The notes under the pieces: model-generated | Told to the model about the DNA's origin: nothing | Databases searched by the model: none | What the model saw: only the letters and a program-made list of their open reading frames with translations | Made by a program: the position numbers and the translations under genes | Shown here: positions 1-64,000 of the stretch, one piece after another | Layout: the number at the start of each line of letters is the position of its first letter | How positions within the stretch are numbered: the stretch's first letter is position 1 | IMG/VR virus record: IMGVR_UViG_3300028888_000115 | Span: 1-64,000 of that record | DNA: 64,000 nucleotides | DNA from: a virus | Taxonomy: Duplodnaviria; Caudoviricetes | Strand: one strand, 5' to 3'

Positions 1-1287
1 TACGGTTTTTGTAATATCTTCTTCATCAGGCTGCGGTTTTTGAATAGTGCTGTTAATATAAGACTGCATGCGAGAGGCAGATTCAGACTTCATGCGGTCC
101 GTGGTGTGACCGTAGATGTCCAAAGTAAATGCTGCGCTGGCATGACCGAGATTTGACTGCAGAGTCTTGTAGTCATCTCCGTTTTGCAAAGAGATGGTCG
201 CAAACGTGTGCCGCAGATCATGAACCCGGCTCTCGGACATGTCGAAGTCCGCTGCCATCCTTTTGTAGTGCTTGTAGACGACTTTCGGATTTATCGGGGT
301 TCCAAGCTCCGTCGTGAAGATCAGTGCGGTCTTTCTCTCTTTATCGTTCTGGTATCCTTGCCACAGTTCTCCGGCTTCTTCTTTTTGCCGGTCCTGTTCG
401 TCATACCGGTCAGTAAACACATCGACCAAAAAGTCTGGCATGCTCAAATATCGGATCTCGTCATTTTTCAGAGGAGCGAAGGTATATCCACCATCCGCAA
501 CCGGACGCTTCTGCAACTGCTGGTAAAGCTTTATGGTCTTGGTCTTGTAATTGATACAGTCCCACGTCAGACCTATAGCTTCCGACTCCCGCATTCCTGT
601 GAACAAATAGACCAGATAGAGAGACCGGTATTTCTCTTTGTCCAGCGCTTCGAGGAACGCTTTGACCTGGTCGTCGGCCAATGGAATAAATTCATATCGA
701 TTGACACGCGGTTTTGTCGTTCTGGACGATGGATTGTATTTCAAGTAGTTGAGTCGGATCGCGTCATTCAGACATTTTGAGAGAACACAATGCACGTTCT
801 TAATAGATTTAGGGGACAAAGGCTCTTGTGTGACAATTGTTTCTTTCTTTTCTTGATCACGGCGTCGAACAGTTTTTCCGTTCTCTTCCAACTGATTATA
901 GAACAACTGAATTTTTTCTGTGGTCAGATCGGATAGCCTGACTTCTCCGAGAGCAGGCTTGATGTGCGTGTTCAATTGGGCCCTGTAGGTTTTCTTTGTC
1001 CGGTACTTGATATCACCGCAGTATTTTTCAATCCACAGGTCTGCCCACTCGGACACTGTCATCTTGGATGGGTCAAAGTATTCTTTCTTGCTGACTTGCA
1101 CGGAAACATCCTGCATTTTTTCTTTGACCTCTTTTTGCGTGTCGGCAGAAAAGGACTTCCTGATCGCTTTTCCTGTGATCGGATCATACCCGACAGTAAC
1201 CTTTGCTTCCCAATAAGTATATGTTTTTCCGTTCACAGTTCGCGTTCTTTTGCAGATTGTACCTTCATTATTTGCGCGTCTTTTCAT
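1..1287 (-). CDS. int: Tyrosine recombinase / phage integrase (3' end runs off window)
   Basis: Hand translation, not in ORF track: N-term MKRRANNEGTICKR...GYDPITGKAIRKSFSADTQKEV; C-term HDLRHTFAT...LGHASAAFTLDIYGH (HxxR, H, catalytic Y); start 1287 and C-term in same frame. Confidence 0.95.
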   Translation of the reverse strand, partial: MKRRANNEGTICKRTRTVNGKTYTYWEAKVTVGYDPITGKAIRKSFSADTQKEVKEKMQDVSVQVSKKEYFDPSKMTVSEWADLWIEKYCGDIKYRTKKTYRAQLNTHIKPALGEVRLSDLTTEKIQLFYNQLEENGKTVRRRDQEKKETIVTQEPLSPKSIKNVHCVLSKCLNDAIRLNYLKYNPSSRTTKPRVNRYEFIPLADDQVKAFLEALDKEKYRSLYLVYLFTGMRESEAIGLTWDCINYKTKTIKLYQQLQKRPVADGGYTFAPLKNDEIRYLSMPDFLVDVFTDRYDEQDRQKEEAGELWQGYQNDKERKTALIFTTELGTPINPKVVYKHYKRMAADFDMSESRVHDLRHTFATISLQNGDDYKTLQSNLGHASAAFTLDIYGHTTDRMKSESASRMQSYINSTIQKPQPDEEDITKTV

Positions 1288-1344
1288 TACGATACCTCAA
1301 GTCGACGTAGCCATATTTTACAATCACCAAAAAGCACTTTATCG

Positions 1345-1373
1345 TTGACAAAAAGCACTCAACGGTATATTAT
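1345..1373 (+). promoter_or_regulatory. sigmaA-type promoter for xis
   Basis: TTGACA-17bp-TATTAT; AAAAAGCACT direct repeat at 1329 and 1350. Confidence 0.6.
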
Positions 1374-1411
1374 AATATTTAAAGAAACAGAAAGAACAGG
1401 GATGTATAAAC

Positions 1412-1612
1412 ATGGAAAACCGCTATAATCCGCAGGAAAAGATCGCTCTCAATATCACCGAAGCAGCTGAAATGCTCGGCATATCCAGAAACACGATGTA
1501 CAGAGACCTTCTGCATCGTCAGGATTTTCCCGCATTCAAGATTGGCGGTCGCGTTCTGATTCCACGCTCCAAACTGGAAGCGTGGGCCAATTCGCAGCCT
1601 AAAAATTTATGA
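1412..1612 (+). CDS. xis: Excisionase-like HTH protein
   Basis: ALNITEAAEMLGISRNTMY...FPAFKIGGRVLIPRSKLEAW; divergent from integrase. Confidence 0.85.
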   Translation: MENRYNPQEKIALNITEAAEMLGISRNTMYRDLLHRQDFPAFKIGGRVLIPRSKLEAWANSQPKNL

Positions 1613-1616
1613 AACG

Positions 1617-1632
1617 GATGCTTAAAAGCATC
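1617..1632. promoter_or_regulatory. Palindromic operator GATGCTT-N2-AAGCATC
   Basis: Perfect 7-2-7 palindrome; related copies at 2665, 8795, 23293, 38672, 45989. Confidence 0.7.
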
Positions 1633-1734
1633 TGTAACAGAACAAAAAGTCATTCTCTTGATTTTAAGGTCGTCTGTCTGTATCTATCTCATTGACGCCC
1701 GATACTCTGCAAAACACAAACAGGAGGAACAACA

Positions 1735-1914
1735 ATGAATCATACAGATGAACAACAGAGAATGGCTGAAGAATATTACGAAAAGTTAGGCGCAGTCCTG
1801 CACGTGCTCGACACATTCAACATCGAGCCGAACGACAGGGCCGCGCTTTTGTGGATTGCAAGAGACTATCACGACCTGCTTGGCGAAGTCATTGGAATAT
1901 CGGTGACGAAATAA
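1735..1914 (+). CDS. Small hypothetical protein (59 aa)
   Basis: AGGAGG RBS; MNHTDEQQRMAEEYYEKLG...; below ORF-track cutoff. Confidence 0.55.
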   Translation: MNHTDEQQRMAEEYYEKLGAVLHVLDTFNIEPNDRAALLWIARDYHDLLGEVIGISVTK

Positions 1915-2227
1915 TCGACACCTTACCGGCAAGAAGATTAGATTCTAAAGCAGAGTAGAAGTCGTCGTACTCCACGGACGTCAGGACGCTATTCAGCAGC
2001 ATAATATCGGCGATAGCGTCCTGATGCGTATATCCGCCATAGTAGAACTTAGAGCAGATCGCATCCAGATAGTCGACCGTCAATTCCGGGATCTCCGTCT
2101 TTGGACCGAAGTGCTCCAAGACAATCGTAACGCAGCCGTCTGAGTCAACGTAGATAGACTTCGCGTGCAAACTGAAAGTGAGCTGGATATCTCTGGCAAT
2201 CAGGACGGAGTTGTTTTTAGCCCTCAT
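1889..2227 (-). CDS. Hypothetical protein co-transcribed with repressor
   Basis: 112 aa ORF overlapping repressor stop. Confidence 0.6.
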   Translation of the reverse strand: MRAKNNSVLIARDIQLTFSLHAKSIYVDSDGCVTIVLEHFGPKTEIPELTVDYLDAICSKFYYGGYTHQDAIADIMLLNSVLTSVEYDDFYSALESNLLAGKVSIISSPIFQ

Positions 2228-2570
2228 ACTTTCTGAGAATCAGATCAATGACATCGCGGTCTTCCTTTGTGGCAACGGAATAGAGGTCAGAAATCTTCTT
2301 GATGTTCTCCGGAAGGTTTGCGTATCGTGACGTTTCACGTCCGACCAGCCAGTCCATTGAAACATCAAAAGTATCACAGATCCGCCAAAGCGCTGTAACG
2401 TCTGGCGTTCTCTCTGTGAGATACCGCGTTACGGTTGTTGGGGCGAGACCGCAGGCAAGAGCAAGGTCCTTCCCGGTATAGCCGTATGCGTCCATCAAGC
2501 TTCTGAGATTGCACCGGAAAGGTTCCCAGTCGTACCCGTCAGTATTGCGATATTTTAGGTTCTGAGCCAT
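2217..2570 (-). CDS. XRE-family HTH repressor (CI-like)
   Basis: LRSLMDAYGYTGKDLALACGLAPTTVTRYLTERTPDVTALWRICDTFDVSMDWLVGR; AGGAG RBS; divergent from main early promoter. Confidence 0.85.
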   Translation of the reverse strand: MAQNLKYRNTDGYDWEPFRCNLRSLMDAYGYTGKDLALACGLAPTTVTRYLTERTPDVTALWRICDTFDVSMDWLVGRETSRYANLPENIKKISDLYSVATKEDRDVIDLILRKYEG

Positions 2571-2599
2571 AGTGAACACTCCTTTTCTCAGGTATTCTT

Positions 2600-2628
2600 A
2601 TCTTACACCACGTCAAGCATGATGTCAA
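2600..2628 (-). promoter_or_regulatory. Leftward (repressor) promoter
   Basis: Minus strand TTGACA-17bp-TAAGAT. Confidence 0.6.
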
Positions 2629-2658
2629 AAAATATTTCCGAAAAGTGCTAAAAGGGTA

Positions 2659-2687
2659 TTGACAAATGCTATAAAGCATCTTATAAT
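2659..2687 (+). promoter_or_regulatory. Rightward early promoter with operator in spacer
   Basis: Perfect TTGACA-17bp-TATAAT; spacer AATGCTATAAAGCATC matches the palindromic operator. Confidence 0.85.
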
Positions 2688-2737
2688 ACAGACGATGGGT
2701 TCATGGGTTGGAACTGTTTGGGAATGGAGGGTATCAG

Positions 2738-3070
2738 ATGAGCCTTGATGTACCGAGAACGATTTTAGAGCAGCTTGGTGGGAACAAGTTCATCGTCATG
2801 ACTGGTGCCAAGAACTTTGTTGGAGACGGAAACACGTTGCGTATGACACTGCCGAGAAACGGCAGCAGGGCCAACCGGCTTTGGGTAACGCTGAACAGCA
2901 AGGACCTGTATGATATGCGGTTCTTCCGGTACACCGCGCCGAAGCTCAGCACGAAGACTTATACTTTCACGGACGAGAAGATTTCGGACGAGAAGATTTA
3001 CGAAGATGTGTATTTCGATCAGATGCAGGAAATCTTCACGGCTCACACAAAGATGTACACACATCTCTGA
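2738..3070 (+). CDS. Conserved phage hypothetical protein
   Basis: TILEQLGGNKFIVMTGAK motif; GGAGG RBS. Confidence 0.75.
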   Translation: MSLDVPRTILEQLGGNKFIVMTGAKNFVGDGNTLRMTLPRNGSRANRLWVTLNSKDLYDMRFFRYTAPKLSTKTYTFTDEKISDEKIYEDVYFDQMQEIFTAHTKMYTHL

Positions 3071-3080
3071 GGGCAGGACG

Positions 3081-3407
3081 ATGATTGAAAATGTGAGGCC
3101 CGGAGACAAGGTTTTCATTCCGGAGAACAAGCGACCGTTCAAAGTCAGATGTCGCAGCGAACGATACATCATCTGTACCAAGTGGATCAACCTGTACCAC
3201 ACTGTCAGATACTTTATCATTGACCTGCAAGAGAAAATCAGAGGACCGGACAATCAGGTTTTTTGCAGCGGATATGAAACGGACGAACAGTGTGAAGAGC
3301 GCCTGCAAGAACTGGAATCAGGAGAGATCGAAGTGTCGTTCCGGAATCGTGTTCCGCTGGACTGCTATACTTTAGAGGAGAGAGAGAATGCCAAAACCGA
3401 AATATGA
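3081..3407 (+). CDS. Hypothetical protein
   Basis: Operon position, overlaps next gene. Confidence 0.65.
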   Translation: MIENVRPGDKVFIPENKRPFKVRCRSERYIICTKWINLYHTVRYFIIDLQEKIRGPDNQVFCSGYETDEQCEERLQELESGEIEVSFRNRVPLDCYTLEERENAKTEI

Positions 3408-3711
3408 ATCATGGGGCGAAGAACGCTCCAAAGATATCCGGATGGCGAGAATGAAGAGCGGGTACTGGAATGCAGAAAAGTTCGCAGACGCCCTGACAGA
3501 TGCGGGGATGAAAGTGAGCATGCAGGCCTATCTGAGACGCGAGAGGGGCGAAACGCCCGTCATGGCAGATGACATCTGGATACTGGCCGATACGCTCGGC
3601 ATTTCTTTGGTGGAGACGCTCGAGCTTTTTTCACGCAGACCGGATGCTTACAAGCGTTCAATAGAGGACGAAAAGCTTCTTTTCGATAAATATTATACGA
3701 CGAAGGGCTGA
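3388..3711 (+). CDS. XRE/Cro-like HTH protein
   Basis: IRMARMKSGYWNAEKFADAL...YLRRERGETPVMADDIWILADTLGIS. Confidence 0.75.
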   Translation: MPKPKYESWGEERSKDIRMARMKSGYWNAEKFADALTDAGMKVSMQAYLRRERGETPVMADDIWILADTLGISLVETLELFSRRPDAYKRSIEDEKLLFDKYYTTKG

Positions 3712-3719
3712 GGGAATAA

Positions 3720-4202
3720 ATGGGTCGCGGAGCCACAATAGCAGCGGGAAATGTCTGGTATGAAGCCAGAAAACGGGCTGCAAAATGGAACGAAAAGCTG
3801 CAAAGCAGAGAAGGTGCTGCAGAGATTCTGCACGTCAGTGTTGACGTGATAGATGCTGTGGAGCGCGATACCTATAAGCACATGCCGGTGGAAACCGCTG
3901 TGGCGATGGCTGACGTATACAACGCTCCTGAGCTGGTGAACTACTACTGCCTGAAAGAGTGCCCAATTGGATGCAAGCGCTCTATTTCGGACGACTGCAT
4001 TGACATCGAAAGAGCAACAGTCCAATTGACCAAAATGCTCCGCAAGGACGTCGTTCAGGGAATCAAGCACAGACTTCAGGATATCGCGGCGGACGGAAAA
4101 GTATCAGATGATGAAGTTGAAGCCCTTGATGAAATCCTTGGAGATTTGAACGAGATATCCAAGATCATCTCCAAGCTTCAAGTAATCCGAGACAAACTGT
4201 GA
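3720..4202 (+). CDS. Phage regulatory protein (CII-like/XRE, Bacillota phage type)
   Basis: YEARKRAAKWNEKLQSREGAAEIL...MADVYNAPELVNYYCLKECPIG. Confidence 0.7.
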   Translation: MGRGATIAAGNVWYEARKRAAKWNEKLQSREGAAEILHVSVDVIDAVERDTYKHMPVETAVAMADVYNAPELVNYYCLKECPIGCKRSISDDCIDIERATVQLTKMLRKDVVQGIKHRLQDIAADGKVSDDEVEALDEILGDLNEISKIISKLQVIRDKL

Positions 4203-4245
4203 GAAGTGGTAACGAATTATGTGGAAAGGAAAGGTATCAAAAGAT

Positions 4246-4935
4246 ATGGAAGAGAATCTGACGATCTACAGGCCGAACAGCACAAGGCATTCGGTTCCGA
4301 ATGTGGAAAAGCGTATCCGCAGCCGTGGACTTCAGGTGAACAAATTCATTCACCAGAATCCGGAGATGGCTATTCGTCTCCTGATCGGCATTTTCTCCGT
4401 GGCGATTCTTATTTGCTGCGGAGTCACGAGACACCGGACAGAGGAACGGCTGAATGAGATCCATCAGCAGGAGCTTACCGCAGCCAGAATCCAGACTGAG
4501 CAAGAAGTTCTCGCCCGCGTCAAGGAAGAATATGGGATCAACGCGGAGAACGCTCAGAAAGAGCTCATGGAAAAGCAGGCCAAGGATGTTGCGCGGGTGC
4601 TGTATGCGATGAGGGACAATCGAGAGGCTGGGCTGCATCTGGCATGCTGGGCTGTCTTCGACAGGGTTGACCATGTACGCTATTCCGACGATCTTCACAG
4701 CGTGTGCTCTGCGGACCAAGCGTTTATGGGCTGGTCTGACGACAATCCGGTGCTGGACAATCTGTACAGCATTGCGCTGGAAGAGGTACAGCGCTGGCAC
4801 CGGGGGATCAGGCCGCTTGACACCGCGTATGTGTATCTCTACTGGACTCCGAGTGAAATCTATCTGTTCGACGATTTCGGACATCGTTTTTACGAGAGTG
4901 ATTGGAACAAGTACATTGATTCCATCTCTGAATAA
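4246..4935 (+). CDS. Membrane-anchored cell wall hydrolase-like protein (SleB/Hydrolase_2 fold, degenerate)
   Basis: TM segment, coiled coil, then VARVLYAMRDN...WAVFDRVD..YSDDLHSVCSADQAF resembling Hydrolase_2. Confidence 0.5.
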   Translation: MEENLTIYRPNSTRHSVPNVEKRIRSRGLQVNKFIHQNPEMAIRLLIGIFSVAILICCGVTRHRTEERLNEIHQQELTAARIQTEQEVLARVKEEYGINAENAQKELMEKQAKDVARVLYAMRDNREAGLHLACWAVFDRVDHVRYSDDLHSVCSADQAFMGWSDDNPVLDNLYSIALEEVQRWHRGIRPLDTAYVYLYWTPSEIYLFDDFGHRFYESDWNKYIDSISE

Positions 4936-4962
4936 TTGTGAAAGGGAAGGTACTATCGAGAC

Positions 4963-5925
4963 ATGGATGAGGAAGTAAAGGTCACGTCGTTAGTGGAAGT
5001 AACCCAGTTGCCGGTGATCGAAAATCAGTTGGCACGGGTGCTCCCAGAAATCAAGCAGCGCTGTGAGATCGCTGCAAGCCTTGTGGTGAATGAAGATAAC
5101 TACAAGGACATGAAGAAAACTCGGGCAGAGCTCAATAAGGAGTATGCCGAGTTCAAGGCGCTTATCAAGAATATCAAAGATGTCGTGATGGCCCCGCTGA
5201 ATGACTTCATGAACGGGATCTGCAAGGAAGTCGACGAGGCCTATACCAAAGGCATAGCTCAGTTGGACGGAAACATCAAGGACACCGAAAACGGGCTGAA
5301 AGACCAGAAGCGCGTTGCGCTGATGGAATACTACGATGACTACCGGAAAAGCTTGGACCTTGACGAGAGGATTGCTGATCCTCGCAGGTCCGGAATCAAG
5401 GTCGGTTTGACCGGAAGCCTGAAATCCTACAAGGATCAGGCAAAGAAGTATCTGGACCATCTGGCGAACGATCTGAAGACCATTGCCACGCTCGAAAACT
5501 GCGACGAAATCATGGCGGAATACGTGATCTCTCTGGATATGAGCAATGCTATCCAGATTGTGAAGGACCGGATTGCCCGAGAAGAAGCGGCAAGGAAGGC
5601 TCGGGAAGAGGCGGAAGCCGCACGGAAAGCCCGGGAAGAGCACGAGGCGTCTGTCGCTGCTGCGCTCGCGGAAGCAGAAGCTCAGGAAGCCACGGAAATG
5701 CCCCATGAGGCGCAGGAGGCGCCAGACGTATCTTTGTCCCCTCCAAGTGCTGAAAAGCTTCCGGAGGAAGCCGGAGAGCGTCAGGAGGAGATTCTGAAGG
5801 TCACGTATCTGAAATATGATATCTACGGGACTATAGATCAGCTTCGCGGTATGAAGGCCGCGATGATTGAAAGCATGATTGGGTATTGCGAAAAGGAGGG
5901 AATGCGTTATGGGAAATGCGAGTAA
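4963..5925 (+). CDS. DUF1351-like coiled-coil recombination-module protein
   Basis: VVNEDNYKDMKKTRAELNKE...IKDVVMAPLNDF; directly upstream of RecT. Confidence 0.75.
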   Translation: MDEEVKVTSLVEVTQLPVIENQLARVLPEIKQRCEIAASLVVNEDNYKDMKKTRAELNKEYAEFKALIKNIKDVVMAPLNDFMNGICKEVDEAYTKGIAQLDGNIKDTENGLKDQKRVALMEYYDDYRKSLDLDERIADPRRSGIKVGLTGSLKSYKDQAKKYLDHLANDLKTIATLENCDEIMAEYVISLDMSNAIQIVKDRIAREEAARKAREEAEAARKAREEHEASVAAALAEAEAQEATEMPHEAQEAPDVSLSPPSAEKLPEEAGERQEEILKVTYLKYDIYGTIDQLRGMKAAMIESMIGYCEKEGMRYGKCE

Positions 5926-6895
5926 CAACAAGCAGGTAGCACCAAAGCAGACATCCGAGATTGAAAAAAAGCCGCAGAAAATTGCGTTTTCACAGATTGT
6001 CAACTCCGAACGCTATCAGTCGGCTATTCTGAATACGCTCGGTAGTGAGAAAGACGCAAAGGATTTCACTACGTCTATCATTACCACATACAACAAAACT
6101 CCGGCTATTCAGGAGTGCACTGCCAATTCCATTATTGGCGCGGCGCTAAGCGGTTCTGCGCTGAAACTGCCTCCGTCCCCGCAACTCGGACTGTTTTACA
6201 TGGTCCCGTTCAAACAAAAAGAGAAGCGGGATCGAAGCGGAAACATCACGCAACAGGAGTGCACAAAAGCCGAATTTGTGCTTGGGTGGCGTGGATATTG
6301 GCAGCTCGCGTTGCGAAGCAATCTCTATCAGCGGATCATCATTCAGAACATCAAAGAGGGAGAATTTCGCGGATGGAATCCTCTCTTGGAAGAACTTGAT
6401 TGCAAAATGATGACTGATCCATATAAGAGAAAAATGATGAAGACTGTCGGCTATTATGGGGTCTTCATTCTTCAAAACGGCTTTACGAAATCCCTTTACA
6501 TGCCGAAAGAAGAAATGGTCGACTACGCCGACACATATTCACCGGCATTTTCCAAACGTGCGTACAACAAGATCCAGAGCGGCGAAATCAAACAGGAGGA
6601 TATGTGGAAATACAGTTCGTTCTGGTACAAAGATTTTGACGCAATGGGTACGAAAACCATTGTCAGGCAGCTTATCGGTCACTACGGTCCTATTTCTGTA
6701 GAGACGAACGAGGTTCAAAGAGCGTTTGCTTCGGACAATCAGATTATCAGTTTGGCAGAAAACGGCGATCTCATTTTTGAGGATGAGCCGACCTTCCAAG
6801 AAGATACTCCTGTACCGGCTGCGTTCAATGGTGTCAAGATCACAGAGCCAGAGTTTTCGGAAGTCACAAATCAAGTGAACCTTGACGATCTCTAA
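5909..6895 (+). CDS. recT: RecT-family ssDNA annealing protein
   Basis: IQECTANSIIGAAL...LGLFYMVPF...LGWRGYWQLALRS...FDAMGTKTIVRQL. Confidence 0.9.
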   Translation: MGNASNNKQVAPKQTSEIEKKPQKIAFSQIVNSERYQSAILNTLGSEKDAKDFTTSIITTYNKTPAIQECTANSIIGAALSGSALKLPPSPQLGLFYMVPFKQKEKRDRSGNITQQECTKAEFVLGWRGYWQLALRSNLYQRIIIQNIKEGEFRGWNPLLEELDCKMMTDPYKRKMMKTVGYYGVFILQNGFTKSLYMPKEEMVDYADTYSPAFSKRAYNKIQSGEIKQEDMWKYSSFWYKDFDAMGTKTIVRQLIGHYGPISVETNEVQRAFASDNQIISLAENGDLIFEDEPTFQEDTPVPAAFNGVKITEPEFSEVTNQVNLDDL

Positions 6896-6898
6896 GCG

Positions 6899-7573
6899 AT
6901 GATCCCGTTTCATGTTATTGGCACCGGCTCAACGGGGAATGGAGTAATCGTCGGCGAAAACATTCTCGTTGACGCTGGACTTCCGTTCGTGCGGTTTGAG
7001 CCATATATGGACAGCATCAAACTTGTCCTTCTGACACATGAACACGGAGATCATTTCAAGCCGTCTACCGTCCGGAGAATGGCTCACGACAAGCCACTTC
7101 TCCGGTTCGGCTGCGGACCTTGGATGGTCAGGAAGCTCGTGAATGCGGGCGTTGCAACATCTCAGATAGATGTCTTGCGGGAAAAAATCGCTTACAATTA
7201 CGGAATTTGCAATGTCATCCCCGTTCCTGTTTTTCACGACGTTCCAAACTACGCATACAAGATTCACTTTCCGAATGGAAAGGTATTCTACGCCACGGAC
7301 TGTGGAAATCTGAATGGAATTGTCGCGAAAAATTATTCACTTTATTTGATCGAAAATAATTATCGCGACGATGAACTGATGGCTCGCATGGACGAAAAGC
7401 TTGCCAACGGTCAGTATCCATATGAGCAGCGCGTTTTGAAGTACCACCTATCGGAACAGCAATGTAATGATTTTCTGGCTTCTAATATGGATTACAACAG
7501 CAGCGAGTATGTCTACCTGCATCAGCACATAGACAGGGAGAAGAACTATGAGAGCGCAGATTGTGAAGTTTGA
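6899..7573 (+). CDS. MBL-fold metallo-hydrolase (phage exonuclease partner of RecT)
   Basis: TGSTGN, ILVDAG, LTHEHGDH, HDVPN, YATD, ENNY, HLS motifs. Confidence 0.85.
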   Translation: MIPFHVIGTGSTGNGVIVGENILVDAGLPFVRFEPYMDSIKLVLLTHEHGDHFKPSTVRRMAHDKPLLRFGCGPWMVRKLVNAGVATSQIDVLREKIAYNYGICNVIPVPVFHDVPNYAYKIHFPNGKVFYATDCGNLNGIVAKNYSLYLIENNYRDDELMARMDEKLANGQYPYEQRVLKYHLSEQQCNDFLASNMDYNSSEYVYLHQHIDREKNYESADCEV

Positions 7574-8096
7574 CTGGCAGAAGAACGAGGTTACGTTTCG
7601 ATTCGATATCGACTTCTCCGAGTTCTTCGACAAGTTCAAGGACAAACTCATAAACGTTGAAATCAAGCTCTGGCGTCCGAAAAGAAGCGGCGCTGCAAAC
7701 CGGTATCTCTGGACCCTGATTGACAAGCTCGCGAAGGTACAGCATCTCACAAAAAATGAGATCTATCGCAAAGAAATCAAGGAAATTGGCGGCGTTTCCG
7801 AGGTCGTCCGGTGCAACGACAAAGCGGTAGACCGATTCTGCAAACAGTGGGAGTCTCAGGGCCTCGGGTGGCAGACGGAGGTACTGCCACTCGGGGACGG
7901 GACCTCTGATATCATCGTTTACTATGGCAGTTCGACATTTGACACCGAACAGATGTCGCAACTGATCGAAAACGTCATTTTTGAGGCAGAGCAGTTTGGG
8001 ATAGATACAGATACTCCAGACCGTCAAGCCTACTGGGAAGCAATAGAAGAGGAGGCGAAAGAATATGCCAGAGCCAAGCGCGGTGCAGGAAGCTAA
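7548..8096 (+). CDS. NinB-like recombination accessory protein
   Basis: KRSGAANRYLW...GSSTFDTEQMSQLIENVIFEAEQFGI. Confidence 0.6.
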   Translation: MRAQIVKFDWQKNEVTFRFDIDFSEFFDKFKDKLINVEIKLWRPKRSGAANRYLWTLIDKLAKVQHLTKNEIYRKEIKEIGGVSEVVRCNDKAVDRFCKQWESQGLGWQTEVLPLGDGTSDIIVYYGSSTFDTEQMSQLIENVIFEAEQFGIDTDTPDRQAYWEAIEEEAKEYARAKRGAGS

Positions 8097-8292
8097 AGTC
8101 CTGGACTACATGAGGAAACATGGGCGCATCAGTCAGTGGATCGCAACGCAGGAGCTTCACATTCTGAGGCTCGGAGCGAGAATCTGGGACTTGAAACAGA
8201 AGGGTTATCCGATCCGAAGCGAGATGATCTATCGCGTGGATGAGGACGGAAACCGAACGAAGTGGAAAGAGTACTGGCTTGCACCAGCTTAA
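8065..8292 (+). CDS. Small winged-helix protein
   Basis: VLDYMRKHGRISQWIATQELHILRLGARIWDLKQKGYPI. Confidence 0.7.
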   Translation: MPEPSAVQEAKVLDYMRKHGRISQWIATQELHILRLGARIWDLKQKGYPIRSEMIYRVDEDGNRTKWKEYWLAPA

Positions 8293-8319
8293 TCTTATCA
8301 ACACGGAGGAACATACTCT

Positions 8320-8769
8320 ATGGCAATGAACAATTGCAGTTTCACAGGAAGACTCACCGCTGACCCACGGATGGACTATGTCGGACAGGATCAGGTGGAA
8401 AAAGTCACATTTTCATTGGCTGTGGACCGCGACAGGCGCAAGGAAGACGGAAGCCGGGAAACCGACTTTTTAGACTTCGTCGCTTGGCGCGGCACGGCTA
8501 AATTCATTTCTGAGCACTTCAGCAAAGGCGATGCAATGACCGTTACCAATGTCAGGGAAACCGTCCGGGAGTATGTCGACAGGGACGGCGTCAAGCACCG
8601 GAAGCATGAGCATGAAATCTCTCCGAAAAGTGATATCTATTTCGGAAGTAGGCGTCGTGATCGGGCCGAAGGAACAAGCCAGCGCCCCGCGCAGGACCGC
8701 ATACCAGAAGCAGACTATGGCGGATATTCCGATTATTACAACGCCGGAGACGAAGAAACTCCGTTCTGA
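8320..8769 (+). CDS. ssb: Single-stranded DNA-binding protein
   Basis: MNNCSFTGRLTADP...FSLAVDR...TDFLDFVAWRGTA; acidic tail ending PF. Confidence 0.92.
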   Translation: MAMNNCSFTGRLTADPRMDYVGQDQVEKVTFSLAVDRDRRKEDGSRETDFLDFVAWRGTAKFISEHFSKGDAMTVTNVRETVREYVDRDGVKHRKHEHEISPKSDIYFGSRRRDRAEGTSQRPAQDRIPEADYGGYSDYYNAGDEETPF

Positions 8770-8849
8770 GGACAACTATATTTTTTGACGGGCGGATGCT
8801 TTGAAGCACCTGAGGACAAACAGAAAAGCATGAAAAGGAAGAAGTGAAG

Positions 8850-9749
8850 ATGGCTGGATACTTTACGGTGGATACCGCTTTTTGGTCAGATCCAGACGTA
8901 GCCGACAACTACACGCCCGAGGATAAATATTTTTACTTGTATCTTCTGACGTGTCCAAATGCAAACATTTCTGGATGTTATGAAATCAGCACAAAACAGA
9001 TGTCCTATGATACCGGCTACAGCAGAGAAACAATTGAACGCTTGATAGATCGTTTTCTTTCTGTTCACAGAGTCATCGATTACAGCAAAGAAAACAAAGA
9101 GGTTCTTGTTTGCAACTGGGGAAAGTATCACTGGACGAGCTCTCCAAAATATATTAAGGCACTAAAAAGCAAGATAGAAGACATAAAAACAGAAAAATTC
9201 AGAAAATTCTTAACAATACTACTCAAAAACTTCGAAAACGCAGATGAAAGAAATACTGTATGGATACCGTATCAATACGGTATGGATACATCATTTACTT
9301 CTTCAGATTCATATACATCTTCAGTTACCTCTTCTGAAAAGGATATAGGGGGTGTGGGGGGAGAAGGTGACGACGACCTTGTCTCTCAAAAGAAGAATGA
9401 CGACATCGTCGCACAGGCCAAGACGGTGATCGACGTTTGGAATTCGGAGAGCTGCCTGCCTGAGATCAAGAGATGTAGCCCGAGCTCCGAGCGCGGAAAG
9501 ATGCTGATTGCGAGAATCAAAGAATATGGCGTTGACGATGTTATCGAGGCGGTTCACCTCGCAGGGAACAGCAAGTTCCTCTTGGATGCAGCGTGGTTTG
9601 ATTTCAGCTGGTTCGTCAAGCCGAATAATTTCATCAAGGTTCTCGAAGGAAAATATAACAGACAGTCGTCGCTGGTAGAGGAATTTACGGGGAATATGTT
9701 TTTTGACAACGCGAAAGAGATGGTACGGAATGAACGTTTTGGAAGCTAA
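8850..9749 (+). CDS. Replication initiator / replisome organizer
   Basis: FWSDPDVADNYTPEDKYFYLYLLTCP N-term; WFDFSWFVKPNNFIKVLEGKYN C-term; internal repeats. Confidence 0.8.
   Translation: MAGYFTVDTAFWSDPDVADNYTPEDKYFYLYLLTCPNANISGCYEISTKQMSYDTGYSRETIERLIDRFLSVHRVIDYSKENKEVLVCNWGKYHWTSSPKYIKALKSKIEDIKTEKFRKFLTILLKNFENADERNTVWIPYQYGMDTSFTSSDSYTSSVTSSEKDIGGVGGEGDDDLVSQKKNDDIVAQAKTVIDVWNSESCLPEIKRCSPSSERGKMLIARIKEYGVDDVIEAVHLAGNSKFLLDAAWFDFSWFVKPNNFIKVLEGKYNRQSSLVEEFTGNMFFDNAKEMVRNERFGS
9258..9289. repeat. Iteron-like repeats in initiator gene (candidate origin)
   Basis: GTATGGATAC at 9258 and 9280; GATACCGTATC palindrome at 9263; AT-rich tract upstream. Confidence 0.5.
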
Positions 9750-10491
9750 TCTGATTCTTGGAACTCTGCAGTCTGCGTTCCCAAGCTTCTATCGAGGAAT
9801 CAAGCAGAAGGCCGCGCAGGACATCGCTGACCTTTGGGCAAAGATGTTTGAAGACGACGACTTCAAGGCGGTTATGGCTTCTGTGCAGGCTCTAATTGCC
9901 ACAAGGACAGAAGGGTATCCACCGACAATCGGCGAAGTGAAAGAAAAACTTGCAAAAATCAGGGGAGTGGACGGCCTTTCCGAGCAGGAAGCTTGGGCGC
10001 TGGTCAGCAAAGCCTGCCAAAACGGCTACTACCACTCTGTTGAAGAGTTTGAAAAGCTTCCGGACGTTATCCAGAGATCCATCGGTGGACCAGAGCAGTT
10101 AAAGGCATGGGCTCAGATGGACGCCGCAACTGTTGAGAGTGTTGTTGCCTCGAACTTCATGCGGACGTTCAAAGCAAAGCGGAAACAGCAGAAAGAGCTC
10201 GAAATGATGCCGACAGAGGTCAAGAACTACATGGCGGCGGTTGCAGACAAAATGCAGATCGGCGGGCCGGAGCATAAGAAACTGGAAGAGCCAAAACAGA
10301 GGGCTATCGAAGCTCCGAAGCTTGAAACAATGGTATTGCCGGACGTGAAGAAAAACCTTCCAAAACCGGACCTCCCGACACCAAAGCCGTACAAGGCACC
10401 CTCTGGCGCAGATTGGGAAAAGAAGCGCGAGGAGGCCATGGAAAAGCTGAATGCGGTAAAGAAAACGAAAGAGGCCTCGGCAAATGGCTGA
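9730..10491 (+). CDS. Helicase loader/inhibitor (G39P-like N-terminus)
   Basis: ILGTLQSAFPSFY...ADLWAKMFEDDDF...YPPTIGEV...EAWALV. Confidence 0.7.
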   Translation: MNVLEANLILGTLQSAFPSFYRGIKQKAAQDIADLWAKMFEDDDFKAVMASVQALIATRTEGYPPTIGEVKEKLAKIRGVDGLSEQEAWALVSKACQNGYYHSVEEFEKLPDVIQRSIGGPEQLKAWAQMDAATVESVVASNFMRTFKAKRKQQKELEMMPTEVKNYMAAVADKMQIGGPEHKKLEEPKQRAIEAPKLETMVLPDVKKNLPKPDLPTPKPYKAPSGADWEKKREEAMEKLNAVKKTKEASANG

Positions 10492-11854
10492 TGCAGTGCA
10501 CGATGCGAAGCGGCTTCTGGAACTGCAAGCCCTTCCGTTGGAACGGAAGATCCAGATATCGCAGGCGAGGATCATTGAATGGTATAAGCACTACGATGGA
10601 AAAGTCGTCGTAAGTTTCAGCGGCGGAAAAGACTCGACGGTACTTTTGCACATGGTCCGTCAATTATATCCGGGTGTCAAGGCCGTGTTCAGCAACACAG
10701 GACTCGAATATGCTTCCATCCAACGACACGTCAAAACATTTGACAACGTAGACATCATAGTCCCGCCTATGCGGTTTGATCAGGTAATTAGCATGTATGG
10801 TTATCCGCTGATTTCAAAAGAGGTTGCTGAGGCGATCTACTATGCCAGAAGAATTCGTTCACAAAACGGTAAAGTAGAGAGAGAGAGAGAGCCGAACAAC
10901 GAGCCGCAAACGGCGAGAACTCAGCGGACAGAGACTCTACAGCAGCGAGAGAGTCCAGAGAAGAAAAGGTTACAGAAAGGTTACGGAATCGGGGGGGGGT
11001 GGAAACAAGACCTTCCGAGTCAGACCGAAGATCAAGTTGCCACCAGACAGAAAAATACTCTCATCCAGACGAGCGTTGCAAGGAACAGACGAACCGTCTT
11101 GAGCGGGAAACTGACTGGCACGACTGGAGAAGGGGGTGTCTTTAGCAAGCCCGAAGAACAGTTCGGTCAGAAGTCGCAATTTAACAAGGAAAAATGGCTC
11201 CCTATGGTCTATGCTCCCTTCATGATCTCCCACATGTGCTGCGCAAAAATGAAAAAGGGGCCAATGTTAAAGTATCAGCATCAAAGCGGTCTCTATCCGA
11301 TTATCGGAACGCTGGCAGAAGAAAGCCGGATGAGAAAACAGGGATGGATAAGGCACGGATGCAATGCATTTGACAGCAAGAAGCCATCAAGCCAGCCTTT
11401 GTCGTTTTGGACCGAACAAGACATCTTAACGTATCTCGTGAAGTACAACGTAACGATTGCAAGTGTTTACGGTGACATCGTACACATAGACAAATCGACC
11501 GGAGCGGAGTACTCAGCGGTAGATATGTTCGGGAATGTAGGATGCAACCTGAAATGCACAAAGTGTGATCGCACAGGATGCGTGTACTGTGGCTTTGGAT
11601 TTCACAACGATGGTGAGAAAACGAGGTTTCAGTTACTTGCGATAGAAGAGCCAAGGAAATACGAATACAGTTTGAATGGCGGTCAGTGGGCGGATAACCC
11701 GTATTACGACCCTGCGGCACCGAAATTTGACGGCTCATGGAGAAATTGGAATCCGAAAAAGATATGGGTCCCGTCAAAGCAAGGCCTTGGCATGAGGGTG
11801 GTTTTTGATTACGCGAACGAACTGTATGGCAAGGATTTTTACAGGTATGAGTGA
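10484..11854 (+). CDS. Phosphoadenosine phosphosulfate reductase-family protein
   Basis: VSFSGGKDSTVLLH, SNTGLEY, CCAKMKKGP, SQPLSFWTEQD, RTGCVYCGFG; low-complexity insertion. Confidence 0.88.
   Translation: MADAVHDAKRLLELQALPLERKIQISQARIIEWYKHYDGKVVVSFSGGKDSTVLLHMVRQLYPGVKAVFSNTGLEYASIQRHVKTFDNVDIIVPPMRFDQVISMYGYPLISKEVAEAIYYARRIRSQNGKVEREREPNNEPQTARTQRTETLQQRESPEKKRLQKGYGIGGGWKQDLPSQTEDQVATRQKNTLIQTSVARNRRTVLSGKLTGTTGEGGVFSKPEEQFGQKSQFNKEKWLPMVYAPFMISHMCCAKMKKGPMLKYQHQSGLYPIIGTLAEESRMRKQGWIRHGCNAFDSKKPSSQPLSFWTEQDILTYLVKYNVTIASVYGDIVHIDKSTGAEYSAVDMFGNVGCNLKCTKCDRTGCVYCGFGFHNDGEKTRFQLLAIEEPRKYEYSLNGGQWADNPYYDPAAPKFDGSWRNWNPKKIWVPSKQGLGMRVVFDYANELYGKDFYRYE
10876..10891 (+). repeat. (AG)8 microsatellite inside CDS
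   Basis: Read directly; encodes ERERE. Confidence 0.9.
10991..10999 (+). repeat. G9 homopolymer inside CDS
   Basis: Read directly. Confidence 0.9.
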
Positions 11855-11865
11855 AGGGGACGAGT

Positions 11866-12225
11866 ATGGGAAAGAAGAAAAACGGCGTCAAGAAAGGTTC
11901 ATACCAAGCGCAGACATATTCCAGACGAGTTAACGCGGCGAGAGAGGCGACCAACCTGACAATATTCCAAGATGGTATGCAGCACGCGATTGATATTACA
12001 TCGATGGTCTTGCACAAGACCTTCGGCTTTGGACCTGAACGGCTGAAAAAGTTTGGAGACGGGTTTCAGGATAAATTCTCTGAGATTCAGCAGTATTCCA
12101 GAGAGGACAGGGCGGATGACAAGGACCAATGGTATTCCGAGGAGCGCTTCGAGAACGAACTGAAAGAAGCGTGGGGACCTTACTACACGCCGAGAGCTAT
12201 CCGGTATGACGAAGACAAGCTTTGA
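11866..12225 (+). CDS. Hypothetical phage protein
   Basis: VLHKTFGFGPERLKKF motif; RBS. Confidence 0.7.
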   Translation: MGKKKNGVKKGSYQAQTYSRRVNAAREATNLTIFQDGMQHAIDITSMVLHKTFGFGPERLKKFGDGFQDKFSEIQQYSREDRADDKDQWYSEERFENELKEAWGPYYTPRAIRYDEDKL

Positions 12226-12508
12226 GCCGAGCTTCGATCTGTGTTACGTCCAAGGGTACACCGCAGCACTGCAGGACGTGCTGGAAGTCTTCGCAAACAT
12301 TCAAATGGACCTCAAACGCCACAGCAGAAAGCAGAACTACAAAACCTACAAGGGAATTGTAGAGTGTATGCTGGAAAACCGGACGATCCTGAGAGAGACG
12401 GCGGACTCATTTGTGAGGTGCACGGATCGGAACGATACCGGCTATGAAATCTGGCGGGAAGCATGGTCAAGGGCCGAAGAGGAAAACAAGAATGAGCAGC
12501 GAGTTTGA
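12206..12508 (+). CDS. Hypothetical protein
   Basis: Overlapping operon structure. Confidence 0.65.
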   Translation: MTKTSFEPSFDLCYVQGYTAALQDVLEVFANIQMDLKRHSRKQNYKTYKGIVECMLENRTILRETADSFVRCTDRNDTGYEIWREAWSRAEEENKNEQRV

Positions 12509-13094
12509 AGAAACGGTACGATCTCTACAATCATTTACTGGCGGGAAGAAATATCAAACGATATATGCCGACCCGCCGTGGCGCTTTCAAAATCGGACTG
12601 GAAAAGTCGCGCCAGAGCACAAGCGCCTGAGCAGATACAAAACGATGAGCTTGGAAGATATAAAAGCTCTTCCGGTTTGTGAGTTATCAGACGACAAAGC
12701 TCATTTATACCTGTGGGTACCGAACGCAATTCTTCCAGATGGATTAGCTGTGATGGATGCGTGGGGATTCGAATACAAAGGAAATCTTGTTTGGGAGAAG
12801 GTTCGAAAGGACGGGGGACCAGATGGCCGGGGAGTGGGCTTCTACTTCCGGAATGTGACAGAGATTCTGCTTTTCGGAATCAAGAGAAAAAGCATGCCAA
12901 ATCGGACACTCGCCCCTGCAAGATCGCAAGTCAATCTGATCCGTGCTCAAAAGCGTGAGCACAGCCGTAAACCGGATGAGTTTATATCTTTGATTGAAGC
13001 ATGTTCGCAGGGGACAAGAATAGAATTATTCAGTCGTGAGCTTCGCTCCGGTTGGGATTGCTGGGGTGATCAGGTGGACATGCATACGGAATAA
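12492..13094 (+). CDS. MT-A70 family adenine methyltransferase
   Basis: YQTIYADPPW, LYLWVPN, WGFEYKGNLVWEK, EHSRKP, IELFSR, GWDCWGDQ. Confidence 0.92.
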   Translation: MSSEFEETVRSLQSFTGGKKYQTIYADPPWRFQNRTGKVAPEHKRLSRYKTMSLEDIKALPVCELSDDKAHLYLWVPNAILPDGLAVMDAWGFEYKGNLVWEKVRKDGGPDGRGVGFYFRNVTEILLFGIKRKSMPNRTLAPARSQVNLIRAQKREHSRKPDEFISLIEACSQGTRIELFSRELRSGWDCWGDQVDMHTE

Positions 13095-13103
13095 AAATGT
13101 CGA

Positions 13104-14099
13104 ATGGAAAATGAGCGGAAGATTCTACAGGGAGATGCCCTGACAAAACTCAAAGAGATCCCGGACGAAACGGCTGACATGTGTGTGACATCGCCACCGT
13201 ACTACGGACTCCGGTCATATAACGTGGACGGACAGATCGGCTTGGAGGATACACCGGATCAATACATCTCAGCGCTGGCAGATGTCTTTGATGAGGTCAA
13301 GAGAGTCCTCAAACCGGACGGAACGCTCTGGGTTAACATCGGAGATAGCTACGCAGGAAGCGGGAAGGGCGCGTGGGAAAACAAGGAAGCGCAAAAGGAA
13401 AGCTACGTTCCAGACAGCGACTCTCCGCAATGCAAGATGCCAAAAACATGGGATGGAATCAAAGCAAAAGACCTGATTGGGATTCCATGGATGCTTGCAT
13501 TTGAGCTCCGAAAGCGTGGCTGGTATCTGAGGCAGGACATTATTTGGGAAAAATTGAACCCGGTCCCAGAAAGCGTGATGGACCGATGCACGAAATCTCA
13601 TGAGTATATCTTCCTACTTTCCAAACAGAGCCGATACTACTTCGACCATGACGCGATGCAGGAACCGGCAGTCAAGGCTGCTGCGTTCGGCGAAAACCGC
13701 ACAACGCGATACGGCGGAAAGAAGTATTCTGACCGTCCGGAATCGTTCTACAGAACGAAAAGCGGGAATGCCTACAACTACACGGGGTACCGCAATAAGA
13801 GAGATGTATGGAGCGTTGCGACCAAACCGTTTATGGAAGCGCACTTCGCAACGTATCCGGAAGAACTGATCGCCCCGTGCATCTTGGCCGGAAGCCGCGA
13901 TGGAGGGACAGTTCTCGATCCGTTCAATGGCGCTGGGACAACAGGAGTTGTTTGCTTAAAAACTGGACGGAAATATCTCGGAATCGAACTGAATCCGGAA
14001 TACATCGACATCTCTGAAAAACGTCTGCAAAAAGTGAAAGAGCAGATTGAGTGGGAGAAAGCACAGATCAGCTTTTTCGATACGGAGGAAACAGCATAG
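13104..14099 (+). CDS. N4/N6 DNA methyltransferase (beta class)
   Basis: VTSPPYYGLR, HFATYPEELI, VLDPFNGAGTT. Confidence 0.93.
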   Translation: MENERKILQGDALTKLKEIPDETADMCVTSPPYYGLRSYNVDGQIGLEDTPDQYISALADVFDEVKRVLKPDGTLWVNIGDSYAGSGKGAWENKEAQKESYVPDSDSPQCKMPKTWDGIKAKDLIGIPWMLAFELRKRGWYLRQDIIWEKLNPVPESVMDRCTKSHEYIFLLSKQSRYYFDHDAMQEPAVKAAAFGENRTTRYGGKKYSDRPESFYRTKSGNAYNYTGYRNKRDVWSVATKPFMEAHFATYPEELIAPCILAGSRDGGTVLDPFNGAGTTGVVCLKTGRKYLGIELNPEYIDISEKRLQKVKEQIEWEKAQISFFDTEETA

Positions 14100-14930
14100 A
14101 TGACATTCGACTTGCAGAACGGCGACTGCCTGCAATTGCTGAAAAAGATACCGGATAAGAGCGTCAGTATGATTCTTGCAGATTTACCTTTCGGAACGAC
14201 GAAGGCGCACTGGGACCATCCGGTCCCGTTAGACAAGCTCTGGAAGCAATACGAGAGAATCATCAAGGACAACGGCGTGATTGCTTTGTGGGCGCAGTCC
14301 CCGTTCGACAAAACTCTCGCGTGCAGCAACATGAAGCTCTACCGGTATGAGTGGATCATTCAGAAGACAAGGCCAACCGGCTTCCTGAATGCAAAGAAAA
14401 TGCCGATGAAGGCGCATGAAAATGTCTTGATCTTCTACAAGTCGCTTCCAACGTATCATCCTCAGATGACACACGGGCACGAGAGAAAGGTTTCAACGGC
14501 TTACCAGAAGCGAAACAGCAAGAAGACGGAATGCTACGGCGACTATGGATTGACTACCTACGACAGTACGGACCGGTACCCTCTGGATGTCCTGAAATTC
14601 AAATGGGACACGCAGACGAGCAAAGGTCACAGTGCACAAAAGCCGGTAGCCGCGTGTGAATACTTCATCAGGACATATACAGACCCGGGAGATACGGTTT
14701 TGGATAACGTGATGGGCTACGGTTCTACCGCGATTGCAGCATACAACACGGGACGAAACTTTATCGGGATGGAACTGGACAAGGAAATCTTCAACAGCGC
14801 ATTGCTCAGAATATCGATACAGACAGGGAAAACAATCAAGGAACTTACAGGGGAGGTACAGAAGAGTGAAAGAGAAAATGCAGGAAGCAAAGGAGCAGGT
14901 GAGGCTGTTCTGGATATGCGCCAAGTATGA
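14100..14930 (+). CDS. N4/N6 DNA methyltransferase (beta class)
   Basis: ILADLPFGTT, HSAQKPVA, YTDPGDTVLDNVMGYGSTAIAA. Confidence 0.9.
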   Translation: MTFDLQNGDCLQLLKKIPDKSVSMILADLPFGTTKAHWDHPVPLDKLWKQYERIIKDNGVIALWAQSPFDKTLACSNMKLYRYEWIIQKTRPTGFLNAKKMPMKAHENVLIFYKSLPTYHPQMTHGHERKVSTAYQKRNSKKTECYGDYGLTTYDSTDRYPLDVLKFKWDTQTSKGHSAQKPVAACEYFIRTYTDPGDTVLDNVMGYGSTAIAAYNTGRNFIGMELDKEIFNSALLRISIQTGKTIKELTGEVQKSERENAGSKGAGEAVLDMRQV

Positions 14931-15027
14931 TGTCAAGAGCGCGATTCTGGCGACGAAGATCCAGATTATGAGGCTAAAAATTGCTCTGGCAAAGAAAGCG
15001 GTGGAGGTACTTCGCGATGAGCTATGA
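14866..15027 (+). CDS. Small hypothetical protein
   Basis: GGGGAGG RBS plus GTG; overlaps MTase C-terminus. Confidence 0.35.
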   Translation: MKEKMQEAKEQVRLFWICAKYDVKSAILATKIQIMRLKIALAKKAVEVLRDEL

Positions 15028-15595
15028 TATTTCCCTCAAAGACCCAGTGACAAAAAAGACGATTGAGCTTAACGAACCGCACTTCATGCAGGGCGGCACG
15101 TATGCGATGGGCGGAACGAAAGAGCTCTGGCTGAACATCACGTATAATTATGGCCTTTACTACTACGAGGCGACGGACAAAGACCCGAGATTCGCCCACG
15201 ACGAGGTCTCCTGCTATTACGCGGACGGAACGAAGGGCCCGATCGAAACAGAGTACGGAATTCGCGGAATCTACGGAAAAACCGGCGCGGAATCGATCCC
15301 GATGCTGGAAGACATGATTCGACGCATTACGGAGAAGTACCAGAAGGACGGCGAGTGGATTGAGACCGAGCGCACAAAAGCCAGGTGGTACGATGAGAAC
15401 GGAAACGAGGTCGCAGACCCGTTCCACATGATCCTGCAAGGAAAGAATGTGACGAAGGAAGAGTACACGGTCATGGTTTCCGAGGGAGACACTGACGACT
15501 ACTGGGAAGCCACGGCAGTCAACGCAATCAAGCCGCTGCACCAGCTGATTGCGATGGCAAAAATGAGACCGGACGGTGTGTGGGATGGAGATTGA
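15017..15595 (+). CDS. Conserved phage hypothetical protein
   Basis: MSYDISLKDPVT...LNITYNY...DYWEATAVNA...MRPDGVWDGD. Confidence 0.75.
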   Translation: MSYDISLKDPVTKKTIELNEPHFMQGGTYAMGGTKELWLNITYNYGLYYYEATDKDPRFAHDEVSCYYADGTKGPIETEYGIRGIYGKTGAESIPMLEDMIRRITEKYQKDGEWIETERTKARWYDENGNEVADPFHMILQGKNVTKEEYTVMVSEGDTDDYWEATAVNAIKPLHQLIAMAKMRPDGVWDGD

Positions 15596-15971
15596 CGAGG
15601 TTTTCTTGGAAAAGGACGTCGAGCAAAGCCTTGAAAACATCCGGCAGACCTTGGAACACCAGAAGCAGACCATAGAGGATCTGAGAAAGCGCCTGCGGGA
15701 GTATGACAAGGACGCCGAAATCGTGAAGAGAGACCAGAGAATCCGGGACCTGTATGATCACTCTTTGCAGCAGATGACAGACCTTGAGGTTCGGCGTGCA
15801 AGAGAATTCAGGGGAAAGCATCTTGCGCGATGCTGCGGGAACGGAAAATACAAGGGGCGAGGGAACACATGGGTTTACACTCTGACCGGAACCGGAATAG
15901 GAACCTGCATAGAAATCATGTGCCCGGTCTGCGGAGAATCGGAAGACATCACAGATACCGATTCGTGGTAA
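15585..15971 (+). CDS. Hypothetical protein with C-terminal CPVC
   Basis: TGTGIGTCIEIMCPVCGESEDITD. Confidence 0.7.
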   Translation: MEIDEVFLEKDVEQSLENIRQTLEHQKQTIEDLRKRLREYDKDAEIVKRDQRIRDLYDHSLQQMTDLEVRRAREFRGKHLARCCGNGKYKGRGNTWVYTLTGTGIGTCIEIMCPVCGESEDITDTDSW

Positions 15972-16014
15972 ACGGAAACGGGCCGAATTGAAACGCTTGG
16001 AGGCTTAGAAGCAC

Positions 16015-16518
16015 TTGGATACGTCCAAACAGCAAAACTCAATACGAGGCGTTTCTGAGCCTCCTGACGGAATTGCGAGATTCACGGTGTACGGAGAGCC
16101 AGTTCCCAAATTGAGAGCCAGAACTGTCAGGCAACAAACAAAATCGGGGAAAACTGTCACGCACAGCTATACACCAGAAAAGACTGAGATTCAAGAATTC
16201 AATGTCGTGATGGTGTACAAGTCAATATACCGGGGATTCGGCTTTGACGCGGATGTCCCGCTGCGTGTCGTCGTGACATTTTTTCTTCAGATTCCGAAGT
16301 CAACCAGCAAAATCAGAAAGCAACGGATGCTGTCTGGACTTGTCAGGCCAACGAAACGACCGGATGTTGAAAATGTGGCAAAGCTGATCATGGATGCGCT
16401 TAACACTGTTGCATATCATGACGATTCGCAGATCGTGGAACTTGAAGTGAGAAAGTTCTATTCGGACCAGCCGAGAACGGAGATATTCATAGCGAGGATC
16501 GGCGATGAAAACGAATGA
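16015..16518 (+). CDS. rusA: RusA-family Holliday junction resolvase
   Basis: GEPVPKLRAR, PTKRPDVENVAKLIMDALN..AYHDDSQIV. Confidence 0.92.
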   Translation: MDTSKQQNSIRGVSEPPDGIARFTVYGEPVPKLRARTVRQQTKSGKTVTHSYTPEKTEIQEFNVVMVYKSIYRGFGFDADVPLRVVVTFFLQIPKSTSKIRKQRMLSGLVRPTKRPDVENVAKLIMDALNTVAYHDDSQIVELEVRKFYSDQPRTEIFIARIGDENE

Positions 16519-16849
16519 ATACGGAACTCAAATTGACCGGAACGGGTATGCGCCAAGCGTTGTGGAATCTGATCAGACGCGGTGCATGCTGTGCGGAAAG
16601 CGAAACTGCAAGCTGGACCGGCACGAGCCTTTCAACGGGCCCCTGAGAGAAAAGAGCAAGCGTCTTGGAATGTGGGTTCTGATCTGCCACGAGTGTCATC
16701 AGGGAACGGACGGAGCACACAGCAGCGGAAGCAAGGCACGAAAACTGAAAGCAATCACCCAGTACAGCGCCATGAAGCATTACGGATGGTCAATGCAAGA
16801 GTGGCACCATGCGTTCGGAAAAAGCTTTCTGGACGATAGCGATCTTTAA
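16505..16849 (+). CDS. Small Zn/HNH-like phage protein
   Basis: CMLCG..DRHEPFNG..REKSKRLGMWVLICHECH. Confidence 0.65.
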   Translation: MKTNEYGTQIDRNGYAPSVVESDQTRCMLCGKRNCKLDRHEPFNGPLREKSKRLGMWVLICHECHQGTDGAHSSGSKARKLKAITQYSAMKHYGWSMQEWHHAFGKSFLDDSDL

Positions 16850-16938
16850 TCTGACAACAGAGGACGGAACGGAAGCAGGCAAAAGCGGAAGGTAAAGAAT
16901 CTTATGAACAGGATAATTCTTTACAGGGAGGCTTTTGC

Positions 16939-17421
16939 ATGTACAAGAGTCAGGCTGATGCGGTCAAAGAATGGCTGCAGGCATATCTGAAGGGCGTAAA
17001 GAAAGTCGACGACATGCTGGAACGACTCCGCACAATCCAAGCAAGGATGAAGAGCGTCGGCGCACAGGAGTTATCAGATATGCCGAGACCACCGAGCGCT
17101 CCAAAGGACAGAATGGCCGAGTACGTTGTCCAATGTGAGTCTTTGGAGCTTGCGATCAAGAAAGAATCACACGAATTGGAATTGTGCAGGCAGAACATCA
17201 TGGACCTGACCGGACAACTCAAGAAACCGGATGCCTGCACCATGATCCGGTACAGGTACCTCTATGGGTACGAGTGGTCCGAGATTATGGCGAAGCTCTA
17301 TAGCGAACGAAAAGATCTCACAGAAAAAGAAAACGCCTATCGGCGTAAGATGTACCGGCTGCACGAATCGGCACTGAAGGAGATGGCGAAGCTGTGGAAC
17401 AAGAGCGAAAAATCGAGCTGA
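16939..17421 (+). CDS. ArpU/RinA-like late transcription activator
   Basis: KEWLQAY...LRTIQARM; MIRYRYLYGYEWSEIMAKL..LHESAL; position after rusA. Confidence 0.75.
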   Translation: MYKSQADAVKEWLQAYLKGVKKVDDMLERLRTIQARMKSVGAQELSDMPRPPSAPKDRMAEYVVQCESLELAIKKESHELELCRQNIMDLTGQLKKPDACTMIRYRYLYGYEWSEIMAKLYSERKDLTEKENAYRRKMYRLHESALKEMAKLWNKSEKSS

Positions 17422-17735
17422 GGAACACACTTTTCTGTTTGGAAGGCGATAACGTATACTTTCGTGGCCTTGACGCCGGTCGGCAGTGGGAAGGCTATGA
17501 GTGCCCGTTGTTCAACTTCTGGAATGCGAAAACAGCAGCGCGGTACATCTCAAATTCGAGCGTCGAGGTCTCTTTCGACAAAGAGCAAGGTGCGTTTATC
17601 GTATCCAAGCGCGGAGATCCGAACAAATACCTGCTGAGGATGTACAAGATCGAAAAGGAGGTCTATGTCGACTTCGGCGGTACAGGAAGATGGAAGAAAA
17701 TTGAGAAGGAAACAAAAGGGGAGGAGCAGAAATGA
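17394..17735 (+). CDS. Hypothetical protein
   Basis: WEGYECPLF motif; couples to next gene. Confidence 0.6.
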   Translation: MEQERKIELRNTLFCLEGDNVYFRGLDAGRQWEGYECPLFNFWNAKTAARYISNSSVEVSFDKEQGAFIVSKRGDPNKYLLRMYKIEKEVYVDFGGTGRWKKIEKETKGEEQK

Positions 17736-18232
17736 GAGTAACATCCGCAGAGGCGAACAAGATCCTCAGAACGAAGCAGGATGAACTGAATGCTTTGAAA
17801 GCTGTGGAAAACAAAAGCGCGGTCTTCGTCGCGGCGACGACCGAGGATGTCGAGGCGGCGAGACCGGAGTACGACATCAAATCGGTGCAGGAGAAGATTG
17901 TAAACGCGCAGGCCGAGATCCGGAAACTGAAGCACGCAATCAATCTGTTCAATGTGAGCCACAAGCCGGAAGGGTTTGACATGACGGTCGACGAAATGCT
18001 GATCTATATCCCGCAGCTTACCAGCATGAAAGGCAAATATCAAGGCATGGCAAGCAGGCTTCCGAAAACAAGGCGGGAATCCGGATACAGCAGAAGCGGC
18101 CTGATCGAGTATGAGTATGCCAACTATGATCCGGCTTTTGCACAAGAGCAGCTTGACCGGATAACCGACGAGCTTTCCAGAGCGCAACTGGCTTTGGACA
18201 AGCTCAATACGACGGAAACCTTCGAGATCTGA
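17732..18232 (+). CDS. Helical protein, tentatively DIP1984/DUF6847-like
   Basis: VTSAEANKILR...RPEYDI...IRKLKHAINLFN...YEYANYD...AQLALDKLN. Confidence 0.7.
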   Translation: MRVTSAEANKILRTKQDELNALKAVENKSAVFVAATTEDVEAARPEYDIKSVQEKIVNAQAEIRKLKHAINLFNVSHKPEGFDMTVDEMLIYIPQLTSMKGKYQGMASRLPKTRRESGYSRSGLIEYEYANYDPAFAQEQLDRITDELSRAQLALDKLNTTETFEI

Positions 18233-18248
18233 TTTGAAGTATATTCCG

Positions 18249-18395
18249 GCAGCACTGTTTTCAATGAAAGTAATTCTTGGTTATTAGGGTTCAAGGTTGT
18301 TGTTTTTTGGTTATTCCTCTTTGTTATCGGTTGACGTTTATGTTCAAGGTACAAGAAGAAGAAAATTCTTAACAGAACGTCTTTTACAGTGCTGC
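18249..18395 (+). ncRNA. Candidate structured RNA: 10-bp closing stem around GUU-repeat loop
   Basis: GCAGCACTGT (18249-58) / ACAGTGCTGC (18386-95); inner TTCTTG/CAAGAA; periodic GTT units. Confidence 0.55.
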
Positions 18396-18445
18396 GAAAA
18401 CTTAGGCGGCGGCGGAAGTTCGGTTTCAAGCTGCTACATAAAGGA

Positions 18446-18485
18446 ATCCCGCAAGATCCTCAGGACCCTGCGGGATTTTCTTCTT
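18446..18485 (+). terminator. Intrinsic terminator-like hairpin
   Basis: AATCCCGCA / TGCGGGATT followed by T-rich run; between convergent genes. Confidence 0.55.
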
Positions 18486-18696
18486 CAGATGAATCCGGGA
18501 CACAATGGATTATTTCACTGATATCACAGTTCAGCAGGTTACATAGACGAGTCATAATCTCCCATGAAACAAGCTCACCATTGCGTATTTGCTGGACGTA
18601 GCTTTCTCCTATAAGTTTTTCCTTCCTCAAACGATAGGTGGTATACCCTTTGCTTTTGAGGGCAGATAGGACATCGATTTTGTAACGGATTTGCAT
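18460..18696 (-). CDS. Cro/C1-type HTH (HTH_26-like) regulator 1
   Basis: IRYKIDVLSALKSKGYTTYRLRKEKLIGES...RLCNLLNCDISEII; GGAGG RBS. Confidence 0.85.
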   Translation of the reverse strand: MQIRYKIDVLSALKSKGYTTYRLRKEKLIGESYVQQIRNGELVSWEIMTRLCNLLNCDISEIIHCVPDSSEEENPAGS

Positions 18697-18756
18697 AAGC
18701 TTTTCCTCCAAATATGCACGAGATAAAAGTGCACAAAATGCACAAAATAAACACGT

Positions 18757-18806
18757 AAAATTCGTGCATAATGCGAATTGATAAACACGCGAATATCGTG
18801 TATACT
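18757..18806 (+). promoter_or_regulatory. Conserved-box promoter P1
   Basis: AAAATTCGTGCATAATGCGAA-TTGATA-17bp-TATACT. Confidence 0.75.
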
Positions 18807-18872
18807 AACCATGCTGGTGAGAGAGGTAATGAGTTTGAGAGCCCGCTGCGGCGGGAGAAAGTGAGGATAAAG

Positions 18873-19151
18873 ATGCTGAGTAAGAAGGTTGCTGCTGAGA
18901 AGCTGGCTCGCTGGGAAGAACTCTCCGCGCTCGAAAAAGAGATCCTTGCTGAGAAGAGTGCCATCGAGGATGACTTCAAGCAGGAACTCGATCGCAAGGG
19001 CGTCGAGATTCTGGAAGTCGGAAACAAGAAGGTCCGCTGGACCTCTGTGGTGTCCAACCGCTTCGACAGCACCGGCTTCAAAAAGAGTTTTCCTGAGCTC
19101 TACAAGGCTTGGACGAAGGCTGTTCCGTCTCGCCGGTTCTCGATTGGCTGA
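18873..19151 (+). CDS. Hypothetical phage protein
   Basis: RFDSTGFKKSFPELYKAW..VPSRRFSI; first gene after P1. Confidence 0.75.
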   Translation: MLSKKVAAEKLARWEELSALEKEILAEKSAIEDDFKQELDRKGVEILEVGNKKVRWTSVVSNRFDSTGFKKSFPELYKAWTKAVPSRRFSIG

Positions 19152-19381
19152 TGACTGAGATAGACACTTGGGTTGGCGGGTGCAAGGTCCGGGCGTTCGA
19201 TTGGATCGACGGAAAAAGCATTTACATAAACGTCCGGTACTTTGCCCCGGGGCAATCACTTGAACGATCTCCTGCGATGGAGCGGTCGGTGTTGATTCCG
19301 AAGACGCCGGAGAACGAAGACAGGATGAGGACTCATCTTCACAGTATTGTGGATGGGATCATGAAAGGAGCGACGCGATGA
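19151..19381 (+). CDS. Hypothetical protein
   Basis: Translationally coupled. Confidence 0.7.
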   Translation: MTEIDTWVGGCKVRAFDWIDGKSIYINVRYFAPGQSLERSPAMERSVLIPKTPENEDRMRTHLHSIVDGIMKGATR

Positions 19382-19635
19382 AGTTCGTTTGCGAGTTTAT
19401 CGGCGGTCCGATGGCCGGTAAGATGCCTCTGGAAGATGCGGAAAAGCTGACTGACAAGCGGAGCGCCGACTGGAGCAAGGACCGCGCGAGGGGCGGTCTG
19501 GTGCCGCGTGTCGAACTGGACAACCGTCCGAAGTTCAAGGATTATGCCGGTCCGATGTGGGACGGCGAGCGTCCTGGAGGAATCGCGATCCTGCGGTACG
19601 AGAGCTGGCCGGTGTATGACATGCTGAGCCGTTAA
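19378..19635 (+). CDS. Hypothetical protein
   Basis: AAAGGAG RBS; ATGA overlap. Confidence 0.7.
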   Translation: MKFVCEFIGGPMAGKMPLEDAEKLTDKRSADWSKDRARGGLVPRVELDNRPKFKDYAGPMWDGERPGGIAILRYESWPVYDMLSR

Positions 19636-19649
19636 GGAGGGAACTGCTG

Positions 19650-20150
19650 ATGAAAGAAGTGTTCGGGTGCGAATTTCTGACCGAGCGTCAGGAAATCGGG
19701 AAGGCCATGAATTTCGGCAAGTATCCTGTTCTCTGGATGGATATTGGAAATCCGAAAAAGGTCATCACAGAGGGTGATCATTACACTGGATGCAAGGCAC
19801 GGTTTGCCTATCAGACGCGAAGCTGCGGAGAACTGATCTACAGCGGAACACTGGACATGTACGCCGACGAGCAGAAGCCGGAAGTGAGATATGCGCCGTG
19901 GCTTTGGGATCACATCCATCTGTCGAGCTGGGGGTCCTGCGTAAAAGCTGACTTCGGATACAGCGACGTGATGGAAGATCTGGAAAACGCCATGGCACCG
20001 ATGATTCAGCCGGGTCAAGAGGTCGTCGTCGTGTTCAAAAACGAGGTGAAGAAGAGTGTGTCCGTGCGAAAAATGGTCACGAGCAGCCGCGTCGATCCGC
20101 ATTGCTCTTCTATGATGATGATCGAAAACAGGAAGAAGACCGAGGAGTGA
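19650..20150 (+). CDS. Hypothetical protein
   Basis: AAGGAGG RBS. Confidence 0.75.
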   Translation: MKEVFGCEFLTERQEIGKAMNFGKYPVLWMDIGNPKKVITEGDHYTGCKARFAYQTRSCGELIYSGTLDMYADEQKPEVRYAPWLWDHIHLSSWGSCVKADFGYSDVMEDLENAMAPMIQPGQEVVVVFKNEVKKSVSVRKMVTSSRVDPHCSSMMMIENRKKTEE

Positions 20151-20180
20151 CCTCCTCGCAGAACCGGAAAGGAGAGCGCG

Positions 20181-20360
20181 ATGAAGAAAGCAAAACGGTA
20201 TGAGTCCGGATATGCCTTCTGGCTGGATCTGGTCATTCAGTTTGGAAAAAATGGGGCGGTAAAGGTCGCAAATAACTACTTTGACTGCCCGGTCGCCGAT
20301 GGAGATACCGAAGAGGCCCAGTTCCGCGAGGAACTGCGAGACGCGATGACAGCGTGCTGA
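20181..20360 (+). CDS. Small hypothetical protein (59 aa)
   Basis: AAAGGAG RBS; hand-translated MKKAKRYESGYAFWLDLV... Confidence 0.6.
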   Translation: MKKAKRYESGYAFWLDLVIQFGKNGAVKVANNYFDCPVADGDTEEAQFREELRDAMTAC

Positions 20361-20373
20361 AAGGAGAAAAAGA

Positions 20374-20613
20374 ATGACCTGCTGCGGGAAATGCGCTCAC
20401 TGCAAGAGAAGTCTGGCGACTCGGTACGATCCGCCTGAGAGCTGGTGCGAACTGAAACGCGAAGAGTTCGAGATGGATGACGACGAGTACGAAGCGGAGC
20501 TGGCGGAAAAGTACGGTGTCGAGTGGTACGATGTCGCAATCGTCGAGTGTGAAGACTTCTTGGATGAGGACGATATTGCTTGGCTCCGCGCAGACTCGCG
20601 TGGCGATGATTGA
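20374..20613 (+). CDS. Small acidic Cys-containing protein
   Basis: CCGKCAHC; D/E-rich. Confidence 0.65.
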   Translation: MTCCGKCAHCKRSLATRYDPPESWCELKREEFEMDDDEYEAELAEKYGVEWYDVAIVECEDFLDEDDIAWLRADSRGDD

Positions 20614-20631
20614 GAAGGGAGGACGAACAAG

Positions 20632-20838
20632 ATGGATGAAGCATACATGACCGGAATCAAGGATGTGGAGCCGTGGATGGTAGAAAAGGCCAGACAGCAT
20701 TCGAGCGATGACCTGAAAAGCTGGATCTGGTCCGAAGTGTCCGGTGGCTCGCCTGTGCCGATGTGTCTGTCGGTGGAATCTCTGAGGATCGTCCTGAGAG
20801 AGCGCGGCGAAGATGGAAAGGGGTGGCACAACACGTGA
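20632..20838 (+). CDS. Hypothetical protein
   Basis: GGGAGG RBS. Confidence 0.65.
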   Translation: MDEAYMTGIKDVEPWMVEKARQHSSDDLKSWIWSEVSGGSPVPMCLSVESLRIVLRERGEDGKGWHNT

Positions 20839-21251
20839 ATCAGGAGCAAAAGGCCTATGCAATGGCAAGAGCAGCGTATCAGCTTGCCAAAGACGAGATC
20901 AAACGGTACGAGCAGGATTTCATCGTCCGTGAGAACGTGCACAATCAGGACGGAAGCGTCCCTGATCAAATCTGGGCACTTGATACGGACTTTGACGAGG
21001 ATTACTTCGATGCGCTCTGTGACAAGCTTGATTCGGAAGATGCCTTCAAAGCTCTTTGCAACGCAGAGACCGAGGCCTACAAGAAGCTTCAGGCCGCAGA
21101 AGATCGTCTGATTGATTTCAGCCTGTCTCTTCCGATGCCGGAGAGCGTGCGTCGGACGCTTCAGGAGCACCGGAAAGAATACAAGATCCGGGACCGGCTG
21201 ATCGATCTTGCCTTCCGGCTGGATACAAGAACCGTGAAAGCGAGGACGTAA
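20835..21251 (+). CDS. Acidic helical hypothetical protein
   Basis: GTG overlap start; D/E-rich. Confidence 0.7.
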   Translation: MNQEQKAYAMARAAYQLAKDEIKRYEQDFIVRENVHNQDGSVPDQIWALDTDFDEDYFDALCDKLDSEDAFKALCNAETEAYKKLQAAEDRLIDFSLSLPMPESVRRTLQEHRKEYKIRDRLIDLAFRLDTRTVKART

Positions 21252-21252
21252 A

Positions 21253-21456
21253 ATGGAAAACGAAGACATGATCAGCACCAAGAATCCGGAACCGTTTGTC
21301 ATCCACGAGGAATACTACCAGCCTTCCGAAAGAGCGCCTATCTTCGACGACCTGGAAGCTCTCTTGGAAGGAGCAGCAAAGCTCCACGAAGCGCATGATT
21401 TCGGTCACGCGGTCGGCCTGGTCTATCTTGCACTGGAAAAGGTGCGCTCAGTCTGA
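21253..21456 (+). CDS. Hypothetical protein
   Basis: GAGG RBS. Confidence 0.6.
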   Translation: MENEDMISTKNPEPFVIHEEYYQPSERAPIFDDLEALLEGAAKLHEAHDFGHAVGLVYLALEKVRSV

Positions 21457-21684
21457 AGACGCGGCCTTTTCAATTTTGGAGTCCGGGACGTATTCGATAA
21501 GCTTTCCGGGTTGCTTGCCAGTGATAGCGCAGATCCGGTCAAGCGTATCAAACGAGATGGACTTGCTCTCCTGAATGTTCCGGACGGTTTGAACGCCGAT
21601 AATCTTTTCGCGGCGCAGACGATAGGTGGAATACCCGCAATCCTTCAAAAGCTGGATCGGGTCAACACGCCAACGTATAGCCAA
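21448..21684 (-). CDS. Cro/C1-type HTH (HTH_26-like) regulator 2
   Basis: AGGAGGTG RBS plus TTG; IRWRVDPIQLLKDCGYSTYRLRREKII..TLDRICAITGKQPGKLIEYVPD; paralog of 18460 gene. Confidence 0.85.
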   Translation of the reverse strand: MAIRWRVDPIQLLKDCGYSTYRLRREKIIGVQTVRNIQESKSISFDTLDRICAITGKQPGKLIEYVPDSKIEKAASSD

Positions 21685-21710
21685 TATATCACCTCCTGTA
21701 AGGGTATATA

Positions 21711-21744
21711 TACTAATTTTAGTACATAAACGAAATTTTGTCAA
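21711..21744 (-). promoter_or_regulatory. Promoter of HTH regulator 2 with palindrome over -10
   Basis: Minus TTGACA-17bp-TAAAAT; TACTAATTTTAGTA palindrome 21711-24. Confidence 0.7.
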
Positions 21745-21782
21745 CCTAACAGTTCGTCTGAATGTATATTTGAGAAGAGGAT

Positions 21783-23177
21783 GTGCGCGCTACAATGGGC
21801 GAAAACAAATTAATTATCAAAGACCACAATCTTGAGGCCTATGACAGAGTGAGAAGACGATTTGAGAAAAGCAAGAGAACGTGTGTCATCAACGCTACCG
21901 GCACAGGTAAAGCTTACATTGCGCTTCAATGCATGCGTGACTATCATGGCAAGAAAATATATATTACATCGTATATGGCAAATCTGAAAGAGTTCCAAGA
22001 AAAAGCGAACATATATCTCGGTGAAACAAACACAGATTTCTTGATCTATGCAGGAGTCAAAAACTATCTCCCAAAACTACGAAAAATGGAGCTGAAGCCA
22101 GAACTTATCATTTTGGATGAATTTCACAGGGCTGGGGCAAAAAAATGGGGAGAAAATTTGAAGAAGATGTTAGCGGCCTGCCCAAACGCAAAGGTTTTGG
22201 GATTAACAGCAACTGAAATACGTTATCTTGACAACGAACGAGATATGGCTAATGAGTTATTCAATTCTGATATAGCTTATAGATTGCCATTAGACGAGGC
22301 ACTAATGAGAGGAATTCTTCCAGAACCTCAGTATTCTGTTTGCATTTACTATGACGACGAAGTTGAAAAAATGGAAAGGCTGATACAAGAGGGAAAGGTT
22401 GCTGACATTGAGAAGTCCAAAAAGATTTTAATGGCTGCAAAAAAATACCTCGAACACACAAAAGGGATTGCCGACTACTTTGATGAGATGATGCAAAACA
22501 AAAATGGAAAGTATATTGTCTTTTGTCAAGACTATAAGCACCTCCAAAGGATGAAAGAAGAAAGCCGGAATTGGTTTCATCATAGAGAAGTTCATTATTA
22601 TGAAATGTACTCAGACGACGACATGGCATATGAAAACATGAAGCAATTCGAAAAAGATAACAGCAATCTGCTAAGGCTGCTTTTTGTGATATCAATGCTG
22701 AATGAGGGGGTGCATATAGATGGAGTGGATGGCTGCATTTTGCTTCGCACAACGAAAAGCGCAAATGTCTACTTTCAGCAGATCGGTAGAGCGTTAAGTA
22801 CTAACCGGCACGAATCACCGCTTATCTTGGATGTTGTGAACAATGCAGAGAATCTCAATCAGGCAAATCATTTTTGGACCGGCGTTCGCAAGAAAGCGGG
22901 AAAGAAAGCAAAAAGAAAATCAGGTCGGCAACCAGAATTTCACGTCAGCGTTTTTGGAGAAAACAAAGATCTGGCGTTGCTAATCGAGGAGTTCTACCGG
23001 CTCAAGCAAGATGATGATAACTGGAGTGAAGAAGAATTAAACATTCTCAAAAAAGAATTTCCAAAAATAGGAAGAGCCGTTTTCTTCTATTTAGAAAAGA
23101 AGACGCCGTTCGAATGCTATAAAAAGGCAAAAGAGCTTGGACTTCCTACAGGATATGCAACATTAAGCTTTAGGTAA
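21783..23177 (+). CDS. Stand-alone SF2 (DEAD/DEAH, ResIII-like) helicase
   Basis: ATGTGKA, LDEFHR, GLTAT, LNEGVHIDGVD, FQQIGRAL; visibly AT-richer than flanks. Confidence 0.88.
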   Translation: MRATMGENKLIIKDHNLEAYDRVRRRFEKSKRTCVINATGTGKAYIALQCMRDYHGKKIYITSYMANLKEFQEKANIYLGETNTDFLIYAGVKNYLPKLRKMELKPELIILDEFHRAGAKKWGENLKKMLAACPNAKVLGLTATEIRYLDNERDMANELFNSDIAYRLPLDEALMRGILPEPQYSVCIYYDDEVEKMERLIQEGKVADIEKSKKILMAAKKYLEHTKGIADYFDEMMQNKNGKYIVFCQDYKHLQRMKEESRNWFHHREVHYYEMYSDDDMAYENMKQFEKDNSNLLRLLFVISMLNEGVHIDGVDGCILLRTTKSANVYFQQIGRALSTNRHESPLILDVVNNAENLNQANHFWTGVRKKAGKKAKRKSGRQPEFHVSVFGENKDLALLIEEFYRLKQDDDNWSEEELNILKKEFPKIGRAVFFYLEKKTPFECYKKAKELGLPTGYATLSFR

Positions 23178-23205
23178 AATCACAAAACGCATAAAAATAA
23201 GCACA

Positions 23206-23255
23206 AATATTTGTACACAATGCGAATAGAAAAAGAGACGAAAATGTGGTAATAT
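23206..23255 (+). promoter_or_regulatory. Conserved-box promoter P2
   Basis: AATATTTGTACACAATGCGAA-TAGAAA-17bp-TAATAT, TGn extension; operator copy at 23293-23308. Confidence 0.7.
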
Positions 23256-23333
23256 ATAGACGCTGGCGGGGCCAGTAATTTGATGCCTGATAGATGCTGC
23301 GAAGCATTCGCCAAAGGCTGATTGGAGGACTCA

Positions 23334-23522
23334 ATGAGAAGGAAACTGTTCGCCGCTTCCGGTTCGTGTTCCGCCGAGGAAAAGATCATTGAGGGCCGCG
23401 TAGTAAATCAGATCACGTTTGTCAGCAACGAGTTCACGGGGACAATGGACGGGCAAGGCTTTTGGGATGATCTGGCAAAGCTGGCGCGGGAAAAAGGAAA
23501 GTATATCAGGCTGGTGTACTGA
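23334..23522 (+). CDS. Small hypothetical protein
   Basis: GGAGG RBS. Confidence 0.65.
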   Translation: MRRKLFAASGSCSAEEKIIEGRVVNQITFVSNEFTGTMDGQGFWDDLAKLAREKGKYIRLVY

Positions 23523-23549
23523 GACAAGCTGCTGCGAAGGAGGATAGCG

Positions 23550-23930
23550 ATGCTGGAAAAGAAAGAGGATCTGTTCATTGGCCAGTTTCCCGGATGCCTT
23601 GTCTTTGCGGACAAGACGGTCAATGAGAACGGGGATTACAAGGATCTGGCCCGTGTTTCTCATGCTGGGAACAAAACATACAGCGTCAATCCGGCTTCGC
23701 TGCCGGACTGGGTCAAGAAGATCATCGATGATCAGGCCGAACAAAAGAAGATGGAGTGGCAGGGATACGTCCGGCGTGAAATCGGCGGGCGTCCTGGGCC
23801 CTTCTACGAAAAGATGCTTGACGCGCTGCCGCTGACAGTGTTCGCAGACTGGGTGACCACCAAGCGAAAGGGCATGACCATCGAGGAATGCTGCCGGGAG
23901 CTTCTGCCGATCTACGAGAAATACTGCTGA
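23550..23930 (+). CDS. Hypothetical protein
   Basis: AAGGAGG RBS. Confidence 0.7.
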   Translation: MLEKKEDLFIGQFPGCLVFADKTVNENGDYKDLARVSHAGNKTYSVNPASLPDWVKKIIDDQAEQKKMEWQGYVRREIGGRPGPFYEKMLDALPLTVFADWVTTKRKGMTIEECCRELLPIYEKYC

Positions 23931-23945
23931 GGGAGGGACTCTGTG

Positions 23946-24194
23946 ATGGAAGGAGCAGGCTATGAGGTCCGGTATCTGGTACCGACTGCGGAGGGAAACC
24001 AGAAAGAGCACTCCCTGACGGTTGGAAGCTATCAGGAATACGCGGGCACGATCAACATGTGCAAGAAGCTTGGATACAAGCTGGTCATCAATCCGATGTG
24101 CACCAGATGCGCCAGTCTCGGGCATGACTGTCATGGTGAGGCCAATCACGTCTACACCGGCTGCGTGTCTCGCAGGGTTGCAAGACATGTTTGA
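23946..24194 (+). CDS. Small Cys-motif protein, paralog 1
   Basis: NPMCTRCASLGHDCHGEANHVYTGCVSR. Confidence 0.7.
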   Translation: MEGAGYEVRYLVPTAEGNQKEHSLTVGSYQEYAGTINMCKKLGYKLVINPMCTRCASLGHDCHGEANHVYTGCVSRRVARHV

Positions 24195-24423
24195 GTTCCA
24201 CTATGAATATCTGTGCGCTGCCGGGTGGCGTGAGGAAAAGGTCAAACAAATTGAGAGTTATGCGCAACTTGACGATCTGACGGCGGAGTGCCAGAAGAGA
24301 GGATGGACGATTCTCGAAAATCCGATTTGCCGGAGCTGCGCCAAGTTTCCGGAAGAATGTCCGGGAACGAGAAATCACATCTGGACAGGATGCGTCAACA
24401 GGAAAGAGAGGGTGAACACATGA
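24187..24423 (+). CDS. Small Cys-motif protein, paralog 2
   Basis: NPICRSCAKFPEECPGTRNHIWTGCVNR. Confidence 0.7.
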   Translation: MFEFHYEYLCAAGWREEKVKQIESYAQLDDLTAECQKRGWTILENPICRSCAKFPEECPGTRNHIWTGCVNRKERVNT

Positions 24424-25475
24424 CGGAGAAAGAAATGCGGGCAGAGATGACGGAAAAGATGCTGAGTGGGGAAGGAAGGGTCTATCTGGATGCGATCACT
24501 TGGAAGTCCGACCGTCTCCAGTGGCTTCTGAAGGAATCGGAGACGAGAAACAAGAAACTCTCCGAGGTGACCGGGATCAGGGAGAGCTCTCTGAAGATGT
24601 ACGAGTCCGGATGGGCAAAGCCGGGGCTTGGGGCGATCATCAAGCTTGCGGACTATTTCCACGTTCCGGTGGATTTCCTGCTTGGCCGGTGCTCGGAGCG
24701 GGAGGATAATGAAATCTTCGAGCACTTCGCGGACTATTTCAGGGTCCTGCGAGACGCGTCTTATGACGCATATCTGATCAACAAGTACGCCGGTGACGAC
24801 TACATCAAGAGCGATAAGGTCTTCTCATGGCCGTACAACTTGGTAGAGAACATCTACCGCGTGGAGGGAAACGAGGCGGTGGAATGCAGCCTTGACGGTC
24901 TCAAAGAAGCGATCTCTACTCTGACAGACAGAGAACAGCGCATTGTTTACATGAGGTATCGGGAGGACATGACGCTGGATGAGATTGCGGCAGAAGAACA
25001 GGTAGGCCGCGAAAGAGTCCGGCAGATCCTTGCAAAAGCGTGCAGGAAGCTACGACATCCTACCAGAATTCGCCTGATCCAGTACGGGATTGCCGGGACG
25101 GAGAAGCTTCGTGAGCTTCGGGACAGGGAGCGAGAAATCGTCGCCCGGGAGCAGGAACTTGATGACCGGGAGGCCGCGATTGCGGAGCGTGAAAAGGCGC
25201 AGGGCGTCCCAGTGCCGGAAAAAAAGGAACCGGCAAAGCCGGATGAACCGCTGAGCAACCTGCGGCACGAGATTGAGGATTACGACCTGTCGGTCCGGTC
25301 CTACAACTGCCTGAAGCGAGCCGGATGCAAAACCATGGAGGACGTTGCGAAGGTGGCGGAAAGCGGGGGCCTGCTGAGAATCCGGAACATGGGCAGACGG
25401 TCGGCAGAAGAAGTGCTTGGGGTTCTGAAGGAAAAGTGCGGGCTCGATTACTCGGCTCTCTACTTTGCAGCCTGA
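24420..25475 (+). CDS. XRE HTH - sigma70 region 4 - RNAP alpha-CTD fusion protein
   Basis: IIKLADYFHVPVDFLLGR; LTDREQRIV..MTLDEIA..VGRERVRQILAKACRKLRHP; IEDYDLSVRSYNCLKRAG..IRNMGRRSAEEV. Confidence 0.88.
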   Translation: MTEKEMRAEMTEKMLSGEGRVYLDAITWKSDRLQWLLKESETRNKKLSEVTGIRESSLKMYESGWAKPGLGAIIKLADYFHVPVDFLLGRCSEREDNEIFEHFADYFRVLRDASYDAYLINKYAGDDYIKSDKVFSWPYNLVENIYRVEGNEAVECSLDGLKEAISTLTDREQRIVYMRYREDMTLDEIAAEEQVGRERVRQILAKACRKLRHPTRIRLIQYGIAGTEKLRELRDREREIVAREQELDDREAAIAEREKAQGVPVPEKKEPAKPDEPLSNLRHEIEDYDLSVRSYNCLKRAGCKTMEDVAKVAESGGLLRIRNMGRRSAEEVLGVLKEKCGLDYSALYFAA

Positions 25476-25492
25476 GAAGGGAGAAAACGCAG

Positions 25493-26155
25493 ATGAGGAA
25501 ATTCTGGTTTTCTGACAAGGACAAGAATCTGTTTTCCAGAGAGTTTGAATCTTTCAACGAAGCGGAGAACTATGCGGAGGAAAACGGGTTTCAGTATTAT
25601 TGCCCGTCCATTTACCGGTGCAGGAAGCTTGCACAGAAACGGATGGAAGAATACGGTGACACGAAGTACACGGTCTTCACGGTTCCTCATCTATACTGCG
25701 GTGACTGCAGATATAACGGGCGGAACTGCAAGCGTGTGGACCACGACGGCGTCAAGTTTCACAAGTCGCCGTTCCAATCATACCACGGCGGCGAGCATCA
25801 TATCCCATGCCGTGATTTCGAGCCGAGATTTCCGCACTATGCAATGTACAGGGATCTCTGGCAGGGATTTAATGATTGCTGGCCTGTCTATGTGGACGCG
25901 TGGCTCGGGTGCAGAGAGCCGAAAGAACTGACGTTCCATCTCGGAGACGATTTTGACACGGACTATGCGGTGCCGTTCAACCTGTTCTTCTACGGCGGGA
26001 TGATTCAGGACGGCGTCCTGATGGCAACAGAAAAGCGGACGACGGTTCGCGACAAGGTGGATCTCGGGGTCCAGCTTTATAAAATCAAGAGGACGCCGAT
26101 TGGAGGCGTCGTGATCAAAACCGGCGAGTGTCTTCCGGTAAAGGAACCGACATGA
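25493..26155 (+). CDS. Hypothetical Cys/His-rich protein
   Basis: GGGAG RBS; YCGDCRY, HHIPCRDF. Confidence 0.7.
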   Translation: MRKFWFSDKDKNLFSREFESFNEAENYAEENGFQYYCPSIYRCRKLAQKRMEEYGDTKYTVFTVPHLYCGDCRYNGRNCKRVDHDGVKFHKSPFQSYHGGEHHIPCRDFEPRFPHYAMYRDLWQGFNDCWPVYVDAWLGCREPKELTFHLGDDFDTDYAVPFNLFFYGGMIQDGVLMATEKRTTVRDKVDLGVQLYKIKRTPIGGVVIKTGECLPVKEPT

Positions 26156-26364
26156 GAAAGATAACGACAGGGGTAGCGATTGCGATTTTCTCGGATATCC
26201 GGACGGAACGGTATACGACAGAAGAGAAAATGCGGGCCATTGAAATTGTGCTGGGGCTGAATCGAAACGGCGAAGTCCGGAAAACGGCTGCATTTGATGT
26301 GATAAAGTGGCTTATGGAACAGAATAACGTGGAGGGTATCAGAAGTGACAATCAAGGGGAATGA
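26152..26364 (+). CDS. Hypothetical protein
   Basis: Coupled start. Confidence 0.6.
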   Translation: MRKITTGVAIAIFSDIRTERYTTEEKMRAIEIVLGLNRNGEVRKTAAFDVIKWLMEQNNVEGIRSDNQGE

Positions 26365-26602
26365 CGTAATCTATCTGTCGGACCGGCAGTATGTGGCGGT
26401 CACCCACAATCCGTTCGGGATGGGGATGCGGTACAACGTGTACCGGAAAAAGAACTATCCATTGGGCGGAACCGGCTGGGAGTACCAGGACTCCTTCGAC
26501 ACGGTCTACGAGGCGGTTGGATACGCAAAGATGATGGTAGACATCCCTGTCGAATGGGAGCCAAAAACCTACCAAGATTGGGGGGTGCTCCTGCATGGGT
26601 GA
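26345..26602 (+). CDS. Hypothetical protein
   Basis: GGAGG RBS plus GTG. Confidence 0.65.
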   Translation: MTIKGNDVIYLSDRQYVAVTHNPFGMGMRYNVYRKKNYPLGGTGWEYQDSFDTVYEAVGYAKMMVDIPVEWEPKTYQDWGVLLHG

Positions 26603-27245
26603 CGCACAGTTTATCTTTAACCAGACCTCCTCTGAGCGGAAACGAATTGGAAGAGGAGCCGCCGCGAGAAAGAACGGCGTCAAAAGCAAGAAGTGCAGCC
26701 TTCCGTCTGATCATCTGACGGCAGCGCAGAAAAAGAAGATGAACGGGGAGTGCAAGAAATACGATCTTTCAAAACCGATGAAATGGGACGTGTTTAAGAC
26801 GCTTCCCTGTGACTTGCAGTCGGAATACATCAAGAAACTGGCTGCGATGGGCGCGAGCAGATCCGATGTCTGCGACATGTTTAGCGTGAGGACGGAAACC
26901 TACTCCGAATACATGAACAAGCACCACAAGGGAGAACGGTTCTTCGACCGGAGCAAGACCGGGAACGGGAAGAATGACGCTTTCGTCGCGTGGTTTGTCG
27001 AGGAAGGAAACATCCAGACGGCGAAAGCGGGCCCGGAAGAGCCAAAAGTTGAACAGACAGCAGAGGAAAAACACGGGATCGCGGAAATCGGCCTCGCGAC
27101 CAAGATCGTCTCTCCTGTCCTTCAGTCCGGGAGCATGACCTTCGAGGGTCAGCCTGAAGCCGTATTTGCGCAGGTTATGACCATGATGAACGCAGGGGAA
27201 CGCTATCAGATCACGGTAAACTTTCAACTGAAAAGCATTTTGTAA
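26595..27245 (+). CDS. Conserved phage hypothetical protein
   Basis: SKKCSLPSDHLT..KMNGE motif. Confidence 0.7.
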   Translation: MGDAQFIFNQTSSERKRIGRGAAARKNGVKSKKCSLPSDHLTAAQKKKMNGECKKYDLSKPMKWDVFKTLPCDLQSEYIKKLAAMGASRSDVCDMFSVRTETYSEYMNKHHKGERFFDRSKTGNGKNDAFVAWFVEEGNIQTAKAGPEEPKVEQTAEEKHGIAEIGLATKIVSPVLQSGSMTFEGQPEAVFAQVMTMMNAGERYQITVNFQLKSIL

Positions 27246-27276
27246 ATGCTGTGCAGAATTCACAGAATTATACTCT

Positions 27277-27326
27277 AAAATTTGTACATATTGCGAATTG
27301 CAAATGTTCTAAAATTAGTGTATATT
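27277..27326 (+). promoter_or_regulatory. Conserved-box promoter P3
   Basis: AAAATTTGTACATATTGCGAA-TTGCAA-17bp-TATATT; CTAAAATTAG in spacer. Confidence 0.78.
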
Positions 27327-27393
27327 ATAGATGCTGGGGGCGGTCCTCAGCGGCCTTCGGGCCTTGGCTTTTGAGTGGAAAGTGAGGTTTCGG

Positions 27394-27849
27394 ATGCTCG
27401 ATAAAAACGGTGTGGAAATCAGGACCGGCGATGTGGTCCGCGTGAGCAACGCGTTCTTCGCGAATGACAACGGGACGTACTTGGTCGTTCACTCTGCCGG
27501 TGATCCGTCTTGGACCGGAAACGATCACTGCCTGTATCGGCTCCGCCGCGACGGAAAGATCAGCGCGAACAAGTACAAGACCGCCTTCTGGCCTCTTGGC
27601 GCTTGGACGAACGACAAGTTGAAGAACGCGGAAGCTCGGAAATGGAACGCGGAACACGCGGAAATCGAAGTGATTCCGTTCGAGAAGCGTGATGGCGCTC
27701 GGGATTACTTCGCGGAAAAGGCCGATGAGCTCGGCGAGTCCATCAAGCTCGATGTGTGGAAGGGCTGGGATGAGAACTGCGACTGGATCGTGAAGAACAA
27801 GAAAGCCAAGAGCTTCTACGAGTCGGTTGCGGCGCGTCTGGCTGCGTGA
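27394..27849 (+). CDS. Hypothetical protein with YopX-like N-terminus
   Basis: MLDKNGVEIRTGDVV. Confidence 0.7.
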   Translation: MLDKNGVEIRTGDVVRVSNAFFANDNGTYLVVHSAGDPSWTGNDHCLYRLRRDGKISANKYKTAFWPLGAWTNDKLKNAEARKWNAEHAEIEVIPFEKRDGARDYFAEKADELGESIKLDVWKGWDENCDWIVKNKKAKSFYESVAARLAA

Positions 27850-27860
27850 GGAGGTGCCTG

Positions 27861-28100
27861 ATGGAAAAGGAAAAGCTTCGCGACTTCTACATGAGCAAGT
27901 ATCCGACCGACAGCTACGGAGAGAGCATCGATCCGGATGCGGATTTTGAAGGCCTGTTCGAGACTCTGGACCATTACGGTGATGTTTATGAGTACATCGG
28001 CGTCGGAGACAGCATGATCCGGGAGGCCCTGTTTTCCCGTCTGGCGGAAATCATGGGCTGTGGGTACGATGTTGTGTATGAGCAGTGGCTTGCTGCCTGA
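27861..28100 (+). CDS. Small acidic protein
   Basis: GGAGGTG RBS. Confidence 0.7.
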   Translation: MEKEKLRDFYMSKYPTDSYGESIDPDADFEGLFETLDHYGDVYEYIGVGDSMIREALFSRLAEIMGCGYDVVYEQWLAA

Positions 28101-28113
28101 GAAAGGAGCCAAG

Positions 28114-28338
28114 ATGTTTGCGGTTTCTCTTGACAGGGTTCGCGGACGGTCGACGACCGGACAGTATTTCTACGGTGGAACGATGGAGTTCTCCAAGTTC
28201 GGAACGATGACGGAGGCAAAAGAGGAGGTATCCGACGCGTTCAAATCCGGATACTTCAATCATGCGAGGATCTATGACCAGAGCGACAGGACGGAGATTG
28301 AAAGGTTCTCCGGTGGTGAGTGGACAAAGGTCTGCTGA
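28114..28338 (+). CDS. Hypothetical protein
   Basis: AAAGGAG RBS. Confidence 0.65.
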   Translation: MFAVSLDRVRGRSTTGQYFYGGTMEFSKFGTMTEAKEEVSDAFKSGYFNHARIYDQSDRTEIERFSGGEWTKVC

Positions 28339-28352
28339 GAAAGGAGATTGTG

Positions 28353-28919
28353 ATGGGTTGGACTTTCTATCACGTTGACAGTTGGGATCTGGACAGGAAA
28401 GCGGAAATCGACAAGAAGTTCAACTGGGAAGAGGACGGACAGAGCGTCAAGGTCCTGAAGTCCGCGATGGTCGGTTCGACTTGGTACGGAGCTCTTCGAG
28501 TGGACAACGGCGAGAGCGTTGAAGTGACTGCAGAGGTTGTTCTGACGTCAATGAAGAGTCGAGACTACTTCAACTTCGGATACAAAGCGATGAGCGAGAC
28601 GGTCGGGCCTGGCGAGTCGAAGTGTCCTGCTGGAATTCTGAAGATGCTGACTCCGACAGACTCGGAATTTGCGAAGGCGTGGCGCGAGCGCTGCTGGAAG
28701 TATCACGAGTCAAAGAAGAGTCCGGACGCGCTGAAAAATCTTCCTTATGGGGCCGAGATCCGCTTCAAGTGGGGCAACAGGGAAGTCGAGGTTGTCAAGC
28801 GTGCGCCGCGATATCAGTTCAAGACCGATTGGTGGCAGGTCAAGGGCGAGAAACAGTACTGGGCGAAGAAGAGAATTCCGAGTGAGTACGTGGTGGTTTC
28901 GAGAGGGGAGGCCGCGTGA
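28353..28919 (+). CDS. DUF6927-like protein
   Basis: VLKSAMVGSTWYGA...FGYKAMSETVGP..CPAGILKMLTPT..AKAWRERC. Confidence 0.7.
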   Translation: MGWTFYHVDSWDLDRKAEIDKKFNWEEDGQSVKVLKSAMVGSTWYGALRVDNGESVEVTAEVVLTSMKSRDYFNFGYKAMSETVGPGESKCPAGILKMLTPTDSEFAKAWRERCWKYHESKKSPDALKNLPYGAEIRFKWGNREVEVVKRAPRYQFKTDWWQVKGEKQYWAKKRIPSEYVVVSRGEAA

Positions 28920-29134
28920 TGGCTGAGACAAAGATTGATGTCAACGACTTCTATACGAGGCGAATTCGCGACTACGCACTGGCTGATCCGGAGACACGCA
29001 AAAAGAGCATGGCACATTGGCTTGAGTGCTATGCGGACGAATTTGCGAAGGGCAGATTCGACGAGCACAGCGCAAGGGTGATCGCCAACATGGCTCTGGT
29101 GGACGCTGGCCTTGTGACACTGGAAGAAGAGTGA
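28916..29134 (+). CDS. Hypothetical protein
   Basis: GGGGAGG RBS. Confidence 0.65.
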   Translation: MMAETKIDVNDFYTRRIRDYALADPETRKKSMAHWLECYADEFAKGRFDEHSARVIANMALVDAGLVTLEEE

Positions 29135-29149
29135 AGGGGGGTGCTGTGA

Positions 29150-29782
29150 TTGATCAGAACGGTTGCACATCAGGAACTTGGCGGCGGGTATGCGATGGGA
29201 CCGAGATATACGGTGGATACCGCAGAACTGGAACCGGGCGTGTTTGAGACAATGGTTTTGAGAAACATGCCGTTCGGTGATGCGGATGAAATGGACTGCA
29301 AGCGGACGGACAATGAGGTCCAAGCGCAGCAGGACTTCCGAGAACTGCTGATGAAGTACGCAGGGAAGACCCAGAACGCCTTCCTGAAGGCCGACATGAA
29401 GCCCGGAGGGCGGTACACAATCTTCCGCCTGAATGAATTCGGCTGGCCGGTTGCGCAGAAGATCACGTTTGAGAGCATGGAGCTTACGACCTACGCCCAG
29501 CACTGGGACACGGTTGCTCTCACGTATCGAGGGGCACGGAAGCAGAGATCCGAGAAACAGTTTTTCTTCCATGGAAGCTTCGCTATCTGTGAGGGATGGC
29601 AGGACCTTCCTGAAAATTTTGGTCAGGAAGTGCTTAAAAGCACTCGTAGCGTGACAATCAGTAAATCCAAGTACGGATGCTTCGACAGCCGGTACTTTGA
29701 GGATATCAAGAAGATCCTGAAAAACGTGCTTGTGGTGCTGGAAGACTACCAGACCGGTGCAGACGGCAAGGTGTATGCATGA
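29150..29782 (+). CDS. Hypothetical protein
   Basis: VDTAELEPGVFETMV motif. Confidence 0.7.
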   Translation: MIRTVAHQELGGGYAMGPRYTVDTAELEPGVFETMVLRNMPFGDADEMDCKRTDNEVQAQQDFRELLMKYAGKTQNAFLKADMKPGGRYTIFRLNEFGWPVAQKITFESMELTTYAQHWDTVALTYRGARKQRSEKQFFFHGSFAICEGWQDLPENFGQEVLKSTRSVTISKSKYGCFDSRYFEDIKKILKNVLVVLEDYQTGADGKVYA

Positions 29783-29943
29783 TGCGGTATGCGGTCTATC
29801 GTCGGTTCTTCCGATGCCCGATCTGCGGAAACGTGACGACTGCGACGAAGAGAAGGGATAGAATGACGCCGCGAGGACACCGGAAAAACATGTGGTGCTG
29901 GAAGTGCCAGAAGGTTGTAAACCATATCCAGATCAGCAGATGA
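29779..29943 (+). CDS. Zinc ribbon protein resembling ribosomal protein L33 (54 aa)
   Basis: Hand-translated: FRCPICGNVTTATKRRDRMTPRGHRKNMWCWKCQKVVNHIQ; ATGA overlaps at both ends. Confidence 0.65.
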   Translation: MMRYAVYRRFFRCPICGNVTTATKRRDRMTPRGHRKNMWCWKCQKVVNHIQISR

Positions 29944-31907
29944 TGGGGGTGCGATTTTTGACTCTTTACTGTTCGGAAAGACGGATGGAGAACGGCAAGC
30001 GTATTGTTGACGTTATCGTGGACGGCGGCAAGGCAAAGCTTTTTCTCGTGGAAAACACCTCATGGGGCAAGCCGGTCTTTACTGTATATCTCCTGAGGAA
30101 AGGAAAGAGCGCATGGGGTAATGCATCGTATATCGACGGCGAACGCCTGTTCGATGCGAAAACCATTGCAGAGGCCAAGAGAAAGATAGCCAAATACATC
30201 GCAAACAACCCGGGACTGCTGGAAGAGGACGAACAGGAGACGGCAAACGTCGCCTATCTGCCTGCGGGAGACGGAAAAGACTTCTATCCGACGCCGGATA
30301 ATCTGGCTGGAAAACTGATTGCCGGTGTAGACTGGAAGGGCGTAAAGGAAATTCTTGAGCCGTCTGCCGGTAAAGGGGATCTGGTGGAAGCGGTACAGAA
30401 GATGACAGAGCAGTACAAGTACTGTGAGACCGTGCGCGGCGCTTCCAAAGGTGGAAAGAAGGAATTCGACGTTGTCGAACTGGACTATAACCTGCGTCTG
30501 ATCCTCAGAGGAAAGGGAATGCGTCTGGTCGGAGACGACTTTCTCGAATTCCGGACCAACAAACGCTATGACCTGATTATCATGAACCCGCCGTTTTCTG
30601 AGGGGGCAAAACATCTGCTGCATGCGATTGAGCTCCAGAAGGAAGGCGGGCAGATTGCGTGCCTGCTGAATGCGGAGACGATCCGGAACCCGTATACCAA
30701 TGAACGAAAGCTTCTGAAGAGCCTGCTGGCGAAATATGAGGCACGGATTGAATTTGTGCAGAACGCATTTGCAGACGCGCAGCGGAAAACCGGCGTGGAG
30801 GTGGCGGTGATCCACCTGAATATTCCGAAGACAGCAAGGGCGGAGTCCAATATCTTTGAAGGAGCGCGGAAAGCGGAGGAGCAGGATTTTGAGAACATCC
30901 GGAAGGATGACGGGCAGATGGTCATTGCGGACGATATTCTGAGCCTGATCGAGTACTTCAACGTAGAAGCCAGAGCCGGAATTGAGTTCATGAAGACCTA
31001 CGACGCCCTGATGCCGCATATCATGGCTGGCGAAGACGGATACGGGGCCTTGATCGAGCTTGTGGTCGGCAAGAGCACGTTCCGGGGAATGACCAACGAG
31101 ATTGTCAACAACTATCTCCGCAGCCTGCGCCTGAAATACTGGAATCTGCTTCTGGACAGGCCGCAGCTTCGTGAAAAGATGACATCACAGATGCAGGCTG
31201 ACTACCACTCGAAGGTGACTGAGATGGAGGAGTATGACTTCAATAAGCACAATGTCATGCAGGTTTTCTACGACATCCAGATTCAACTGCAGCAGGGGAT
31301 CGAAGACTCCATCATGAAGCTTTTCTCCAAACTCAGCGAAGAGCACTCATGGAGCCGGGAAGTGCAGAACGACAACATCCATTACTTCAACGGATGGGCC
31401 ACAAACAAGGCGTGGAAGGTTGGCATGAAGGTGATTCTCCCGATCAACGGCTTCCGGTCCTTCGGATGGTCCGCCGAAAAGCTGGATGAGTACGATATCG
31501 TGAAGACGATCTCCGATATGGAGAGAAGCCTGACTTACCTTGACAAGGGCGAAATCGGGTGGCAGAGAGACCCGTATAACGTGATTCACATGGCAAACGA
31601 ACTCGGAAACCAGAGAGCGGAACTGGACTTCACATACTTCACTGTCAAGTTCTACAAGAAGGGGACCTGCCATATCAAGTTCCGGAAAGAGGCAGAGCCG
31701 ATTGTTGACCGGCTGAACATCTATGCCGCGAGGCAGCGGAACTGGCTTCCTCCGTCCTATGGAAGAAAGAAGTACAGAGACATGGACGAAAAGGAACGCG
31801 CTGTCATCGACGACTTCCAGGGCGAGGCAGAATATGAGAAGGTCATGGCGAACCCGGGCATGTATGTGATCGAGGCGGCGCAGATGACGCCGCTGCTGGC
31901 GGGGTGA
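29940..31907 (+). CDS. DUF4942-type adenine DNA methyltransferase
   Basis: DFYPTP, ILEPSAGKGDL, IIMNPPF, VKFYKKGTCHIKF; start may be TTG 29958. Confidence 0.88.
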   Translation: MMGVRFLTLYCSERRMENGKRIVDVIVDGGKAKLFLVENTSWGKPVFTVYLLRKGKSAWGNASYIDGERLFDAKTIAEAKRKIAKYIANNPGLLEEDEQETANVAYLPAGDGKDFYPTPDNLAGKLIAGVDWKGVKEILEPSAGKGDLVEAVQKMTEQYKYCETVRGASKGGKKEFDVVELDYNLRLILRGKGMRLVGDDFLEFRTNKRYDLIIMNPPFSEGAKHLLHAIELQKEGGQIACLLNAETIRNPYTNERKLLKSLLAKYEARIEFVQNAFADAQRKTGVEVAVIHLNIPKTARAESNIFEGARKAEEQDFENIRKDDGQMVIADDILSLIEYFNVEARAGIEFMKTYDALMPHIMAGEDGYGALIELVVGKSTFRGMTNEIVNNYLRSLRLKYWNLLLDRPQLREKMTSQMQADYHSKVTEMEEYDFNKHNVMQVFYDIQIQLQQGIEDSIMKLFSKLSEEHSWSREVQNDNIHYFNGWATNKAWKVGMKVILPINGFRSFGWSAEKLDEYDIVKTISDMERSLTYLDKGEIGWQRDPYNVIHMANELGNQRAELDFTYFTVKFYKKGTCHIKFRKEAEPIVDRLNIYAARQRNWLPPSYGRKKYRDMDEKERAVIDDFQGEAEYEKVMANPGMYVIEAAQMTPLLAG

Positions 31908-31911
31908 TGCG

Positions 31912-32145
31912 GTGAGCAAATATCAAGGCTGCGACGGATGCAATCTTATTCCATGTGGAAAGACAAAACTTGCAAAGAAATATTGCCCATACAGGCTGCA
32001 CAGGATGCAGGCATATAGTCCAATGATGCCGAGGGCAGAAGATCCTGCAAAATGGGCAGACTGCGAAAGTGAGGAAAATGATGGACAAATTGATGCTTAC
32101 GGCGGGTGCAGTGCTCACAACGATCGGAATCTACCTGATGTTTGA
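31912..32145 (+). CDS. Small Cys-containing hypothetical protein
   Basis: CDGC motif; ORF track. Confidence 0.45.
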   Translation: MSKYQGCDGCNLIPCGKTKLAKKYCPYRLHRMQAYSPMMPRAEDPAKWADCESEENDGQIDAYGGCSAHNDRNLPDV

Positions 32146-32224
32146 GGGTCACAAATCGGCTGGATGCGGATGCATGAGCGCCGGTCTCGTACTTCTTCAT
32201 CAGAAATATCCGGAGGGCTTCTGA
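32078..32224 (+). CDS. Small membrane protein
   Basis: GAGG RBS; MMDKLMLTAGAVLTTIGIYLMF. Confidence 0.5.
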   Translation: MMDKLMLTAGAVLTTIGIYLMFEGHKSAGCGCMSAGLVLLHQKYPEGF

Positions 32225-32388
32225 TGAAAACTCCACAGATCGTGTTAATAGCGCTGTATTCCTTGAGCCTTGGAATTTCAATGGCCAAACATGGTAAACC
32301 GCGAGAACCGTATAATTTCTGGACCAGCTTTCTTGCGGTAATCATCGAGGTGGCGATTCTATGGTGGGGAGGATTTTGGAGAACATGA
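32224..32388 (+). CDS. Small membrane protein
   Basis: MKTPQIVLIALY...KHGKPREPYNFW...LWWGGFW. Confidence 0.7.
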   Translation: MKTPQIVLIALYSLSLGISMAKHGKPREPYNFWTSFLAVIIEVAILWWGGFWRT

Positions 32389-33068
32389 GAACTGGGTATA
32401 TCAGCAAGGACGCGGCACTCAAAATCGCAATGATCGCCGTTGTGCCATATATTTTTTCCACGGAAAAATTCCAAGAATTTTGCACAGGGATCGAAAAGCT
32501 CGTTCGAGACTATCCGGAAGAGCCGGTGAACTGTAAGACGAGTAAAGAACTTCATGACTTTGTTGCAAGTTTAAGAAGAGAGGCCAGCGACGACAAAGGA
32601 CTGTACGGATGCTGCGCCGACATCATCGAAGCACTCTGCATAGAACTTGACCGGAAAAATGAGGTTATCGATTCTATGCGAAACTGGACGCCTGCTTCAG
32701 AGGGAAAGCCGCCACTCTATGAAGATGTCCTCGTGACCGATGGGGAAGACTATGCGGTCGGCTTCTGGAGAGATGATGCCAAAGCGTGGGATAGCTGCAA
32801 TTTTGGGTGGCTGGAAAACAGGCAGGAACCTCCGTGCGGCATAAAAACAGTCACACACTGGGTCAAACTTCCGGACCTTCCAAAGTTGGAAGCAAAAGGA
32901 ACGGAACCGCGAAACTGCTATAACTGCGAATATGGCGATGATGGAGACAGCGAATTTGGGCTAAACATTGCCGGTCACTGCTGGAAACATAACGGCGAGG
33001 TTGATTTTGAACAGCCTCCAAAGATGAGCGGATGCGATGAGTGGAAGAAGAGGTCTCCCGATGATTGA
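32385..33068 (+). CDS. DUF551-containing protein
   Basis: WTPASEGKPPLYEDVLVTDG...VTHWVKLP. Confidence 0.7.
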   Translation: MRTGYISKDAALKIAMIAVVPYIFSTEKFQEFCTGIEKLVRDYPEEPVNCKTSKELHDFVASLRREASDDKGLYGCCADIIEALCIELDRKNEVIDSMRNWTPASEGKPPLYEDVLVTDGEDYAVGFWRDDAKAWDSCNFGWLENRQEPPCGIKTVTHWVKLPDLPKLEAKGTEPRNCYNCEYGDDGDSEFGLNIAGHCWKHNGEVDFEQPPKMSGCDEWKKRSPDD

Positions 33069-33444
33069 AGCATGTTCAGACTGCAAATTCGGACCTAAAT
33101 CCAATAAATGGCCTTGTATCGATTGTCTGGAACACGACCGCAGCGAACCGATTGTTCAGATTAAGAAAACGAACACCTACATCGAACATGAGATTGTTGT
33201 AGACGGAAAGGTAATCGGAACCGCAGAGATCGAACCGAATGAAAAAGAACTGTCCAGACTGACCATTTTTGAGCCGTATCAGAATCATGGATATGGGACG
33301 CGGGTGATCAAGAGTCTGATTGCCCGATACGGGATTCAGACACTTTGGGTGAGGTCAGACAACGAGCGAGCAATCCACGTTTATGAAAAATGCGGATTCG
33401 TGAGATCCAAAGAAACAATGTTTCAAATGACAATTAAGGAGTAA
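33061..33444 (+). CDS. GNAT acetyltransferase
   Basis: IFEPYQNHGYGT...VRSDNERAIHVYEKCGF. Confidence 0.85.
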   Translation: MIEACSDCKFGPKSNKWPCIDCLEHDRSEPIVQIKKTNTYIEHEIVVDGKVIGTAEIEPNEKELSRLTIFEPYQNHGYGTRVIKSLIARYGIQTLWVRSDNERAIHVYEKCGFVRSKETMFQMTIKE

Positions 33445-33448
33445 AAAC

Positions 33449-33607
33449 ATGGTTTATTTATTCGTTCTTGCAATTTTCGTGACCGTTTGGTTTGGGTCTA
33501 TCAACTTTACAAAGCTTGTCGGTAGAGAACCGATCCCGGCAATGAACTTCGTCATCATGGCTGCGGCGATCACGGCTGTCATCACTCGGCTTATAGGCCT
33601 GTGGTAA
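33449..33607 (+). CDS. Small two-TM membrane protein
   Basis: AAGGAG RBS; MVYLFVLAIFVTVWFGSINF. Confidence 0.6.
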   Translation: MVYLFVLAIFVTVWFGSINFTKLVGREPIPAMNFVIMAAAITAVITRLIGLW

Positions 33608-33632
33608 TCGTGTCAATTGGAGGAGAATAAAA

Positions 33633-34241
33633 ATGGCAACAGGATATACATGCTTCATCGAGGACGGAAAGATCACAACGGCAAAGGGTTTTCTTTTGCT
33701 GTGTGCCAGAGCATTCGGCGCGTGCATTGAAATGAGGGATGAGCCACTGTCGGAACCTATCCCGGAGAAGTTCAATGGGGATGACACTTACCGGCTCTGG
33801 CTTGAAGATGCCAAAACGAAGCTCTCGAAGCTGAAAGCCCTGTCGCAGGACGAGGTGCATGCAGCTAATGAGGCTGAGTACCGAAAGCACGTAGACAGAT
33901 GGAAAGCGGGACTGAAAGAAAGAGAAGAAAAACGTCAGGCCTATTTATCTGTGCTGGATGGCGTTCAAAAGTGGACTCCGCCCACACAGGACCATGAAGG
34001 AGTGAAGATTTTCGCTCTTGATCAGATAAATATGTGTCTGAAAGACCTGCAACAGATGGATAAGTTCACGGAAGAACCCGTCAAAGAGTCGGACGAAGAA
34101 TGGCTGAGCACTCATATCAAGTACTGCGAATATGATATAAGACGCTATGAACAGCAAGTCGAAGAAGAGGAGCAGCGAACGGCTTCACGAAATCTGTGGC
34201 TCAGAGAACTGAGAGAAAGTCTGGACCGATTGGAGGAATGA
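33633..34241 (+). CDS. Conserved phage hypothetical protein
   Basis: MATGYTCFIEDG...FLLLCARAFGACIEMRD. Confidence 0.75.
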   Translation: MATGYTCFIEDGKITTAKGFLLLCARAFGACIEMRDEPLSEPIPEKFNGDDTYRLWLEDAKTKLSKLKALSQDEVHAANEAEYRKHVDRWKAGLKEREEKRQAYLSVLDGVQKWTPPTQDHEGVKIFALDQINMCLKDLQQMDKFTEEPVKESDEEWLSTHIKYCEYDIRRYEQQVEEEEQRTASRNLWLRELRESLDRLEE

Positions 34242-34247
34242 GAACAG

Positions 34248-34919
34248 ATGGTAAGCGTTACACCGGTGAACGATCTGTCCGCAAGGTCCTGTAATTGCTG
34301 CACCGAGAAGGCGGATATCGAGATCCATTTTGCCAACTGGAACAACACAAGGGACTCGGTCATAGTCTTGTGCAATCGGTGTGCAAGCGATCTGAAGAGG
34401 AGACTGCGAGATGACACACTTGAACCGTGCAACATCGTTTGTCCGAACTGCGGCAATGGAAACTATATGCGACATCTCGTTGGCAACGATGTTGGAAGGC
34501 TGGATTTGAAGTGCATAAACTGCAATTCATATTTCAACTTCTGGGAAATTCATGATCTTCAAAAAATGCGAGCCAGTGCCGCCGAAGGAGGAAACGTGAC
34601 GGGCTTGAAATCACTCTGGCCGGAGCAGAGGATCATTGCGGTCTATGTGAAAACCCTTCCGGAATGCTGTACAGCCTGCAATTATCAGTATGTCACGGAC
34701 GGCGACGATGGAGATTTGGTCTTCGGTTGCGACTTCCTGGGACCATCGTCAGAAACAAAGTTCCCGGATGATTTCGGGAGACGCCCTTGCTGCCCAATGA
34801 AAAAGGCAACGAAACGGATAAAAAAGACGGCGATCCGGTGCCGAGGGAGGAAACATAATGTTTGGACACGATCCAATAACAGAGGCATATCTATTAAGGG
34901 AAGATCCATATTGGTATGA
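34248..34919 (+). CDS. Cys-rich hypothetical protein (possibly two genes in frame)
   Basis: Multiple CxxC; internal GGAGG plus GTG. Confidence 0.55.
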   Translation: MVSVTPVNDLSARSCNCCTEKADIEIHFANWNNTRDSVIVLCNRCASDLKRRLRDDTLEPCNIVCPNCGNGNYMRHLVGNDVGRLDLKCINCNSYFNFWEIHDLQKMRASAAEGGNVTGLKSLWPEQRIIAVYVKTLPECCTACNYQYVTDGDDGDLVFGCDFLGPSSETKFPDDFGRRPCCPMKKATKRIKKTAIRCRGRKHNVWTRSNNRGISIKGRSILV

Positions 34920-34985
34920 CAAGTGGGAAGAACTGAGAGTTAAATATGAGCGAAGTGTGGGAAACAGCAAGCAGCCGAAGGAGAA

Positions 34986-35225
34986 ATGAGTATTTTAATA
35001 GAAGGCCTTACACTGCCAAAAAATGATGACGGAACATATTTTATTCCGTCATACGAAGTCAGAGGCGTTGAAATTGGTGCAGTTGTTATGACGCTGATGA
35101 TTGACCAAAAAACGCAAAAACTGCGCGTGCAACTTTGGGGTAGCGATAATCCTTACGGTCTCGTTGATTCGTATCCGTGTTCAGAATTGCAGACTATCAT
35201 CCCGGCAAGTGGAACGGAGGAATGA
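34986..35225 (+). CDS. Paralog triplet member 1
   Basis: MSILIEGLTLPK...TIIPAS. Confidence 0.7.
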   Translation: MSILIEGLTLPKNDDGTYFIPSYEVRGVEIGAVVMTLMIDQKTQKLRVQLWGSDNPYGLVDSYPCSELQTIIPASGTEE

Positions 35226-35506
35226 GTGTGAATATCTATATTCCCAACATTAAACTACCGAAAGATGAACCGGGTGCTTTTCAAGTCATTGTCCTGTATG
35301 TCGGGGCTGACGGGAAACTCAGAGCAGAATGTAATGGAACACATGAAGTTACTGTTGTCCCGCCTCATGGGCGGCTTGGCGATCTGGATGCACCGATTTC
35401 ATTAATTGACACACGCGGCGAAAAAGTTGAAGTAACGGTTGCACACATCATAGAAAAGAATCGGGGAATCGTTAAAGCCGTCGTCCCCGCAAGTGAGGAG
35501 GAATGA
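35222..35506 (+). CDS. Paralog triplet member 2
   Basis: IYIPNIKLPK...VPPHGRLGD...VVPAS. Confidence 0.7.
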   Translation: MSVNIYIPNIKLPKDEPGAFQVIVLYVGADGKLRAECNGTHEVTVVPPHGRLGDLDAPISLIDTRGEKVEVTVAHIIEKNRGIVKAVVPASEEE

Positions 35507-35823
35507 ACATGGGAATTTATCTACCTAACATGGAGATGCCGAAGGAAACAACCTTGATTTCTATTGGACCTGGCGGGACAGTTGAGATTCACAGAAATGA
35601 TGATCTCACATGGGTGCCTCTGAAAGAAAAAGCCGTCCCCGTCCCACCGCATGGGCGGATGATCGACGAAAGTGAGTTCTTCGCACGCCTTGACGATGGA
35701 ATAAAAACAATTTCGTCGCTTGCGCTTCCGGAAGATTTTGTAGCGGTGTATACGCAACTGGTGAAAGAGGTCAAAGAGGAAATCGGGAAGTGCCGAACAA
35801 TTATACCGGCAGAGGAGGGCTGA
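35503..35823 (+). CDS. Paralog triplet member 3
   Basis: IYLPNMEMPK...VPPHGRMID...TIIPA. Confidence 0.7.
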   Translation: MNMGIYLPNMEMPKETTLISIGPGGTVEIHRNDDLTWVPLKEKAVPVPPHGRMIDESEFFARLDDGIKTISSLALPEDFVAVYTQLVKEVKEEIGKCRTIIPAEEG

Positions 35824-36073
35824 AATGTTTCATTACTACGAAGTTATTGAATTTTACCCTTATCCTACGGCTTGCGGCTATCGCTGTTGGGATGGGAAAG
35901 AGTGGCGCGATTGCGACAAGCACGGGAGGCCGTATGAAAGAAAGTGAAAAATGGCTTGCATTGTGTGACCCGCATTGCCCGTTTAGGAGACATTTCCCGA
36001 GCTGCGTATGCTGTGATATAGCGTTGGAATACAGGCGGTGCAAATCCGAAGAACAGGAAGAGGAGGGCGAGTG

Positions 36074-36661
36074 ATGGGCTACAGACACTACCTGTACGCA
36101 GTAGACAAAGAATTGGTCGGTAAGATCAGAAAGTGCAAAACGAAAGAAGAGCTTGTCACGCTTATGAAGACCGAGGCTCCGGACAGCGTGTCAGACGGAA
36201 GCGAAGATGAAGACAGCTATGTCCGGCTGTACGATATCGGGAAAAAGCTCTTCGAGTTTGGGAAGTACTATCCGAATGCCGATAATATGTACGAACATGG
36301 TGACAGCCTGTTCACTTCCGATGAGCTCAACAAAAAGTATGCGGACTATGGCGCGATTATCATAGACCCCGATGGCCTGAAATGCGCAATAGACTGGTGC
36401 CGACAGTATGTTGTGGAGATCTATGAAGACCTGCTGAGAGAAAAATCCGTTGATCCTTTCGATGACCGAAGTCAGGAACTACGGATGCGGGACCATGCGG
36501 AGAGCTACCTGAGATGGTGGAAGTACGATCCGGCCAATATGGACATGTCCAGTGAGAACATCGTCAGTTCATGGCTGTATGAGCACGAATACTTTGAACT
36601 TGTCCGGATCTATAAAACCTTCGACTGGGGCAAGAGTCAAATTATGTTTATGGGGTGGTGA
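36074..36661 (+). CDS. Conserved phage hypothetical protein
   Basis: MGYRHY...SWLYEHEYFELVRIYKTFDW. Confidence 0.75.
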   Translation: MGYRHYLYAVDKELVGKIRKCKTKEELVTLMKTEAPDSVSDGSEDEDSYVRLYDIGKKLFEFGKYYPNADNMYEHGDSLFTSDELNKKYADYGAIIIDPDGLKCAIDWCRQYVVEIYEDLLREKSVDPFDDRSQELRMRDHAESYLRWWKYDPANMDMSSENIVSSWLYEHEYFELVRIYKTFDWGKSQIMFMGW

Positions 36662-36665
36662 TCGT

Positions 36666-36824
36666 TTGGTAGAACATGTCAGCTTGTTCAAGAGAATAAA
36701 GTGCCTTCTCGGATTCCATGAACCCATGAAGTTCACGACGGTAATACCGTACAGGAAGGAATTCAAGGAATTCCAGAAGTGCAGAAATTGCGGAAGACGG
36801 TTGGAACCGAAGGAGAAAACATGA
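36666..36824 (+). CDS. Small Zn-ribbon protein
   Basis: IKCLLGFHE...KCRNCG. Confidence 0.55.
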   Translation: MVEHVSLFKRIKCLLGFHEPMKFTTVIPYRKEFKEFQKCRNCGRRLEPKEKT

Positions 36825-36988
36825 ATATCCGAGACTGCGCCGGGTGCAAATTCTTTGTGAAGCACCACGGCAACAAAGACAAGCTTGGTGCACGGACGGT
36901 AAGCAATTATTGGTGCGCCAAGAAGAATGGCTTCATCCGTTCGTTTCCAAAGAAATGTCTGTTCAAGCCAAAGGAGGATCAAGCATGA
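36821..36988 (+). CDS. Small Cys-containing protein
   Basis: AAGGAG RBS; CAGCKF. Confidence 0.6.
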   Translation: MNIRDCAGCKFFVKHHGNKDKLGARTVSNYWCAKKNGFIRSFPKKCLFKPKEDQA

Positions 36989-37152
36989 GCGACTATGCGG
37001 TATCGAAGCTGATCACGGCTATGGGAATGTTTGTTCACGACCTGTGGGCGATACGCGGAGACACGGAAGGACCATACGACGAGACTGCCTACTATGATTT
37101 AGCGGCAGATATCACAAGAGGGTGCGATTTGCCACGGAGGGAAGAAACATGA
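36985..37152 (+). CDS. Small hypothetical protein
   Basis: AAGGAGG RBS. Confidence 0.6.
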   Translation: MSDYAVSKLITAMGMFVHDLWAIRGDTEGPYDETAYYDLAADITRGCDLPRREET

Positions 37153-37481
37153 ACGAACTGGACGACCTGATCCGGCAGAAGAAGGAACTGGAGCAGAGGA
37201 TCAAAGAACTGAAAAACAACGCGTCTGTCTGCGGACAAGTGAAGATTGACATGGAACACTATCCGACAGCAAAGCCGGACCGGTATTATCTGGCAGTATA
37301 CTACAAGCCGCTTGGAGACGGCAGGCCGAAGTGGCAGACCGTTTTTTCGGCAAATGACAGGCAGAAGGTAGTAGAGGTGATTCCTTCCATCATAGCGAAT
37401 CTCCAAGATCTGTATGACCGCAATAAGGGAGAGCCAAAGACAAAGGAAAACCCGTTCGGAACCGTCAAATGGAACCCATGA
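37149..37481 (+). CDS. Hypothetical protein
   Basis: GGAGG RBS. Confidence 0.65.
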   Translation: MNELDDLIRQKKELEQRIKELKNNASVCGQVKIDMEHYPTAKPDRYYLAVYYKPLGDGRPKWQTVFSANDRQKVVEVIPSIIANLQDLYDRNKGEPKTKENPFGTVKWNP

Positions 37482-37493
37482 AGGAGAAGCGCT

Positions 37494-37910
37494 ATGAGCA
37501 TCAGCAAGAAAACCAGAGAACAGGTTTATAAAAAATACAACGGGCGCTGCGCCTACTGCGGAAGGGAGATTGCCTACAAGGACATGCAGGTAGATCACTT
37601 CATTCCAAAAGACATGGAGTTCGTCTTCACGTCCGGAAACGTCCCGGGAATGGACAGCGTCGATGACATCGGAAATCTGATGCCGTCCTGCCGGAGCTGC
37701 AATCACTACAAGAGGGCAAACAGTCTGGAGATGTTTCGCCGGTGGATTGCGGAGATCCCGAGAAAGCTCAGAAACGACTACATCTACAAAATCGGTGTCA
37801 TCTATGGCAATATCATCGAAAATGAAAAGCCGATCAGATTTTACTTCGAGATGGAGGCGGAAAGAAAAGCCAAAGAGGAGGACAGCAATGAGCAAGCAAA
37901 CGATCTGTGA
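37494..37910 (+). CDS. HNH endonuclease
   Basis: RCAYCG..MQVDHFIP..NLMPSCRSCNHYK. Confidence 0.9.
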   Translation: MSISKKTREQVYKKYNGRCAYCGREIAYKDMQVDHFIPKDMEFVFTSGNVPGMDSVDDIGNLMPSCRSCNHYKRANSLEMFRRWIAEIPRKLRNDYIYKIGVIYGNIIENEKPIRFYFEMEAERKAKEEDSNEQANDL

Positions 37911-38103
37911 CCTGTGCAAGAAGCCCATCACATTTGACCAAGTGGAAAAGGCCAGACATTTCAGAATCAAGGAAAGGCATTTTCCATTCTTCTCATTCGA
38001 TGAATGGGCGGAAATAGACGCGCATGACGAATGTGTCAGAACGTTAATGGCTGCTTCGGTTGCTGGCGTTTACGACAGAGCTAAGGAAGGCAAGTCCGAA
38101 TGA
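37888..38103 (+). CDS. Small hypothetical protein
   Basis: GGAGG RBS; ICDLCK. Confidence 0.65.
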   Translation: MSKQTICDLCKKPITFDQVEKARHFRIKERHFPFFSFDEWAEIDAHDECVRTLMAASVAGVYDRAKEGKSE

Positions 38104-38369
38104 AACTGATGGAGATTCTTGGCGATACTCCGGTGCCGGTTATCACGGAACGCACATTCTATCCGGAGAGGATGAACCCGGAACTGGATGAAGAAGAGAT
38201 CCGGAACGGCATGCTTTTCGGATATTGCGCGTGGGACGGAAAAAACCTGAGGCCTCTGGATGGAGACAACTATAGTCTTGATCGCGAAGTCGAACGGTTT
38301 GAGTGGGATCAGGAAGGAAACTTGACGTATTGGACGAGATACGAATGGGAAGGAGGATCAGACACTTGA
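38100..38369 (+). CDS. Hypothetical protein
   Basis: FGYCAWDG..PLDGDNYSLD. Confidence 0.7.
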   Translation: MKLMEILGDTPVPVITERTFYPERMNPELDEEEIRNGMLFGYCAWDGKNLRPLDGDNYSLDREVERFEWDQEGNLTYWTRYEWEGGSDT

Positions 38370-38563
38370 TTGAGTGCGGATTGATGAAGACAGCATACTT
38401 TCTTGACAGTGACCTAAACATCTATACAACTCCGGTGACAAACAGACGCGAGGCAATCCAGATAGCCGAGCAGCACGGCCAAGAATTCATCGGATTTCTC
38501 ACACCGAACGAGGCCGCAAGCATCGTGGAAGAACGGTCCGGAAAAGATTCTACACACCGATAA
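38366..38563 (+). CDS. Small hypothetical protein
   Basis: AAGGAGG RBS plus TTG. Confidence 0.55.
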   Translation: MIECGLMKTAYFLDSDLNIYTTPVTNRREAIQIAEQHGQEFIGFLTPNEAASIVEERSGKDSTHR

Positions 38564-38584
38564 AAATGCACAAGAATATACACT

Positions 38585-38634
38585 AAAAATTGTACAGATT
38601 GTCAATTGCAAACAGCGGCCTGATATGGTAAAAT
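38585..38634 (+). promoter_or_regulatory. Conserved-box promoter P4
   Basis: AAAAATTGTACAGATTGTCAA-TTGCAA-17bp-TAAAAT, TGn; operator copies at 38672 and 38693. Confidence 0.78.
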
Positions 38635-38713
38635 TATCATGCTGGCGGGTGGCTTTTCTTTTTGACCGTCGAGTGCTGAAAAGCATTTGACGGATGCTTG
38701 AAAGGAGCTTCAT

Positions 38714-39052
38714 GTGATTGACTTTCGCGAGTACAAGGATGCGGTTCGCGCTGCGGTAAAGGCGGCAGACGAACAGGACAAGAACTGGAAGTGGAAGGTT
38801 GCGGCAATCAACAAGGACGAGGTCACAATCGGCTGGGGGTATCTGGACTATCTCGGCGAAACCAGAAAGTTCACACTGAAAGCGATTGAGCGGCAGGAGT
38901 CGCTGGAGATTGTCGGGGAGGACCCGAACGGTCTGTTTCGTGCGTATTCGTTCGTCGGAGATGACGAACTGTTCTGCGACGTGAAGACGATTGAAGAGGG
39001 AATTGCGAACGCGGTAAAGAATCTGGCTCGTGAGGCCAGAAACCGGTACTGA
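38714..39052 (+). CDS. Hypothetical protein
   Basis: AAAGGAG RBS; first gene after P4. Confidence 0.75.
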   Translation: MIDFREYKDAVRAAVKAADEQDKNWKWKVAAINKDEVTIGWGYLDYLGETRKFTLKAIERQESLEIVGEDPNGLFRAYSFVGDDELFCDVKTIEEGIANAVKNLAREARNRY

Positions 39053-39061
39053 GGAGGTGCT

Positions 39062-39304
39062 TTGATGAAGGAATTCTTCGTGAAGGGTACGGTCGCTTGG
39101 ACAGTCAGCTATGTGGCAGATGGCGAGAAAAGGTCGAAGGAAAGCAAAGCTGAGTTCGATCGGTTTGTGAAGGCCAAGAGCGCCGAGACCGCCAAAAAGG
39201 ATGTCACAGACCGAGTGATTGAACAGAGAAGCCGCCGAAGCGCGTTCGGGACAAAGAGCAATGTCAGGATCACAGAGATCGCCGTGTATGAGAGGGTGGC
39301 TTGA
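39062..39304 (+). CDS. Hypothetical protein
   Basis: GGAGGTG RBS. Confidence 0.7.
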   Translation: MMKEFFVKGTVAWTVSYVADGEKRSKESKAEFDRFVKAKSAETAKKDVTDRVIEQRSRRSAFGTKSNVRITEIAVYERVA

Positions 39305-40302
39305 TGCAAAACAAGATCCAGGACATCGTCCGATTCGCTACGGACTGCAAAACGGACGCGATGAGATGGAACCTGCCGGACGAATTGCAGGACGAATATC
39401 CGTGGCCGTTTATTGAAAAAGTGACGACATGGATTGAGAAGTACGTGAGCGCGTCTGGCGGAGAAAAGGCCGACCAGACTGAGGTTGGAAATCATGTGCA
39501 GTCCATGTACATCGCGTATCACTGGTGCAAGTTCAAGAAGATCTATTCGATGAACAGCACATTTGCCCGGTATCTGGCCGAAACAGAAGATGCACCAATC
39601 TCCGTGAGCATTATCAGGAGGTTGCCTTTCAGGAGCTTTGCTCTGACGTTTGACGATGACAAGAAAATAATCGATCTGTTCCCGCAGGTTTTCAGCAGCG
39701 TGGAATGCCTGCTGGTGACTGTCGGCATTGAGGCCGAAACAGATGTTTATATCAGCATTGCGCTTGTTGGAACGTCTGCGAGAGGAAAGAGAATCGTTGC
39801 AACCGGGATCACATCCCTGAAGGATGGAGATTGCTACGAGACTGCGCTTCGTGACGGGGATAAGATTCTCTATACGGGGAGTCTGGAAGAAGCTCGGATG
39901 GAATGGAGGCCGGTGTACCGCCTCGCTCTGAATGCATGTCAGTACTTTTGTGCGTCCAATGCAGAAGTCCGAGATGTAAAGATCTCGAAAAACAAGAAGC
40001 CGAAAGTGATGGTCAACGGGAAAGAAAAGCCGGTTGCGGTCAGCATGTCAGAGGTTGGCTTCAGAATCGGGAAACGCTTCGAGGCGATGTATGCGCAGAG
40101 AGGAGAACCGGAGCAGCGCAGTGACGAGAGGTCATGGACACCAAAGCGCCCACACGTCAGGCGAGCGCACTGGCACCACTACTGGACGGGCCCGGGAAGA
40201 ACGGTGCTGGAGCTGCGGTGGTTAGAGCCGGTATTTGTGATGGGCGATTCGGACAGGGTTGACGCCGTGGTCCACGAGGTCGGAAGAGAAAATGCGAGCT
40301 GA
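39304..40302 (+). CDS. AcrVA2/FinQ-like protein
   Basis: W.KFKKIY, RRLPF, VGFRIG, KRPHVRRAHWHHYWTG..ELRWLEPVFV; 333 aa. Confidence 0.7.
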   Translation: MQNKIQDIVRFATDCKTDAMRWNLPDELQDEYPWPFIEKVTTWIEKYVSASGGEKADQTEVGNHVQSMYIAYHWCKFKKIYSMNSTFARYLAETEDAPISVSIIRRLPFRSFALTFDDDKKIIDLFPQVFSSVECLLVTVGIEAETDVYISIALVGTSARGKRIVATGITSLKDGDCYETALRDGDKILYTGSLEEARMEWRPVYRLALNACQYFCASNAEVRDVKISKNKKPKVMVNGKEKPVAVSMSEVGFRIGKRFEAMYAQRGEPEQRSDERSWTPKRPHVRRAHWHHYWTGPGRTVLELRWLEPVFVMGDSDRVDAVVHEVGRENAS

Positions 40303-40313
40303 GAGGAAAACAG

Positions 40314-40556
40314 ATGGCAAGAAAACAACCGGAGACGATCAAGGAAAAATTCGCCTCCATGCGGATCGGACGGTATAAATCCGAGGTGAAGGTCTGGCAG
40401 TATTATTCGATCTTCAACTTCTGCCGGACTGCCGGAATCGACCGCGAAGAGTCGGACCGCGTGGCAAAGTGGTGCAGAGATGCCGCAAGCGTCGGAAGTG
40501 AGTATATCACGCCGGAACTGTCCATTCGGATTGTAGAGAAAGAAATCATCATATGA
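40314..40556 (+). CDS. Hypothetical protein
   Basis: GAGG RBS. Confidence 0.65.
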   Translation: MARKQPETIKEKFASMRIGRYKSEVKVWQYYSIFNFCRTAGIDREESDRVAKWCRDAASVGSEYITPELSIRIVEKEIII

Positions 40557-40587
40557 TTAAAGATATTTTTGATAAGGGGGTGATCAG

Positions 40588-41448
40588 GTGAACAAATTCG
40601 ATTCGCTGGGCGATAGGATGAAAGGGTACGAAAACGTACAGAGATACTATCTCACGCGCCGCGTTCCGGTTATTGTTCGCCTTTAGCTTGACGGAAAAGC
40701 GTTCCATTCCTTCACGAAAGGAATGCAGAAGCCTTTTGACCGGTTCTTGATGACTGTGATGCAGGAAACGATGCTGAGCCTGTGCAAAGAAATTCAGGGC
40801 TGCGTGTTCGGGTACACCCAGTCGGATGAGATAACGCTGGTGCTGACAGACTATAAGACCATCAAGACGGATGCGTGGTTTGGCTATAACATCCAGAAAA
40901 TGGCAAGCGTGTCCGCGTCAATCGCGACATTGGAGTTCAACCGGATCTTCCGAGAAAAAAGTAATTATGTCAAGGCAGCGGCTTTTTTGGAAGGGAAAAA
41001 GGATGAATCCGGGGTGCTGAATCCGGAAGACGGTCTTGTGAGACGGGCAATGCTTCTGGCTTCAAAGTATAACAAGGCCTTGTTCGATTCCAGATGCTTC
41101 TCGGTCCCGGAAGATGAGGTGTGCAACTGCCTGATCTGGCGGCAGCAGGACGCCACTCGGAACAGCATTGAAGCTGCGGGGCAGGCAAACTTCTCGCACT
41201 CCGAACTGCACGGGAAAAGCTGCAACGAGATCCAAGACATGCTCTTCACAAAGAAGGGAATCAACTGGAACGACTATCCGACAGACTTCAAACGCGGAGC
41301 GGCGTGCTATCGTGTGAATACGACAGTGGAGATGCCTGACCGCATGACTCCTGGACATAATATTGAGGTGACACGCCGCATCTGGACGGTGGACTGCGAG
41401 ATCCCGGTGTTCTCACAAGACCGAGATTTCGTTGAAAAGTGGCTGTGA
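40588..41448 (+). pseudogene. thg1: tRNA-His guanylyltransferase (Thg1-like) with in-frame TAG at 40684-86
   Basis: DSLGDRMKGYE...PVIVRL*LDGKAFHSFTK; YTQSDEITL; LFDSRCF; WRQQDATRNSI; ORF track only captured the part from 40723. Confidence 0.8.
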
Positions 41449-41459
41449 GGGGATAACAA

Positions 41460-42146
41460 ATGAGTTTTTGGACCTATATCCGAGGCATGATCACGGTTGA
41501 ACCGATGGGCCGCACACAGGCCGAGAAGCGGTATATTCTGGATACTGTCCTTGAGCACCTTCCGAGAGTCACCGGATCAGAAAAAGACATGCATATTCAT
41601 GTTATCCAGAGAGCAGGGCATGACATGTCATGCAGCAGTGATGAGTTCGGCATGCACACGAACAACCTGATCGGGTATTTAGGAGATTATGATAGCCGAA
41701 CGAGAAGAGGATCGCTTCAGATCCAGACGCAGTACTTTCTTGTTTTGGAAGCGGATCTCAGGGACCGAGTATTTGAAGAGACGAAGAAAGAGTTTCTCAA
41801 GTGGCTGGTGCGTCTGGCTAAGAGAGTTTACGTATCCGACGTTTTTGTCGAGATTCGCAGCGATTATCCCGAAAGAGAGTGGGTGATCAGAGATCACTGG
41901 AATTTCGGCGATCTGTGTGAGGCACCGTCTTGGTCACTGGATGACAAAGAACTTTCTGATCCGAATTACACGGGCCCAAACTGGTGCGAGTTCATGATGT
42001 GGGATTATGGGCATGAAAGCGATATGCCGATGCTCCTGCTACACAAATACTTCAAGGATGAAGTCAACGATGCTGAGGTGGAGCACCGCAGAAACCATGG
42101 AGGGCGTCACTGGACCAGACAGGAAAAATGGGGAGACCCAAAGTGA
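41460..42146 (+). CDS. Conserved phage hypothetical protein
   Basis: MSFWTYIRGMITV..LPRVTGSE. Confidence 0.75.
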   Translation: MSFWTYIRGMITVEPMGRTQAEKRYILDTVLEHLPRVTGSEKDMHIHVIQRAGHDMSCSSDEFGMHTNNLIGYLGDYDSRTRRGSLQIQTQYFLVLEADLRDRVFEETKKEFLKWLVRLAKRVYVSDVFVEIRSDYPEREWVIRDHWNFGDLCEAPSWSLDDKELSDPNYTGPNWCEFMMWDYGHESDMPMLLLHKYFKDEVNDAEVEHRRNHGGRHWTRQEKWGDPK

Positions 42147-42670
42147 GCAAAAGCATGGATAAAAGAAAAAGCAAATGTCGGACATGCATTCATAACGGTG
42201 AAAGAGGCTGGGATGGTCGGTGCTTCGACTGTGTGTATCCAGATTCCATAGATGGAAAACAATACGAATTGTATGAGCCGATCTTTGAACTCTCCAAGGA
42301 ACACAGATGTGACTATTGCAACGGCCTTATTGGGGAGGACGGTGTGTGCCAAAGGTGCGGTGCAGAATTCAGTGTTACGCGGCTCCCAAAGGCTGATGGA
42401 AGCTATGTGCCGGTTGGTGTTATTCAAGAAAAAGAAAGCCAAGCGTTCGTGCTTGGCGGCACCGTCGTTGTGACTGAGGATCAAGCAAAAGTTTTTAAGG
42501 ACAGTGCAGAAAACTATGCAAGGCAGCACATCACAAGGATGATTGCGGAAAAAATTGCTCAGGAAGAGCTTATTGAGCTTGTGAAGAGAGAGTTCCCGGA
42601 TGTTGGGAGGACGTTTTACACAGGACGCCTCCGTGTACTACGCCCGGAGTTCAAATTTGGAGAGAATTAA
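42128..42670 (+). CDS. Hypothetical protein with CxxC motifs
   Basis: ORF track; operon fit. Confidence 0.6.
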   Translation: MGRPKVSKSMDKRKSKCRTCIHNGERGWDGRCFDCVYPDSIDGKQYELYEPIFELSKEHRCDYCNGLIGEDGVCQRCGAEFSVTRLPKADGSYVPVGVIQEKESQAFVLGGTVVVTEDQAKVFKDSAENYARQHITRMIAEKIAQEELIELVKREFPDVGRTFYTGRLRVLRPEFKFGEN

Positions 42671-42673
42671 AAG

Positions 42674-43315
42674 ATGCTGGAAGAACTTGTGAACAATGCG
42701 GTATATCGGGCGTGCAGAGAAGTTTACGAGGATGCTCCAAAGATCCGCATCAAAGGGGAAAAGTATCCGCCAGACCCGTTGGAGGGCTTCTACTACAATG
42801 CGGGATACCACACACGGTTTGATTTTCTCCCTGGAGTAGACGGAAGGTCTGGACTTTGGAAAAAAGGCAGTCTGTTCCGTAAAGCGTGGCTGTACTTCAA
42901 TGACAACGGCGACAAAATATTCCTTGGTTATGTTCGGGACCGATTTGACGGCGACCTGAAAGCCGGGATGATCCAGATGACAAACTACAACAGTCTGAGA
43001 GACGATTACATCAAATACTTCGGCGAGCGAAGGAGGAAACACTTGGAACAGGAACAGAAAGCGCTCGAAGCGGCTGGCGCTGCGCTGAGCGTAAGAAAGA
43101 GAACTCCGCAGAGTCACGGAGGTGTTGCAAATCTTCTGAAGGTTCTGACAAAGACCATGACGGAACAGGGCAGCAGCATTCAGACCATCGCGAAAGTACA
43201 GTACGCGGTTTGCATTCAGGCGGGAATTGCCCTTCCAACTGACTTCCTGACTGACGTGATCGTGGCCGAGGAGATTATCAATGAAGAATGGGGTCACCAA
43301 GAAGACAAGATTTGA
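42674..43315 (+). CDS. Hypothetical protein
   Basis: ORF track; operon fit. Confidence 0.65.
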   Translation: MLEELVNNAVYRACREVYEDAPKIRIKGEKYPPDPLEGFYYNAGYHTRFDFLPGVDGRSGLWKKGSLFRKAWLYFNDNGDKIFLGYVRDRFDGDLKAGMIQMTNYNSLRDDYIKYFGERRRKHLEQEQKALEAAGAALSVRKRTPQSHGGVANLLKVLTKTMTEQGSSIQTIAKVQYAVCIQAGIALPTDFLTDVIVAEEIINEEWGHQEDKI

Positions 43316-43339
43316 ATAGAACGGAAAGGGGAAAAGAAC

Positions 43340-43585
43340 GTGAAGAAATGGATCAATGAAAACAAGCAGGAGATCGTTGGCGGTATTGTTGTACTTGCGG
43401 TGCTTCTGAGCATTATCTTGGGCATTGCAAAGTCGTTCGGTGCAAGTTTGCTCCAGGAAACCGAACCGCTTTCGCCAATATTCATTGTGTTTTGCGTGTG
43501 GGTTGCATGGTTTCTGTTCAAGCTGGCCTTTGAAACGGTCAGGATGGTCAATCAGACGCGCGACAAAAAGACGGATGACAAGTGA
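43340..43585 (+). CDS. Small two-TM membrane protein
   Basis: Two hydrophobic segments. Confidence 0.65.
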   Translation: MKKWINENKQEIVGGIVVLAVLLSIILGIAKSFGASLLQETEPLSPIFIVFCVWVAWFLFKLAFETVRMVNQTRDKKTDDK

Positions 43586-43899
43586 TGAAAGAGTTTGTTT
43601 CTAAAGACGAGGCAAAGAGCGCTCTGTCGGCAGCGTTCGCTTTCCATAGCTACGCCGGTCCTACGGCGTGCGCTGTGATTGACAGGTTACCTCCTGCGGA
43701 CGTGGAAGAAAAGCGGCGGTGGCACGATCTGAGGAGCGATCCTGATGACCTTCCGGAAAAACAGGGAACCTATCTGATCGTCACCAATCAGGGCAAAGTC
43801 GTTTCTGCCACTTATGCGCCGAATTTCAAGAAATTCAACGGATCTGCTGGAAAGAGCGCGACCCATTGGCAGAACACGCCGGAGCCGCCGAAGGAGTAA
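43582..43899 (+). CDS. DUF551-like protein
   Basis: IDRLPPADV..WHDLRSDPDDLP..THWQNTPEPP. Confidence 0.65.
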   Translation: MMKEFVSKDEAKSALSAAFAFHSYAGPTACAVIDRLPPADVEEKRRWHDLRSDPDDLPEKQGTYLIVTNQGKVVSATYAPNFKKFNGSAGKSATHWQNTPEPPKE

Positions 43900-44151
43900 C
43901 TTGAGCATGGAGAAGCAGGAAACGTCAGAGACCAATAGCTGGGTGTATGTCGGAAAGGACGGACTGTACGAGGTAGGAACCGTCTTTGAGGCGGCAGGCG
44001 GAAACGACCCTGTCGGAGATGGATTCTACCTTAAAACGAGGCCGCACGCGTGCTCTATGGCTGGATGCGCTGCCTGCGGAAACCGCCTTTGTCCGATTTT
44101 GTGCATAACGAAATCTTGAGAATCAAAAAGAACAGATGGAGGAGACGGAGC

Positions 44152-44412
44152 ATGAAGAAGTTTGCGATGGTACTTTTTGTGCTGATTGTGTCTGTTTTTC
44201 TTGTCGGGTGCGGCAGTAACAGACAGTGGTTTGACACGACCTACGAATTCGACTACGCCATGATCAGGCTCCCGGACGGCAAGGTTGTGGAAGGAACTGT
44301 GGAGACGTGGAGAGACTTTGATGACGGAGATCAGCTTCAAGTCCGGATAAACGGAACGACTTATCTGACACATTCCTGCAATGTTGTTCTGGAAGCGAGG
44401 AACGGCGGATGA
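44152..44412 (+). CDS. Phage lipoprotein
   Basis: Signal peptide with lipobox LVGC; FDTTYEFDYAMIRLPDG. Confidence 0.75.
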   Translation: MKKFAMVLFVLIVSVFLVGCGSNRQWFDTTYEFDYAMIRLPDGKVVEGTVETWRDFDDGDQLQVRINGTTYLTHSCNVVLEARNGG

Positions 44413-44618
44413 CTGGACTGAGGCCTGGAGACAAGGTACGCATGACCGACAAGTACTTTGAAGGCGAACAGCACGCCGGGAAGGTCTGGAAAGTTCGGTC
44501 GTGGCCGTGGACCACCTGCGGAGAGGAAGTTGTACTTCTGGAAGGTTTCACAGGCGGATACGCCGTGGATGGGTTGGAACTGGTAGAGAGAAGCAGCGAG
44601 GAGGTTTTCGGACCATGA
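44409..44618 (+). CDS. Small SH3-like hypothetical protein
   Basis: LRPGDKVRM..VVLLEGFTGGYAVDGL. Confidence 0.65.
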   Translation: MTGLRPGDKVRMTDKYFEGEQHAGKVWKVRSWPWTTCGEEVVLLEGFTGGYAVDGLELVERSSEEVFGP

Positions 44619-44938
44619 CAACGACAGAACTGATTGCATTGTTGAAAAAGAACGAGTTCGGCGGAGCAACCGGCAGACCGAGAGAAATCTCTTTCAGATT
44701 TCGCGACATGCTGATAGCGGACCCGGATATCGAGGTTGTTGGCACCGGTGACGGACTCATCACGGACATTGAGCTGGAACTGGTACAGGAAGACAACAGC
44801 AGAATCTATTTCAGCGACGGAGAAGAATACGAAGACCTCCTGATGAGATACAAGGCCCTTGGAACGCCAGAAGAAATTGAGGCCGTTATCGACAAGCGGC
44901 TGATAGAGATTGCGGAAGATCAAAGGCGGGAAGTGTGA
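44615..44938 (+). CDS. Hypothetical protein
   Basis: GGAGG RBS. Confidence 0.65.
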   Translation: MTTTELIALLKKNEFGGATGRPREISFRFRDMLIADPDIEVVGTGDGLITDIELELVQEDNSRIYFSDGEEYEDLLMRYKALGTPEEIEAVIDKRLIEIAEDQRREV

Positions 44939-45441
44939 TGGCCGATAAACCGAAACTCTTTGTCATGTGCGGCATGAGCGGCAGCGGGAAAACGACGTTC
45001 GCAAAGCGATTTTGCGAAACGAGGGAACTCAGATACCTCAATCCGGATCAGTTCTACGAACTGTTCAACGGAGACGAGCGAAACCACAGCAATGAGTTTG
45101 ATGTCTGGATGGCAGTTTATCGGGCCTTGCATATTGCCGAGCAGGAGAAAGTCGATACAATCCTTGACACAAACTGTCCGTCCTTCTCTGGACGAAACCA
45201 ACTGATCGAATTCTTCCCGGACTTTGACCATCACCTCATCGTGATACAGGCGGATCTGGACCTTTGCCTGAAAAACAATGCCAAGAGATACAGGCAGATA
45301 CCGGAAAACGAGATGCGGCGAATGTGGACCGCCTTCCAGTATCCGGAGATCAGCGAGTGGAAATACTGGAAGAGCATGATCTGGTACCGCAACATGAACA
45401 ACCAAGGCTTCCAGCAGATGCACATGATCAGGCATATATAA
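44938..45441 (+). CDS. P-loop kinase, polynucleotide-kinase-like (AAA_33)
   Basis: LFVMCGMSGSGKTTFA, NPD, ILDTN, CLKNNAKRYRQIP..P..SE. Confidence 0.85.
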   Translation: MADKPKLFVMCGMSGSGKTTFAKRFCETRELRYLNPDQFYELFNGDERNHSNEFDVWMAVYRALHIAEQEKVDTILDTNCPSFSGRNQLIEFFPDFDHHLIVIQADLDLCLKNNAKRYRQIPENEMRRMWTAFQYPEISEWKYWKSMIWYRNMNNQGFQQMHMIRHI

Positions 45442-45480
45442 GCCCCGTCATACTGTAAATTTTATATAGTTTTAGGCACT

Positions 45481-45530
45481 AATATTTGTACATATTGTCA
45501 ATTGAAAATCCGGATGCTTTTTGGTATACT
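45481..45530 (+). promoter_or_regulatory. Conserved-box promoter P5
   Basis: AATATTTGTACATATTGTCAA-TTGAAA-17bp-TATACT, TGn. Confidence 0.78.
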
Positions 45531-45592
45531 GTAGATGCTGAGAGGGGAGCTAACGGGTTGTTCCCGCTGCGGCGGGAGGAAGGAGATTGACA

Positions 45593-45958
45593 ATGGCGAA
45601 AGCTGCAAATCATTCATTCAAGGTCGGCGACATTCTGGCTTCTTCTTGGGGCTATGAACAGACGAACATCAGCCTGTATCAGGTTGTGGCCTTGAACGGC
45701 GCTTCGATGGTGACGGTCAAGCCGTGCCGTCTTCCGGTCAACAAGGTCCACGCGGTAAGCGGAATGTCTGAGGACATCTCTTTCAAGCTCCCGATGCCGG
45801 GAACAATTGTGGCGGATGAGAAGGCGAAGCCGATTCGCCGGAAGGTCAAGAACTACTATCAAGACAACAGGCCAGAGGGCGATCTGATTGAGATTTCGAG
45901 CTACGAGGACGCTCACCACTACAACGGCGAGAAGATGTATCGAAGCTGGTATGCATGA
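45593..45958 (+). CDS. Conserved phage hypothetical protein
   Basis: FKVGDILASSWGYEQTNISLYQVV. Confidence 0.75.
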   Translation: MAKAANHSFKVGDILASSWGYEQTNISLYQVVALNGASMVTVKPCRLPVNKVHAVSGMSEDISFKLPMPGTIVADEKAKPIRRKVKNYYQDNRPEGDLIEISSYEDAHHYNGEKMYRSWYA

Positions 45959-46032
45959 CGGCGAAAGCCGCTTTTCTTCTGCTGGGAAGATGCTTTGAAG
46001 CGTTCAAAAGATGATGAACGGAGGGGGATACG

Positions 46033-46545
46033 ATGATCTGGACACCGACAGAAATCAAGAGCGGGCTTGATGACCGGTTTTGGGACAAGTACCACTCTGA
46101 GGATGTGCCGCCGATGGAAGAGCCAGCCGAAACAAAGGCCGGTGAACTGCTGAAAGCGGTCGGAATCATCGTCTTCCGGTATTTCAGCTACGGCGAAATG
46201 GTCGGCGGAGACTGGGACACTGAGTATGTCAATCCGGCAGCGAGATTTGTTGCCGAGACTTATCCGGGAACAGAGCTTGCCGGAGCAATCAAGGCCATGT
46301 GGAAGGTGCAGTGGCACGATACTTACAAGAGCAGCTTGGCGGTCCTGACGAAGATGGTCATGGATTACTTGGAAAGCCACGAGAATCTTTTCACGGAGGA
46401 AAACGAGTGGGATTGCCTTGAATTCACGGGCCCGGAGGATAAGCCGATTGACGATGAAGAGGAAGAAGACGAGGACGAATGGGGTGGCAAAAGCCAGCGA
46501 GAAATCGATCTGGCCGAGTATCCGCCGCTGGATTGGAGGAGGTAA
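46033..46545 (+). CDS. Highly acidic hypothetical protein
   Basis: GELLKAVGIIVFRYFSYGE; DDEEEEDEDE tail. Confidence 0.75.
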   Translation: MIWTPTEIKSGLDDRFWDKYHSEDVPPMEEPAETKAGELLKAVGIIVFRYFSYGEMVGGDWDTEYVNPAARFVAETYPGTELAGAIKAMWKVQWHDTYKSSLAVLTKMVMDYLESHENLFTEENEWDCLEFTGPEDKPIDDEEEEDEDEWGGKSQREIDLAEYPPLDWRR

Positions 46546-46549
46546 AGGT

Positions 46550-46873
46550 ATGATCAAAGCGGATGGAATCTGGGCATTTCACGGCACGATGATTTATTCA
46601 CCGCCGAACCCGAAGTTTCGGAAGGAGATCAAGGGTGACTTCGTTCACCGGCAGTTCGACGGCGAGGGGTACTGGTACGACGGATGGTCCAGTTATGATG
46701 ACCGGTTCTGCGAGGTTCACGAAGATCTGAGCGCGGCGGATCTGGTCGAGGAACTGGAAAAGCGGATTGCGAGCCTGAAGGGGCTTGTGGTTACTGGCGA
46801 GAATCTTCCGGAGATTCAGGCGATTATCGATAACACGGAGACGTGGATCGATGGAGTAAAGGCAAGAATTTGA
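46550..46873 (+). CDS. Hypothetical protein
   Basis: GGAGG RBS. Confidence 0.65.
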   Translation: MIKADGIWAFHGTMIYSPPNPKFRKEIKGDFVHRQFDGEGYWYDGWSSYDDRFCEVHEDLSAADLVEELEKRIASLKGLVVTGENLPEIQAIIDNTETWIDGVKARI

Positions 46874-46897
46874 AAGGGAAGGGGACTGATTTAAACT

Positions 46898-47707
46898 GTG
46901 ATTGGAGCAATTATCGGAGATATCGTTGGATCTCGTTTCGAGTTCCACAACACAAATACAAAGAAGTTCGAGTTCTTCACGGAGGAATGCCGGTTTACAG
47001 ATGACACCGTGATGACTCTGGCGGTGGCTGAAAGCCTGATGCGCAGCAGAAAGAACAACTACAAGGATCTCCCGAACGTGACCGCGCGGACAATGCACGA
47101 GATCGGCAGGCGCTATCCTCGTGCCGGGTACGGCGGACGATTCGCAAGATGGATGTTCTCGGAGATCTGGATTCCGTACAATTCCTGCGGAAACGGCAGC
47201 GCGATGCGCATTTCTGCCGTTGGAGATATTGCGGAGTCCGTCGAGGAAGCCAAGAAACTGTCTGCCGCTGTGACGGAGATCACGCACAATCATCCGGAAG
47301 GAATGAAGGGCGCGGAGGCTGCGGCGGTCGCAAAGGTGATGCTCAAGACCGGCAGCACGCTGAGTCAGGTCGAGAGCTATATCAACGACCACTACTACAA
47401 GCTTGACAAAACCGTCAATGAGCTTCGAGAGGAGACGCAGGGCCAGCATGGAAAAGAAATCTGCCAGGTTACCATGCCGCAGGCTTTCACTTGCCTGTTT
47501 GAAGGAACTGACTTTGAGGATGTCATTAGAAATTGCATCTCTATTGGGGGCGACAGCGATACGATTGCTGCTATTGCCGGTGGTATTGCTGAGGCGGTTT
47601 ACCCGGTCCCGGTAGAAATGCAGAAGACGGCCAAGAAGTTCCTGACGCGGGATCTGAGGGACATCGCTGCAAGATGGGAGAGGTTCACCGGTGGTAAAGA
47701 AGGCTAA
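46898..47707 (+). CDS. ADP-ribosylglycohydrolase (DraG/ARH family)
   Basis: GAIIGDIVGS, FTDDTVMT, NSCGNGSAMR, THNHPEG, GGDSDTIAAIAG. Confidence 0.93.
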   Translation: MIGAIIGDIVGSRFEFHNTNTKKFEFFTEECRFTDDTVMTLAVAESLMRSRKNNYKDLPNVTARTMHEIGRRYPRAGYGGRFARWMFSEIWIPYNSCGNGSAMRISAVGDIAESVEEAKKLSAAVTEITHNHPEGMKGAEAAAVAKVMLKTGSTLSQVESYINDHYYKLDKTVNELREETQGQHGKEICQVTMPQAFTCLFEGTDFEDVIRNCISIGGDSDTIAAIAGGIAEAVYPVPVEMQKTAKKFLTRDLRDIAARWERFTGGKEG

Positions 47708-47915
47708 GGTTATTGAGCAGTATCAGGTCAACTTATACTGCGACAAGTGCGGAAAGAGAATCGATAAGTATTCTCAATTCCTGACGACATATCCTCCACA
47801 GTACGTATACCAATGCGAGTGCGGGTGGAAAACTACCACTACCGATGTATACCCGCACACGGTTGTAGTGTTCGATGAGACAAATGCCGAGATCCTGCAG
47901 GATAAAGTCATTTAG
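47691..47915 (+). CDS. Small Zn-ribbon protein
   Basis: YCDKCG..TTYPPQYVYQCECG. Confidence 0.7.
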   Translation: MVKKAKVIEQYQVNLYCDKCGKRIDKYSQFLTTYPPQYVYQCECGWKTTTTDVYPHTVVVFDETNAEILQDKVI

Positions 47916-47922
47916 GTGTGCT

Positions 47923-48186
47923 ATGAAAATGGAGATCAGTAAAACAGTTACGAAGACCTACAAGATTTCTTTCATACAGTATTGGGGAAAGTACGGTGAG
48001 TTTGTAAAACAGCGTAAAGAAGTGTTCGGCGGAGACGGCAAGATGAAGAAGCTCTGCAAATGCTTCAACTGCGGACACAGGTTTGCTGACGACGAGGATA
48101 TCAACGCTGCGTTTATGATCAGGCACCAGAATGTGTTCGTCTGCAACAAGTGCGCAGACAAGCTGCGTGGAGAAAACGAAGAGTAA
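47923..48186 (+). CDS. Small Zn-finger protein
   Basis: KCFNCGHRF..FVCNKCA. Confidence 0.65.
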   Translation: MKMEISKTVTKTYKISFIQYWGKYGEFVKQRKEVFGGDGKMKKLCKCFNCGHRFADDEDINAAFMIRHQNVFVCNKCADKLRGENEE

Positions 48187-48189
48187 GAA

Positions 48190-48460
48190 AAACCGGAGGG
48201 TGCGCCCTTGACGACCTTTTGTCCTTTCATCGTCGGGGTGGAGAAATAATAAACGTAATAACTTAAAGCACCGCGAACCGCAGGCATGACGCGGACACGT
48301 AAAGACAGAAAGCGGGTCCTCCCAAAAATCCTTACAGAAGATGAACAGGGCGTGATAGGGGCCTGTGAGTAATCAGAAACGCCTTCTGCCTGCAAGCGCC
48401 GGTCAGTTTTGAACGGTCTGACCGGCAAACAGTTCTGGATGGTGCACAATCCAGAACTGT
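48190..48460 (+). ncRNA. Candidate structured RNA upstream of tRNA-Leu pair
   Basis: Helices 48206-14/48230-38, 48271-75/48290-94, 48398-406/48418-26 and perfect 12-bp IR 48429-60; no ORF. Confidence 0.45.
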
Positions 48461-48467
48461 CATATAT

Positions 48468-48552
48468 GTGCCTGTGGTGGAACTGGTATTCACATCCGAT
48501 TTAAGATCGGACGCCAAAAGGATTGAGAGTTCAAATCTCTCCGGGCACACCA
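48468..48552 (+). tRNA. tRNA-Leu(UAA)
   Basis: GTGCCTG/CGGGCAC stem, TCCGA-TTTAAGA-TCGGA, long V arm, CCA. Confidence 0.92.
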
Positions 48553-48555
48553 CGC

Positions 48556-48632
48556 GCTTCCGTGCTGCAACCGGTAGACAGGGGCGGCTCAAACCCGTCT
48601 GTTTCCGAGTTCGAATCTCGGCGGAAGCACCA
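48556..48632 (+). tRNA. tRNA-Leu(CAA) with short variable loop
   Basis: GCTTCCG/CGGAAGC, loop CTCAAAC, 5-nt V region, TTCGAAT, A73-CCA. Confidence 0.85.
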
Positions 48633-48656
48633 ATTAATCAGAAAAGGAGAGACAAG

Positions 48657-49301
48657 ATGGCGGTAGACATCCAGAAAGCGAAAGACGAATTCAGCATGAT
48701 CTATGATCACATCGAAAGAGATGGGGCTATGGCGCTGTATGACTGGCTGGAAAACGAGACGGACTTTTTCAGTGCTCCGGCCAGCAGCAAGTACCATCTT
48801 TGCGAACCGGGCGGATTGTGCCAGCACAGCATCAACGTGTACAACCGACTCAAGATGTTCCTTGACTGTGAGTACGGCAAAAACAATCCTTACAGCGAAG
48901 AGACAATCGCGATTGTTGCGCTGCTGCACGACCTGTGTAAGACCGACTTCTATGAGATGGATTGGAAAAACCAGAAAAACTACGACCAGGAGGTTGTCCG
49001 CAACGCACTTCCGAAAGAGAGAAAGAGCGATAACAGGGGAGAGTTCATCTGGGAGAGTGTTCCCACCTACACGATCCGCGAGCAATTCATCTATGGTCAC
49101 GGAGAGAAGAGCGTTTATTTGATCCGGAACTATATGAATCTGACGGACGAAGAGGCTCAGGCGATCCGGTTTCACATGGGCAGCTTTACCGAAGCCGACA
49201 AGAACAATGCTGGCAAGGTCTACGCCCAAAGCCCTCTGGCCTTCTACTTGAATATGGCGGATGGAGCCGCGACCTTCTTGGATGAGCCGAGGGGTGAGTG
49301 A
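48657..49301 (+). CDS. HD-domain hydrolase (YhaM-like)
   Basis: FFSAPASSKYH..GGLCQHSINVY, ALLHDLCK, GHGEKSV, AIRFHMG. Confidence 0.88.
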   Translation: MAVDIQKAKDEFSMIYDHIERDGAMALYDWLENETDFFSAPASSKYHLCEPGGLCQHSINVYNRLKMFLDCEYGKNNPYSEETIAIVALLHDLCKTDFYEMDWKNQKNYDQEVVRNALPKERKSDNRGEFIWESVPTYTIREQFIYGHGEKSVYLIRNYMNLTDEEAQAIRFHMGSFTEADKNNAGKVYAQSPLAFYLNMADGAATFLDEPRGE

Positions 49302-49615
49302 TGGAAATTCCGGAAGCAAAGTCGCTTAGATGGCTGGCGAATATGTTCCCGTATACAGAAGGAGCGGTGGATCAGGTCGACAAAATGAGCAACTGCATCC
49401 ATCTGTATGCGACGAACGGCGCGAACAAGATTGACGAACTGGCGAACAGAAAGCAGGGAACATGGATCTATAACACAGACGGATGGACTCCACACCTTCG
49501 GTGTTCGGAATGCGGATTCAACTTTCCGGTTGTTGCTGCCGAAGATGGAGATCCTACGCCGAGAAAGTTTTGCTCCAACTGCGGAGCTCCCATGATGGAA
49601 GGAGAACTGATATGA
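49298..49615 (+). CDS. Hypothetical protein with C-terminal Zn ribbon
   Basis: RCSECG..FCSNCGAPM. Confidence 0.7.
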   Translation: MMEIPEAKSLRWLANMFPYTEGAVDQVDKMSNCIHLYATNGANKIDELANRKQGTWIYNTDGWTPHLRCSECGFNFPVVAAEDGDPTPRKFCSNCGAPMMEGELI

Positions 49616-50022
49616 CCGCAAAAGAGATGGCGGAAATCCTCAATGGTCGGGAATACGGCATGGAGGTAGATTCGGACGACAAAGCTGCGGCGAAGGCCAG
49701 CGGACTTGTGATCGTCTACGGGTACTCGGATGACTGCGCGGAACTGGAAGGGGCAATCGATGACGAGGTGTCCTGCTACGATGGCGGCGGGTTCTCTGTC
49801 ACCAAAGACCGCGTTTGGAACGGTCCGGATTGCGGAAACGACAGGTGCGAGTTCTACCAAGCCGCAAAGAAGGAAGCCAAATTGATTACTGCGATTTGGT
49901 GTGATCCGGAATCTGGGGCGTCTTGGTCTTACAAGACGGACATCCCGCACGAGACCTTCAACATCTACGAAGACGGAGAACTGTTTTGTATCGGAATCGT
50001 ATTCAGCATAGACGACCTGTAA
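49612..50022 (+). CDS. Conserved acidic phage protein
   Basis: LNGREYG..GLVIVYGYSDDCAELEGAIDDE..WSYKTDIPHETF. Confidence 0.75.
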   Translation: MTAKEMAEILNGREYGMEVDSDDKAAAKASGLVIVYGYSDDCAELEGAIDDEVSCYDGGGFSVTKDRVWNGPDCGNDRCEFYQAAKKEAKLITAIWCDPESGASWSYKTDIPHETFNIYEDGELFCIGIVFSIDDL

Positions 50023-50235
50023 ACTGGCTGACGGAGCGGCAAAGGCAATATCTGGAAAGAGCCTGCCAAGCAGCCGGTCTGGCTCTTCCAAAGAATCCGG
50101 ATACGATGCTCTTGTGCGGCGGTTCAAGGGGCGGCGGAAAGCTTTTCTTCAAATGGGCTTATGAGGCCGGAATTGAGAATCCGATGCTGATAAACGTCCT
50201 GACGGAAGAGGGCATGGAATTGAGAAAAAAGATAC

Positions 50236-51264
50236 TTGGAGATTTGTGAGGTGATAGCTACGAAGAAAGGAAAAGAGGTCCCGGTGATCCGGGACATGAC
50301 GGAAGAGCAGACAAGGGAAATGTTCTATCGATGCGAGCCAATACTGATCGGATATGGCGGAAGCATCGCTTACGGGACCAATCTCCCGACCTCGGACGTG
50401 GATATTCGCGGGATCTACATGAATCCTCTGGATGAGTTTATCGGATGCCGTCCTGTATCGGAGCAGTACTGCCCATCGGGAACGGATATCACAATCTACA
50501 GCCTGAAGAAAATGATGCATCTGCTTTTGCAGTGCAATCCGAACGTGATTGAAATTCTCGGGCTGAGGCCGGAGCACTACCTGTACAAAACCGAAGAAGG
50601 CCAGATGTTGGTGGACAACGCGGAAATCTTTCTGTCCAAGCACGCGGCTTACACCTTCGGAAACTATGCCAAGTCGCAGTTGAACCGCCTGATGAACAAG
50701 TCCGGACGGGCAAACGATCAGGTGGTCTCGAACGAGGTCAGGTCAATTTCCAAAACGCTGAGCTCTATCCGCAAAAGGGAAGGCCTGCAAAACATCCGAA
50801 TCGACGAGGTGGACGGCGTGCCGGTTCTGACCATCAATGAGTCCATGCCGATTGACAAGTTTGCCAGCATAACCAACGAGATCAACAATGTCCACTTGGA
50901 CTACAAGTCCAGTTCCCGCAACCGCAAGGCCGTGGAGCACAGCAAACTGGCAAAGCACATGATGCATCTGCTGCGTCTGTACATGATGGGCATTGACATC
51001 TTGGAATCCCACAAGATCGTCACATATCGCGAGGCGGAGCACGACCTTCTCATGGACATCCGCAACGGGAAGTACCTGAAAGAAGACAAGACCACGCCGA
51101 CTGCTGAGTTCGACGAGCTTCTGGCGGATTACACGGCGCGGTTTGAAAAGGCGGTGGAGGAGACGACGCTTCCAAAGCGACCGGACACGGATAAGGCCAA
51201 TGAACTGATGATGCGGCTTGTCCGCATGCACTATGACGGACTGTCAGGAGGAACGACACGATGA
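50236..51264 (+). CDS. Pol-beta superfamily nucleotidyltransferase (RlaP/Nuc-transf-like)
   Basis: YGGSIAYGTNLPTSDVDIRGIY, CNPNVIEILG, KHMMHLLRLY. Confidence 0.85.
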   Translation: MEICEVIATKKGKEVPVIRDMTEEQTREMFYRCEPILIGYGGSIAYGTNLPTSDVDIRGIYMNPLDEFIGCRPVSEQYCPSGTDITIYSLKKMMHLLLQCNPNVIEILGLRPEHYLYKTEEGQMLVDNAEIFLSKHAAYTFGNYAKSQLNRLMNKSGRANDQVVSNEVRSISKTLSSIRKREGLQNIRIDEVDGVPVLTINESMPIDKFASITNEINNVHLDYKSSSRNRKAVEHSKLAKHMMHLLRLYMMGIDILESHKIVTYREAEHDLLMDIRNGKYLKEDKTTPTAEFDELLADYTARFEKAVEETTLPKRPDTDKANELMMRLVRMHYDGLSGGTTR

Positions 51265-51902
51265 CGGATATTGATAAGTTGAAAGAAGAATACAAGAATG
51301 TCAGAGCCGTGTTCGGAGCTTTCAAGTGCCGTTTGGACGCGGCAATTCAGAAAGCGGAGTGTATCGCCAACGCGGAAGAAATCGCCTACCAGAAAGGATA
51401 TGAAAGCGGCAAAGCTGAGGCAGAAATCCAATTGCTCAATGAAAACGGCGAATGGGCCAAAAAGCTGAAGCAGACAGCCTATCAGAAAGGCACCCGGGAC
51501 GGAAACGTCGAAGGCGCTCTGGCGGCGTGGGATATTGCCACGATCATCGTGACGCCGGAGGAAGACGGCGGCACCATTCCGACAAAGGACCTGAGAGAAC
51601 TGTTCGACGTCGAATGTGACTATGAGGTTTTCAAACGGTATACTCCGAGCGAGGCTCTGGCAAAGCTTCAGGAGTACGACAAACAGATCCGGGTCGGAGA
51701 TGAGGTCATTGCGGAAGGTGACGCAAAGTATATTGTCACGCAGATCAAGAACAATGACGGATGCAAAACATACTCCGGCATCAATTCCGATGGAGAGACG
51801 TTCTGCTATTTTGAGACGGACGGCGTAACCAAGACAGGAAAACACGTGGATCTCTCCAAAATGTTTTCTTCCATCCGGGAGGAATCAGAAAAGAATGAAT
51901 GA
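51261..51902 (+). CDS. Hypothetical protein
   Basis: IRVGDEV..GVTKTGKHVD motif. Confidence 0.7.
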   Translation: MTDIDKLKEEYKNVRAVFGAFKCRLDAAIQKAECIANAEEIAYQKGYESGKAEAEIQLLNENGEWAKKLKQTAYQKGTRDGNVEGALAAWDIATIIVTPEEDGGTIPTKDLRELFDVECDYEVFKRYTPSEALAKLQEYDKQIRVGDEVIAEGDAKYIVTQIKNNDGCKTYSGINSDGETFCYFETDGVTKTGKHVDLSKMFSSIREESEKNE

Positions 51903-52821
51903 GAATTACCGGAATCTGTTTCGCGCGATTTCGGCGAACGACCTTCCCAAAACAAGGGCCTATGCTCAGGTAATTCTCCGGACTAACAGCACGGCAAAAG
52001 ACGCCCAGTTCTGCGAAAATATTTTGCAGAAGATGGATGATCAGGATAAGGCTGGACCGGAGATCCCGTATAACCTGAAGGGGGTTATTCGGACCAGCAG
52101 TTCGCCGTTCGGATTTCATGCGGACAGGTATTACCTTTCGCCGCGCGAGAAAACGGTCATCGAACACATCAAGAAGATGTATCAGGTGTCCGGGAAGCTC
52201 GCTGAGCTTGGGATCAGATACACCAACGCGGTTCTCCTGCACGGAGAATCCGGAACCGGTAAGACTACCTTCGCGCAGTACGCTGCAATCTTGCTTGGGC
52301 TTCCGTTCTTCTATGTGAGCATCACACAACTGATCGACTCCTACATGGGCAAGACGGGTCAGAACTTGGAGAATGTCTTCGAGTTCGCCAACTCGCAGCC
52401 GTGTGTCCTCGTCCTGGACGAGATTGATCAGATCGGCTCCAAAAGACGGGATGACGGCGGTGTATCCGGAGAGATAAAGCGCGTGCTCATTACGATTTTG
52501 CAGAACATGGACAGACTCCCGAATCATGTTGTTCTGGTCGCCGCGACAAACCGCCCGGACTCATTGGATGATGCTCTTGTTCGCCGCTTTGCGGTCAAGC
52601 ACGAAATCACCCGCCTGAATTTGGAAGAAAGCGAGGCTTTTGTCAGTCGGTATATGTCAAGTCTCGGCTTGGGATGGGCAGGCTCCGTCAGAGCGTTCCT
52701 TTTGTCTTTGGGTGCAGACAAATGGAACTACACACCGGCTGAGCTTTCCCAGCATTTAAATGAAAAGATTGCCGAGGCGATCTACACGGGCGAGCAGGAC
52801 CCGACGATTTATCTGAATTGA
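51895..52821 (+). CDS. AAA+ ATPase
   Basis: HGESGTGKT, LVLDEIDQIG, VAATNRPDSLDDALVRRF. Confidence 0.9.
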   Translation: MNENYRNLFRAISANDLPKTRAYAQVILRTNSTAKDAQFCENILQKMDDQDKAGPEIPYNLKGVIRTSSSPFGFHADRYYLSPREKTVIEHIKKMYQVSGKLAELGIRYTNAVLLHGESGTGKTTFAQYAAILLGLPFFYVSITQLIDSYMGKTGQNLENVFEFANSQPCVLVLDEIDQIGSKRRDDGGVSGEIKRVLITILQNMDRLPNHVVLVAATNRPDSLDDALVRRFAVKHEITRLNLEESEAFVSRYMSSLGLGWAGSVRAFLLSLGADKWNYTPAELSQHLNEKIAEAIYTGEQDPTIYLN

Positions 52822-52834
52822 GGAGGACGGACAG

Positions 52835-53110
52835 ATGAGGCGAAAGATTGCCAAGCGTCTGAAGAGGGAAATCGTCAAAATGGGGGCCGTCATCCAAAAA
52901 GACGGTTGGGATGTTCCGAGGAAAAGCGTCCCGAGAAAAGAGAACGGCTACATCTTCAAAGTCATGTATCGGGGCTGGTCCATATTTGCAGCCGGTGAAG
53001 ATGAACTGGAATCCTTCAGAATGGTCCTGGACGTCATGAAAAACGACTGCGAAGAGATTTTTGTTCGCGAAAATAAAACCGATGGAGGAAAACAAGATGA
53101 CCAAAGTTGA
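52835..53110 (+). CDS. Hypothetical protein
   Basis: GGAGG RBS. Confidence 0.65.
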   Translation: MRRKIAKRLKREIVKMGAVIQKDGWDVPRKSVPRKENGYIFKVMYRGWSIFAAGEDELESFRMVLDVMKNDCEEIFVRENKTDGGKQDDQS

Positions 53111-53381
53111 GCAGCATGCTAAGGTCTGCAAGGAACTGAATGAGCTTTACAGCAGAAAGAATTCTGATTACGGAGATTCTTTCGGCAAGAGCTATGAGGA
53201 GTTTGGCCCGGTTATGGCGGCAATCCGGATGGGCGACAAGCTCAATCGATACAAGGCTCTGATCAAGGGGCGTCAGCAAGTCAATGACGAAAGCGTCAGG
53301 GACACCCTGATTGATCTTGCCAACTATGCTGTCATGACGGTTGTGGAGATGGATCTGCAAGCGAAGGGCGGCGAAACATGA
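53097..53381 (+). CDS. DUF1599 / nucleotide-modification-associated domain protein
   Basis: KNSDYGDSF..IRMGDKLNR..DESVRDTLIDLANYAVM. Confidence 0.85.
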   Translation: MTKVEQHAKVCKELNELYSRKNSDYGDSFGKSYEEFGPVMAAIRMGDKLNRYKALIKGRQQVNDESVRDTLIDLANYAVMTVVEMDLQAKGGET

Positions 53382-53806
53382 CCGAAACAGAGACCAGCCG
53401 AGATCCGGTCGTCGGACGCCTTGACAAAGCCACACTCGATACATTGAGAATGGTGTACAAAAAAGGCACCAAAGTGGTAGCAATCAAGGTCTTTGGGTTT
53501 CCTTCCGGGAAGATCGGATACGTGAAAGAGGTCCTTCCAAACGGAAACATCAAACTCCGGTGGGAGTCCGGCGAGGACACCGAGATCATATATGGGAAAG
53601 AAAGCATCCGGGAATTCACTGCCGGAAAGTGCATCTTGAAACGAGACAAGGAAGAGGCGGAAGGCGGCTGCGATGACTTCGTGTGCGAGCGCTGCGGATG
53701 GAACATCGATGTCGCCGAAGCACGTCTCCAAAGAATCCGAAACGATGAGATGCACAGAAACCCGGACGGCACAAAAAGCCTCAGAGTCCAGAGCGCGAGA
53801 GTGTGA
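53378..53806 (+). CDS. DUF4314-like protein
   Basis: LRMVYKKGTKV..GYVKEV..GNIKLRWESG. Confidence 0.6.
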   Translation: MTETETSRDPVVGRLDKATLDTLRMVYKKGTKVVAIKVFGFPSGKIGYVKEVLPNGNIKLRWESGEDTEIIYGKESIREFTAGKCILKRDKEEAEGGCDDFVCERCGWNIDVAEARLQRIRNDEMHRNPDGTKSLRVQSARV

Positions 53807-53814
53807 TTTTGGGG

Positions 53815-53843
53815 TTGACGTATGTCTAATTTTAGTGTATAAT
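53815..53843 (+). promoter_or_regulatory. sigmaA promoter with CTAATTTTAG palindrome in spacer
   Basis: TTGACG-17bp-TATAAT. Confidence 0.75.
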
Positions 53844-53969
53844 TCAAACATAACCGAAAAGCATTTGATGAAAGCCACACAGTTCACTCTTTGTTCATGA
53901 AAGTGACACCTTGCCGTGTTAAAATGACTATGATGGAGAAAGTGTAGATACACTCCGAGATAGTAATTG

Positions 53970-54004
53970 AACGCGGCTGAGAGAAGCCGCGTTTTCCTTT
54001 TTTT
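53970..54004 (+). terminator. Intrinsic terminator
   Basis: AACGCGGCT-GAGAGA-AGCCGCGTT followed by T run. Confidence 0.75.
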
Positions 54005-54016
54005 GAGGTGAGCGCG

Positions 54017-54715
54017 ATGATTGACAAAAGAGCGATCCGAAGGTATCATAAACGGGTAGATGCGAGACTTGCAGCGAGAGGCAAACGGTTCGACGGGAAC
54101 CGGTGGGAAGAAGACAAACACCCGAGAGCGAAGGACGGAAAGTTCGCCTCCGGGAACGGCGGACCATCAAGGCAGAGCGAAAGCAAGCCAGCGGCGAATG
54201 CGGCAGGCTCGGCAAAGCCAGTTGCAAAATCGAGGATCGAGCTTGACGGACCGTCCGGAAGCAAGGGCTTTGCTGACAAGTACATGGCGTCGCATCCCGA
54301 TGTCGCAAAGGAGGCCTCGAAATACAGGGGTGTCCTGAACAAGGTGAAAACCTTCAAGGCGGACGAGGACGGAACCTTCAGCGCAACAACCGGAGAAAGG
54401 CTTGACCTGACCGAAGGGTTCTGCGTTACCTTCCACCAAAACCTGAAGATCGGCGACGAGTACGGCGCTTATGATGACGACACGTATTCCAAGATGTGTG
54501 CCATTACGAAGCACGAACTCAAGTCCAGCGATGTCTACATCGGCTATTACGGGAATCCGGAAGTTTCGTTCAATTGCCCGGATGAGAAAACGGCGATGGA
54601 CTTTGCGATCAAGCATAACCAGAAGTCGATTTACAACTGCAAGACCGGAAAGACCATTCTGAATAAGCACTACAATCCGGAGACAAATCCGATAGAGGGC
54701 GATAACGATGGCTAA
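54017..54715 (+). CDS. Arg-tag protein 1 (WEEDKHPRAKDGKF motif, unknown payload)
   Basis: IRRYHKRVDARLAARGKRFD N-terminus. Confidence 0.75.
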   Translation: MIDKRAIRRYHKRVDARLAARGKRFDGNRWEEDKHPRAKDGKFASGNGGPSRQSESKPAANAAGSAKPVAKSRIELDGPSGSKGFADKYMASHPDVAKEASKYRGVLNKVKTFKADEDGTFSATTGERLDLTEGFCVTFHQNLKIGDEYGAYDDDTYSKMCAITKHELKSSDVYIGYYGNPEVSFNCPDEKTAMDFAIKHNQKSIYNCKTGKTILNKHYNPETNPIEGDNDG

Positions 54716-55007
54716 GATCGATATTGGAAAACTGAATGAATCCGTTTCATCCTTTGTGGAAAACCCGCATTGGAAGAAGTATCTGGAAGAAGCTCCGTCC
54801 GGCGAGTGCAAGGCGTACATCAAACTGAACTTCTATCTCAGCGACATCGAATCAGATGGCCCGGAGAAAGACGCGGTGATCGACAAGATGAACGCCTACG
54901 AGGATAAGCTTGGCCTTGCAGACTGGAAGCACCTGCTGAAATACGCAGGGAACAATCCCTTCGCCGGTAAGTGCAAGAAGCGGATTGCAGAGCTCTCAGA
55001 ACAATAA
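54708..55007 (+). CDS. Small protein coupled to Arg-tag protein 1 (possible immunity)
   Basis: 8-nt overlap; function inferred from context only. Confidence 0.65.
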   Translation: MAKIDIGKLNESVSSFVENPHWKKYLEEAPSGECKAYIKLNFYLSDIESDGPEKDAVIDKMNAYEDKLGLADWKHLLKYAGNNPFAGKCKKRIAELSEQ

Positions 55008-55056
55008 ACGATACGGGTTGGTAAACCCCGGCATAAAAACCGAAAGCTTCCAATAT

Positions 55057-55132
55057 TGCGGCGTGGTAGCAGTGGTAGCTCGCTGCCCTCATAAGGCAGA
55101 GGTCGTTGGTTCGAATCCAACCGCCGTAACCA
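55057..55132 (+). tRNA. tRNA-Met/Ile2(CAU)
   Basis: CTGCC-CTCATAA-GGCAG; lacks initiator GGG/CCC stem; CCA. Confidence 0.85.
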
Positions 55133-55134
55133 AA

Positions 55135-55275
55135 GGTCGGGTAGCTCCCGAATGATCTCAGTAGCTTGTCGGTGTGCCTGAGAGAGAATAACAAAGGCCT
55201 TTCTGAAAACTCCTTGCGCGTGAACGGTCGTGCGCAGGCTGGGGCGCGAGTGAGATAATCTAAGAAGGGAAACCG
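55135..55275 (+). ncRNA. Candidate RNA carrying module shared with 57022
   Basis: TCGGG/CCCGA hairpin, TCTCAG/CTGAGA helix, GAGAATA. Confidence 0.45.
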
Positions 55276-55283
55276 CACAATAC

Positions 55284-55360
55284 AGCCCTGTGGTGCAGTT
55301 GGTGAACACGTCGGCCTGTCACGCCGAAGATCGCGGGTTCAAGTCCCGTCAGGGTTGCCA
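55284..55360 (+). tRNA. tRNA-Asp(GUC)
   Basis: TCGGC-CTGTCAC-GCCGA; G73-CCA. Confidence 0.92.
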
Positions 55361-55364
55361 ATAC

Positions 55365-55660
55365 GTCTCATCTGAGCGTGGCACAACACAGCCTGTTGAC
55401 GCAAGGGCTGCACGGGCGAAATCAGATGCCGGGGCGGGGTTACATCCCACGGAGCGTCACCGTGCTCGCAGAAACGGACTCGGTATGTCCCAAACCATCG
55501 TGAGAGTATACCTTGGATGGCACAAAGCGTTTAGAAGTGCCCGATCAGCCTTCTGCGCGTATCCCGGACGGTCCGGGACCAAGGACTGTGAAGAGCGTGT
55601 TCGATTCCGCGAACTCGAAGGTTCGACTCCTGACAGTGCTGGTGCAATATCAGTCCTTTT
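55365..55660 (+). ncRNA. Candidate ~300-nt structured RNA with kissing loops
   Basis: Helices 55369-75/55422-28, 55467-73/55551-57, 55581-88/55651-58; loop-loop TGACGC/GCGTCA. Confidence 0.55.
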
Positions 55661-55666
55661 TCATAC

Positions 55667-55755
55667 GCGGAATGATGCCGTCCGGCGACGGCTGCGGCCT
55701 TGAAAACCGTGGGTAGCAGAGATGCTATGGGGGTCGGCACCTCCGTTCCGCGCCA
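55667..55755 (+). tRNA. tRNA-Ser(UGA), 8/4 fold
   Basis: 8-bp acceptor GCGGAATG/CGTTCCGC, 4-bp T stem, T loop GTCGGCA, 6-bp D stem, long V arm. Confidence 0.85.
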
Positions 55756-55758
55756 GAT

Positions 55759-55848
55759 GCAGTGTTGCCAGAGCGGTAATGGGCCCGCTTGGAAAGCGGA
55801 AGCCAGGTTGAGAAGCCTGCGAAGGTTCGATCCCTTCACGCTGCGCCA
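55759..55848 (+). tRNA. tRNA-Ser(GGA)
   Basis: Canonical 7/5 fold, loop TTGGAAA, long V arm, G73-CCA. Confidence 0.9.
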
Positions 55849-55851
55849 GAT

Positions 55852-55941
55852 GCTTCGTTATGCCGGACGGCTCCGGTCCTTGCCTCGAAAGCAGAGGGTG
55901 CCCGATGAGGGCATGGGGGTCGGCACCTCAGCGAAGCGCCA
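55852..55941 (+). tRNA. tRNA-Ser(CGA), 8/4 fold
   Basis: 8-bp acceptor GCTTCGTT/AGCGAAGC, 4-bp T stem, T loop GTCGGCA, 6-bp D stem. Confidence 0.85.
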
Positions 55942-55944
55942 CAT

Positions 55945-56019
55945 AGAGCTGTCGTCTAAGGGTAAGACACGAGGCTTTGACCCTCGTATGTGAAAGTTCG
56001 AGTCTTTCCGGCTCCGCCA
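55945..56019 (+). tRNA. tRNA-Gln(UUG)
   Basis: CGAGG-CTTTGAC-CCTCG; A1:C72 mismatch; CCA. Confidence 0.88.
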
Positions 56020-56023
56020 GTAT

Positions 56024-56109
56024 GGAAGAGTGGCCGAGTTGGTCAATGGCGGCGGACTGTAAATCCGTTGGCACTGCCTACACAGGTTCGAATCCTGTCT
56101 CTTCCACCA
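56024..56109 (+). tRNA. tRNA-Tyr(GUA)
   Basis: GGAAGAG/CTCTTCC; CTGTAAA loop; CCA. Confidence 0.93.
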
Positions 56110-56112
56110 CAA

Positions 56113-56189
56113 GGTCCCATCGACTAACAGGCAAGGTCACCAGCCTTTCACGCTGGCAATGCTCGGTTCAAATCCGGCTGGGATCACCA
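56113..56189 (+). tRNA. tRNA-Glu(UUC)
   Basis: CCAGC-CTTTCAC-GCTGG; CCA. Confidence 0.9.
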
Positions 56190-56192
56190 CAT

Positions 56193-56268
56193 GGGGTCGT
56201 AGCTCAGCTGGGAGAGCGCCTGCCTTGCAAGCAGGAGGCAGAGGGTCCGAGCCCCTCCGATTCCACCA
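56193..56268 (+). tRNA. tRNA-Ala(UGC)
   Basis: G3:U70; CTTGCAA loop; T loop TCCGAGC; CCA. Confidence 0.9.
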
Positions 56269-56271
56269 CAA

Positions 56272-56348
56272 GGTCTCTTCGTCTAAAAGGATAGGACGCA
56301 AGCCTCTCAAGCTTGTAATGCTGAGTTCAAGTCTCGCAGAGATCACCA
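56272..56348 (+). tRNA. tRNA-Glu(CUC)
   Basis: CAAGC-CTCTCAA-GCTTG; CCA. Confidence 0.9.
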
Positions 56349-56468
56349 GCACATCTGACCGCCGAGGACGCGTACTCGGGAGATACCCGCAGATAGACGG
56401 AGAAGAAGCGGGGCTGAGCGGCACGGTGCAGACCCGACACCCGCAGGGTCCATGCCGCAAGCGGGTAT
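56349..56468 (+). ncRNA. Candidate small structured RNA between tRNAs
   Basis: ATCTG/CAGAT, CCGAG/CTCGG, GCGGCA/TGCCGC, GACCC/GGGTC helices. Confidence 0.35.
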
Positions 56469-56470
56469 AT

Positions 56471-56547
56471 GGCTCATTAGCTCAGTTGGTTAGAGCGCAT
56501 GGCTGTTAACCATGATGTCGAAAGTTCGAGTCTTTCATGAGCCTCCA
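56471..56547 (+). tRNA. tRNA-Asn(GUU)
   Basis: CATGG-CTGTTAA-CCATG; followed by CCACCA. Confidence 0.92.
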
Positions 56548-56550
56548 CCA

Positions 56551-56840
56551 AGTGGCTGTGCTGCAGTGTTTGCATCGAAGCACCTCCTTTCGTAAATCCA
56601 CACGTCTGCTGGCCGTGCTTGCGCTACGGTTGTTGGATGAAACAAAGCAGAGCCGTGAACCGGAACAACGTGCGTACTGGGAACGCACGCCGGGAAATCG
56701 GCACAATACAGAACTGTTGGCTTTGATTCCTGACTTGTACCGAAGGCTTCGGTCCCACCGAGGCGATTGATGTAGGTAGCATCTGGGGCTCATGAAAGCC
56801 GCAGGCCCGATTAAAGCTCCGCGAGACGGGCTATCGGGCA
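56551..56840 (+). ncRNA. Candidate ~290-nt structured RNA with anti-SD segment
   Basis: GTGCT/AGCAC, CGTGCGT/ACGCACG, ACCGAA/TTCGGT, GCCCGAT/ATCGGGC; CACCTCCTTT at 56581. Confidence 0.45.
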
Positions 56841-56844
56841 ATAC

Positions 56845-56919
56845 AGGTTGGTGGTGTAATGGCAACATGCCGGTCTCCAAAACCGTGCGATCAGGGTTCG
56901 AGTCCTTGCCTTCCTGCCA
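56845..56919 (+). tRNA. tRNA-Trp(CCA)
   Basis: CTCCAAA loop; two U:U mismatches in acceptor stem; CCA. Confidence 0.85.
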
Positions 56920-56930
56920 AAAAAGAATAC

Positions 56931-57019
56931 GGAGCGTTGGCCGAGTTGGTAAGGCACCGGATTGCTAATCCGTGGTTAGGGGTAACTCTACGAATGTTCG
57001 AGTCATTCACGTTCCGCCA
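56931..57019 (+). tRNA. tRNA-Ser(GCU)
   Basis: TTGCTAA loop, long V arm, G73-CCA. Confidence 0.9.
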
Positions 57020-57021
57020 TT

Positions 57022-57486
57022 TCCGGGTAGCTGCCGGATGATGTCAGAGCAGATGCACCAGAGGCCTGACAGAGAATATGAATGGTAGACCGACCAAAGC
57101 GGGGCGGAAGCCCTGCACAAGGCCTATGGCGGTACTACAAGTGAGGGCAACGTCGAAGGAACGCGACTGATTTGTGCGGGATGGCAAACCCACAAAAAAG
57201 AACAAACACGCCCCGCTGCGGGTGACAGCACCAAAGGAAGCTGAGACGTCCGGTTTCCGGGTCTATCACTTAAAGCGGGGAATAGGCCGAATAAAACAGG
57301 AACTTGGCCGTAGGGCAGTGAAAGTGCGAATGCGTTGTAGCTGGCTGATGATGGCAGACAGAGCAAACGGCTGTAACGACAGGACGTGAGAATTAGCCGT
57401 CTACTGAAAGGGAAAGAAATCCCATCAAAGCTGTTTGCTCACAATTCTATATCGGATACCGTCATGCCGAAAGGTGTGGCGGTATC
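57022..57486 (+). ncRNA. Candidate large ornate ncRNA (~460 nt)
   Basis: Nested 9-bp helices 57083-91/57260-68, 57098-106/57209-17, 57112-20/57172-80; pseudoknot 57121-27/57281-87; 12-bp helix 57360-71/57428-39. Confidence 0.65.
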
Positions 57487-57509
57487 TTTGCTTTGGGGAG
57501 AGAGCAGAA

Positions 57510-57758
57510 ATGAGTAAGTCGAAGGATATTCGCACGCTCTGCGCCTCCTGCAGAGCAGAATACGAGGAAGCCGGATTTGAACTGATCAAAGTCTGGGTGA
57601 AAAACAAAGAGGAATGTGACTGGTGCCGCGTGAGACTGGGGTGGACCTATGAAATACGCGGAAAGAGACAACATCTTCGTAGCTCAGATGGCAAGAGCGC
57701 TGAATACTCCCAATTCAGGGGTCGCGAGTTCAAGTCTCGCCGAAGATGGACGCGATAG
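57510..57758 (+). CDS. Small Zn-binding protein reading through a tRNA-like gene
   Basis: RTLCASC..EECDWC..WTYEI; GGGGAG RBS. Confidence 0.6.
   Translation: MSKSKDIRTLCASCRAEYEEAGFELIKVWVKNKEECDWCRVRLGWTYEIRGKRQHLRSSDGKSAEYSQFRGREFKSRRRWTR
57673..57748 (+). tRNA. Deviant tRNA-Gly-like gene (9-nt anticodon loop, no CCA)
   Basis: ATCTTCG/CGAAGAT, GCTC/GAGC D stem, CTGAA-TACTCCCAA-TTCAG, GCGAG-TTCAAGT-CTCGC. Confidence 0.65.
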
Positions 57759-57896
57759 GCCGCAGTTTGCGGATTTTCTGCGGCGCTTTCATGTTAGTCG
57801 CTCCTCCGCCCCACGATTGCTGGCTGCTGCTTGGGAAGTAACAGTCGCGGGCAAACAAGCAATGCCGGTGGAAATCCGGCCTATTGACGAACCTAC

Positions 57897-57925
57897 AGCC
57901 TGCGGAAACGCGGGCTTTTTCTTTT
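57897..57925 (+). terminator. Terminator-like hairpin before ParB genes
   Basis: AGCCTGCG-GAAA-CGCGGGCT followed by TTTTCTTTT. Confidence 0.65.
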
Positions 57926-57934
57926 GGAGGAACT

Positions 57935-58408
57935 ATGGAACTGATTCAGGTCCCACTTGACCAACTGAAACCTTATCAAAACAACCCAAGATACAACGAT
58001 GACGCGATTGACGCGGTCGTCGAAAGCATTGATCAGGTCGGGTACATCACGCCGATTATCGTGGATGAAAACTGGCAGATCCTTGCCGGTCATTCCAGAT
58101 GGAAGTCGTTGAACGAACTGGGTGAGGACAAAATTGACGTCATCCTCGTCCCGGGACTGACCGAAGAGCAGAAGCGTAAATTCCGACTGCTGGACAACAA
58201 GACGGCGGAGATTGCGTCGTGGGATCTCGATAAGCTCCAAGAGGAACTGGAGATGGTCGATTTCGGCGGCTACGATTTCTGGTCAAAGGAACTGGAACAG
58301 ATGGCCGACAACCTGATCGCCGACAAGCCGAAGAAGAAAGTGATCATCTGCCCGAAGTGCGGAAAAGTTGTGCAGGGCTTGGTGGATATGGACCAATACG
58401 ACGAATGA
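57935..58408 (+). CDS. ParB/Srx N-terminal domain protein 1
   Basis: LKPYQNNPRYND..SIDQVGYITPIIVD..ILAGHSR..FRLLDNKTAE; CPKC tail. Confidence 0.88.
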   Translation: MELIQVPLDQLKPYQNNPRYNDDAIDAVVESIDQVGYITPIIVDENWQILAGHSRWKSLNELGEDKIDVILVPGLTEEQKRKFRLLDNKTAEIASWDLDKLQEELEMVDFGGYDFWSKELEQMADNLIADKPKKKVIICPKCGKVVQGLVDMDQYDE

Positions 58409-58409
58409 T

Positions 58410-58868
58410 ATGGAAAAACATCTTGTAACTATGAAACTGAGCGAGATTATTCCCTACAAGAATAATCCTCGTAAAAATAAAAGCGCGGTCAAGACCGTTG
58501 CGGAGAGCATTCGACAGACCGGATACAACAATCCGATTATTGTAGATGAGAACAAAGTGATTCTGGCCGGACACACAAGGCGTCTGAGCCTGATTCAGCA
58601 GGGAGTAGAAGAGGTGCAGGTGCTTCAGGTGCTTGGACTTTCTGAGACTGCCAAGAAAAAGTTCCGACTTCTGGACAACAAGGTCGGAGAGTTCGCGTCG
58701 TGGGACTACGTTGCTCTGACAGAGGAACTTGCAACGCTGGATTTTGGCGGTCTGGCTCTGGACTGGGGCATTGAGTTCAACATGGACGACGCGGAGCCGA
58801 AGGAAAAGAAAAAGAAGGAAAAGCCGGAGTATGTCTGCCCGGAGTGCGGTTTCCACTTCAAGGCCTGA
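58410..58868 (+). CDS. ParB/Srx N-terminal domain protein 2
   Basis: IIPYKNNPRKN..GYNNPIIVD..ILAGHTR..FRLLDNKVGE; CPEC tail. Confidence 0.88.
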   Translation: MEKHLVTMKLSEIIPYKNNPRKNKSAVKTVAESIRQTGYNNPIIVDENKVILAGHTRRLSLIQQGVEEVQVLQVLGLSETAKKKFRLLDNKVGEFASWDYVALTEELATLDFGGLALDWGIEFNMDDAEPKEKKKKEKPEYVCPECGFHFKA

Positions 58869-58877
58869 GGTCGAAAG

Positions 58878-59330
58878 ATGGTAGAACTGACACCGAGCTG
58901 CATGGACAGAAATCTGTTCATGAGAATGGCAAAGGATTATGTGGATACCCTCAGCCAATATGATCACGAAATCAAGTGGGATGAACTGGCTTGGGAACAA
59001 GGGATGTGGTACTCACAGTTTATTGTAGAGGACCGGACTGTGCAGGGATTCATACAGACTGAAATCGTCCCGTTCAACGTTTTTCCGAGTGCGTTTTATA
59101 TTGCTGAGTTCTATGTTGTTCCTGAGGCAAGGCACCGGCACATCGGTACGGAGGCCGTAAAGGCCGCTACTCAGTCGTGGAGCGGGGATGCGTTTTTATA
59201 TATCCTCGACAAAAATGTTCCGGCACGCTTCTTCTGGACCGATGTAGAGGCGGAACTTGGATGGAAGCGAATAGAAAGACCGGAGATCCGAAAAGAATCC
59301 GGATGTGAGCTCAGAGTGTACAAAACCTGA
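58878..59330 (+). CDS. GNAT-like acetyltransferase
   Basis: IAEFYVVPEARHRHIGT..ILDKNVPARFFW. Confidence 0.75.
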   Translation: MVELTPSCMDRNLFMRMAKDYVDTLSQYDHEIKWDELAWEQGMWYSQFIVEDRTVQGFIQTEIVPFNVFPSAFYIAEFYVVPEARHRHIGTEAVKAATQSWSGDAFLYILDKNVPARFFWTDVEAELGWKRIERPEIRKESGCELRVYKT

Positions 59331-59344
59331 AAGGATGAGAAAGC

Positions 59345-60478
59345 GTGGATGACATTGTAAAGAAATACCGCATGCGCCGAGATGCAAGGATTGCGGCCAA
59401 AAAAGCCCACGCGGACGACCAGTGGATCACAATGCGAGGAACGCATGTCCTGATAGACGACGGCGGGCAGGTATCAAAGGGGCCTGAAAAGCTGAAAAAC
59501 GTCGTGAAGCAGGGCGGCGGGTACAAGTCAAAAGCTGACCGGAAGTACGGAAGCAGCGACAAATACAGCAAGGCGATGAATAACGGCTGGAATGTGAAAC
59601 CAGCCGTGGAACAGACAAAAAGAGAACGAAGACCGCTTGCAGACATACACAAAGAGTTTGAAGACAACAGGTACCGTCTGGAAGACTCTTTGAAGAAACG
59701 CGACAAGGCCAAAGAAAACTATGAGATGAGCAATGGCAATTACGATTTGTACATGGATGATCCGGGAACGTCTGAAGAGTTCAAAGAGATGTTCCGGAAA
59801 GACCTTGCCATGACTCAGAAAAAATATCATGAAGCAAAGAGCGAAGTAGACCGGCTTTCGGAGAAAGACAGAGCCTTGAAAAAAGAACTGTCTGAAGAGC
59901 GCGACGCGGTCAAGAAAGAAGACCAAGCGGCAATCAGGTCCGGTCCTGTGGCATACGTCAGGTCTGAAAAAGTCGTTACGGCGATTCGCGGCAACGAGAG
60001 CTTGATCAGAAAGAAAGATTACGAAAAAGGAGCTTGCGTGGACAAAAACGGCAGACTCTTGTTTGAGGCAACTGACGGCAAAGCGAGTCAGATCGACCTT
60101 GAAGCGTATAAGGACAAACTGAAAGACACCGTGTTCACGCATAACCATCCCCGGGGTTCAACACTCAGCGTGGATGACGTCAGCTGTGCCGTCGCTCATG
60201 GAATGGCGGAAGTGAGGGCTTGTCATCGAGACGGTGCATACTCTCTTGTCAGGCAGTATTCGCTGGATGGCGAAAAGCCTGCAAATTACATGGACTTCGC
60301 TTGGGACTATCAGGAAAGCGTCGCAAAGTATGACCGCGAAGTTATCGATCCAATCTGGAGGCGTGGACCGCAGGTACAGGAAACTGCGGACAGGTGCAAT
60401 AAAATGTACGACGATTACCGCCGTCTGTGGCTGGAACTGAATTCGAAGAAATACGGATGGATTTATTCGGAGGAGTAG
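59345..60478 (+). CDS. Arg-tag protein 2 with C-terminal JAB/MPN-like domain
   Basis: VKKYRMRRDARIAAK N-terminus; YEKGACVD..G...FTHNHPRGSTLSVDD. Confidence 0.75.
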   Translation: MDDIVKKYRMRRDARIAAKKAHADDQWITMRGTHVLIDDGGQVSKGPEKLKNVVKQGGGYKSKADRKYGSSDKYSKAMNNGWNVKPAVEQTKRERRPLADIHKEFEDNRYRLEDSLKKRDKAKENYEMSNGNYDLYMDDPGTSEEFKEMFRKDLAMTQKKYHEAKSEVDRLSEKDRALKKELSEERDAVKKEDQAAIRSGPVAYVRSEKVVTAIRGNESLIRKKDYEKGACVDKNGRLLFEATDGKASQIDLEAYKDKLKDTVFTHNHPRGSTLSVDDVSCAVAHGMAEVRACHRDGAYSLVRQYSLDGEKPANYMDFAWDYQESVAKYDREVIDPIWRRGPQVQETADRCNKMYDDYRRLWLELNSKKYGWIYSEE

Positions 60479-60482
60479 GATC

Positions 60483-60620
60483 ATGAAATACACAAGGGAA
60501 GAACTGCAAAAAGGGGTCACGGTACTTGATAAGTCCGAGAAAGACTGCATTTATCGGGTCCCGACTCCTGAGAAGAAAAAACAACCGGAGAAGAAGACGG
60601 GCCGACCGGAAAGGACGTGA
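60483..60620 (+). CDS. Small basic protein
   Basis: GGAG RBS; 45 aa hand-translated. Confidence 0.45.
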   Translation: MKYTREELQKGVTVLDKSEKDCIYRVPTPEKKKQPEKKTGRPERT

Positions 60621-60624
60621 CAGC

Positions 60625-60801
60625 ATGGGACAGGCGAAACCGAAGATGGACGGAATTAAGGACAAATACCTCAATATCATCGAGCATGTCTACGGCATTC
60701 CGAGAATCCTTTTGGAAGACATGACCTATGACAAGATCGATGACTATGTCTACGACGAGCTGCAAAGGCGCGAAAGAGAAAAAGAAGCCGCCAAGAAGTG
60801 A
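60625..60801 (+). CDS. Small hypothetical protein
   Basis: AAGGA RBS; 58 aa. Confidence 0.5.
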   Translation: MGQAKPKMDGIKDKYLNIIEHVYGIPRILLEDMTYDKIDDYVYDELQRREREKEAAKK

Positions 60802-60903
60802 GGATGACTTGAGATGGATGAGCTTATGAACCTCATGAGAAAACATTGGAAGAAGATCCTCGGGGAAGAGGAGACGGAAAACGAGGAGTAAGAAAGAAAC
60901 GGC

Positions 60904-61560
60904 ATGAACATCGTAAAATCTGCAATTGTCATCGAAGACGGTCCGGAATACGACAAACTGCTCCAGAAGATCGAGCGGATCGGACGGACCTGCTACAAGA
61001 GCGAAGACCAAATCGGCATTGGGAGTGCCGAGAAATTTGTCAACCGCCTGATTGCGTCCGGTCACGAGTCGGTCATCGAACACGGGAGCATCACGGTGAG
61101 AGTAATCTGTGATCGTGGAGTCAGTCACGAGATTGTCCGGCACCGGCTGGCGAGCTACAGCCAAGAGAGTTCGAGATACTGCAACTACACGGCGGATAAG
61201 TTCGGAAACGAGATTACCGTCATTGATATAGCAACAGGTTTTCAATATGACCTGTCAAGTGAAAAAGACATCAAGAAATACCAGATCTGGACCCAAGCAA
61301 TGCTGGACGCGGAGAAGCACTACTTTGAGATGATCGAAGCCGGTGCAAAGCCGGAAGAGGCAAGAAGCGTGCTTCCGAACTCCACAAAGACAGAGATCGT
61401 CATGACGATGAATCTCAGAGAGTGGAGACACTACTTCCGGATGAGATGCAGCAGCAGGGCCCATCCGCAGATTATCGAAGTCAGCAAAATGATTCTCAAG
61501 GTCTTTGCGGAACGCTATCCTGCATTCTTTAGAGACCTTGCGCAGGAATACTCCGCCTGA
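60904..61560 (+). CDS. thyX: Flavin-dependent thymidylate synthase
   Basis: GHESVIEH; RGVSHEIVRHRLASYSQESSRY; ARSVLPNS; AHPQI. Confidence 0.95.
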   Translation: MNIVKSAIVIEDGPEYDKLLQKIERIGRTCYKSEDQIGIGSAEKFVNRLIASGHESVIEHGSITVRVICDRGVSHEIVRHRLASYSQESSRYCNYTADKFGNEITVIDIATGFQYDLSSEKDIKKYQIWTQAMLDAEKHYFEMIEAGAKPEEARSVLPNSTKTEIVMTMNLREWRHYFRMRCSSRAHPQIIEVSKMILKVFAERYPAFFRDLAQEYSA

Positions 61561-61584
61561 ATTGGCGTCAGCAGATACAATGAG

Positions 61585-62787
61585 GTGACAAAGATGGAGA
61601 GACATGTAGCAGCCTACAAGAGGCGCAGAGCACAAAGGCTCTGTGAGCGATACGGATTCAGATATGACTCGTTGAATTTAGATTCAGGACTTGGCTGGCT
61701 GTTTGGTCTTGCCACGGATCTTGGAATCAAGACAAAGGGTATGAAGATTCCTGAAATCTTCAAGGCTGTGAATGAGAAGCGTGCCCAGAAAGGGCTTGAA
61801 CCTGTTGGACACAAGGGAAATGTTTCCGGAAAGAAGGGTTCATTCAAGCAGACAAGCCGGAAGGGACCGGAGGTCAATCAGTCCCTCGTGTCCAATGCGA
61901 AGGAGGAAGCCAAAAAGAATATGGCGACCTCCTACAAAACTGCGAGCGGAGCTAATTTCCCGAAGCCAAAGGCTGGCGCGAAGTTTGACAACAGTGTTAT
62001 GTCCGGCGTTGAAAAGAGCGCAAAGGATCTCGGAAAAGAAAAGGAATTTGACGACATCGTGAAGAGCCTGAAACCGACCGATTATGTCTATATGAAAGAC
62101 CCCGTGACGGGTGATCAGGTTGCTTCCGTTCCTGGCTTGGCTCAGCGTTTCGATAAGACAATGACCGGGCGGTCAGAAGAGTGCCAGAGGATCTACGACC
62201 AGAAAATCAAGAAGGGCGCACAGATCTCGAAAGACATGATTGATGCAGTCAACGGAATCGGGTGCCGTCTGTCCGGACTGGAGAACTGCTTCAAGGGCGG
62301 CGACTCCACGTCAAGGAAGATTTCTACCAAACGCAGCGAGGCAGAAGCAAGAGGAAAAGAAACCAAGACGGACGAAGGATACACTGCTGGTTTTGGTGAT
62401 ATCATCCGATTCACGGCCTTGTGTGACCACGATGACATCGCAGAAACGGTGACAAAGCTGGAAAGCGCTATGCAGAAGAAGGGCTATGAGCTCAACGAAA
62501 GAGACAATAAGTGGGTTACCGGAGACGGCAGCTACAAAGGCGTGCATGTTGAATTCATTTCTCCGACAGGCGAGCGTTTTGAGGTTCAGGTACATTCTAC
62601 TGTCGCTCTGGCATTCAAAAACAAGGGTCACAGATACTACGACAATGCACGCGTGGAAGACGTGAGCACTGCGAATGGCAAGAAGCGCCACGATGCCGCC
62701 ATTGAGAAATGCAAGAGCATCTGGAAGACTTGCCCGATCCCCAAAGGAATTGAGGACCTGAAACCGATCCCCAAAAAGAAACGGTAG
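61585..62787 (+). CDS. Arg-tag protein 3 with RelA/SpoT-like synthetase (toxSAS/Apk2-like) domain
   Basis: VAAYKRRRAQRLCER N-terminus; GDIIRFT..YKGVHVEFISPTGERFEVQVHS. Confidence 0.8.
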   Translation: MTKMERHVAAYKRRRAQRLCERYGFRYDSLNLDSGLGWLFGLATDLGIKTKGMKIPEIFKAVNEKRAQKGLEPVGHKGNVSGKKGSFKQTSRKGPEVNQSLVSNAKEEAKKNMATSYKTASGANFPKPKAGAKFDNSVMSGVEKSAKDLGKEKEFDDIVKSLKPTDYVYMKDPVTGDQVASVPGLAQRFDKTMTGRSEECQRIYDQKIKKGAQISKDMIDAVNGIGCRLSGLENCFKGGDSTSRKISTKRSEAEARGKETKTDEGYTAGFGDIIRFTALCDHDDIAETVTKLESAMQKKGYELNERDNKWVTGDGSYKGVHVEFISPTGERFEVQVHSTVALAFKNKGHRYYDNARVEDVSTANGKKRHDAAIEKCKSIWKTCPIPKGIEDLKPIPKKKR

Positions 62788-62801
62788 ATCGGATATTATC
62801 C

Positions 62802-62830
62802 TTGACAATGTACTAAAATTAGTGTATAAT
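62802..62830 (+). promoter_or_regulatory. Internal promoter for immunity plus hydrolase genes
   Basis: Perfect TTGACA-17bp-TATAAT; TACTAAAATTAGTG in spacer. Confidence 0.85.
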
Positions 62831-62851
62831 GACCATGGAGGTGAGCGGGCT

Positions 62852-63100
62852 TTGAGTGTGAGAAAAGAAGTGTTCTATTATCAGGATCGCGATGACGATT
62901 CAGGGATTGCTCGTTCGGTTCGTGATGAGACCGGGACCGACTATCAGTTCTGGAACTATGAGAAGCACGACTGGGTATCTCCGAAAGATTCGATTGCGAT
63001 GGACTTCTGCCATGACTACGACAACACGCGCGTGATCAGTGAGGAGGAGGCAAAAAAGGCAATCGAAGAGGCTGAAAAGGAGATTGAAAGCCGAAAGTAA
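62852..63100 (+). CDS. Putative immunity protein (IapK-like)
   Basis: GGAGGTG RBS plus TTG; VFYY..W..VISEEEAKKAI; between toxSAS and SAH. Confidence 0.65.
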   Translation: MSVRKEVFYYQDRDDDSGIARSVRDETGTDYQFWNYEKHDWVSPKDSIAMDFCHDYDNTRVISEEEAKKAIEEAEKEIESRK

Positions 63101-63112
63101 GGGGATGGTAGC

Positions 63113-63532
63113 TTGATTTCGATGGTCTGGCAGGCAGAGGCCTTTGCGAAAGAAAGGCACTTTGGACAGTTTGACCGCGCCGGAGTTCCGTATATCGAGC
63201 ATCCGCGTGCGGTTGCGGCGAAGGTGGACACGGATACGGAAAAGGTTGTCGCGTTCCTGCACGACACGGTGGAGGACACCAACACAACGCTGGATGAGAT
63301 CCGGAACAAGTTTGGCACTGAGGTCGCGGACGCGGTTGAATGCCTGACTCACAAAAAGGGTGTTCCGTATATGGAATACGTCAAGGGAATCAAAACGAAC
63401 GACCTTGCGCGGAGGGTGAAACTGGCGGACCTGAGCCACAACATGGATCTGAGCCGTCTGCCGAAGGTGACCGATGCAGACCTGAAGCGCGTGGAGAAAT
63501 ATAAGGCTGCTTACGACTTTCTGGTCGAGTAA
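63113..63532 (+). CDS. Small alarmone hydrolase (HD domain, Mesh1/Aph1-like)
   Basis: HFGQFDRAGVPYIEHP..VAFLHDTVEDT..VKLADLSHN. Confidence 0.9.
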   Translation: MISMVWQAEAFAKERHFGQFDRAGVPYIEHPRAVAAKVDTDTEKVVAFLHDTVEDTNTTLDEIRNKFGTEVADAVECLTHKKGVPYMEYVKGIKTNDLARRVKLADLSHNMDLSRLPKVTDADLKRVEKYKAAYDFLVE

Positions 63533-63574
63533 AGGCCGACCGGGCGTTCGTTCGAGATAGATAACGAGATTATA

Positions 63575-63610
63575 AGGACGACGCTCTGAGGGGTGCCGTC
63601 CTATATTTTT
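63575..63610 (+). terminator. Intrinsic terminator-like hairpin
   Basis: AGGACG/CGTCCT stem followed by ATATTTTT. Confidence 0.55.
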
Positions 63611-63627
63611 GCATAGGACGGTGCGAG

Positions 63628-64000
63628 ATGGAAAAGAGCCGAGCGAAAGCGATTGCGGACTACCGCAGGAGAAGAATACAACGGCTGAGAGCCAGGTTCG
63701 ACGATGATAACGACGAGAACAATGCCCCGGCACCGGCTGGCGGGCATGGAAATACAAAACTTCCGTTCGGACTTTGCCGGAGGGAAGGCATCAAGGTAGA
63801 CCCGACATGGACCCCGAAGGATGCGTGGAATGCTCTGGAAGGCAAGGGATACTCTGCCAAGGAAGCCTATAAAGAACTGAAGGAAACCGGCAAGGTGGCT
63901 CCGAGAGCACCGCAGAAACCGGTGAGGACTCCTGCTGAGATCAAGAAGATGGGCAAGTCCGTTTCCGACCTGAAGAAGGCTATGAAGAAGCGGGATAAGC
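63628..64000 (+). CDS. Arg-tag protein 4 (partial, runs off window)
   Basis: Hand translation: MEKSRAKAIADYRRRRIQRLRARFDDD...PFGLCRREGI..TPKDAWNAL. Confidence 0.75.
   Translation, partial: MEKSRAKAIADYRRRRIQRLRARFDDDNDENNAPAPAGGHGNTKLPFGLCRREGIKVDPTWTPKDAWNALEGKGYSAKEAYKELKETGKVAPRAPQKPVRTPAEIKKMGKSVSDLKKAMKKRDK

What the first reader, a model, noticed from the sequence alone, without database searches (positions are those of the whole stretch)
17732..18395. Helical protein plus a 3' RNA with a 10-bp clamp around periodic GUU repeats: candidate new RNP system
Seen: 17 nt after the stop of the 166-aa helical gene, GCAGCACTGT pairs perfectly with ACAGTGCTGC 127 nt later, with an inner TTCTTG/CAAGAA helix. 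The enclosed strand is G/U-rich, unlike the rest of the window, with GTT units at 18280, 289, 296, 299, 302, 310, 323, 330, 336 and 342 (mostly 6-7 nt spacing in the 3' half). A terminator follows. There is no credible ORF. Inference: repeated short units in a clamped loop resemble binding sites for a ring-shaped oligomer (cf. TRAP/GAG repeats). The adjacent DIP1984/DUF6847-like protein (family call tentative) is the obvious partner. I know of no described function for this pair.
Basis: partly seen in the sequence, partly recalled or inferred. Interest (0 to 1): 0.8.

Follow-up and report, generated by a model that had tools for sequence, protein, structure and literature searches.

The report
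New folded RNA partnering DIP1984-like gene
Right behind a small phage gene of unknown function lies a real, roughly 190-base folded RNA carrying about ten evenly spaced GUU units; gene and RNA travel together in gut Clostridia and their large phages and match no catalogued RNA family, so they are probably two halves of an undescribed protein-RNA particle.

Summary
It spans window 18245-18437. A 10-bp clamp (P1) encloses about ten GUU-led units with a period near 7 nt. A 3' pseudoknot follows, and its hairpin loop pairs with both flanks of the clamp.

In 37 non-redundant relatives, 87% of proposed pairs form, against 66% in shuffles and 35-45% in slid controls. All 17 clamp and hairpin pairs show compensatory changes. 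A covariance model finds the RNA on the gene's strand behind 83 of 88 homologous loci. Four of the five misses are contig ends. In whole genomes it occurs only next to the gene.

The protein has the fold of 3KDQ, the DIP1984/DUF6847 fold of unknown function. A homodimer is predicted, not a ring. Rfam 15 and the held literature describe neither partner. Canonical DUF6847 genes carry a different downstream RNA that also has a 7-nt period.

Direct binding, RNA ends and biological role are untested.

Earlier notes of this scan report the same protein-plus-RNA pairing on other DNA (168 notes, at least 137 genomes). Closest analogue: VIPR, which has a different fold, period and logic.

The parts
17732..18232 (+). 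166-aa gene for a helical protein with the DIP1984/DUF6847 fold. Its ATG overlaps the stop of the upstream 113-aa ORF, so it sits in a phage operon.
   Evidence: ORF. More than 400 homologues. AlphaFold2 mean pLDDT 90.7. Foldseek top hit 3KDQ, probability 1.00, TM 0.61-0.65. VIA-align Z 13.4, rmsd 4.3 A over 150 residues; next row Z 8.4. NCBIfam DIP1984 E = 0.0087, 16.2 bits against a cut-off of 70. Pfam DUF6847 hits 6 of 21 relatives.
18245..18437 (+). The whole conserved RNA element, 193 nt
   Evidence: Alignment A3 of 37 non-redundant relatives. Pair counts. Covariance model R1 scores 105.1 bits at 18287-18437. No Rfam match.
18246..18248 (+). 5' flank CCG, which pairs with CGG in the loop of the 3' hairpin (long-range pseudoknot PK-a)
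   Evidence: helix 1: 97.3% of cells paired. Pair 6/316 is GC 29, AU 2, UA 1, GU 2, UG 1. Examples are CCU/AGG in L021 and L051, and CCA/UGG in L026 and L079.
18249..18258 (+). P1 clamp, 5' arm
   Evidence: All 8 aligned pairs show compensatory changes.
18280..18355 (+). Array of about ten GUU-led units with a period near 6.7-7 nt, mostly single-stranded. It contains the conserved units GUUCA, GUUAUUC, GUUAU, GUUAU and GUUCAA.
   Evidence: Local hairpins around the GUUCA units are present in only 13 and 10 of 37 relatives.
18386..18395 (+). P1 clamp, 3' arm
18396..18403 (+). Conserved GAAAACUU. ACUU at 18400-18403 pairs with AAGU in the hairpin loop (pseudoknot PK-c).
   Evidence: helix 3: 95.3% of cells paired. 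Pair 263/312 is AU 30, GC 4, GU 2. Pair 265/310 is UA 28, CG 5, UG 2.
18408..18435 (+). 3' hairpin. Arms are 18408-18413 and 18430-18435. The conserved loop holds AAGU (18416-18419) and CGG (18421-18423).
   Evidence: all 9 aligned pairs show compensatory changes. About a quarter of relatives (22 of 81) have a strong T-run directly after it, so it also acts as an intrinsic terminator there.
18445..18477 (.). 15-bp G+C-rich hairpin shared with the convergent HTH gene (18460-18711, - strand). It is the probable terminator of the window's transcript.

Best explanation
The gene and the 193 nt behind it form one two-part module: a DIP1984-fold protein and its dedicated partner RNA.

The RNA is made from the + strand, in most relatives as the tail of the gene's own transcript. 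It folds so that a clamp (P1) holds out a largely unpaired array of about ten GUU-led units spaced about 7 nt apart. The 3' end forms an H-type pseudoknot. The loop of that pseudoknot also pairs with the CCG just 5' of the clamp, so both ends of the RNA are locked into one compact cap.

Inferred, not shown:
- The protein, probably as dimers, binds the periodic units one after another and makes a defined RNP.
- The cap protects the RNA ends and/or nucleates assembly.
- The unit sequences are conserved rather than hypervariable, so the RNA looks like a fixed partner or scaffold and not a programmable guide.
- The module is self-contained, patchily distributed and carried by large phages. This points to an accessory role, perhaps in phage-host or element-element conflict.
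For: RNA structure
- In A3, 87.4% of 857 cells pair, against 65.9% in shuffles (0 of 500 reach it) and 35-45% when partners are slid.
- The covariation score is 0.559, against 0.178 in shuffles and 0.11-0.16 when slid.
- 20 of 24 pairs carry double changes, including both pseudoknots.
- G-U pairs outnumber A-C 66 to 20, so the + strand is the folded one.

Periodicity
- GTT-GTT spacings peak at 7 (z 22.6), 13, 19-20 and 26 across 37 cores.
- The window alone gives p = 0.0045.

Linkage
- R1 hits the + strand just behind the gene in 83 of 88 loci.
- Four misses are contig ends; only L065 truly lacks it.
- In three isolate genomes the 4 RNA hits equal the 4 gene copies.
- In a 151-genome family sample the RNA is in 2 genomes and the gene in 3. 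The third genome holds a divergent RNA with the 3' domain.
- No RNA was found without the gene.

Autonomy
- In bacteria the pair stands alone among unrelated genes, often with its own promoter-like site.
- In L128 the RNA lies 1.6 kb from the gene. This argues for action in trans.
- The array can sit in P1, in a helix inserted in the pseudoknot loop, or in both.

Superfamily
- Canonical DUF6847 genes (20 of 401 Bacillota genomes) have a different conserved downstream element. It also shows base periodicity at lag 7 and 14 (z 4.6 and 4.5).

Protein self-association
- Score 0.73, best of 3 controls 0.00. That mark was reached by 20 of 30 proteins solved as pairs of one chain and 1 of 23 solved as single chains.
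- The runs agree in at least 63% of contacts, and partner pLDDT is at least 85.
- Four copies and my own alignment were used, unlike the calibration. A relative (3KDQ) is solved, so the pass may reflect likeness.

Presence in RNA libraries
- Contigs from two gut metatranscriptome libraries of different studies cover 18255-18409 (identical) and 18256-18412.
- This is a weak hint of presence in RNA, not proof of transcription.
Against: - No experiment or computation here shows that the protein touches the RNA.
- The protein family is mildly acidic (mean pI 5.5). There are 11 conserved basic positions, but most invariant residues fall in the predicted dimer interface.
- The single-sequence folding energy is not exceptional.
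- Homologous sequences are not independent, so the periodicity z-scores overstate significance.
- One relative (L065) has the gene without the RNA.
- The RNA ends are not mapped. Contigs cannot show ends, strand or level.
- The biological role is a guess from distribution only. No known defence family matches.
Confidence: 0.6

Rival explanations
1. The element is a purely cis-acting 3' UTR. It stabilises or terminates the gene's mRNA, or lets the protein feed back on its own message, without forming a lasting particle.
For: The RNA starts 5-20 nt after the stop codon in most loci. In about a quarter of relatives (22 of 81) the 3' hairpin is followed by a strong T-run, as in an intrinsic terminator. 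The end-locking pseudoknots would suit protection from exonucleases.
Against: In L128 the RNA is kept intact 1.6 kb away from the gene, behind another ORF, with a promoter-like site just upstream. That promoter-like match is at consensus level only. A stabiliser does not need ten conserved, periodically spaced units. The array is preserved even when moved to another helix, or duplicated. A second protein clade has a different RNA with the same 7-nt period.
Confidence: 0.2
2. The RNA is a sponge or decoy for some other factor, such as a host RNA-binding protein or a nuclease that reads U-G-U-N motifs. The neighbouring protein acts separately.
For: Multi-site unpaired arrays are typical of sponge RNAs such as CsrB (own knowledge). 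The units resemble GUN anticodon-loop heptads and the phage carries a large tRNA array. This is resemblance only.
Against: The RNA is never found without this gene in the genomes searched. The unit sequence changes with the protein clade, GUU here and GUA-type units in canonical DUF6847 loci. That fits recognition by the cognate protein better than by a universal host factor.
Confidence: 0.1
3. The pair is a toxin-antitoxin-like module in which the repeat RNA neutralises a harmful protein, similar in logic to type III systems.
For: It is a solitary two-part module with a patchy distribution. Some genomes have several copies, and phages carry it.
Against: There is no similarity to ToxN-type endoribonucleases. 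The RNA lies behind the gene, not in front of it. Units are 7 nt, not about 36 nt. Toxicity was not tested.
Confidence: 0.07
4. The region is not an RNA. It is either a small hydrophobic peptide gene or a DNA site such as a packaging, replication or recombination site.
For: G+T-rich sequence can encode hydrophobic peptides. Short ORFs exist at 18277-18372 and 18297-18521.
Against: No frame stays open in more than 17 of 35 relatives. Core lengths differ by non-multiples of three. ORFs differ even in the 98%-identical relative. Compensatory pair changes and a 66:20 excess of G-U over A-C mark a folded + strand. The same element occurs in bacterial chromosomes outside phages.
Confidence: 0.03

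Closest known systems
DIP1984 family / Pfam DUF6847 (PF20935); crystal structure 3KDQ of a Corynebacterium diphtheriae protein of unknown function
   Same: The fold is the same: Foldseek probability 1.00 and TM 0.61-0.65; VIA-align Z 13.4 over 150 residues. Size is similar. Weak HMM matches span nearly the whole length. Canonical members in Bacillota also have a conserved ORF-free region of about 200 nt behind the gene, with a 7-nt period.
   Different: The window's clade scores far below the curated cut-offs (16.2 against 70 bits; no Pfam hit for the window protein). Its RNA has different sequence motifs: GUU units and a GAAAACUU...GAAGUNCGGUU pseudoknot, instead of GUA-type units and a GUGAGGGUGGG tail. 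R1 does not detect the canonical loci. No function is known for the family.
VIPR systems (Vipr protein plus vrRNA; bioRxiv 10.64898/2026.04.26.720920 and 10.64898/2026.04.26.720927)
   Same: A minimal, largely phage-borne locus holds one small protein and a non-coding RNA. The RNA consists of about 10 short, evenly spaced units and ends in a conserved structured tail with a pseudoknot. In VIPR the protein oligomerises along the units (abstracts).
   Different: Vipr is an RRM-fold RAMP, whereas this protein is helical. VIPR units are 5 nt (GGY/NN) with hypervariable guide dinucleotides. Here the period is about 7 nt, the fixed part is GUU, and most units are conserved across families. There is no conserved accessory gene. 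DNA targeting is neither shown nor suggested here.
   Same: Repeated short triplet-led units in an unpaired stretch, which could be read by many copies of one small protein.
   Different: TRAP is a beta-sandwich ring that acts on a 5' leader to control attenuation. Here the protein is helical and predicted to be a dimer. The RNA is a 3' element with a clamp and pseudoknots, and it has no downstream regulated gene: downstream neighbours vary and are often convergent.
Type III toxin-antitoxin systems (ToxIN and similar; own knowledge)
   Same: A protein plus a repeat RNA as a self-contained pair, found in bacteria and phages.
   Different: There is no ToxN-like fold. The repeats are about 7 nt and not tandem copies of about 36 nt. 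The RNA is downstream. No processing sites are evident.

Membership tests
DIP1984 family (NCBIfam NF038048) / DUF6847 (Pfam PF20935) | Score above the curated HMM cut-off | tested here: not met
   NF038048 gives 16.2 bits against a cut-off of 70, E = 0.0087. The window protein has no PF20935 hit. 6 of 21 clade members hit it, best E = 9.9e-07. PF20935 also fails to detect the clade's copies in G001.
DIP1984 family (NCBIfam NF038048) / DUF6847 (Pfam PF20935) | Fold of the solved member 3KDQ | tested here: met
   Foldseek E = 3.6e-04, probability 1.00, TM 0.61-0.65. VIA-align Z 13.4, rmsd 4.3 A, 150 of 152 residues; the next row is Z 8.4 at rmsd 10.3.
DIP1984 family (NCBIfam NF038048) / DUF6847 (Pfam PF20935) | Conserved ORF-free element with a 7-nt period behind the gene. 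This is not a published criterion; it was observed here. | tested here: met
   Window clade. Canonical PF20935 loci: lag 7 z 4.6 and lag 14 z 4.5, with conserved blocks.
VIPR | Vipr protein with a RAMP/RRM core, G-loop and thumb | tested here: not met
   The model is helices plus short strands. The only specific structural match is 3KDQ.
VIPR | vrRNA of 9-16 five-nt YNNGG units with hypervariable NN | tested here: not met
   The period is about 6.7-7 nt with GUU fixed. Five of about ten units are conserved beyond GUU across 68 non-redundant sequences.
VIPR | Conserved structured 3' tail with a pseudoknot | tested here: met
   The 3' hairpin plus two covarying pseudoknot helices. This is a resemblance in layout only.
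TRAP-type ring/leader systems | Ring-forming beta-sandwich protein and (G/U)AG triplets with 2-3 nt spacers in a 5' leader | tested here: not met
   Helical model. A symmetric dimer is predicted, with only a few contacts to further copies. Units are GUU with about 4-nt spacers, 3' of the gene.
Type III toxin-antitoxin (ToxIN, CptIN, TenpIN) | ToxN-like endoribonuclease, with tandem RNA repeats of about 34-36 nt upstream of it | tested here: not met
   No such Pfam or PADLOC match. No tandem repeat of that size. The RNA lies downstream.
Retron (msr-msd with flanking inverted repeats) | Adjacent reverse transcriptase gene | tested here: not met
   No reverse transcriptase among the neighbours in the window or in bacterial loci.
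Any Rfam 15 family | Covariance-model match | tested here: not met
   No hit at gathering score in the window outside the tRNAs. At E up to 10 on 18200-18500 there were only four chance-level matches, of 12-17 bits, to three microRNA models and one snoRNA model.

The most novel reading that the evidence does not exclude
The DIP1984-fold protein polymerises along the 7-nt units into a defined filament. The exposed bases of the array then read another nucleic acid through a gapped, periodic code. This would be a helical-protein counterpart of VIPR or Cas7 backbones that evolved independently, used by phages and bacteria against competing elements. The GUU-type and GUA-type arrays of different clades would be different fixed specificities.
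Probability: 0.12. Interest if true: 0.92.

Novelty: categorically new. Interest (0 to 1): 0.78.

Why it matters
A widespread domain of unknown function has had a solved structure since 2009 without any assigned role. It would gain one: partner of a dedicated structured RNA.

The RNA is a new family with unusual architecture. A clamp displays a 7-nt periodic array. Both RNA ends are tied into a double pseudoknot.

Periodic-repeat RNAs read by protein oligomers have recently turned out to be programmable machines (CRISPR backbones, VIPR). A third, structurally unrelated example in gut Clostridia and their large phages would therefore interest RNA biology, phage-host conflict research and tool development.

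The hypothesis is directly testable in cultured carriers (Dysosmobacter segnis, Enterocloster, Lacrimispora).

Tried and rejected
- Rfam at gathering and permissive thresholds gave nothing.
- A PDB sequence search with the family profile gave no hit.
- PHROGs and PADLOC gave no meaningful hit for the protein. Only weak coiled-coil matches to LmuB and JetC appeared in relatives.
- The plasmid collection has no homologue of this clade. The GenBank phage collection has only two unannotated fragments.
- Literature searches for DUF6847, DIP1984, septicolysin plus non-coding RNA, and GUU or 7-nt repeats found nothing on this pair.
- The period-7 cluster in bioRxiv 10.64898/2026.10.21.760802 is a different, protein-less element of Patescibacteria.
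- Alignment A4, on a subset, misaligned the clamp and was not used.
- Hairpins presenting the two GUUCA units in loops occur in only 13 and 10 of 37 relatives, so they are not claimed as family features.
- The ring oligomer idea has no support: the four-copy prediction pairs copies two by two.
- Guide-like hypervariability was not seen among close relatives or in the consensus.
- Single-sequence thermodynamic stability is not distinctive.
- RNA-library contigs leave most of the gene uncovered in X3, and leave the region past about 18412 uncovered in all four runs. With contigs this says nothing about absence.
- The promoter-like site before the detached RNA in L128 is a consensus-level match no better than shuffles.

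Full report
**What is in the sequence**

The 166-aa gene runs from 17732 to 18232 on the + strand. Sixteen bases after its TGA stop, GCAGCACTGT (18249-18258) is the perfect complement of ACAGTGCTGC (18386-18395).

The 78 nt from 18274 are the most G+T-rich stretch of the whole 64-kb window: 0.76 against a mean of 0.494, sd 0.057. They are also the only place with nine or more GTT. GT spacing in the window's own core is periodic (p = 0.0045 against dinucleotide shuffles).

A 15-bp G+C-rich hairpin at 18445-18477 follows. It is shared with a convergent HTH gene.

Taken alone, the clamp is not remarkable. The window has 49 inverted repeats of 10 nt or more within 160 nt, and the folding energy is ordinary (z -1.6 and -0.6). 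The inner TTCTTG/CAAGAA helix is at chance.

**Comparative evidence makes it real**

The protein has more than 400 relatives. A genome scan confirmed 339 loci, mostly Clostridia from guts. One IMG/VR contig of 146 kb is 98% identical.

Printing the 240 nt behind each stop codon showed the same non-coding element almost everywhere. In an alignment of 37 non-redundant copies (A3) I tested a structure of four helices:
- the clamp P1;
- a 3' hairpin;
- a pairing of ACUU (18400-18403) with AAGU in the hairpin loop (18416-18419);
- a pairing of the CCG just 5' of the clamp (18246-18248) with CGG in the same loop (18421-18423).

The results (RNAalifold agrees for P1 and the hairpin):
- 87.4% of cells pair, against 65.9% in shuffles (0 of 500 reach it) and 35-45% when partners are slid by 1-3 columns.
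- The covariation score is 0.559, against 0.178 in shuffles and 0.11-0.16 when slid.
- All 8 clamp pairs and all 9 hairpin pairs show compensatory changes.
- Both pseudoknots covary: AU 30 / GC 4 and UA 28 / CG 5 for one, GC 29 / AU 2 / UA 1 for the other.

G-U pairs outnumber A-C 66 to 20, so the + strand is the folded one. No reading frame is conserved, and core lengths vary by non-multiples of three.

The hairpin loop bridges both flanks of the clamp. This ties the 5' and 3' ends of the RNA into one cap.

**The array**

Across the 37 cores, GTT-to-GTT distances peak at 7 (z 22.6), 12-13, 19-20 and 26. That gives a period near 6.7 nt. The sequences are related, so these z-scores overstate independence.

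The consensus of 68 non-redundant copies reads as about ten units. GUUCA, GUUAUUC, GUUAU, GUUAU and GUUCAA are conserved; the others are loose. Close relatives do not differ preferentially in the spacer bases, so the array does not look like a variable guide.

Hairpins that present the two GUUCA units occur only in some lineages. The array is best described as unpaired.

It is also modular. In L078 and L085 the clamp is a plain hairpin and the array sits in a helix inserted in the pseudoknot loop. L060 has arrays in both places.

**Linkage to the gene**

A covariance model of the array plus 3' domain (R1) gave these results:
- It finds one copy in the window's own 75-kb virus record, at 18287-18437 with 105 bits.
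- It finds the RNA on the gene's strand, just downstream, in 83 of 88 loci.
- Four of the five misses end within 100 nt of the gene or hold only a gene fragment. L065 truly lacks it.
- In three isolate genomes the four RNA hits are exactly the four gene copies.
- In a 151-genome sample of one family the RNA is in 2 genomes and the gene in 3. The third genome carries a divergent RNA that keeps the 3' domain, with the expected covariation.

In bacteria the pair stands alone among unrelated genes. It often has its own promoter-like site, and in several loci it lies right after a tRNA gene. In related large phages the synteny of the window is kept.

In L128 the RNA lies 1.6 kb from the gene, behind another ORF. 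This argues that it works in trans.

Contigs from two gut metatranscriptome libraries of different studies cover 18255-18409 (identical) and 18256-18412. This is only a weak hint of presence in RNA.

**The protein**

The AlphaFold2 model is confident (mean pLDDT 90.7). It has four long helices and a small sheet. The only specific structural match is 3KDQ, an uncharacterised C. diphtheriae protein:
- Foldseek probability 1.00, TM 0.61-0.65;
- VIA-align Z 13.4, with the next row at 8.4.

The DIP1984 and DUF6847 HMMs match weakly and below cut-off. The clade is therefore a divergent sister of that family.

Self-association is supported by the model:
- Score 0.73, best of 3 controls 0.00. That mark was reached by 20 of 30 proteins solved as pairs of one chain and by 1 of 23 solved as single chains.
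- The runs agree in at least 63% of contacts, and partner pLDDT is at least 85.
- Four copies and my own alignment were used, unlike the calibration. A relative is solved, so likeness may explain the pass.
- The interface is a symmetric dimer through residues 49-75, 84-109 and 124-133. It is not a ring.

The family is mildly acidic (mean pI 5.5) with 11 conserved basic positions.

**Beyond this clade**

Canonical DUF6847 genes occur in 20 of 401 Bacillota genomes. They are followed by a different conserved element of about 200 nt that ends in GUGAGGGUGGG. It also shows base periodicity at lags 7 and 14 (z 4.6 and 4.5; an upstream control shows none). R1 does not detect these loci.

The fold family thus seems to come with clade-specific heptad RNAs. 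Earlier notes of this scan say the same for other phyla and archaea. I tested that claim only for Bacillota.

**What is known**

Rfam 15 has no match. No paper in the held library mentions DUF6847 or DIP1984. The related searches found nothing on the pair.

The nearest described logic is VIPR: a phage protein that polymerises on an RNA of about ten short units capped by a pseudoknotted tail. VIPR differs in three ways. It uses a RAMP fold, its units are 5-nt GGY/NN, and its dinucleotides are hypervariable guides. So it is an analogue, not a relative.

TRAP, type III toxin-antitoxin systems and retrons each fail defining features (see the membership table).

**Verdict**

- Shown: the RNA family, its fold, its periodic array and its near-obligate linkage to the gene.
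- Inferred: direct binding, stoichiometry, RNA processing and biological role.
- I rate the RNP reading at about 0.6. A purely cis-acting 3' UTR is the main rival.

Noticed in passing
L128:5570-7020: In a 191-kb phage-like contig, the stretch between the DIP1984-like gene and its detached RNA holds about 12 copies of a 20-nt hairpin repeat, AATTTCTGCTAnnnGCAGAT, with a variable loop. They are spaced about 58-83 nt apart and lie on both sides of a 248-aa ORF with no Pfam match. It could be a mini-array or a set of phage regulatory hairpins.
   Followed up: partly
L060:3505-3862; L085:6505-6750: The heptad array is modular. L060 carries two arrays in one RNA, one inside the clamp and one in a helix inserted in the pseudoknot loop. 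L078 and L085 carry the array only in that inserted helix, and their clamp is a plain hairpin.
   Followed up: partly
L098-L115 (canonical DUF6847 loci of Bacillota): A second, different conserved non-coding element of about 200 nt follows canonical DUF6847 genes. Its conserved blocks are GGTAGC, GGCGAGYAC, TACTACC and GTGAGGGTGGG..GGGG. It has base periodicity at lags 7 and 14, and two genomes have tandem gene copies about 2 kb apart.
   Followed up: partly
window 48468-48632 and 55057-57749: The phage carries at least 14 tRNA genes in two clusters. Rfam also calls a tRNA-Sec-like gene at 55666-55752 (49 bits, cut-off 47) that ARAGORN does not report.
   Followed up: no
window 18355-18366 and 18475-18486: A perfect 12-nt inverted repeat, GAAGAAGAAAAT / ATTTTCTTCTTC, links the variable part of the RNA to the T-rich tail of the downstream terminator hairpin. 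It may be chance or an alternative pairing.
   Followed up: no
L024, L039, L056, L062, L075 (upstream 150 nt): In several bacterial genomes the gene-plus-RNA module lies directly behind a tRNA gene, a common landing place for mobile DNA.
   Followed up: no
L131:10211-10507: A relative of the window's phage carries an IS605 OrfB / Cas12f-like TnpB gene about 4.7 kb downstream of the module. It is absent from the otherwise syntenic L130.
   Followed up: no

Follow-up and report, generated by a model that had tools for sequence, protein, structure and literature searches.

The window analyzed here, a stretch of 64,000 nucleotides, covers the opening 64 kb of an IMG/VR virus record that is 75,457 bp long and has a CheckV completeness of 80%. 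The phage looks temperate, judging by the left end of the window, where the minus strand encodes an integrase (1-1287) and a CI-like HTH_3 repressor (2217-2579). A promoter at 2659 (a perfect TTGACA-17-TATAAT) faces a long series of plus-strand genes, and 14 tRNA genes are present in the window. The protein described below is also encoded, in identical form, on contigs of up to 147.7 kb, so the phage is a large one. Sequencing runs from sheep and bovine gut contain relatives at 95-99% identity on contigs of low depth; one run filed as a metatranscriptome contains fragments of the gene, as contigs that cannot show transcription or transcript starts.

The gene of interest (24420..25475, plus strand, stop codon counted) encodes a protein of 351 aa (P0001). 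Its open frame spans 24288-25475, and we take the ATG at 24420 as the credible start because it overlaps the stop codon of the preceding 78-aa gene (ATGA), is preceded by GGAAAGAGAGGG, a good ribosome-binding site, and is matched by relatives of 351-352 aa, in which both the starting point and the 4-base overlap with the upstream gene recur; the start originally predicted thus stands. The operon containing it is of early/accessory type, beginning at one promoter with a conserved upstream box (P2) and ending at the next (P3).

Three domains are recognizable in the protein, connected by two segments without a named family. An HTH_3 domain of the XRE/Cro-CI helix-turn-helix type occupies residues 35-87 (24522..24680, plus strand; Pfam, 27.2 bits; cut-off, 23), has the five-helix form of that class, and scores 45 bits against an NCBIfam RstR-like model, under the cut-off of 80. 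It is followed by a helical middle region of unknown fold, delimited from the structural model and family conservation (residues 93-146; 24696..24857, plus strand), with WPYNL at 137-141. Sigma-70 region 4, including both 4.1 and 4.2, spans residues 161-220 (24900..25079, plus strand) with the recognition helix GRERVRQILAKACRKLRHP; the Pfam Sigma70_r4 match covers residues 164-213 (60.6 bits; E, 1e-16; cut-off, 24.1). A long charged helix (214-260) and a disordered Pro/Glu/Lys linker (261-277), both from the AlphaFold2 model, come next (25059..25250, plus strand), and the C terminus is an RNA_pol_A_CTD domain (residues 278-338; 25251..25433, plus strand; 60.1 bits; E, 1.7e-16; cut-off, 23.8) with LSVRSYNCLKRAG and RNMGRRS. 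These are the domains of the original prediction, and the strings by which it had recognized them (TLDEIA..VGRERVRQILAKACRKLRHP, LSVRSYNCLKRAG, and IRNMGRRS) are all present in the translation.

Comparisons with solved structures agree with these assignments. The top PDB matches of the region 4 part are all primary sigmas (E. coli RpoD, and S. aureus and C. difficile SigA; E, 2e-11 to 6e-11), confirming the proposed likeness of its region 4.2 to RpoD/SigA, and the alpha-CTD part aligns with that of B. subtilis (E, 9e-13). An AlphaFold2 model built with 49 homologues (mean pLDDT, 82; pTM, 0.45) has three separately folded modules: an HTH at 30-88, a long helix at 93-122, a short WPYNL helix at 139-146, region 4 at 158-211, a 47-residue helix at 214-260, the disordered linker at 261-277, and the alpha-CTD at 278-340. 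Searched domain by domain with Foldseek, the model matches the alpha-CTD 1z3e_B (rmsd, 1.6 Å), SigA region 4 in 6onu_F (rmsd, 2.1 Å), and the XRE regulator 3op9; searched whole, it matches nothing at E ≤ 0.001, because it consists of three loosely joined domains. The 214-260 helix has one Leu/Ile per heptad, the heptads being read by eye, and is possibly a zipper.

The two polymerase-like modules are copies of parts of larger proteins. Region 4 keeps the 4.1/4.2 fold, the RERxRQI recognition helix, and the RKLRHP tail of RpoD/SigA, with a 4-residue deletion in the 4.1-4.2 loop, whereas regions 1.1 to 3.2 are missing, so that core binding by region 2, -10 recognition, and melting are all absent. 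Likewise, the alpha-CTD retains the fold, the equivalents of R265, N268, C269, G296, K298, and S299, and a flexible linker ahead of the domain, but the N-terminal assembly domain of alpha (PF01193/PF01000) is missing and the protein cannot be built into polymerase; NCBIfam rpoA models give 45-55 bits, against cut-offs of 228-523. Without sigma region 2 and the alpha N-terminal domain, the protein is therefore neither a sigma factor nor a polymerase subunit. The 75-kb record contains one region 4 and one alpha-CTD only, and both are in this protein. The closest cellular alpha-CTDs are from Clostridia (54-57% identity), as found by scanning genome contigs with an alpha-CTD pattern that returned cellular rpoA genes.

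Judging from database sequences, proteins with the order HTH - Sigma70_r4 - RNA_pol_A_CTD are a large virus-only family, so that this fusion is no isolated case. When 1.84 billion representatives, clustered at 50% identity, were scanned exhaustively with HMMER, 184 clusters matched at E ≤ 1e-30, and among the best 150 of these nearly all are 320-370 aa long and colinear with the query over residues 27-348. The phage protein itself has both marks of the family, colinear full-length similarity and the (P)WPYNL motif. A word-index search gave 294 matches, about 50 with all three Pfam domains and about 70 in a shorter form with region 4 and the alpha-CTD only; some two-domain forms bear another N-terminal domain, such as HTH_17 or DUF551. 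In the ESM Atlas there are at least five three-domain clusters of 55-222 members each, labeled Viruses/Uroviricota, and the IMG/VR members are in phage genomes of 35 to 292 kb. No INPHARED phage record matches over more than one domain, so the family is absent from the named records of that collection, and NCBIfam contains no model for the three-domain family. The original prediction knew of no characterized example, and a full-text literature search, mostly covering journals outside subscription, likewise found no fusion of region 4 to an alpha-CTD.

Conservation was examined in 149 representatives that are pairwise no more than about 50% identical, with E. coli numbering transferred through PDB alignments. 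The residues by which sigma70 region 4 reads the -35 hexamer are retained at E585 (85%), R586 (95%), R588 (89%), and Q589 (95%), with R584 at 59% plus 13% Lys; R199 and R201 of the phage protein are the R586 and R588 equivalents. The alpha-CTD DNA determinant is retained at R265 (99%; R293 in the phage protein), N268 (93%), C269 (83%), G296 (98%), and S299 (82%), and the K298 position is Lys or Arg in 81%, being Arg in the phage protein. A set that includes the two-domain forms has like conservation of DNA-contact residues. Alternative sigma factors vary freely at the region 4 DNA-reading positions, and we therefore read the conservation as pointing to selection for recognition of a TTGACA-type hexamer together with binding of A/T-rich minor-groove DNA. 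The original suggestion that a single polypeptide could read a -35-type hexamer and the adjacent A/T DNA together is strengthened, because the DNA-contact residues of both modules are conserved in about 150 divergent members.

Two further conserved features lie outside the DNA-reading positions. Acidic alpha residues 258-261 and sigma R603 were reportedly identified by Ross et al. in 2003 as the surfaces through which the alpha-CTD and region 4 touch on DNA; in the family, about 70% of the 149 representatives have an acidic residue at the equivalents of alpha 258, 259, and 261, and the R603 equivalent is Arg in 105/149, suggesting that both partner surfaces are largely retained. Between the HTH and region 4 lies (P)WPYNL, a motif specific to the family: its conservation exceeds 90% in the 149, and a set of 49 sequences shows little or no variation at P138, N140, and L141. 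The homologues were gathered by similarity, and part of the motif conservation may reflect the collection; the word-index search is biased to shared words, and the HMMER scan, less biased, is also ranked by similarity.

The promoters flanking the operon belong to a distinct class. A conserved box module matches five times in the window versus 0.00 expected by chance, all on the plus strand: P1 (18758..18806; box, TTGATA, 17 bp, TATACT), P2 (23207..23255), P3 (27278..27326; box, TTGCAA, 17 bp, TATATT), P4 (38586..38634; box, TTGCAA, 17 bp, TAAAAT), and P5 (45482..45530; box, TTGAAA, 17 bp, TATACT). In P2, at the head of the operon containing the gene, the box is at 23207-23226, the -35 (TAGAAA) at 23227-23232, and the -10 (TAATAT) at 23250-23255 after TGG. 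Five phage promoters with a conserved box covering the -35/UP zone were as predicted from the first inspection; the box runs from -58 to -36, abutting a non-consensus -35. The remainder of the 75,457-bp record (L085) has no box.

The same module is present at matching places in three syntenic phages, whose versions of the protein are 79%, 57%, and 49% identical, giving 17 promoters in four phages. Their consensus extends from about -84 to +6, with A-tracts near -77 and at -57 to -53, TTTGTGCA at -52 to -45, (A/T)TGCGAA at -42 to -36, a -35 resembling TTGnAA (TTGACA occurs in none of the 17), a spacer of exactly 17 bp, a good -10 that is preceded by TGn (an extended -10) in about half, and TAGATGCTGG spanning the start site. 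Three hexamers, with starts at -51, -42, and -35, contribute their TTG or TG to the invariant positions. It is a suggestion from the sequence that TTGCGA/TTGTCA at -42 might act as a second -35; the hexamer there is often ATGCGA, and the invariant part of it in the 17 promoters is TG and the two trailing A only. Hexamers of the box promoters match consensus at four or five of six positions, compared with perfect TTGACA-17-TATAAT in the box-less promoters at 2659 and 62802 of the same phage.

The original prediction offered co-occurrence of the fusion with the box across phages as a check. The two do occur together in 4/4 phages of the lineage, but this does not extend to distant members: no repeated box of this kind is present in the flanks examined of the distant relatives L005, L006, L089, and L090, or within 10 kb of two distant three-domain relatives, and any link between the protein and this particular box is therefore lineage-specific. 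The four box-bearing phages show no variation in the region 4 helix or in the DNA residues of the alpha-CTD, just as the box is invariant in them. The XRE recognition helix behaves differently, and in one box-bearing phage (P0010) 5/9 of its positions differ although the box is nearly unchanged; the XRE domain therefore may not read the box. A GTACA-centered palindrome considered as an XRE site is a weak candidate, with a core that in relatives is mostly GTGCA and with flanks that are not symmetric.

Two small divergent HTH_26 genes recognized by domain match, both conserved in the box-bearing lineage, encode rival candidates. One lies just upstream of P1 (18463..18696, minus strand); the second (21448..21744, minus strand) is in relatives directly upstream of a P2-type box, and in this phage a helicase gene (21783-23177) separates it from P2. 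We regard the two HTH_26 proteins as equally good candidates for reading the box. Among the three functions originally proposed for the fusion (blocking host promoters, titrating host activators, or acting on the phage promoters), we favor action on the phage's own box promoters, because box and protein co-occur in 4/4 phages of the lineage and because a reader with three modules would be expected to require a composite site.

The domain content, the existence of the family, the conserved residues, the structure of the promoters, and the pairing of box and protein within one lineage are observed; that the protein binds DNA directly, where it binds, and in which direction it regulates are inferred from them. 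The reading that we prefer, with a probability of about 0.45, is that the protein may be a promoter-binding regulator imitating the upstream half of RNA polymerase, with a lean to activation at the box promoters of its lineage. An XRE HTH would be combined with captured host modules, a primary-sigma region 4 for the -35 hexamer and an alpha-CTD for A/T-rich UP DNA, in a protein that would bind DNA directly and free-standing at composite sites in which a TTG-type hexamer is flanked by an A-tract and accompanied by an XRE site. Direct binding is most likely, because both captured modules keep their DNA-reading residues. With three weak reading heads in one chain, tight binding would be expected only at correctly spaced composite sites, and dimerization through the 214-260 helix may contribute. 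The best candidate targets in this lineage would be the box promoters, with their TTG hexamers at -51 and -42, the A-tract at -57 to -53, and the non-consensus -35. Because the gene itself sits behind a box promoter (P2), self-regulation would be predicted.

Activation rather than repression at these promoters is weakly favored. A weak -35 combined with a conserved upstream box is the usual sign of a helper-dependent promoter, and the lean to activation derives mainly from that combination in the box promoters. If it is correct, the protein would occupy the box, the usual seat of the polymerase alpha-CTDs, and would hold polymerase through the natural alpha-CTD/region 4 contact, both partner surfaces of which appear to be kept. 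Laboratory chimeras of alpha and sigma70 region 4 made by Dove and Hochschild are said to activate when the tethered extra region 4 is placed on an auxiliary -35-like hexamer upstream, and auxiliary -35-like hexamers are also found within the phage box; those chimeras differ in being fusions to the alpha N-terminal domain and so built into polymerase. Against activation, an activator whose gene lies behind the promoter that it targets has to be made initially by some other route, such as read-through. In addition, the box promoters are reasonable sigmaA promoters on their own, and this is compatible with repression no less than with activation.

Repression is the core of the closest competing explanation, which we consider possible although doubtful: region 4 would sit on a genuine -35 and the alpha-CTD on UP DNA, and the protein would compete with polymerase, either at the early box promoters of the phage after they have fired or at strong UP-dependent host promoters such as those for rRNA. 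Conservation of the DNA-reading residues is expected here too, as is location in an early/accessory operon, from which negative autoregulation would follow, and the N-terminal HTH resembles those of RstR-type phage repressors, although in ordinary XRE/RstR repressors an oligomerization or peptidase domain follows the HTH instead of polymerase modules. The extended -10 in about half of the box promoters would lessen their dependence on the -35. Moreover, Staphylococcus phage G1 gp67, which binds sigmaA region 4 and blocks alpha-CTD/UP contacts, illustrates that this is a workable host shut-off (PMC3694059). Like the protein described here, gp67 is a phage early protein acting at the junction of sigmaA region 4, the alpha-CTD, and UP DNA, but it is unrelated in sequence and has neither polymerase-derived domains nor an HTH. 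Two observations are awkward for occlusion. Operator-controlled promoters are usually strong, whereas the -35 hexamers of the box promoters are systematically non-consensus and those of the box-less promoters are perfect; and host-wide occlusion leaves unexplained the extra sequence-specific domain (HTH_3, HTH_26, or HTH_17) in most members.

A second group of explanations has the protein engage polymerase itself. In its general form this would be a new route of takeover, with a single chain of region 4 and alpha-CTD that takes the place of sigmaA region 4 on the beta-flap or sits beside it on tandem TTG hexamers, and it seems to us improbable. Also improbable, and slightly more so, is the specific version in which the phage region 4 docks on the beta-flap tip, substituting there for sigmaA region 4, or docks on core enzyme, as a new form of sigma appropriation, such that polymerase gains an extra alpha-CTD and a phage-specific HTH and is redirected to the box promoters. 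Docking is consistent with regions 4.1 and 4.2 being complete and primary-sigma-like, with conservative replacements (Y and I) at the F563 and L607 equivalents. On the other hand, sigmaA region 4 is tethered to polymerase and so at very high local concentration, flap binding alone does not demand strictly conserved DNA-reading residues, and the invariant WPYNL helix ahead of region 4 could, speculatively, mask the flap-binding groove intramolecularly. There is precedent for phages remodeling or displacing region 4, both in T4 AsiA/MotA, early factors that alter reading at and around the -35 and so send host polymerase to a class of phage promoters marked by a box of their own (PMC2988021), and in two inhibitors found with AlphaFold 3 that displace region 4 (bioRxiv 10.64898/2025.12.17.695035). 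AsiA and MotA differ in being two proteins that remodel the host region 4 and supply no second copy of it; among gp67, AsiA/MotA, and the displacing inhibitors, none is homologous to the phage protein and none is made of polymerase parts.

The free alpha-CTD and region 4 might alternatively act as decoys, which we think very unlikely, sequestering host or phage factors that usually bind these polymerase modules, such as Spx-type regulators, class I/II activators, or anti-sigma-type proteins. The surfaces that such a decoy would offer are well preserved: the equivalent of B. subtilis alpha Y263 is Y or F in 126/149 representatives, C265 and K267 are kept as well, and the region 4 activator-contact residues K593, R596, K597, and R599 are conserved at 73-91%. 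Y263, C265, and K267 form what we take to be the Spx and ComA contact surface of the B. subtilis alpha-CTD. Nevertheless, for a decoy neither DNA-reading residues nor a sequence-specific HTH would be needed, the order of the domains would not have to be fixed, and sequestration at 1:1 requires high expression.

Finally, a true sigma factor, or the region 4 half of a split one, is essentially excluded, and "sigma-70 family RNA polymerase sigma factor," the NCBI name on a 97% identical protein, is wrong for the 351-aa protein, arising from a match to the generic TIGR02937 model that is 2 bits above cut-off (45.2 versus 42.9) and covers region 4 alone (profile positions 97-165 only); regions 2 and 3 are missing from the protein, and no Sigma70_r2 match was found in it, in the 75-kb record, or in five other family-bearing phage records, three of which are 99-100% complete. 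This public annotation conceals the family.

Small binders, covalent modification, new sigma factors, and polymerases of their own are known means by which phages control host polymerase. Phage control of promoter recognition is an established theme, and it is the widespread family itself that is uncharacterized in the literature searched. If a promoter-binding imitation of polymerase is the correct reading, capture of the promoter-reading modules of polymerase would be a further general phage strategy, distributed over well over 100 divergent virus-only clusters; if takeover were correct, host polymerase would be re-addressed to a class of phage promoters without a new sigma factor. The model offers three separable reading heads and defined target promoters, and has a bearing on how region 4 and the alpha-CTD may cooperate on DNA outside polymerase.

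The genes around members of the family are of a consistent type. Late-gene activators of the RinA/ArpU type also have a region 4-like HTH, and their genes lie directly upstream of the terminase/structural module. We considered this assignment and rejected it, since the gene here is among early/accessory genes; no adjacency to packaging, terminase, or structural genes was found here or in eight other phages. In all nine, the neighborhood consists of small early/accessory genes of unknown function or of recombination genes, and in one relative (L086) the neighboring operons include antirestriction and anti-CRISPR-like genes (ArdcN and AcrVA2-like).

Beyond the promoter elements themselves, all five box promoters of the window carry TAGATGCTGG at positions -4 to +6, spanning the predicted start site (for example at 27329-27338), and the same sequence is present at the box promoters of the lineage relatives (L004, L086, and L087). 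Its conservation equals that of the -10 element across the 17 box promoters pooled from the four syntenic phages, and a G-rich stretch lies downstream of it; TAGATGCTGG may constitute a conserved initial transcribed region or a leader signal.

In the P2 operon, about 290 bases (23262-23549) separate P2 from the first conserved gene, compared with about 75 in the relatives. In one bovine-gut contig, 279 bases of this stretch are missing and 65 different letters stand in their place. The window phage seems to have gained an insertion here, perhaps with a 66-aa open reading frame (23322-23522). Further along the operon, the three-domain gene is preceded by two tandem paralogues on the plus strand, encoding products of 83 aa (23943-24194) and 78 aa (24187-24423), the second being translationally coupled to the three-domain gene; the relatives have three genes of this type (L003:9298-10004). 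Neither product has a Pfam match, and both share a C-terminal Cys-rich motif, C-x2-C ... C-x-G-x2-NH-x2-TGC; they might be zinc-binding partners.

Two small HTH_26 genes (18463-18696 and 21448-21744), each bordering a box-promoter region on its upstream side, are kept across the lineage and are the sole minus-strand genes within the long plus-strand block of the window. The latter has a separate promoter, TTGACA-17-TAAAAT, at 21744-21716. Between it and P2 is a plus-strand ResIII/Helicase_C gene (21783-23177), which is found in L087 and missing from L003/L004 and L086, a distribution that marks this gene as a mobile insertion among these related phages.

Repeats are evident in two phages with other family forms. 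In one that encodes a two-domain member, TTGAAAAATCT(A/G)yA..AAtAT recurs about 14 times between genes (L088:2100-11000), each time immediately 5' of a ribosome-binding site; this proximity rules out a -35/-10 promoter, and the repeat could serve as a phage-specific promoter or as an RNA signal. In the other, which carries an HTH_17 variant of the family, a dense iteron-like array of GCAAAGGAATGGC-like repeats of about 26 to 31 bp (L090:12685-13174) may be a replication origin.

Follow-up and report, generated by a model that had tools for sequence, protein, structure and literature searches.

A short N-terminal arginine-rich helix as a putative trafficking tag of polymorphic effectors in Brigit-like temperate phages

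Introduction

Temperate phages carry polymorphic toxins built on a MuF domain, as described by Jamet et al. 2017 (PMC5576092) and in the reports on Apk2 (PMC12226406) and Bxa (PMC11699363). In phage T4, the internal proteins IPI-III and Alt bear a short N-terminal peptide, the CTS, which is removed by the prohead protease gp21 (PMC3012670). Polyvalent proteins of phages and conjugative elements were described by Iyer et al. 2017 (PMC5512222), who proposed that their zincin domains serve autoprocessing.

Here, we analyze a viral contig of 75 kb (75,457 bp), the first 64 kb of which (64,000 nucleotides) form the window. An initial annotation had noticed four proteins in the window (A to D) that share an Arg-rich N-terminal peptide, which we call the tag. 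Like MuF toxins, the tagged proteins belong to a temperate phage, are encoded by head-module genes and combine a constant N-terminus with variable C-terminal toxins, followed by candidate immunity genes. MuF-toxin payload types also recur here (alarmone synthetase with HD hydrolase and small ORF, glutamine deamidase-like, ADP-ribosyltransferase). Unlike in MuF toxins, the constant part is an Arg helix of ~17 residues with a short adaptor instead of a MuF domain of ~300 residues, and a genome holds up to 8 tagged genes instead of one fusion.

The analogy with the T4 CTS lies in a short N-terminal peptide carried by a number of proteins that are made with the head but are otherwise unrelated, and in a possible common cleavage motif also found in the MCP and the scaffold. 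However, the two have no sequence relationship, the phage studied here is a temperate Clostridia phage of siphovirus type, and the proposed site follows Asp (R-Φ-D), whereas that of T4 is L/I-x-E; for the tag, both loading and cutting are putative. With polyvalent proteins, the tagged proteins have in common the HGNTK three-helix, W-x-T-xx-G-x-H-V and HPR-x4-G-x-F modules as well as zincin and ART domains. A 1451-aa polyvalent protein of relatives sits a few genes downstream, and packaging and injection are predicted for both kinds. Tagged proteins A to E have a single payload each and an Arg helix at the start, whereas the polyvalent protein has a different helical head and several payloads strung together; at least two effector domains per polypeptide are found in the relatives' 1451-aa protein and in some two-unit tagged proteins elsewhere.

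The scaffolding protein of phage P22 has a coat-binding C-terminal helix-turn-helix. Both this element and the solved fragment of Pa193 gp24 (PDB 9B40; PMC11456595) resemble the tag in being short charged helices, and both attach their protein electrostatically to the inside of the capsid. The resemblance to the P22 helix may be taken only as a lead, and no alignment joins the tag to the Pa193 fragment.

Results and discussion

An arginine-rich tag at the start of otherwise unrelated proteins

The four peptides were confirmed at the starts of plus-strand ORFs at 54017, 59345, 61585 and 63628. Gene A starts at ATG 54017, which is preceded by the ribosome-binding site GAGGTG; the listed GTG at 54008 lies upstream of that site. 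Genes and tags of the window are:

54017..54715, plus strand: gene A, 232 aa; tag, HPR-x4-GKF adaptor and payload without recognizable family
54032..54094, plus strand: Arg-rich tag of A, ending KRFD
59345..60478, plus strand: gene B, 377 aa; tag, W-I-T-xx-G-T-H-V adaptor, coiled coil and HNHP-x6-S-xx-D payload
59351..59416, plus strand: Arg-rich tag of B, ending AHAD
61585..62787, plus strand: gene C, 400 aa; tag, variant of the three-helix adaptor and small-alarmone-synthetase payload
61603..61668, plus strand: Arg-rich tag of C, ending FRYD
63628..64000, plus strand: gene D, first 124 of 571 aa, continuing to contig position 65343
63646..63702, plus strand: Arg-rich tag of D, which ends in ARFD ahead of an acidic run

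A regular expression derived from these four peptides, [IV]xxY[KR]xRRxxRL, was run over the whole 75,457-bp contig. It matched 7 copies in 6 ORFs, all on the plus strand and all inside the first ~50 residues, against 0.04 copies expected from shuffled six-frame translations. Three of the copies (contig positions 67878, 67944 and 69509) lie beyond the window and are therefore independent of the pattern's design. The family is thus larger than the four proteins first noticed, with at least six in the contig (A to F). Identical tag residues are written with different codons (Arg as CGA, AGG, CGC, AGA, CGG and CGT), which shows that the tag is conserved at the protein level; the same observation rules out both a recent duplication and a nucleic-acid element (RNA or DNA) where the genes begin.

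In a search of 1.84 billion proteins, an HMM of the tag alone retrieved 108 cluster representatives. Nearly all matches begin within residue 60; those farther inside belong to second units in proteins of 600-1180 aa, and these units keep the whole tag. The tag, its N-terminal position and its selection at the protein level are established. It is a 17-residue helix, often doubled, with a ladder of arginines at i, i+4 and i+8 and 6-7 basic residues, and it usually ends in R-[F/L/M/Y]-D followed by an acidic run. Counting from the Tyr, the consensus of 134 unique tags has Arg at +3, +4, +7 and +11 in 97, 97, 100 and 82% of cases and Asp at +13 in 76 of them. AlphaFold2 models predict a helical tag, then a disordered acidic/Gly linker, then the three-helix module.

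Profiles of Pfam and PHROGs cover neither the tag nor the adaptor modules. A megablast search of 52-64 kb and a tblastn search with the N-terminus of E, both against 50,697 phage records, returned only tRNA matches or nothing; at the sensitivity used, no named phage carries the tag region. Searches of the literature on MuF toxins, capsid targeting sequences, encapsidation signals and DUF2213 yielded no description of the tag.

The tagged genes cluster around the terminase and portal genes

The contig carries an integrase at 1-1287, and the host phage is temperate, with its tagged genes encoded beside head-assembly genes. TerL and portal follow D, E and F. Since the contig ends inside the portal gene, it lacks the scaffold, MuF and capsid genes, and the evidence on these comes from complete relatives that are 96-99% identical to it and encode 8 tagged proteins. 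Their neighboring genes encode TerL, a portal-NUDIX fusion, a free MuF protein, the polyvalent protein (which carries the same adaptors as the tagged proteins), the DUF2213 scaffold/protease and the MCP.

In one 146-kb relative (G001), all 10 tag matches fall at 81.9-107.3 kb, around the portal; four others (G002-G005) show the same clustering, except that G005 has a single weak match near its distant end. The expected enrichment of the tag near head modules was thus observed, with nearly all matches of these five whole relatives in a ~25-kb band around terminase and portal, and this confinement to the head-gene neighborhood is established. Of two distant tagged proteins, P0122 has its locus in the same phage clade, and no viral locus was obtained for P0129. 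Genes A to C precede the terminase by 4-12 kb, in the company of tRNA, ParB-like, GNAT and ThyX genes, and so are not strictly inside the head block, which counts against a role of the tag in head loading.

The proposal that the system is independent of MuF was not borne out. PF04233 (MuF) has no match in the contig at E≤1 and none in A to F by Pfam, but near-identical relatives encode MuF as a separate 313-aa protein (PF04233, 1.7e-16) amid the cargo genes. The effectors are therefore better called MuF-unfused.

A tag-like helix in the scaffold of sister phages

Four sister records do not carry tagged cargo (G006-G008 and the Faecalibacterium phage FP_Brigit). When scanned with a tag HMM built without them, each whole record gave a single match (E 4e-7 to 2e-4), which falls on a helix that directly follows the DUF2213 domain. 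The look-alike in the scaffold of sister phages is established. The DUF2213 homologue gp24 of Pa193 is a scaffolding protein, located inside the capsid by cryo-EM and LC-MS (PMC11456595); the designation of DUF2213 as a putative protease comes only from a PHROG label. In the tag-rich lineage, the corresponding scaffold helix has lost its arginines, and thus simple mimicry of a phage's own scaffold is not seen within one genome. We dropped an alignment between the tag-like helix of the scaffold and the solved Pa193 gp24, as it was unreliable in that region.

The motif at the end of the tag also occurs elsewhere. An xRFD[S/G/D] sequence followed by acidic residues is found at MCP residues ~31-36, where it is conserved in orthologues down to 53% identity; a motif of this type occurs at a junction of the polyvalent protein where there is no Arg helix, and R-M/L-D-G is present in the scaffold. 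Non-tag head proteins show only a mild enrichment of R[FLM]D[ASDG], with 3 matches in ~4,000 aa against a background of ~0.25 per 1,000 aa; with 3 matches, its standing as a statistically enriched cleavage motif was reduced to a lead.

Could the tag region be mainly a processing site? R-Φ-D and the acidic run would then mark a cut between cargo units by a phage protease, with the DUF2213 domain as one candidate and tagged zincin E together with the polyvalent zincins as the other. The helix would just present the site, and loading would proceed via the adaptor modules or MuF. R-Φ-D ends 60% of the tags, tandem tags are separated by [RH]-[YFL]-D-S-V, and second units inside long proteins retain the whole tag, all of which agrees with such a site, as do the motifs at the polyvalent junction and the MCP N-terminus and the zincin autoprocessing proposed by Iyer et al. 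(PMC5512222). However, the Arg ladder is better conserved than R-Φ-D (100% vs 60%), 18 of the 134 tags have no such Asp motif nearby, and the enrichment statistics are weak. We consider this explanation very unlikely.

Adaptor modules link the tag to the payload

Each tag is followed by a short module:

54113..54154, plus strand: HPRxxDGKF adaptor module of A
59420..59485, plus strand: WITxxGTHVxIDDxG adaptor module of B
61687..61779, plus strand: diverged three-helix adaptor of C (GWLFGL...GI...)
63739..63897, plus strand: three-helix adaptor of D (GGHGNTK-PFGLC...WTPKDAW)

Four parts make up each unit: the Arg-ladder helix comes first and a short adaptor second, a linker or coiled coil follows, and the swappable enzyme comes last. 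The 'FGL...GI...w.A' string noted early on in C and D proved real and belongs to a three-helix module of ~45 residues, whose invariant residues in 79 sequences are H, G, N, P, G, L, G, I, W, P, A, W, A, L and G. The module of B also occurs inside the polyvalent protein of relatives, and the HPR-x4-GKF-type module of A is present in the portal fusion of FP_Brigit, between NUDIX and the last domain.

These shared modules would be expected if the tag were a linker devoid of function, left behind as a neutral relic when genes for polyvalent or portal-fused proteins underwent fission. Such an origin is extremely unlikely, given that the arginines are nearly invariant in tags of 20-45% identity on proteins that share nothing elsewhere, that the tag is strictly N-terminal, and that up to 8 copies with different codons occur in one genome.

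Alternatively, the Arg helix, with or without the three-helix module, could bind nucleic acid in the manner of arginine-rich motifs. It would then anchor the enzymes not to a capsid protein but to the phage genome, for co-ejection or protection of DNA ends, or to RNA or DNA targets of the host. The Arg ladder and its basic residues would suit this role. Moreover, the three-helix module and the F repeats gave weak to moderate matches to the HeH-type Ish1 (E 0.013; 2e-7 for one tagged protein), and gp44 of phage 80alpha, a MuF-family ejection protein, is reported to bind genome ends (PMC7290940). On the other hand, the long acidic run right after the helix would oppose DNA binding, the helix is also found in the scaffold/protease protein, for which no role on DNA is known, and zincin and deamidase payloads need no nucleic-acid targeting. 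A fold search with the three-helix module (VIA, 48,161 chains) returned only generic helices at Z≤3.6, leaving a HeH/SAP-type DNA-binding fold unconfirmed. Overall, we regard nucleic-acid binding as unlikely.

Payloads are of toxin type and travel with partner genes

The payload of A has no recognizable family, in keeping with its description as an unknown fold. For B, profile and sequence searches gave no Pfam or PDB match, and the AlphaFold2 model of the payload has pLDDT<50 (only 7 sequences). Its H-N-H-P-x6-S-xx-D motif is one residue short of the JAMM motif H-x-H-x7-S-xx-D; the label JAB/MPN-like stems solely from this motif and could not be verified. The RelA/SpoT-like assignment of C holds: residues 192-395 match the alarmone-synthetase fold of SaSAS (PDB 8vx3, E 1.3e-7), and C matches the C-terminal part of phrog_7625 (4.7e-16). 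D consists of the tag, the three-helix adaptor, a coiled coil and a papain-like/Gln-deamidase-like payload, an identity that we treat as a lead only, and the payload of E is a zincin.

PHROGs of MuF fusions were matched by C, D and E, each time in the C-terminal part of the PHROG. The kinship with MuF toxins is one of homology, the payloads being related to the toxin portions at the C-termini of 'head morphogenesis' proteins with a MuF fusion. The payload types found on tags are those reported as fused to MuF in Bxa- and Apk2-type toxins (PMC11699363, PMC12226406). Across 151 tagged proteins we distinguished ~12 payload clusters, and Pfam matches among 98 tagged proteins comprise Zeta_toxin, ADPrib_exo_Tox, ATLF, Gln_amidase, RelA_SpoT and DUF4258.

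Downstream of A, B and C lie the following features:

54708..55007, plus strand: 99-aa partner ORF of A, 8-nt overlap, candidate immunity protein
60483..60620, plus strand: 45-aa ORF 5 nt after the stop of B, candidate partner
62802..62830, plus strand: perfect TTGACA-17-TATAAT promoter with CTAA-AA-TTAG box, before the partner genes of C
62852..63100, plus strand: 82-aa ORF, started by TTG downstream of GGAGGTG; candidate immunity of protein type for C
63113..63532, plus strand: HD-domain hydrolase (PF13328 HD_4, 3e-9), candidate alarmone-hydrolase immunity

Small coupled genes had been ascribed to all three complete genes. This is correct for A and B, given the overlap and the 5-nt spacing, but not for C, whose partner genes have their own promoter. 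The ORF after B has a 47% identical copy in another locus (L005), and the HD hydrolase also matches phrog_990 (3e-55). A synthetase domain, a neighboring HD hydrolase and a small candidate immunity gene together give C the toxSAS/Apk2-type layout, and the same three elements are linked, at different positions, in four other lineages (L008, L010, L011 and L041). Further partner genes travel with their payloads, namely DUF7675 with D-type payloads and a 120-aa ORF with F. The initial annotation's picture of one short basic N-terminal tag, swappable C-terminal effector domains and co-traveling partner genes is thus supported, and both the modularity and the toxin-type payloads with linked partners are established.

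A toxin-plus-immunity layout is typical of interbacterial toxins. The tagged proteins might then be unpackaged polymorphic toxins that are released on lysis and act on bacteria or the animal host, with the tag serving uptake or helper binding. Arg-rich peptides can cross membranes, which would fit such a function. Bxa, a prophage MuF-ART toxin, is reported to act after release from cells (PMC11699363). Nevertheless, this is quite unlikely: the tag is confined to the terminase-portal neighborhood in whole records, its adaptors are common to portal fusions and polyvalent proteins, its look-alike resides in an internal scaffold protein, and the tagged proteins have no signal peptide or receptor-binding domain.

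A proposed model for capsid loading

We favor the reading that the tag is a trafficking tag of a polymorphic effector family, probably acting by scaffold-like capsid loading in Brigit-like temperate phages of gut Clostridia. Packaging, docking partner, cleavage and injection are inferred. The tagged units would be made late, together with the head proteins, and their basic helix would dock them on the interior of the assembling procapsid by imitating the helix of the internal scaffold/protease. Candidates for the docking partner are the scaffold, which is very acidic, the inner face of the coat, the portal and free MuF. The leader would possibly be cut at R-Φ-D and the enzymes ejected with the DNA into the next host, while separately encoded partner proteins would neutralize them in the producing or lysogenic cell. 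Some fusion proteins retain the tag as well, and a signal for loading would seem superfluous in them; this counts against loading.

More tentatively, the Arg-ladder helix may be a portable, scaffold-mimicking loading signal that the maturation machinery cuts at R-Φ-D and that fills heads with up to eight or more interchangeable toxins and counter-defense enzymes without MuF fusion; this would be a second, independent solution to the problem that T4 solves with its CTS. If the tag does load capsids, it would explain a large, rapidly reshuffled injected arsenal in a clade of abundant gut phages, comprising alarmone synthetases, ADP-ribosyltransferases, Zeta-type kinases, peptidases and deamidases, and the concept of polymorphic toxins would grow to cover multi-gene sets as well as the single MuF fusion of a phage. 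The tag would also offer a 17-residue handle to be tried for putting chosen cargo into phage particles. Effectors delivered by virions could then be sought in metagenomes by a simple rule on sequence, for which only MuF or portal fusions serve today.

Regulatory elements upstream of gene A

Two elements precede gene A:

53815..53843, plus strand: promoter-like TTGACG-17-TATAAT with a CTAA-NN-TTAG palindrome in the spacer
53969..54004, plus strand: terminator-like hairpin and T-run between this promoter and A

The spacer box of this promoter recurs at 62813 and 27309, against 0 expected.

Tagged genes at the right end of the contig

The four arginine-rich peptides listed in the initial annotation lie at the N-termini encoded by four ORFs, A, B, C and D, whose start positions are 54,017, 59,345, 61,585 and 63,628, respectively. 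A search of the contig with a pattern built from these peptides returned seven copies, spread over six ORFs, against 0.04 expected from shuffled six-frame translations, all seven on the plus strand and close to an N-terminus. The proposed family is thus real and larger than first described, with extra copies in two genes, E and F, which both lie between the large terminase (TerL) gene and the portal gene. Identical residues use different codons across copies, so selection acts on the peptide rather than on a signal in RNA or DNA. A rival and very unlikely reading takes the tag for a functionless relic.

The contig is an IMG/VR viral sequence of 75,457 bases, of which the window makes up the first 64,000; it is linear and, according to CheckV, ~80% complete. 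Apart from the integrase, everything is carried by the plus strand, including RecT, methyltransferases, a helicase, a sigma-like regulator and the later regions. A small-terminase candidate lies on the contig beyond the window, and the portal gene is truncated at residue 556 by the contig end. The closest named phage is the Faecalibacterium phage FP_Brigit (portal identity 54%). The main features are as follows.

Left end of contig, minus strand: tyrosine integrase
Window 48468-48632: two tRNA-Leu
Window 55057-57749: 12 tRNA genes, an array that separates tagged gene A from the remaining late region
Window 57884-58868: a pair of neighbouring ParB-N-like genes without a tag, interleaved among tagged genes
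Window 58878-59330: GNAT acetyltransferase, likewise interleaved and tagless
Window 60904-61560: ThyX, likewise interleaved and tagless
Contig 66,428-67,834, beyond the window: TerL
Contig 67,860-69,422, plus strand: gene E, two tandem tags and a zincin HExxH payload
Contig 69,494-73,225 (L001:9494-13225), plus strand: gene F, 1,243 aa, tagged

Anatomy of the tag and of the tagged proteins

We collected 134 unique tags, drawing on the contig, on 120 homologues from databases and on 42 loci anchored on the portal. Their consensus is D-[A/S]-[V/I]-x-x-[Y/F]-[R/K]-x-R-R-x-x-R-L-x-A-R-[F/M/L]-D-[A/D], after which there is an acidic run. Counted from the aromatic residue, positions +3, +7 and +11 are arginine in 97, 100 and 82% of these tags and make up a ladder along one face of a helix; aspartate is found at +13 in 76 of the 134. 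In an AF2 model of E, calculated with a 79-sequence alignment, both tags are helical (pLDDT ~76) and are followed by a disordered acidic/Gly-rich linker and a three-helix module (pLDDT 77-81), which holds the invariant GHGNTK-PFGL...GI...W-P-AW-AL-G residues.

Each unit opens with the tag; next comes a short adaptor, of which there are a few alternatives, then either a coiled coil or a K/A/P-rich linker, and last the payload. The adaptors are distributed as follows.

Three-helix adaptor: D, E and F; C has a diverged version
W-[I/V/K]-T-xx-G-x-H-V-x-[I/V]-D adaptor: B
H-P-R-x4-G-K-F adaptor: A
G-G-P-G-S-G-N-x-G-H-x-G-R-P-G peptide adaptor: elsewhere

Distribution of the tag

A tag-only HMM of 32 positions retrieved 108 representatives at E<=0.001 from 1.84 billion 50%-identity clusters; given the few bits that the HMM carries, this number is a minimum. 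In nearly all matches the start lies at residue 60 or earlier; internal matches are second tag-adaptor-payload units of proteins of 600-1,180 aa. Nearness to head modules, a check proposed by the initial annotation, was borne out when five whole relatives (G001-G005) were scanned: all matches but one, a weak hit at the far end of G005, fall in a ~25-kb band around the terminase and portal genes (81.9-107.3 kb of 146 kb in G001). A distant tagged protein, P0122, is encoded between the portal gene and a TerL gene (63% identical) of the same phage clade. The tag therefore appears specific to Brigit-like phages, while the adaptors are common to a wider set of polyvalent and fusion proteins.

The gene order past the contig end was taken from G001 (146 kb) and G002 (83 kb), which are 96-99% identical over shared genes and extend beyond it. 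In order, they carry:

Portal-NUDIX fusion, 805 aa (L004:10001-12418 in G001), with a long Pro/Glu-rich linker to the NUDIX hydrolase
273-aa protein, its C-terminus matching the tail of the FP_Brigit portal fusion
Tagged 260-aa protein
Free-standing MuF, 313 aa (PF04233, 1.7e-16)
Tagged 544-aa protein
Polyvalent protein, 1,451 aa, with an ART-like R-S-E signature and two zincin motifs
DUF2213 protein, 523 aa, with an extremely acidic C-terminal half, assigned to the PHROG 'head maturation protease'
Decoration-like protein, major capsid protein and tail genes

From this gene content, the complete phage has eight tagged proteins. The polyvalent protein also contains internal copies of the adaptors of tagged proteins. 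Immediately upstream of its gene lies a 69-aa ORF (…K-K-P-Y-Y-T-W-S-G-K-I-V-D-K; L004:17485-17694), which in other phages is fused N-terminally to tagged or adaptor-bearing proteins (P0070, P0072, P0118 and P0120) and is one more alternative head module. The portal fusion of FP_Brigit (L050:13923-16409) comprises the portal, a Pro/Glu-rich linker, NUDIX, an HPR-module and, last, a nuclease-like domain, which in G001 is the separate 273-aa gene.

A tag-like helix in the scaffold

Four sister records, G006, G007, G008 and FP_Brigit, lack the tagged cargo. Each nevertheless has a single match to the tag HMM over the whole record (E 3.8e-7 to 2.4e-4), a helix reading A-I-x-x-[Y/F]-K-x-R-R-A-E-R that immediately follows the DUF2213 domain in the scaffold/protease protein; these proteins had been excluded from the construction of the HMM. 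The DUF2213 domain is homologous to gp24 of Pseudomonas phage Pa193 (E 9e-13), a scaffolding protein that stays inside the capsid, as found by cryo-EM and LC-MS (PMC11456595). The tag is thus similar to part of a protein whose very nature places it in the procapsid interior. In the tag-rich lineage of G001, the corresponding helix of the scaffold/protease protein (L048:4804-6375) reads D-K-A-L-E-E-Y-D-K-K-Y-G and has lost its arginines.

On the sequence evidence, the most likely mechanism is one in which the tagged proteins would be produced along with the head proteins and their basic helix would dock them in the assembling procapsid. The leader would possibly be removed after docking, the enzymes would exit with the DNA at the next infection, and partner proteins would shield the producer cell from them. 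The arginine-lined helix might alternatively act as a nucleic-acid tether, a rival to docking. In working as proposed, the tag would be like the capsid targeting sequence of T4, with which it shares no sequence. No description of this tag turned up in the literature searched.

A possible cleavage site

Most tags terminate in R-Φ-D, and in tandem tags the first copy terminates in [R/H]-[Y/F/L]-D-S-V. Related motifs occur in three further proteins: residues ~31-36 of the major capsid protein read x-R-F-D-[S/G/D] followed by acidic residues, a sequence kept in 14 distinct orthologues with identity down to 53%; the scaffold contains R-[M/L]-D-G; and, in the polyvalent protein, G-R-F-D-A-D-E-E lies at a junction between domains where no Arg helix is present. 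A stricter six-residue version of the motif is rare (4 matches in six frames of the 75-kb contig), but for the simple form of four residues, enrichment among non-tag head proteins is only weak. We hypothesize that the leader may be cleaved at R-Φ-D, for which tagged zincin E and the DUF2213 domain would be the candidate proteases. In a less likely rival explanation, which draws on the same motifs, the tag is mainly a processing site.

Payloads and partner genes

The payload of C, earlier described as RelA/SpoT-like, indeed matches a solved small alarmone synthetase (SAS; 8vx3, E 1.3e-7). That of E is a zincin (phrog_7153, and the C-terminal part of phrog_324), and that of D matches phrog_7104, a language model giving a lead towards a papain fold of the Gln_amidase/SpvD group. 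In B, whose payload model is poor, an HNHP-x6-S-xx-D motif is the sole JAB-like sign, a JAB fold could not be confirmed, and no recognisable family was found for the payload of A. Pfam searches of 98 other tagged proteins identified Zeta_toxin (5), AAA_33 (3), ATLF-type zincin (3), ADPrib_exo_Tox (2), and also Gln_amidase, RelA_SpoT and DUF4258; most payloads in this set had no Pfam family.

Payloads and their partner genes move together. The SAS payload is followed by one or more small ORFs and an HD hydrolase in L008, L010, L011 and L041, where the cassette lies on differing sides of the portal gene; for the D-type payload, the gene that follows is a DUF7675 ORF. The trio of SAS, protein-type immunity and hydrolase matches exactly what has been described for the MuF toxins Apk2 and their Bacteroidales relatives (PMC12226406, PMC11699363). 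A less likely rival reading takes the tagged proteins for toxins released by lysis.

For C, D and E, matches to 'head morphogenesis' PHROGs fall in the C-terminal parts of the latter, outside MuF, which are the toxin ends of MuF fusions. In its working the system would resemble MuF polymorphic toxins, yet it lacks the fusion to MuF that defines them. Its effectors are not fused to MuF; the earlier description of it as MuF-independent goes beyond this, a free-standing MuF lying among the cargo genes of the relatives. Polyvalent proteins have modules in common with the tagged proteins, which differ in having single payloads.

Gene F is kept between the TerL and portal genes in every tag-rich lineage, where it is followed by a 120-aa ORF. 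F has ~7-8 divergent repeats of ~90 residues, in which there is a weak HeH/Ish1-like signature, and its C-terminal domain is phrog_8314; it may be a structural hub and not a toxin.

Promoters and regulatory sites

A spacer box, CTAA-WW-TTAGTG, adjoins TATAAT at four sites, against none expected, located before gene A, before the antidote genes of C and as a divergent pair near 27.3 kb.

Window 53826-53843, plus strand: spacer-box promoter
Window 62813-62830, plus strand: spacer-box promoter
Window 27309-27326, plus strand: spacer-box promoter
Window 27267-27284, minus strand: spacer-box promoter

These promoters look like one repressor-controlled regulon that includes immunity genes. Directly 5' of gene A (window 53815-54016), a near-consensus promoter is followed ~125 nt on by a strong terminator hairpin, a layout similar to the lambda PR'-tR' leader with its antitermination read-through; alternatively, this stretch may encode a short regulatory RNA.
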